Shown one piece after another: positions 1 through 64,000 of a stretch of 64,000 nt of DNA. The DNA is taken from assembly GCA_976226885.1 (NCBI GenBank), contig OZ320317.1, forward strand, positions 7,130,001-7,194,000. The letters are read 5' to 3'. Both the position numbers and the translations under genes were made by a program. How positions within the stretch are numbered: the first letter of the stretch is position 1; each line of letters starts with the position of its first letter. The notes beneath the pieces are model-generated. The model was not told the DNA's origin and searched no databases. It saw only the letters and a list, made by a program, of their open reading frames with translations. This stretch comes from Iphione sp. A-MEVVRFRX5 (taxonomy: Eukaryota).

Positions 1-74
1 GTTTGATGGTATATGTCATGTTCTTAGCAGACAAAATGTTGTGAGACCTGGTTTCTTTTTGTGGTTTTTTTTTC

Positions 75-1000
75 ATGTTGTGTGATTTTGACTCTCTGGC
101 CAAACTGTACTGGTTGGTCACCCAATGTATGTGTATATTGGAAAAATGTATGATGGGGTTTGTCATGTTCAGAGCTACCAACATATTTTTTTTCATGTTA
201 GGATGGTGTGTGCCTTTGTCTCTGTGGCCAACCTGTACTGGTTGGTCACCCACTGTATGTGCAAATGGCAAATATGTATGGGGGGGGGGGTTCCTGTTCA
301 GGGCCAATAATTTTTTTTTTTTTTTTTCATGTTAGGATGGTGTGTGCCTTTGTCTCTGTGGCCAACCTGTACTGGTTGGTCACCCACTGTATGTGCAAAT
401 GGCAAATATGTATGGGGGGGGGGGTTCCTGTTCAGGGCCAATAATTTTTTTTTTTTTTTTCATGTTAGGATGGTGTGTGCCTTTGTCTCTGTGGCCAACC
501 TGTACTGGTTGGTCACCCACTGTATGTGCAAATGGCAAATATGTATGGGGGGGGGGTTCCTGTTCAGGGCCAAATAATTTTTTTTTTTTTTTTTCATGTT
601 AGGATGGTGTGTGCCTTTGTCTCTGTGGCCAACCTGTACCGGTTGGTCACCCACTCTGTTTTATGCATGTGTATATAGACAACATATAATCAGGATTTGT
701 GTTATGTACATAGCAACCAACTGCTTTTAGGAACAGGTTAGGGTTTTTCTTCCTCTTAGGGTAGTGAGTGTGCTTTGTCTCTGTGGCCAACCTGTACTGG
801 TTGGTCACCCACTGTGTGTGCATAGGGCAAATATGTATGGGGGGGGGGTTCCTGTTCAGGGCTACCAATTTTTTTTTTTTTTTTCATGTTAGGATGGTGT
901 ATGTTTATTGTCTCTGTGGCCAAGCTGTACTGGTTGGTCAAACACAATGGGTGCATATGGCCAACATGTATGAAGGGTTTTGTCATGTTCAGAGCCATTT
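75..1000. repeat. ~133-bp tandem repeat, ~7 copies, with variable poly-G and poly-T tracts
   Basis: CATGTTAGGATGGTGTGTGCCTTTGTCTCTGTGGCCAACCTGTACTGGTTGGTCACCCAC recurs at ~194, 328, 461, 595 and 886, with diverged copies near 75 and 760. Confidence 0.95.
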
Positions 1001-1090
1001 TTTTGTTTCTGATTTCATGTCAGGATACTTTATGTGCACAGGAATGTTTCACTACTGCAGTGTCTGACTGTAGATTTTAATTTTTCTAGA

Positions 1091-2999
1091 ATGAAGCGGT
1101 TTGGGCTGGACCCTAAAGATCCGGCATATAATGCCAAGCGATCAAAGATGAGCAGGGAGGAGGACATTAACCGAGACCCTATAGGTACGCGCTGGAAGGC
1201 CTCGGAGGATCGGCGCGAAAGGCGGCGACTGCGCAAGATTGGTAAGTTACTGTCTTTGACCCTACAATGTATTACTCTATCCTTGTGCAGTATCAAGAGA
1301 GGGTATTGGAAAAGGGGGAAAGGATAGTATGGTACCTGATTATGTTGAGAAAAACTGCACATACCTCCTTTCCCTCCACCAAATAGCCAAGTGTATGGAC
1401 TTACATCTTGTAAAGATGATTACAGATTAAAATGAATATGTTGCTCACTACATATGATTAACCTTATATATTTCTTAAGAATAAACTTGTCTTGTGGCCT
1501 TCCTACCTGAGCTACAAAAGGAATGATTCCTATTTCCAGTATTGCAACATTGAAAATGTATTTCAGCCCGGGGTGAAGAGCCCGCGAAAGTGAAGCGCGG
1601 AAAATATGAGAGCGCGGCCGCCTTTGCATTCCGGGAGGCCCGCTACCGCGCCGACCTCCAGGTCTGGGCCCTCAGCCAGGGGGAGGGCGACACCTCCAGT
1701 GGGGAGAGCGAGGAGGAGGAGGGGCAGCATGGTAAGTTAATGTGTTGGTTCATTCTGCTTCAGTTTTTGGGGGAGGGAATTTGGAGGGGATTCCTATGTA
1801 TACTGACACTCATATCAATTATACTTGTATTGTATTAACCATAAATGGAGACACCCTGTTGCTTTGCAAACCACATTAATTGAATTCTAATATGTGTACA
1901 CCCATTTCTTTCTTGAAGGTGCCGGTAATCATGCCCTAAATGGGGCCTATGTTGCCCCTCCTCCTGCTGATGAGCAGGTGCTCCAGCCGCCCCAGGCACA
2001 GCCCCCACCACAGCAACAGCAGCAGGAGCAGCAGCAGCAGCCCCCACCACAGCAAGAACAGGAGCAGCAGCAGCAGCCCCCACCACAGCAACAACAGCAG
2101 GAGCAGCAGCAGCAGCCCCCACCACAGCAACAACAGGAGCAGCAGCAGCAGCCCCCACCACAGCAACAACAGCAGGAGCAGCAGCAGCAGCCCCCAGCAC
2201 AGCTCCTGCAGGAGGCAGCTGAGGAGGAGGAGGAGGACGACGACGACCAGCAGGAGGCTGGTAGCAATGGTAAGTTGCTGTCTAGAGTTTATGTCTTTTC
2301 AGTATGCTTGCTGTAGTCTTCGTGTATATTTCTACACATAAAGGTTTGAATGGTGGCCGTCATGTAGTACATACAGTTAAGTTTCATATGTAACTGGTTC
2401 TATAGGATATCACTTAAATTTAGCACATTTATGTGCATATCCTTCTGTAGTATTTATCAGTAATACCAAAAAACAACTCTTAAAAGTGAAGACATTTATT
2501 GTCACAAACTACCAAGCCAACTGTTACAGGCCCGCACGGCACCCCCTTGTATAAAAACCATATCCGCCGGGTCACACACACACACATGCAACCCCACATG
2601 AACACACACAAGCACTAATGCCCTATCAATATGGCCCATAATGTTGTCTTGTCCAACTCTAAAAACAAGGTTTTCCCTGTGCTTAATTTTACAGATGCAG
2701 GCAGCGCCAGGTCGTCCACCAGCGACACCACGGTCGACCTCGCTGCTGCCTACCTCGACCTGGAGGCCCGCATGGACCGCTTTGATAAGGAGGTGGTGTC
2801 CATCGGCCGGCGGCTAGATGCCCTTGAGCATCTAGCCCGCCACCGTCGCCGGCCGTTGGATGCCAACGACAAGCGCATCTTGTCGGAGCGCTTCGAGCGC
2901 ATCAAGGACAAGACCGGCCTGACCAAAAGCCAATATGAGGAAGTCGTCCTGGACGTGCTAGCTGTGGAGGGCCGTCCAGGACTTGGCCTGCCCCCATAA
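1091..2999 (+). CDS. Orphan 4-exon gene, ~323 aa: basic N-terminus, poly-Q/P and acidic middle, predicted helical C-terminus
   Basis: Exons 1091-1241, 1567-1731, 1919-2269 and 2695-2999 join in frame (972 nt). All three introns are phase 1 with TG|GTAAGTT donors and YAG/AAG acceptors. An AT-rich 3' region follows. Confidence 0.75.
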
Positions 3000-3811
3000 G
3001 GAGGGACACCAGGAGCCCCACTAGGGCCAGGACTTGTTAAAGTTGTTTACACTTGTTAACACTGTTTTTTACATATCTATTCAAGGACTTTTTACTGTTG
3101 ACTCAGGCTTGGACTTGAACCATATGGACACTTTTGGCCTTGAACAGTACCAGACTACTCACACCACTTAAATTAATTTTTTTTAACTTTCATAACTTTT
3201 TTAACATATTTTCTCTTTCAAATTAGTACTTTTAACATTTTTCTTAATCTTTAAACTTTTAATCTTTATTCTTTTAATCTTATAATTTTAAAGTTAACTT
3301 GTCATTAAATAACTTTTCACTTTCTTCACTTTTTTAACTCGTAACTTTTAATAACAAATTTCTCTGTCTTTCACTGTACTATTACATGTTCAGCACATCT
3401 GTGATATTTTGTCGTTTTTGACCCATATATAATCTGGTACTGTTATAAATTATTTTGTTCAAGCCAATGCAGGTGTTGGGATTTCTTGTTTACAGTCCTT
3501 CAAAAGGAAAATATACATGCAAGTAGGTCTAAAGTAGGTAGAGTTACCTAAGCAAGTGGCATGCTAACATATATATTAAGATATCATTGCAAATCAAGTT
3601 TACATGTTATTCTGGTTTCACAAGTTGATCAGCATGCATTCTTAAGATTAGCCTATAGTGGTTCCCCTCAATGATACACACAGGAAAAATGACGCATGAG
3701 AACACCTCTTTCAATGAAGAAGGAAATACACTAATGCCAGCAGCCTGGACAGGTAGGTATTATATCAGAGTTGCTGTGCACACATAACTTATACTTTATC
3801 TATATTTGCAG

Positions 3812-6608
3812 TTGATGATGCCAGACAGAAGTGGCGCAGCCTGCGCGACGAGATGGTGCGATGGAAGCGCCTGTCCAAAGAAGGGAAGAGCAGTGGTGCT
3901 GAGGCCAGGAAGCTGGAGACCTGGAAATTTTTCCAGGCACTTCAGTTTGTGGTGCCCACCATCACCGACCGGCCAACGCTCAGCAACTTCCCGGCACCAC
4001 GCACTGCAGCCCAGGGACCTGCACCTCGTGTCACCAGGGAGTCTCCTGTCCCTCGTGCAGCCAGCGAGTCTCCTGTTCCTCGTGCGGCCAGCGAGTCACC
4101 AGTTGTCGTGGCATCCAAAGAGCCAGAGGTGGATCTCACGGTAACACCGGAAGATGTCGAGATGCAGCCATCCACCTCCGGCGAGGTAACCCACCGTCCC
4201 CGTCGTCACAGCCCAGCTACCAGTGAGGATGACGATGTGCCTCCAGTGCCTCCCATGCCCCCACTGGTGTCATCACCGTCTGTCACAGAGGCGTAAGTAT
4301 CATTTACTGTTCCATGTCCTCTTCCTCACTGCGTACAGCCTCTTCCCTCTCTTCATCGGTACCGGGGGGGTCCGGGTCGTTGGAAGCCAACCCACGCCGT
4401 ACGTGGCGCCTTTGCCATGGTAACTCATTCAGGTTCGTGAAGAAATGCTTGAACTTTTCCCTAATGGCACAGAGGTGCCGTGCAGACCGCCTGGCAATCG
4501 CTGGGAGGGGTTCAAGTGCTCCCCTCACCTTCTCTCTCCTACTCCGTCTTGCAGCTTCGTCTGCCCTGTAGTCACGAATGAGCTTGCTCACCTGCGGTGG
4601 GGTTGTTTTCCTCTGTAGCATGTTATGGAGTATCACTGTTGCCATCACAACTTCAGGCAGGGTGTTGGCATCAATTATGATCTTTCTGTGATAGATTCTC
4701 CATCGGGTCGCCAAGATGCCAAAAGTGCATTCCACTATCCGCCGGGCCCGTGAGTGCCGGTAGTTATAGGTACGCTCCGCTGGGGTGTTTCCGAGTCCTG
4801 GGTAAGGTCGCATGAGGTGATACAGCATGGGGAAGGCGGCATCACCTACAAAGACATAGGGCATAGGCCCTAGTACTTCGGCCCCTTGTAATGGCTTGTC
4901 CTCAGGCAAGTCGAGGTGATCCTCTTCAAGTGCCTGGCCAAAGGGACACTGGTGGAAGATGCTGGCGTCACTCTTCCGGCCATATGAGCCCACCTCTACA
5001 TACAAGAATTGGTAGTTAGCATCCACCACCGCAAACAACACTTGGCTGAAATACCCCTTATAGTTGTAGTAAAGCGATCCTGACCGGCCTGGGGCATAGC
5101 GCATGACATGTTTTCCATCTATCGCACCGAGGCAGTTGGGGTAGTTCCACCTCTTCTCAAAGTTGGCTGCTATTAGCTTCCATTCGTCAGCAGTGGTTGG
5201 CATCTTCACGAATTCATGAAGGAGGTGTGTGCGTATGGCCACGGCCACTTCCTTCACGATGCGACTGACAGTGTTGAATCCCAGCCTGAAGTAGAGTGAC
5301 AAGCTTACCATTGACTCCCCCGTAGCTATGTACCTGAGAAAGTAAACAAAAAGTTACCATGAGATTACTAGAAAATACTTATGCAAGAACGAGTGGGTCA
5401 CATTCACTTTTTGCTAACAATAAAATTTCTATGTTTGCAGGTTGCAGTTGTCGAGTAACAAAAGACCGGCATCGACCACCCCTGATGAGGACCTGGCTGC
5501 CATGATGAAGGGGAAAGCAGTGACAGTCAAGGAGAAGGCGGCAGTGAAACGGCGGCGCAAGACCACAACCACAGCCACCACACCTGCTGCTCCCACCGCA
5601 CCCGCCACAGATGCAGCTGCTGATGACACCGCGCCTGGGCAACCAGTGGAAACCGAGTTGCAGGGCTTCCTGAAAGCCATGAGAGCCGATCTGCGCACCG
5701 AGCAGGAGAGATTGACTGTCACTGTCCGTGCACTGGCAGGAGACATAGACAGTTCGTCGCGCACCAAGTCCATGCGCAACTTCTGCCTGTCCCTAGTGCA
5801 GGACCTGCTGGACCTCCCTCCACAGAAGGCGGCTGTTGCACAGGCGGCCATCAAGACGGTGCTGCACAACCTGGCATTCCCCCAGGAACCACTGCCCATT
5901 GCAGGTGTCCCTATGCCAGGTGCACAAGCAGCAGCTGCACCTGCCTTCGTCCACCCTCCCGCTGCCCCTGCTTTTCCTCAGCCTCCTCCTGCCCCTACTG
6001 TTCCCCAGCCTCCCGCTTTTCAGCCCCCTGCTGCTGTCCCGCCTCCCGCTGTCCTGCCCCATGCCGACCCTACTGTTCCCCAGCCTCCCGCTTTTCAGCC
6101 CCCTGCTGCTGTCCCGCCTCCCGCTGTCCTGCCCCATGCCGACCCTACTGTTCCCCAGCCTTCCGCTTTTCAGCCCCCTGCTGCTGTCCCGCCTCCCGCT
6201 GTCCCGCCTCCCCCCGTCCCGCCCCATGCTGACCCCACTGTGGCCCAGCCTCATGCTGCACCAGCTCAAGAGCTGCTGCCTTTATTGGCACCCGAGCTGA
6301 TGCCGGATGCCATTGCAGAGGTGCTGGATGATGAGCCTGACAAGCTGCCGGTTACAAGGGGGAGGAGGAAGAGGGGTGCCTCCACTACAGCAAAGGCCAC
6401 AAAATCTAGGAGGGGTGGCAAGAAGGGGGCGGCCAAACAAGCACCACCCAAGCAAGCAGAACAGTGGGAGGTCCCTGCACCAGATGCAGGACCCCTGGGA
6501 CCACTGGCCCCGGAGGCAGTACCAGTGGTACCAGTGGCAGGGGAGCGGCCGTCTCTGTTTGAGTTCTTAACTCAGGCTGAAGAGACACTACTTGGTGGGC
6601 AGCACTGA
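3812..6608 (+). CDS. Harbinger-associated MADF (Myb/SANT-like) protein with a BESS-like motif and Pro/Ala repeats; 5' end unresolved
   Basis: Exon 3812-4292 encodes DDARQKWRSLRD...KSSG...WKFFQALQFV (C-terminal half of MADF). Donor GC|GTAAGT at 4293 and acceptor TTTGCAG at 5440 (CTAAC at 5414) splice in frame into ORF 5442-6608. That ORF has NFCLSLVQDLLDLPPQKAAVAQAAIKTVLHNL (BESS-like) and ~3 copies of a 75-bp repeat. Confidence 0.75.
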
Positions 6609-7361
6609 AACAGCTGTTGAACTCTTCATTTTAATCCTTTTCTATTGACTCTGATTTTAATCATAATTCATATTTCTTTTCAGGTATCTAGCTTTTTAAT
6701 GAACTTTTCTTCTCATACTGTTTTAAAATGTTTCTTATGTCTTTTCTTTCAGATGTAACTTGTCTACTATTTTTTAAAATGCTTGATAATATTTAATCAT
6801 GTTTTATCCAGGATATATATGCATATTTTAATATACTGTCTTTATCTTTGAATAAATATTATTTCTTCTAGGAAATTCATGTGTTTTCCATTGGGGATAA
6901 GGGATGTACATAAATTTATAATGCTAATGATAACAGATCTTATACTTGTATAGTACAGATATAGCAACATCACCAACAGTAAGAGAGTATAAAGCAGTGA
7001 GTGAGTAATTCAAGACTTACCTCAGGAACACGCTGAGCCGTTCACGGGGTGAGATGGCTTCCCTTGTCCGGCTGATCCGTTCAAGATCTCCCTCGATCTT
7101 GGAGAGGATGAAATTGAAATCAGCAATGCTCATCCGGAAGAGCTTGTGGCACAGCCACTCATTACGCATGGCCTCTTGCACCAAGTGGTGGTACAGACCA
7201 AATGTCGGTCGCAGCTGCCATACCGGATTCACCCAGAACTGCCGTCCACGGTGGCGCCACAGATGGTCAAACTCCATGCACATCAGGTACCGCCTTAGCA
7301 TGCTCAGGCACTGGTATTGTTGCAGCACCAGGATGCATGCAACTGCTTCTTCTGGCTCCAT
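4304..7361 (-). CDS. PIF/Harbinger DDE transposase (HARBI1-like), ~456 aa, 2 coding exons
   Basis: Exon 7361-7021 (AG|GTAAGT) and exon 5333-4304 (TTTTCTCAG acceptor) join as SVFLR|YIATGES. Motifs GAIDGKHV, YNYKGYFS..L.AVVDANY, VGDAAFP and RARRIVECTFGILATRWRI are present; the DDE residues look intact. Confidence 0.93.
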
Positions 7362-7418
7362 GATGAACTGAAAAAAATACAACAGTGAGTGCATATGTCA
7401 GGGGTGAAAATTACGCTG

Positions 7419-7790
7419 TAGCATGGACGTCTCAATGTCCGATCACCAGAGACAGCAGTGAGTGGACACACCAATGCATAGCGATCGCACATACATATCA
7501 CCGCGACGTAGTCCCAGGGTCCCGAGACGACAGTGATCGGACACACCAAAGTCGCTCATTAAACTTATATTGATCAAACATACATTCCAATATACATACA
7601 ATAGCATCGCCTCTACATATACACAGTAGCGTGGACGTCTCAGTGTCCGATCACCAGAGACAGCAGTGAGTGGACACACCAATGCATAGCGATCGCACAT
7701 ACATAGCATCACCTCTACATACGCAGTTCTTTAGACACACGAAAATCCGCTCATTAAACGGTTTTACATTGATCGGACATACAGGAGTCC
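7419..7790. repeat. Subterminal/promoter repeats of the Harbinger element
   Basis: A ~78-bp direct repeat at ~7419-7497 and ~7627-7705. The motif TGTCCGATCA occurs in both orientations (~7436 and 7644 forward; ~7535 and 7769 reverse). Confidence 0.8.
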
Positions 7791-9686
7791 ACGCTTGAAA
7801 CATTTATGCTTAATATTTACCACTATTTTTCATGCTAGACTAGTCATTTCAGCTGTAAACATACCTTTTGCCTGGACCTTTAAATTTGTGCCTTCTTCCA
7901 CGTGCTCGGACGGGGTCATGACCGAGCAATTTCCGGGTTGGACATACGCAAGTCCACGCGGAAAATTCGCGTGCATGGGGATAGACCCCGCCACCTCATG
8001 CAGGACGGTGCGGGAAGTCCGCACCACGCCACCTTGTGCGTGCGGACAATTCGCGTCTATGGGGATAGCGCTTAATTGTTCCAGTAGGACAAAAATCAGG
8101 GTCGGTCGGGTTACCGGAAACAGATAGTGTTTGTGCAAGGCTAAGAGCATTAGTTATCTGCTTTCCAGGCATAGGTACTGTGTGTTAGTTATACATGTAC
8201 ATCAAAATGAGTGATCTTATCAAACTAACATAAATTAGTCATCATGACTGAAGAATTTTCATTTCTAGGAAATATGTTACTAATAAATCAGTCGATTTTA
8301 CCATCTGAATATAGTCTATCATATAATCGCAAGTAATTATCTGATTTGGATGCAGCAAATGGCTAGAGAAAGCTTACAGCCTGTTCAAAGACGCTATATA
8401 GAAAAAAATATATAGCACAACATCCTAATCATGATGTGCCATCTTTCAAGAATGGTGGAGCAGGAAAATGTTTTATTGATCTCCTCATTAAAAAGTTCCA
8501 CAAGTAGATTAGTCATAAGCAGCTAGCAACTTAGTCTCAGAACTGGTCATTATGACTTTTTTCATCAAGTCTACCTGAAGACAGTCACTAGTAACTAAGT
8601 TTCCAAGAGCCCAGATTGTAGTACTAATTATGATAGGAAAATGTATCATTATAAATAAGGTTCCTTAAGTGCTGTGAAAAATATATAGTGTACAGTTATG
8701 TTAACTAAAGCCTTGAAGTACTTGTGAGTGTGCAAACAAATCTTTTCATCTAAAGTACTTATGTTTTTTGGAATCAGCTAAAGTGGAAACATTTCCTGTA
8801 GAACAGTGTAACAACATTGTTTCTTCATATTGAGTTGCATGTGAACAAGGTAGTTCTTATCATCTCCATCTTCCAGGGTACCCTGGATACTTGGCACTGT
8901 GTCATTATGAGGGTAAAACATATGAAAATTATTGTTCGACTACCTTAAATCAATTATTCTATCCAGATCATGTGATATTTGTGCACATAGTTTGTCAAAG
9001 GGATTTGAATAAATATGAGAGTTGCTCCAACATTCTCATTGGACTCACCTGCACCAACACTGATGCTGTACCATGAAGCTGTGAAGAGTAAAACCTGATA
9101 ATCGGACCTACTGGTGTAGTGTACTCTTTACTGTTACAAGGTTATCAGTGACATACAAAGCTGAAATAATATTGGTTATTATTTCATTGGTGGGTTACAG
9201 ATTGAAATGTCACTATTCCGTTATTATGGTATTCCCCTACCCTTGCTGTTAAAAACACAATGCCCTGGAAGTGAATTGTTTCTCTGGAAGGGGTGAATTT
9301 AGTAAGGAAAAAACGGAAATAGCATTCTGTTATGTCTTGACAGTATTTTGAGATGTTTACTAACTTTCTTTAATGTTTTCATTAATATTGTGCAAACATC
9401 TAAGGAAATATTCTGAAGAAATTTCCGTAAATACATCATCATGACATTATTAAAACACTGTGAAAACATCGTTTCCAATATTATTAGCATAATTTTTGGA
9501 AAAGGTTAGGAAAACATGTACATGTATTTGATTGGTTTTTACTTTAATGCTCATTGCATACATAAATATGGAATATCACTACTGGGAAAATCTGTGTGTA
9601 ATGTTTGAACGATTCCAAGACGTAATTTAAAAGAAATGGAATTGCAAACTGAACATGAATATATTATTGTTTTTTTTTTTTTTTTA

Positions 9687-11650
9687 AGAAGATATCCGCT
9701 CTTGTGGATATAATTCTCAGACCCCTAGTAGTACGGATTAAATCTTATCTTAAGGACACCACAGATTTCTTATGTAAGATTAACTCTCTACACTCACTAA
9801 CGCCTAATGCACTACTATGCACATTAGACATGACATCCTTATACACAAATATCCCCCACACAGGAGGCATAACCGCTATCAAAGCACTACTGTCCCAGGA
9901 CAAACCGGCCACAATGGGAAACCTGAGCAGCCACAGTGTATGCCAACTACTGTACATGGTCCTTACCATGAACAACTTCCGATTCAACGGAGACCATTAC
10001 CTTCAGACGTCCGGAACGGCAATGGGCACACGAGTTGCCCCCACCTATGCCAACCTCTTCATGGCACACATAGAAGAAACCCACGTCTACACATACAAGA
10101 TGAAGCCTTCCCTCTGGCTCCGATACATAGACGATGTCATGATCTGGACACATGGCCCAGATGAGCTGACTAAATTCGTACACCACCTGAATGGATGCCA
10201 CGACAGCATCAAGTTCTCCATGGAATATTCGAACAGTGAAATAAACTTCCTGGACACCACGGTCTACATAAGTAAGGAAGGCACACTCAAAACTCGTGTC
10301 TATCATAAACCAACCGATGGGTTCAATTACTTACCGTACTCCTCCAGCCACCCGCTACATTGCAAGAGAGGAATCCCTTATGGCCAGCTATTACGTGCCC
10401 GACGTATAAGCAGCGAAGACTCGGACTTCGTCCAATCTGCCATCAAACTGGGAAGAGCCTTTGTCAACAGGGGTTACCCACCAGACCTGATAAAAACGGC
10501 ATACCAAGAGGTATGCAAATCATCCCAAAAGACTTTACTGGAACCCAAACCCCAGTACCTCAAACAAGACCAGCCCTCTATACTAATCACAACTTACCAC
10601 CCATCTTTCAACGGCCTAAAACAAAGTGTCACCAACAATTGGGACCTGTTAGGCCGGTCGTGTGCCACCAGGGACACACACAAAGAAGGCTTCAAGTGCG
10701 GGTTCCGCAGGCCCAAAAACCTCAGAGACCTACTTGTCAATGCCAAACTACCGACGGATCAAGGGAATCAACCCTCGACCGGCACGAAAAACCCGTGCAC
10801 CACACGCAACTGCAGATACTGCCCAAAGATCAATACTTCAGGCAGGATCGTTAGCACCTATAGCAAACGTAGTTACACTACCAAAAAGAATGTGAGCTGC
10901 AAAAGCTCGAACCTCATATACTGTATGACTTGCACCAAATGTGGGCTACAGTATGTGGGCCAAACGAAGAACCGGCTTATGGACCGGTTCCAAGGCCATT
11001 TTGGTATCATCAAACGCAATACCAAAAATTCCATAATAAGTGAACACTTCAATGACGCTGACCACCAGGGCATCAACGACATTGAAATACATATTGTGGA
11101 TTTCATCCATGCTCATCCCGAGAGCAACCGGGCAAAGCGACTTAGAGATCTGATAGAACACAACTGGATCCATCGCTTGCACACAGTGGCCCCAACTGGC
11201 CTCAATGTCATGGACGCCACTAATTTTTTAGTGCGACCCGACCAGGGACCCCGTCAGACCTAGCCACGTACGCAAAAATTGACCCATTACCTCTGATGGA
11301 GAGTCCCTAGTGGACTTACATTCGCACTCCAGGGAGCCCCACTTTCATGTGGGTGACAGTTGGTAAGCGCCCCTGGTTGCACACAATGGCAGCCAGGGTA
11401 TCGCAACTTTAGGGTGCCACCTACACCCACGAACATGGACACCACATCCACACAGATCCCTGGATGGCCACACGTCCACATTCAAGCCACACGTGACCTA
11501 CATGAGGCCTGAATGGAAATCTGTTAAGATCAGTCCCAAAAGCTGACACCGTGCCCAACTGTCAATATTAAAACTGTAATATTAATGATGCCTGATGAGA
11601 CTACTTTGTCGAAACCGTAATAATTTGCCCTGTTACATACTTCAGGACAA
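9687..11650 (+). mobile_element. Penelope-like retroelement, 5'-truncated, RT + GIY-YIG endonuclease
   Basis: ORF 9704-11263 has SYLKDTTDFL, LDMTSLYTNIPH, GTAMGTRVAPTYANLFM, RYIDD, FLDT, CKSSNLIYCMTCTKCGLQYVGQT (GIY-YIG) and WIHRLHTVAPTGLN. It starts abruptly after a poly-T tract. Confidence 0.93.
11592..11619 (+). ncRNA. Hammerhead-ribozyme-like core in the Penelope 3' region, probably degenerate
   Basis: CTGATGA-GAC-TACTTT-GTC-GAAA-CCGTA: both conserved boxes and a 3-bp stem II. No convincing stem I partner was found. Confidence 0.5.
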
Positions 11651-12029
11651 AAAAGAGTCACTCTAAAACAAATGCCTTATTTGTTTTCAATGACATCACA
11701 ATGGACATGGCATGTTGCCTTAACAATCCATGACTCACCTTCTCCTCTCCCTGACAACTGGGTTCCATCCCAACTGTCTTCATCACAACAAGACACTACC
11801 TTCACTGACACGGTTGCACCACGTTGTGCTTAATAGCCACGTCTTCAATGAATATATCATTGTTTTCACAATCAGTAAAGATTTGAAACATTCTTGTTCG
11901 TCCTTTATTTGGATCTGAAGCTGTAACTACACAAGAAACCACAAACTATTACATATAATATACTGATTGCTTTTCAGAAATGTCATTCATCAAACCAGAG
12001 TGATCACTGGTCGGCATATATGCCCCAAC

Positions 12030-12505
12030 AGTATAACCAGATGATTCGGGGCCTAGTCAGATATTTCTAAACTCACATTCCCTAGAATATTTCTGAATGA
12101 TCTAAATACCTATACACACATAAACAGTTAATGGCCTCTATGCTTACATAGCATGGCTATCATCAGTTCATCAGTATACATGGGAGCATAGTTTCTAGTT
12201 CTGCGCTCTAACTTCACTGTCTCATTAGCCTGACCACATAAGTTCCTACAGACACGGAAAAAACTGTGACTTAACTACATGACCCAAAATCATAACCAGA
12301 TGATTTGGGCCTAGTAGGCTAGCTCTAAACTCACATTCTTTAGAGTATTTCCAAAAGATCTAAATATCTGATACACACATAAACAGTCATCGGGCCTAGA
12401 TGCTTACATAGATTGGCTGTCATCAGTTCATGGGAGCACAGTTTCTAATTCTGCACTCTAACTTCACTGTCTCATTAGCCTGCCTACATAAGTTCCTACA
12501 GACAA
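12030..12505. repeat. Diverged tandem duplication of a ~250-bp block
   Basis: TAAACTCACATT...CTAACTTCACTGTCTCATTAGCCTG...CATAAGTTCCTACAGAC appears twice, offset by ~255 bp. Confidence 0.85.
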
Positions 12506-12614
12506 GGATTAAATTGTTACTTAACTACAGTCGAGTTGAACTAGAAATGATATGTCTAGTTGTACATTGAGCACTTTTACATTGGTATATGAACATATCT
12601 CAAACTATTCTTTG

Positions 12615-12830
12615 GGGAGTCGTGGAGTGGTATATTAACATTGTCATCACAAGCCATTTGTTGCAGGAGTTGTGGAGTGGTATATTAACATACATATCAC
12701 AAGCTATTCGTGGTGAGCATCATGGAGTGGTATATTAACATATATATCACAAGCTATTCGTAGTGGAGTCATGGAGTGGGAGGCCTATATTAACTTACAT
12801 GTCAAAAGCCATTCATGGTGGGAGTTGTGG
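12615..12830. repeat. ~48-bp minisatellite (~5 copies) just 3' of the GPCR stop
   Basis: GGAGTGGTATATTAACAT...ATCACAAGC(C/T)ATT repeats. Confidence 0.8.
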
Positions 12831-12837
12831 GGTCATT

Positions 12838-15710
12838 TTAGGAGTTGACATTGGTGGTCATAGTTGGGCCGACTGTGGTGCCACCTAGAGTACCAATGCC
12901 TAACCTCGTCTCATCGACGAAGTAGATGGCGTAGATCTTGGGCAGGTACAGACAGAGGAGACTGACCGAGGGCACGATGAAGAGGCAGCTGGCCAGCAGC
13001 ACCACCTGGTGGACGGAGTAGAAGGCGGTGAAATAGGCGGGCAAGAAGACCATCAGCAAGAAGGTGGTGGTGGAGACAGAGACGAAGATGTACCAGGACT
13101 CGTTGAAGTTGCCCGGCAGTTTGCGGGTGAGGAAGCCATACACGGCACACAGGAGGATGAGGAACAGGTTAAAGGCGAGCGGGGGCAGGAAGCCATTGAG
13201 CGCCTGGTGGCAGTACAGCTCCACGTACCTCTCGGTAGGCAGGGGCATGCGCAGACTGGCGGTAGGGGGCGTCATGATGCCAGTCGTCACAACGATGACA
13301 ACCTGAACAGAAACTACAGGTGAAAATAGATGGCGTAAAGTAGGCTACTAATTCATCACATTTCCTAAAACCGACTTACTCTTAGCCCTGAGGGAGGCGA
13401 CATTTTACGATGTGACGAACATCAATTGATGACACTCAGTGACAGTAGCCTGAGTAGGCCAATTTTGTAAAATATATACATGTACCGGTATATCATTTAG
13501 ACAAATGGCAAAGCAAATATATCTAAAAATCAAACCTGTATAAGAAGCAAGAATAGACAAATAGTCATCTGAGCCCGGGACTCGATGAAGCGGGGTTTCT
13601 GGGTTCCTTTTCGTCCGGCGGAGAAGATGCGGTAAATACGGTTTGTTTTGACTAATAATGGCGCGTAGATGGCGGAGACGGTGAGGCTGAAGGCGAAGCG
13701 GTTGACGGCGCACGTCACGTCGCTGGGTTTCACGACGTAAAAGACAATGGTGACGTAGGCGAAGAGGATGCCGGCCAGGATGACGGAGCTCAGTTCGCGA
13801 CTGGAGGCTTTGATTAGACGGTTGTTACGCTGTGCCACGTAAACGAGGGCGGTGAGGAATGATAGCAGGACCCCGAGTCCAGCCAGGAGCAGCAGGCTGA
13901 GCGAGATGGTGTCCGTGAAGCGGAGGAAGGTGGGCGCGATGGGTCGGCAGACCGTCTGACTCGCCTCGTCCGGCCACGTCAGCGACGGGCAACTCTCGCA
14001 CGCCGTGAGGTTCTCCGCGAGACGTTCGTTGGAGCGACAATGGCGGCAGTCCCAGCAGCAAGGCAGTTCCCGCCGGACGTAGTACTCCTTGGAGGCGCAC
14101 GGGTAGCTGCAGACCGACTCCGGCACAGACGGCTGGGAGTGTTCCGCCTCTCCGTCTCCCTCCGTGGATGACCAACCCGCGAAGACGTCCCAGTTCAGCA
14201 GCCGCTCGTTGACCTGGATAGAGTTGCTCTCCTGACTCCACACCGCCACCTCCACAAACACCTGCGGGGCGTCGTGTATGTACTGACGGAGGGAGTACGA
14301 GCCAATCATATCTCCCATGGAATCAAACTTGATGTTTGTACTGTAGCCTTCAAAGGACACCTTCCTCAGGTAGGGAAGTAGCTCCTTCCCTTTCACGCAG
14401 TCACGCAGGACCGTCTTGTCTTGAAATGCTAGAGGACATCTCTCCTCGATCAATGCTTGAATGGCTAGGGCGAACACGAGAGGAGCATCCATGACTGTCG
14501 ACACCTTCTGTCCGACATCTTGATCACGGAAGGGAACGTTCGCAAACTCCGCACAGGATCTGCGACTTTGACTTTGCCCCTTGTCGTCAGTGACGCTGGT
14601 ATTGGCTGGATCGGTCCACGAGCAGTCATAAAGAACTTCCCAGAGATCCTCCATCCACGGGTTGTGTGGGTTGTTGACGGGGGTGAGTCCCAGGTAGTAG
14701 CTCTCGAAGCTGGGAACGCGGCGTCCGGTGAAATGGATGACCATAGCGCCATCTACCGGCGCGCCGTAGTCCGTGTCACTCATGGTGTCGCCCCCTACGA
14801 TCATGAAGTACCCGCGAAGGTCGAGGCGTGCCAGGCTGGTCACCAGCATGTCAAGGTGGAAGGGCTCGAGGAAGAGGATCATGGCGCGGGCTCTGCCGTG
14901 GGCTGCCAACCGGCTGAGTAGCTCGTCCATCTCCTCGGGGAGCAACTCGGAGGCGACCATCTCGGCCGCCGCGAAGCACACGCCCTTCTCCGGGGCGCCG
15001 CGAGCCGTCAGCTTGCCCGCGTTCTCGCCGTAGCTGCCCTCGGAGTAGAGCAAGAAGGCGTAGGTCCAGCCGAAATGGACGAGCAAATCCAACATGGCGG
15101 CGGCCTGGAAGCGGTCGGGCGGCACCAGGCGCAGGTAGTACTCGAAGCGGGACTTGTCGCTGAGTTCGTCGCTGGTGGAGAAGTCGGCGACGACGGGGAG
15201 CTGGAAGATGGACATGAGGCTGGAGAGGAGGACGGCCTCGCGGCTCGAGGCCGGACCCGCCACGCCCACCACCTCATAACGCTGGGGTTCGGGCTCGCAC
15301 TCGTCAGAGGCCGCCACCGTCGACAGGTCGGCGGCCGGGTCGGGAATGAGGTAGGTGGCCCGGGCGAGGCAGGCCAGGTCGCGACCACACGTGTCCATGA
15401 TGACGAAGCCGAGGGAGACGTTAGGGAGGAGGTCGGCGCGGGCGTTCACCTGCCGTACACTGTAGACGAAGGCCTCCACATACTTGAGCCTGTCAGCCGT
15501 GTAGAGGTCACCCGTACAGAGGACACCACTGCCAGGCCGACCTTGAGAGGTCACCTGCACCATGAAGGCCAGGTTCAGGTCGCGTTGCTCGGCGTAGCAG
15601 TCCATAGGGAGACCCGGCACCACCTGTACCCCCAGCACAGCACGCAGGACCAACCCCGCCAGCGTGACCAACGCGAGGAGGACCTTCCCGGTCGGCACGG
15701 GGGGCGCCAT
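12838..15710 (-). CDS. Class C GPCR, metabotropic glutamate receptor-like (signal peptide, Venus flytrap, Cys-rich domain, 7TM), ~879 aa
   Basis: Exon 15710-13536 and exon 13302-12838, with a phase-0 intron (CAG|GTTTGA...TTCAG). Motifs LLPNVSLG..IMDTC, STSDELSDKSRF, VPPD, PESVCSYPC..CCWDC, KASSRELS, KTNRIYRIF and TRKLPGNFNES. Confidence 0.92.
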
Positions 15711-16894
15711 CTTGGCACGGGGCACACGCAGAGTGTGTTGACTTGTCTCCGGAAACGGCGGTTTTAAACGGACAGAGCGGCTCGTTAGGACAGGTTCAGG
15801 AGCCTCTCATTGACTGATGGAGTCTCGGATGATTGATTGATTGATGGAGGCTTAAGACATTGGCTAGCGGGGAGTGGGGGGGGGGTGAGGAAAGGGAATG
15901 ATTAATCCATACCAAGGTTAAAAGTGGTCTTACCCTTTGAAACAAAGTTGGCGATACTACCCAAACCAAATCAACAACCAACTTACAACGGTCAGAGAGA
16001 ATCCTATACAGTAGGCTGTGAAGTAAACGTTGCTTTTCGACGCCAAAGAAATCACTTCCATTAACTGTATTGATTCCGTTGTCCGAGAATATTGCATGCT
16101 TCACCATAAGCCGCCTCGTCTGTAGAAATGTCATTGATTACCGTGGCACTAGAACACGTGTCAGCGGACAACAGAAGTGGGGAAATCAAAACTTTACTTG
16201 AGCGAAGTACAATATGCATCCTTTCCATAACTAACAGCAAAGTCATCCAAACAGGTGAGATTATAACAGGTAACATCTCAGCACTTTGAGAAATCTGTCT
16301 AAAGGAACAAGAACATGCTTATCTGGCACCGATGTCGATATGCTGAATGGGTAGGATTCCAACACTAATTCCTCTCTCTCTCTGAGGAGGAGAAAATGGT
16401 AAATACATGTATTCTTAGCATAGTCTGTCTCTGTCTCTATATCTCTGTCTATGTACAGTGCAATCTCACTAATATGGACAGTAAAGAGACTGGCAAGATA
16501 CGTTGCACAAGGTTTGATTGAAGTTGCAGCGTGGATTAAAAGATGTGTTGGGATGGACCACACAAAATGGCTGAACTATAAATAGGGAGAAAACTTCTTA
16601 CATGCGTTTTGGTAAAAGTAAGAACTTTGAATTGGATCTAACCCGGGGGGGGGGGGTTATAGCAACTTAAAAACAAACCCAGTGCGAAATCCTTGGGTAT
16701 TTGATTGATCAAAACCTACACCGAAAGCCAATTGTGGCAGCTTCAGTGAAAAAAAAAGTCAGGGGGCGCAGTTATATATTACTTGGTGAGCAAAATGAGC
16801 AAGTTAGCAAGCTTTCATAATAGAGCCAGAGTATTTGAAGCGTCTCCAGTGTATGACCACTCATCTTAGGGTCATATTATGTATAATTTACTAT

Positions 16895-18130
16895 CGATTA
16901 CCAACCACCCCTCCAGGCTGTATAAGGCTTCTTTCCTCTATTGTGGACCACCCTCCAGGCTGTATAAGGCTTCTTTCCTCTATCGTGGACCACCTTCCAG
17001 GCTGTATAAGGCTTCTATCCTCTATCGTGGACCACCCCTCCAGGCTGCATAAGGCTTCTTTCCCCTATCATGGACCACCCTCCAGGCTGTATAAAGCTTC
17101 TTTCCTCTATCGTGGACCACCCTCCAGGCTGCATACGGCTTCTTTCCTCTATCGTGGACCACCCCTCCAGGCTGTATAAGGCTTCTTTCCTCTATCGTGG
17201 ACCACCCTCGAGGCTGTATAAGACTTCTTTCCTCCATGGTCGACCACCCTCTAGGCTGTATAAAACTTCTTTCCTCTATCACGGACCACCCTCCAGGCTG
17301 TATAAAGCTTCTTTCCTCTATCGTGGACCACCCTCAAGGCTGTATAAGACTTCTTTCCTCCATGGTCGACCACCCTCTAGGCTGTATAAAACTTCTTTCC
17401 TCTATCACGGACCACCCTCCAGGCTGTATAAAGCTTCTTTCCTCTATCGTGGACCACACTCCAGGCTGTATAAGGCTTTTCTTCTATCGTGGACCACCCT
17501 CCAGGCTGTATAAAACTTTTTTTTTCCTTACATGTATAAGGCTTCTTTCCTCTATCGTGGACCACCCTCCAGGCTGTATAAAGCTTCTTTCCTCTATTGT
17601 AGACCACCCTCCAGGCTGTATAAGGCTTCTTTCCTCTATCGTGGACCATCCTCCAGGCTGTATAAGACTTCTTTCCTCTATCGTGGACCACCCTCCAGGC
17701 TGTATAGGACTTCTTTCCTCTATCGTGGACCACCCTCCAGGCTGTATAAAGCTTCTTTCCTCTATCGTGGACCACACTCCAGGCTGTATAAGGCTTTTCT
17801 TCTATCGTGGACCACACTCCAGGCTGTATAAAACTTTTTTTTTCCTTACATGTATAAGGCTTCTTTCCTCTATCGTGGACCACCCTCCAGGCTGTATAAG
17901 ACTTCTTTCCTCTATTGTGGATCACCATTCAGGCTGTATAAGTCTTCTTTCCTCTATTGTGGACCACCCCTCCAGGCTGTATAAGGCTTCTTTCCTCTAT
18001 CATGGACCACCCTCCAGGCTGTATAAGGCTTCTTTCCTCTATTGTGGACCACCCTCCAGGCTGTATAAGACTTCTTTCCTCTATTGTGGACCACCATTCA
18101 GGCTGTATAAGGCTTCTTTCCTCTATTGTG
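16895..18130. repeat. 42-bp minisatellite, ~29 copies, with higher-order blocks
   Basis: The unit CCTCCAGGCTGTATAAGGCTTCTTTCCTCTATCGTGGACCAC repeats continuously. Confidence 0.97.
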
Positions 18131-18448
18131 GAATGGAAAAATGGAATCAACTGCCTTGTCAACTAAAACGCTGTTAGTAGCCAAAAAAGTTCCCTGGTCT
18201 AGTCAGAGCTGTAAAGAGATAAAGAATGCATGTTCATAAATGCTTCAACATAGAAAGCATTATTCTAAGGATGGCAGATACTATAATGTTATAGACAGAG
18301 ACATATAGCTACTAACATTTCCTTTTTCCGGTAAAAGGGAGGTTCCAATTTAAAATGTCCTGTATTAACATTCCCACTCGTTTATCTTAACTTTAACTTT
18401 TTTTTATTTTCAGTGTTTACCAGAAGAATTTGGGATTGTATCTGAGAA

Positions 18449-21400
18449 GTGAATAAACATATCCTTATCCTTATATCTGTATCCATACAGCCACCAGAAA
18501 CCCTGACGACTGACTCAGGCCTGGTTTCCTTGTGTTTCCCCTGCCCCAGGCTTAACCGTCCTTCGGCAGCCGCATTCCCCGAGGCACTACAGGTGTACGC
18601 TTCTACCGATTCCTCCCTAGGGGGGGCCCTCGCAGGCCCCTTCAAGTCGCCTCCATTCACCCCTTGGTGCCACACCTCCCCAGTCATGACGAGACCAAAA
18701 GCCTCCGGTCGCAGGAGGATTATAGTGGAGCTCTCATATCCCGTGGAGGCCAATGTCTCCCTTGGAGCTCCACTAAGTCACTCCCTCCCCATGGTTTCCC
18801 AGCTCGTGGAGCACCTGTCCACCATGGATCCTGGTGCCTTCCTAGCCGTCATAAATCTCCAGAGGGAAAACCGCCACTTCCCAGTTTGCCCCCTGGACTG
18901 GCCTCTATTGGCCCTCTGGCTCCTGGAGGACACCTACGGTGACCTAGCCCTCCCCCTTTGGAGCCAGGCAGAGTGCATTCTATATGCAACAGATAGCTGA
19001 GTTCATCATCCACCACCTCCGGTCCAGGGGAGTCCCAGGGTATATGTACCTGGATGACATTGCTCTCCTGGCCTCATCCATGGAGGCTGCCACCGCAGCA
19101 GTGCAGACCACCCCGTTGCTCCTCCAGAGCCAGGGCCTGGCGGTTGCCCTGGACAAGCTCCAGCACCCGACAACATCAGCCACCTGGCTAGGAATAGCTT
19201 TTGACACCATTGAGGGCACCCTCACCATCCCAGTTCCGAAGCTCCAGCAGTACATCTCGGCATTCGCTGGAGTGGTGGTGGCCCCATCCCTGAGCCTCCA
19301 TGAGTACCAGGCCATCCTAGGCAAGGTTAACCACCTCTCCAAGGCAGTACACCCAGCCAGACTCTACATACCCAGGCTCCTAGCCAACCTCCCGGCCACC
19401 CACCCCCCCAAGCCCCATACACCTAGACCACCATGCCCGCATGGACCTCTAATGGCTCCATGCATTTACACAGAGGTTCAATGGAGTCTCATACTTCAGG
19501 CCGCACCCCCGGACATGACAATAGAGGCAGACTCATGCCTGGATGGTGTGGGAGCCTCAGACGGAGCTTGCTGCTGTGCCTTCACCTGGCCCTGGGACCT
19601 GATTGACGACCACCTTATCTCTCAGCTGGAGGTGATCAACTGCCTGGTCACCCTCAGTACCTTCCTCCCGTACCTTCCCTCCTGGCTCCATGGTCCAAGT
19701 CCTATGTGACAACTCTGCTGCAGTGGCAGAGCACTCCACAGGCTGGGGCAGAGACCTGGTCCTCCTCGCTTGCACCAGAGCCATATGGATGGAGGTGGAG
19801 CTCGGGAGCATCAAGGTAGAATTCCAGCACCACCCCGGTGCCGCAATAATCCTAGTGGATGTGCTGAACTGTGCCTCTACCGCCCTGGTCTCCCACGCCC
19901 TAGCTGCCTGCCTGGTTGCAGAGGCCTCTCTTTGATTTATCAATATCTTCCCCTTGACATACGACTATTCCATGTTTCTTTAAGATAGAAACCCAATATA
20001 AAACACTCCTCTCCAGGGCAGAGCTCATGATCAGTGCCTGCATCTGCCTGGGCACCAGGTGCAAACTTCTCCTCTGCCATCAACAAGTTCCTCACCTTAA
20101 CACTCTTCACAGTGAGGTACAACATCCACCCTGCAGATCCCAAACCACAGGATATCTGCACGTTCATCAAGGCTTGCGCCCAATCCGCCACCATGGCGGT
20201 CTGTGGTGAACATGGTCGGAGCCATCTGGGGTAAAGACACGCTCCACTCCGCCTGGACCTCGAAGCTTGTTGCTAGTGGCACCCCCTGGTCAGTCCCAGC
20301 CAGGTGTAACATGGGACCTTCTTCTCTACACCTGTGTGGTCCTCCAGGGTGGACGGGACAGCCCTGCCATAACAACTGGGCTCTTCCTCCAGTTCGCCAC
20401 CCTTCTGCGCCAGTCCCAATTCTACACCAGAGCTGTAAGTGTTATATCTCAGACATTCGGACAAGTGGACGTTCGGGTGTTCGGACGTCCGAACCATGGA
20501 CATCATATTGCTGACAATAAACTGTAATTTGGCATACCATGAATTATGCCTACATCATGGATATAATTATTTGTACCTGTGAAACATCTTGATGAGAGTA
20601 CTTCTATAATTGTTATGTCCTTTAATGTAACATTAAGAAAGAGAGTTCCCTTGTACAGTGTATAGATATAAGCTTATAACCGTGGATCCTCATCTCAGAC
20701 AACAGGTGTGTCATGTTACGACGTGGCGCCACCGACAGCCTGGGAATCGACTTCTCACACACCAGTAGACACTCATAAACTTTGTACAGGTGACAGGTTA
20801 GTCTAAACAAACATTGTATTGGAATGAGGATTTTGAGGCACCTCCAGGATGGATGTTGATAGGTTTCGCATCCATTATCGAAGGGTGCTAAGGTGGGACC
20901 AAGGGTTAATGTGATTCTTGACCAGTCCTGACCCAGGGCACGCACCCAGATCAGAGGTCGGACGAACTATGACGTAAGGTTATGATATGTCACAAACTTT
21001 GTGCTTAAGGTTATGAACTATGACCAAAGGGTTACCAACCCGTGACATGGGGCCATGAACTATCTGTATATAATGACTCGATCTCCTCCCACTTTTCGGA
21101 GAGCTCCTGGCGACCACCTGTAAGCGTCTACTGTCTGTAATAAAGATCAACTAACTTGGAAGCCTGTGTCGTGTTGAGTTGTGTTACACTGTGTTTGGGA
21201 CTGTGGGAGACTGTGGGAGACACAAAAACGCATATCAATGCTCACAGATGTCTCCCCCACCTCTCCGCACTGTTCTGCAGGTATGGAAACCGAGCCTTAC
21301 TGACCAAGGGTGGAGAGTGGTGAAAGAGGACCCCTGTGGCTGCCTGCTCACTGGTCGAGGGTGGAGCTTGACTGTTAGTGGCTGGCTGGCAGCTGGGTGC

Positions 21401-21470
21401 TTCCACCTGATTCCCTCCCGCTCTGACCCCTCCCCCTTGGGCATTTGCAGTCACAGCACAGCGCCCTAGC
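18449..21470 (+). mobile_element. Degenerate DIRS-order (tyrosine recombinase) retrotransposon: RT, RNase H and YR fragments
   Basis: Frameshifted ORFs: MTRPKASGRRRIIVELSYP and DWPLL (RT N-part); YMYLDD and TWLGIAFDT (RT); IEADSCLDGVG, ISQLEVIN, LCDNSAAV and HHPG (RNase H); AWAPG and LFLQFATLLRQSQF (YR first Arg box). Confidence 0.8.
20714..21188 (+). mobile_element. Solo-LTR-like segment inside the YR region
   Basis: TGTTAC...GTTACA ends, TATATAA at ~21067 and AATAAA at ~21139. No clean TSD was found. Confidence 0.4.
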
Positions 21471-22899
21471 TCCCACGGTTGTTCCAACCCTACCTCCCAC
21501 TTTGGAAGAAAAAAAAACTATCCTTCCTGTGGAACAGTTTACAGTCATGTTTTCTACTGTAGTTTTAAACAAATTGACACTCGTATAGTATATTAATTTG
21601 GGCATCACAGCTATACAACATTGACCATAGTGGCCTGTGACTATGAAATTACCAAGAACAGCTAAATTACATTTCATCACCAAATCATTAGGCCTAAAAA
21701 AAATCTGTTTCCGGTAACATCAATTTCAGTCAGTAAGTTTTATTAGAAGTCAGCTTTACTCAGCCTTGCCCTTTTGCCATCGAAACCAAGAGGCTATACC
21801 AAAATATTCTTGAAATACTATGCTATATTTGGTATCTTACAATGTTATGTACCTGAGTAAAAGAAGTAACCCAGCATCTACTGAGGACTAAGCATTAAAC
21901 AATGGTGTAGAGTGCTTGGTGAGAGATTATGCCAGGAAGTTTAGGTGTTTGGATGTAGTCTCAACCCAACTGGCTAAATCTCCCCACCAAGCATGATACA
22001 AAATAATTTTAGCATATTACGTGATTATGAAATTATTTACATCAATTCCAGTTAATAACATAGTATGAGCCACCTCAGAGACTTCAGATCTATTTATAGT
22101 AACATTTGGCACTAAGCAGCCCGAAAGAGTACCTCAGTAACAAGAAAGTTTCAATATTTACCCCTGAAGAAGGCCACCATAGTGCCAAAACATCAGGATT
22201 ATTTTGAATAAAGCCTACAATAAAAACTCAACTCTTGTGCTTTGTTGGTGTGTTTATTTGTCTACATAATGATACAAAATAGTTAAATGCTGTTCTGATA
22301 TGGTTATAAGTGACATATTAAGGTTTTGAATGATAATTTAGTGAAAATAATACCTTTAAAAAGGGTACTGGTGATCTTTCTTTGGCTATAATTATATGCT
22401 CTCTGCTTTATCGAATGATGACATTAAGTATGTGCACTGTATTTTGTGAACATGCACTTTGTGAGAGGATGACTTCATTTCAAAAAAGTACAGAATTAAA
22501 TGCTCAGAATGCCTGAATTAAGTCTCTAATGTGTGCACATATGCTTTATTTTGTCCATTTTATGGTTTTTGATGGCAAAAATTACCTTTCATGCCATTTT
22601 TTCCCAAATTCAATCTGACAAGATGTCTGCCATTTTCTCCCTTAAATTTGAATGGAAACAAATGACTTTTGTGCCCATCTAATGAAACGAAATGTTATAA
22701 ATTTTATACAGTACATTAGTCTACAGTTTAACCCTTTAACCACCAACAATGGTAAAATGCCTTGCCGCTTTGTTGTAGCTATATGCTGTAGCAATCTGCC
22801 AGAAGAGGAGAAAAAATTCCTTTGGTGTAGATGGTTTAAAATCAGGGAGGAGCGTCAACTTGCAATGCATGTCCTGGTTGAAAGAAATATTTTGGACGT

Positions 22900-23150
22900 A
22901 TGCCACCTAAATAGGCAAGAGTATGGATGCCTGATTCTTTTAGATATGAAGAAGGCATTTGACATTGTATGTCGAAATAGTGTCCTGTCTAAGCTGAGAA
23001 GGCTAGGTGTGGGTGGTAAGCTACTTAGAATGATAGGTAGCTATCTAAGCAGTAGAAAGCAGTATGTGAGGATTCAAGGAATGACGTCCGATCTTAGAGC
23101 AGTGGATCATGGTGTGCCCCAGGGGCCTGTTTTTTGACCCCTATGATATG
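22900..23150 (+). pseudogene. CR1/L2-type LINE RT fragment
   Basis: LDMKKAFD...LSKL...G..LLRMIGSYLSSRKQYVRI...GVPQG. Confidence 0.85.
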
Positions 23151-23188
23151 GATGATGAGATATATGATGAAGCTGAGAATGGTTAATA

Positions 23189-23811
23189 CAGTACACTCCC
23201 TGCCTGTAGACGCGTCTCGGAAGCGGACGCATCCCCAATGCGGACGATTTGACGCAGAACTGACTGAGTTCCTATAGTTAACCATTATAAGCTAACGTCT
23301 TGAATGCGGACAGCCAAATTTTACACATGCCCCCCTGTAGACAGCAACTGTTGCGCGACAATTTTTCACAAGTGGAGCCAAATCAACATCAGCACACGGA
23401 CCCCCTGAACCCCCCGAAGTCGCTGTACCTTTGATTTTCGCGTGGACAACAGTTAAATTTGTCACCTCGAGTGGCTCAAAGACTCTGGTAATAGGGAAAG
23501 CAGCCAAGCCAAGGTGTTGGCGCAATGTAAAAGACATGGCATCACTCCCTGTAGTGTGGCGGAGTAATAAACGTGCATGGATGACTACAGTCTTATTTGA
23601 GGTGTGGCTCCACAGCTTTATTGCTAAATAAATTACTAAACTAAAGCCTGTCTTGTATTTGGTCTGTATATCATTTGTAGAGAGGGAGGGAGAACGCGAT
23701 TTCATTTTCAAGTTTGACCCCCCCTGTATACCGATCTCCAATGTGGACGCGTCTCAAATGCGGACGGTTTGGATCAGAACGGTGGGTGTCCGGAATGGAG
23801 AGAGTGTACTG
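23189..23811 (+). mobile_element. Internally deleted pogo/Tigger (Tc1-mariner) element
   Basis: TIRs CAGTACACTCCC / GAGAGTGTACTG with TA on both flanks. Internal LVIGKAAKPRC...LPVVWRSNKRAWMT..LFEVWL is typical of pogo-type DDE transposases. Confidence 0.88.

Positions 23812-64000: not shown

Follow-up and report, generated by a model that had tools for sequence, protein, structure and literature searches.

Mutually nested transposase and MADF-BESS genes on opposite strands in a probable PIF/Harbinger-type transposon lineage

The 64-kb window, by which we mean the whole stretch of DNA that was analysed, probably carries a copy of a PIF/Harbinger-type transposon, of a lineage whose two genes lie on opposite strands and are nested in one another. 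Harbinger is a textbook DNA transposon that needs two proteins. Across positions 3812-7361 four coding blocks alternate +, -, +, -: the + strand intron (4293-5440) encloses the whole transposase catalytic exon of the - strand, and the - strand intron (5334-7020) encloses the whole BESS-like exon, with its 3' flank, on the + strand. Each mRNA would be produced by splicing away an exon of the other gene. The layout recurs in snails, abalone and sea cucumber, and comparison of these sequences therefore indicates that it is a conserved gene arrangement and not an accident of the one copy in the window. It is from this cross-locus comparison that we infer the splicing of both genes.

Such a lineage, with two genes locked into each other and conserved from gastropods to sea cucumber at about 50% protein identity, would bear on how Harbinger keeps its two genes together and balanced. 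As a natural system, it would also lend itself to three questions: whether the two products are coupled by antisense transcription, splicing and small RNAs; what keeps internal deletions from giving transposase-only or MADF-only derivatives; and by what route interleaving developed out of the simple convergent arrangement that a fish relative retains.

Gene structure and splice sites in the window

The transposase gene lies on the - strand. Its second exon (4304-5333) matches the full Pfam DDE_Tnp_4 profile (PF13359; E=1.5e-28) and encodes the catalytic domain, with an intact DDE triad (D186, D278, E315); a homologue search returned 1042 homologues, the best at 48-55% identity. The first exon (7021-7361), supported by its ORF and by tblastn, contributes the N-terminal 113 codons plus two bases. 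The single intron between them (5334-7020, 1687 nt, phase 2) has the donor CTGAG/GTAAGT at 7021/7020 and the acceptor ctcag/G at 5334/5333, and splits an Arg codon directly before the YIATGES motif. When spliced, the predicted transposase has 456 aa in an intact reading frame and can be aligned across the junction, from about residue 36-40 to about residue 428, with annotated homologues of 390-422 aa. Translation likely starts at the ATG at 7361-7359, and an acceptor-like tttttttcag just upstream of the first exon suggests an additional 5' UTR exon.

On the + strand, the exon at 3812-4292 (G+C 61%) is entered through a phase-1 acceptor (tttgcag/TT), is stop-free in the frame used and is left through a phase-2 donor (GC/GTAAGT at 4292/4293), ten bases from the transposase stop codon (4304-4306). 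It encodes, in order, the C-terminal half of a MADF domain, a Ser/Pro-rich stretch (with 27-bp repeats at 4018-4097) and an acidic tail, and its product is 45% identical to isoform X1 of Gigantopelta LOC121390400. The Pfam MADF_DNA_bdg match covers positions 43-83 of 84 (E=9.7e-4, 19.9 bits against a cut-off of 22), which leaves the window copy with the C-terminal half of the domain only. A phase-1 intron occurs at the same place of the MADF domain in three other loci (L001, L003 and L007, the last from Babylonia; see below).

The exon for the N-terminal half was not found anywhere in the 64-kb window, and a tblastn search of 1000-3811 with four homologous MADF N-terminal halves gave nothing significant (best E=0.9). 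A nested gene occupies 1091-2999, and the missing exon would be expected beyond it, on the upstream side. A candidate upstream exon at 3661-3753 (+ strand, phase-1 donor ACAG/GTAGGT) is directly preceded by stop codons, shows no significant resemblance to the N-terminal half of MADF and probably does not belong to a functional gene. A resemblance to this half seen by eye at 3640-3753 was rejected, given an in-frame TAG and a missing conserved W.

The last MADF-BESS intron (4293-5440, 1148 nt, phase 2) ends at the acceptor tttgcag/G (5440/5441), which is followed by the BESS-like last exon (5441-6608), a 388-codon ORF (5442-6608) with its stop at 6606-6608. The exon begins with a basic NLS-like stretch, a short helical stretch and a divergent BESS-like motif (about 5769-5834, or residues 110-131 of the ORF); these are followed by a proline-rich region with a 75-bp in-frame tandem repeat (5993-6208, 2.9 copies, 98%) and a basic/acidic tail. 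The motif itself is weak, with a Pfam BESS E value of 0.22 that lies below any curated threshold. An hhalign comparison of the exon with a ten-member family alignment gave P=0.0016 with the motif aligned, the top ESM Atlas matches are BESS or MADF-BESS clusters (0.89), and the exon aligns with the BESS exons of other loci, so that support for the BESS assignment is weak but consistent. The reading frame joining the C-terminal half of MADF to the BESS-like exon is intact over 550 codons. The first AATAAA after its stop (6851-6856, + strand, motif scan) would be the poly(A) signal; it sits within the transposase intron, upstream of transposase exon 1.

Between the transposase catalytic exon and the BESS-like exon lies an AT-rich spacer of 107 nt (5334-5440) with two back-to-back 3' splice sites, one per strand. 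Base composition follows the proposed structure, with a G+C content of 53-62% in the four coding blocks versus 27-33% in the spacers (62.5% in the BESS exon versus 27-32% in its flanks). On a base-by-base check all four proposed splice sites proved canonical and in phase. A reading made earlier from the sequence alone had proposed this structure, and its four strand-alternating exons were recovered by ORFs, Pfam and tblastn, each with the same coordinates and on the same strand. Its proposal that a phase-2 donor is hidden at the apparent end of the MADF ORF (4296), and is spliced in frame to 5440/5441, agrees with sites that are both canonical and conserved in relatives. The domain names it had given fared unevenly in Pfam: DDE_Tnp_4 was matched at E=1.5e-28, whereas the MADF and BESS matches fell short, at 19.9 bits and E=0.22, respectively.

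Related loci and single-chain MADF-BESS proteins

The window was compared with five other loci: L001, L002 (a decayed copy), L003 (Haliotis asinina), L004 (Holothuria leucospilota) and L006 (Gigantopelta aegis). All five have the same exon order and strands, with transposases that are about 47-54% identical, and each has an N-terminal exon matched by transposase exon 1 of the window (tblastn). As the same arrangement is found in five divergent loci, it is beyond chance. The 4.7-kb element L001 is complete: perfect 20-bp TIRs, flanked by TTA and TAA, enclose both of its genes, and it carries GCGTTTCCGC subterminal repeats.

The splice sites follow the same pattern. Phase-2 donors occur past the transposase stop by 360 nt in L001 (CA/GTTAGT), 48 nt in L002 (AT/GTAAGC), 11 nt in L003 (AG/GTGATT) and about 540 nt in L004 (AG/GTGGGT), and a phase-2 acceptor precedes the BESS exon in all five loci, including L006, in which the acidic exon has decayed. 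Spacers equivalent to 5334-5440 measure about 70-270 nt in these five loci. The position and phase of the transposase intron are identical in L001, L003, L004 and the fish locus L005, and NCBI models from two loci (P0009 and P0022) splice out the intron in which the BESS exon lies, in line with the earlier proposal of a phase-2 intron at 7020-5334 in the window, whose sites are in phase. That reading had also suggested checking whether related species keep both introns; the phase-2 layout is indeed kept in H. asinina and H. leucospilota.

Several of these loci give clearer domain matches than the window. The MADF N-terminal halves of L001 and L003 score above the Pfam cut-off (32.9 and 31.9 bits), and Pfam BESS is matched in L003 at E=9.6e-4. 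The MADF side is disrupted by frameshifts or stops in L002, L003 and L006; most of the copies examined are therefore decaying.

A profile built from the five BESS exons was used for a protein search and found single polypeptides with both MADF and BESS in Aplysia (two isoforms, which differ at the exon 3/4 junction), Babylonia, Solemya and Capitella. Full MADF domains are present in the homologues P0135 (Aplysia), P0144 and P0147; in the Pomacea match Pfam detects only the C-terminal half. The annotated chains from Aplysia, Babylonia, Pomacea and Solemya align on both sides of the transposase exon, and in L003, L004 and L006 the N- and C-terminal parts of MADF+BESS proteins flank that exon. 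The MADF+BESS architecture proposed at the outset thus has single-chain homologues behind it; the window itself has a divergent BESS motif and, of MADF, the C-terminal half only.

The gastropod genes (Aplysia LOC101850874, Babylonia LOC143274803, Pomacea LOC112563697 and Gigantopelta LOC121390400) share the domain order of the window, and the C-terminal exon of their annotated proteins has its homologue within the intron of the transposase gene. Babylonia LOC143274803 (L007) has the same four exons with breaks at the same protein positions. Unlike the window gene, it is placed between host genes, and its 1.6-kb last intron gave no transposase remnant even at E=50. Host MADF-BESS genes such as this one can now be traced to the interleaved element type through their exon structure.

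Comparison with other Harbinger systems

Canonical PIF/Harbinger elements (plant PIF/Pong, Medicago MtPH and zebrafish Harbinger3_DR) encode a DDE_Tnp_4 transposase, as here, and a Myb/SANT/MADF-type protein, to which the partial MADF gene of the window would correspond; they share TIRs and TWA-type flanks with L001. To our knowledge, neither gene of zebrafish Harbinger3_DR has an exon inside the other. The two genes of canonical elements are separate units of variable order and orientation (PMC2213677) and, as described, have no exon of either gene inside the other, which sets them apart from the window. No description of an interleaved Harbinger layout was found in the literature searched (Repbase and Dfam lie outside its scope), and within that literature the earlier claim of novelty stands.

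The fish locus L005 (Onychostoma macrolepis, LOC131538482) belongs to the same transposase clade, with exon 2 aligning in two segments at 54% and 34% identity. It resembles the window in having a phase-2 transposase intron at the same Arg/YLATG position and a convergent MADF gene with a BESS-like motif. Unlike in the window, however, this intron is only about 200 nt long, and the MADF C-terminal half and BESS motif share one exon that lies wholly downstream of the transposase stop; the layout is plain tail-to-tail and not interleaved.

Both Harbinger proteins have also been kept together in co-domesticated pairs, such as vertebrate HARBI1/NAIF1 and Anopheles APLG/APM; in the latter case a PIF transposase and a MADF protein were co-domesticated in insects and are physically adjacent (PMC9710019). 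Such pairs are adjacent or fused in one transcript, in contrast to the mutual nesting on opposite strands in the window, and by definition are without the hallmarks of transposable elements. Insect Adf-1-type factors have MADF at the N terminus and BESS at the C terminus, as do the single-chain homologues of the window gene, but are host regulators without a linked transposase, and the BESS motif of the window is far more divergent (Pfam E=0.22).

State of the window copy and alternative readings

The window contains a single copy of the element. TIRs and a TSD were sought in it by seed extension, by blastn with word size 7 and by local alignment with a shuffle control, and were not found; the best TIR candidate scored 29, which is not significant, as shuffled sequences scored 22 on average and up to 35. 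The earlier assignment to Harbinger holds in the window for the DDE_Tnp_4 domain with its full triad, and not for the element ends. One end may lie outside the window or have been lost. Lacking both the first MADF exon and recognizable TIRs, the window copy has probably been cut short or interrupted on its MADF side. Two direct repeats of 86 bp (7412-7497 and 7620-7705, 95% identical) and an inverted partial copy (7770-7795) precede the transposase start. Judging by the GCGTTTCCGC repeats in subterminal position in L001, these may be subterminal binding sites. If the element works as characterized Harbinger elements do, the MADF protein would bind to the subterminal repeats and bring in the transposase, possibly by means of the BESS-like region at its C terminus.

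The earlier reading proposed that expression of the two genes may be coupled through transcriptional interference or dsRNA. A more far-reaching proposal is that the mutual nesting is a control circuit built into the element and kept by selection. With the two genes transcribed convergently, each through the exons of the other, each mRNA would come to depend on the splicing of its partner, and double-stranded RNA would form as well; in the window, the transposase mRNA would meet its first poly(A) signal only after its 3' UTR had crossed the 481-nt MADF exon in antisense, perhaps to reach the AT-rich region near 3260-3350. Such effects together could let the element set the ratio of the two proteins, or limit its own activity by way of small RNAs. 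If this were true, function and not mere linkage would explain why molluscs and an echinoderm share the layout. We consider this proposal rather unlikely.

Somewhat different in kind is the suggestion that the window holds a host gene pair domesticated from such an element, with the layout kept since the host uses both proteins. The failure to find TIRs or a TSD in the window, the two intact long reading frames, the related Babylonia MADF-BESS gene between host genes with no transposase left, and the known co-domestication of PIF transposase and MADF in insects (PMC9710019) would all fit. A domesticated pair is harder to reconcile with the missing N-terminal half of MADF, with the very young 75-bp in-frame repeats (98% identical) and neighbouring satellite, which suggest no long-term constraint, and with the close relative L001, which is a bona fide element with TIRs. 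Domestication is thus quite improbable, and a transposon copy of the interleaved lineage remains the preferred reading.

The + strand blocks could also belong to separate genes, giving three in all, with MADF ending at the TAA at 4294-4296 and the ORF at 5442-6608 either independent or untranslated within the transposase intron. In each of the five other loci, however, the homologous exon starts at a phase-2 acceptor, with a phase-2 donor ahead of it in four of the five, and related annotated proteins carry MADF and the BESS region in one chain. The L004 exon has no Met ahead of the motif and is therefore not an independent ORF, although the window ORF does have an in-frame ATG at about codon 21-22. 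A search with the whole window ORF alone, which gave no homologue at E<=0.001, would suit an unrelated ORF; that search was probably swamped by proline-rich words. We regard three separate genes as very unlikely.

That the alternating exons are an artefact of nesting or rearrangement, produced by two broken copies of Harbinger or by chance ORFs within G+C-rich repeats, is effectively refuted: the proline-rich tandem repeats of the BESS exon do give 150-aa ORFs in other frames too, but the four-block order is the same in six loci from at least four species, protein similarity holds block by block (up to E=8e-19 for the BESS exon, L002 versus L006) and one TIR pair encloses the whole set in L001.

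In all four annotated loci examined the annotation has the transposase only and misses its antisense partner; MADF-BESS genes of this type are therefore under-annotated.

Four coding blocks on alternating strands

Between 3812 and 7361 the window contains four G+C-rich coding blocks (53–62% G+C) that alternate in strand and are separated by AT-rich spacers (27–33%). The first (3812–4292, + strand) is stop-free and matches the C-terminal half of a MADF domain (Pfam MADF positions 43–83 of 84, E = 9.7e-4, 19.9 bits). The second (4304–5333, − strand) encodes a full DDE_Tnp_4 domain (E = 1.5e-28) with catalytic residues D186, D278 and E315, the third (5442–6608, + strand) is an ORF of 388 codons and the fourth (7021–7361, − strand) is a homologue of the N-terminal exon found in related transposases. 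The sequence-only reading had proposed that a Harbinger-type transposase gene and a MADF-BESS gene interlock here, each with an exon inside an intron of the other, and its splice arithmetic proved exact when each base was checked. The stop codon that appears to end the MADF exon is hidden in a phase-2 donor (GC/GTAAGT at 4292/4293, + strand), the TAA lying within the consensus, and the acceptor tttgcag/G at 5440/5441, also phase 2, restores the frame. The transposase intron (− strand) runs from CTGAG/GTAAGT at 7021/7020 to ctcag/G at 5334/5333, again in phase 2, and splits an Arg codon directly ahead of the YIATGES motif. Predicted splicing yields a stop-free + strand frame of 550 codons and a transposase of 456 aa, which can be aligned from about residue 36–40 to about residue 428, junction included, with annotated proteins of 390–422 aa from Nucella, Haliotis and Holothuria.

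The MADF + BESS architecture assigned to the + strand gene was recovered in part: the MADF match covers the C-terminal half, just below the 22-bit cut-off, a search across the window did not find the N-terminal half, and the BESS motif is divergent (Pfam E = 0.22). In hhalign, the BESS exon (5441–6608) matched a ten-member family alignment at P = 0.0016, the aligned part taking in the motif and the P-x-LPI stretch after it; the exon's best matches in the Atlas were BESS clusters at 0.89, which serve as a lead only. The segment 3661–3753, considered as an upstream MADF exon, ends in a phase-1 donor but was rejected, having no significant similarity and stop codons just upstream. No terminal inverted repeats (TIRs) were found in the window. 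Both + strand exons contain in-frame tandem repeats, of 27 bp × 3 at 87% in the MADF exon (4018–4097), expanding a Ser/Pro-rich linker, and of 75 bp × 2.9 copies (98% identity) within the BESS exon (5993–6208), expanding a proline-rich linker. Both repeats are very young.

The interleaved layout in related loci

For the transposase catalytic exon, 1042 homologues were found; even the closest are no more than 48–55% identical, indicating that the window's own transposase is absent from the databases. The layout was examined by comparison, using genomic DNA surrounding six of the homologues. The interlocked order of four blocks and their strands recur in five of the six loci, from two ENA assemblies (L001 and L002), Haliotis asinina (L003), Holothuria leucospilota (L004) and Gigantopelta aegis (L006). 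Each has the phase-2 transposase intron ahead of (Y/F)LATGES, a − strand exon within this intron that codes for a basic stretch and then a BESS-type motif, and MADF exons on the − strand past the transposase stop. The second intron is likewise kept in related loci: the MADF-side exon ahead of the transposase exon terminates at a phase-2 donor in L001 (CA/GTTAGT), L002 (AT/GTAAGC), L003 (AG/GTGATT) and L004 (AG/GTGGGT), located 360, 48, 11 and ∼540 nt, respectively, past the transposase stop (10 nt in the window), and L002, like the window, hides a stop codon inside the donor. The BESS exon starts at a phase-2 acceptor in L001, L003, L004 and L006, and also in L002 if a frameshift of this decayed copy is allowed. 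In L004 this exon has no methionine ahead of the motif and thus cannot be a free-standing ORF. A phase-1 intron splits the MADF domain in the relatives at a position matching the window acceptor at 3811/3812. Together, the window sequence and these comparisons establish the anatomy of the locus, its block-by-block homology and its conservation in five further loci.

L001 is a complete interleaved Harbinger element of 4.7 kb (4859–9602), in which perfect 20-bp TIRs (4859–4878 and 9583–9602; 51 nt at 82% overall), flanked by TTA and TAA, enclose both genes. The subterminal motif GCGTTTCCGC is repeated close to both ends and every exon of both genes is open. Among the copies found, L001 serves best as a reference for the interleaved lineage. 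The interleaving is a transposon architecture. On the MADF side, L002, L003 and L006 are broken by frameshifts or stops, and these copies are decaying.

The sixth locus, from the fish Onychostoma macrolepis (L005), groups with the others in the transposase clade, and its phase-2 intron interrupts the same codon, but this intron is just ∼200 nt long, and the C-terminal half of MADF and a BESS-like motif share a single exon, all of it downstream of the transposase stop. Interleaving is thus a feature of one lineage and not of all relatives; as read from these loci, that lineage is seen in Mollusca, Echinodermata and the window's organism. In a further locus, from Babylonia areolata (L007), LOC143274803 (6001–11212) has four exons with protein breaks placed as in L001; the gene has a host SRR1 gene on one side and a kinase gene on the other. 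Its 1.6-kb last intron yielded no trace of a transposase. LOC143274803 is likely to be a domesticated descendant of the element.

Canonical Harbinger/PIF elements carry both genes too, each a unit of its own, in an order that varies (PMC2213677), and in insect co-domesticated pairs the genes are adjacent or fused (PMC9710019). In the window lineage, by contrast, the two genes are mutually nested on opposite strands, with exons of each inside the other. The literature searched makes no mention of exons of one element gene inside the other, although the layout may already be present in curated Repbase/Dfam consensus entries. The lineage offers a clean, conserved example of antisense genes mutually nested in a mobile element.

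Gene models and single-chain MADF-BESS proteins

The predicted splicing is independently backed by gene models and proteins of other species. NCBI models of the Haliotis (P0009) and Holothuria (P0022) transposases have two exons each, and their introns are exactly the interval with the opposite-strand BESS exon. The gene tables of L003, L004, L005 and L006, all annotated genomes, call the transposase alone; the opposite-strand MADF-BESS gene is annotated in none of the four. A profile of five BESS exons gave 73 matches among 1.84 billion representative proteins. Some of the matching proteins begin with a full MADF domain and have the region found by the profile at their C-terminus; they include Aplysia californica LOC101850874, Babylonia LOC143274803 and proteins from Solemya velum and Capitella teleta. 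The Aplysia protein has two isoforms, and the eight residues that set them apart lie exactly at the exon 3/4 junction. Matches were also obtained to Pomacea canaliculata LOC112563697 and Gigantopelta LOC121390400 isoform X1, each with only the C-terminal half of MADF according to Pfam. The window MADF exon is 45% identical to the latter, including the stretch after the domain. In alignments with L003, L004 and L006, the N- and C-terminal parts of the single-chain proteins flank the transposase catalytic exon.

The BESS region of the gastropod proteins compared (P0135 from Aplysia, P0147 and P0188) is strikingly similar to that of the sea cucumber locus L004 (10070–10234), with the common motif LQI(S/T)QLF(F/V)NAENP. 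Over 55 aa, the Pomacea protein and L004 share 64% identity, the remainder of the protein being far more diverged. This similarity suggests either strong constraint or horizontal transfer.

Candidate binding sites, predicted transcript overlap and surroundings

In Harbinger elements, it is the MADF protein that attaches to the subterminal repeats and brings in the transposase, and by analogy the MADF protein of the window element would do the same. Upstream of the transposase start, the interval 7412–7795 contains two 86-bp direct repeats (95% identity) and an inverted 26-nt partner, which are candidate subterminal binding sites. Further GTCCACGC and GTCCGCAC motifs, likewise candidate sites, extend beyond these repeats to about 8050.

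From the anatomy of the locus, we infer that the two pre-mRNAs are mutually antisense across the whole interval. A single 107-nt spacer contains both 3′ splice sites. Downstream of the MADF-BESS stop, the + strand has its first AATAAA at 6851, within the transposase intron. On the − strand, neither AATAAA nor ATTAAA is present from the transposase stop at 4304 to 3352, so that the transposase 3′ UTR would have to traverse the 481-nt MADF exon. In L001 a 360-nt spacer lies between the transposase stop and the MADF-side exon, which implies that the mature mRNAs do not overlap in every member of the lineage.

A satellite at 75–997 (134-bp unit, 6.6 copies with 79% matches; a period of 267 bp was scored as well) lies directly upstream of + strand ORFs at 1091–2999 and may mark where the MADF-side end of the element was lost. 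The ORFs match no Pfam family and include a polyQ/acidic stretch (1894–2316, with 39/75-bp repeats) and a coiled-coil segment (2631–2999). Elsewhere in the window, a CHD7-like chromodomain helicase gene occupies 33951–52915 on the − strand, the best matches to one conserved exon being 84% identical.
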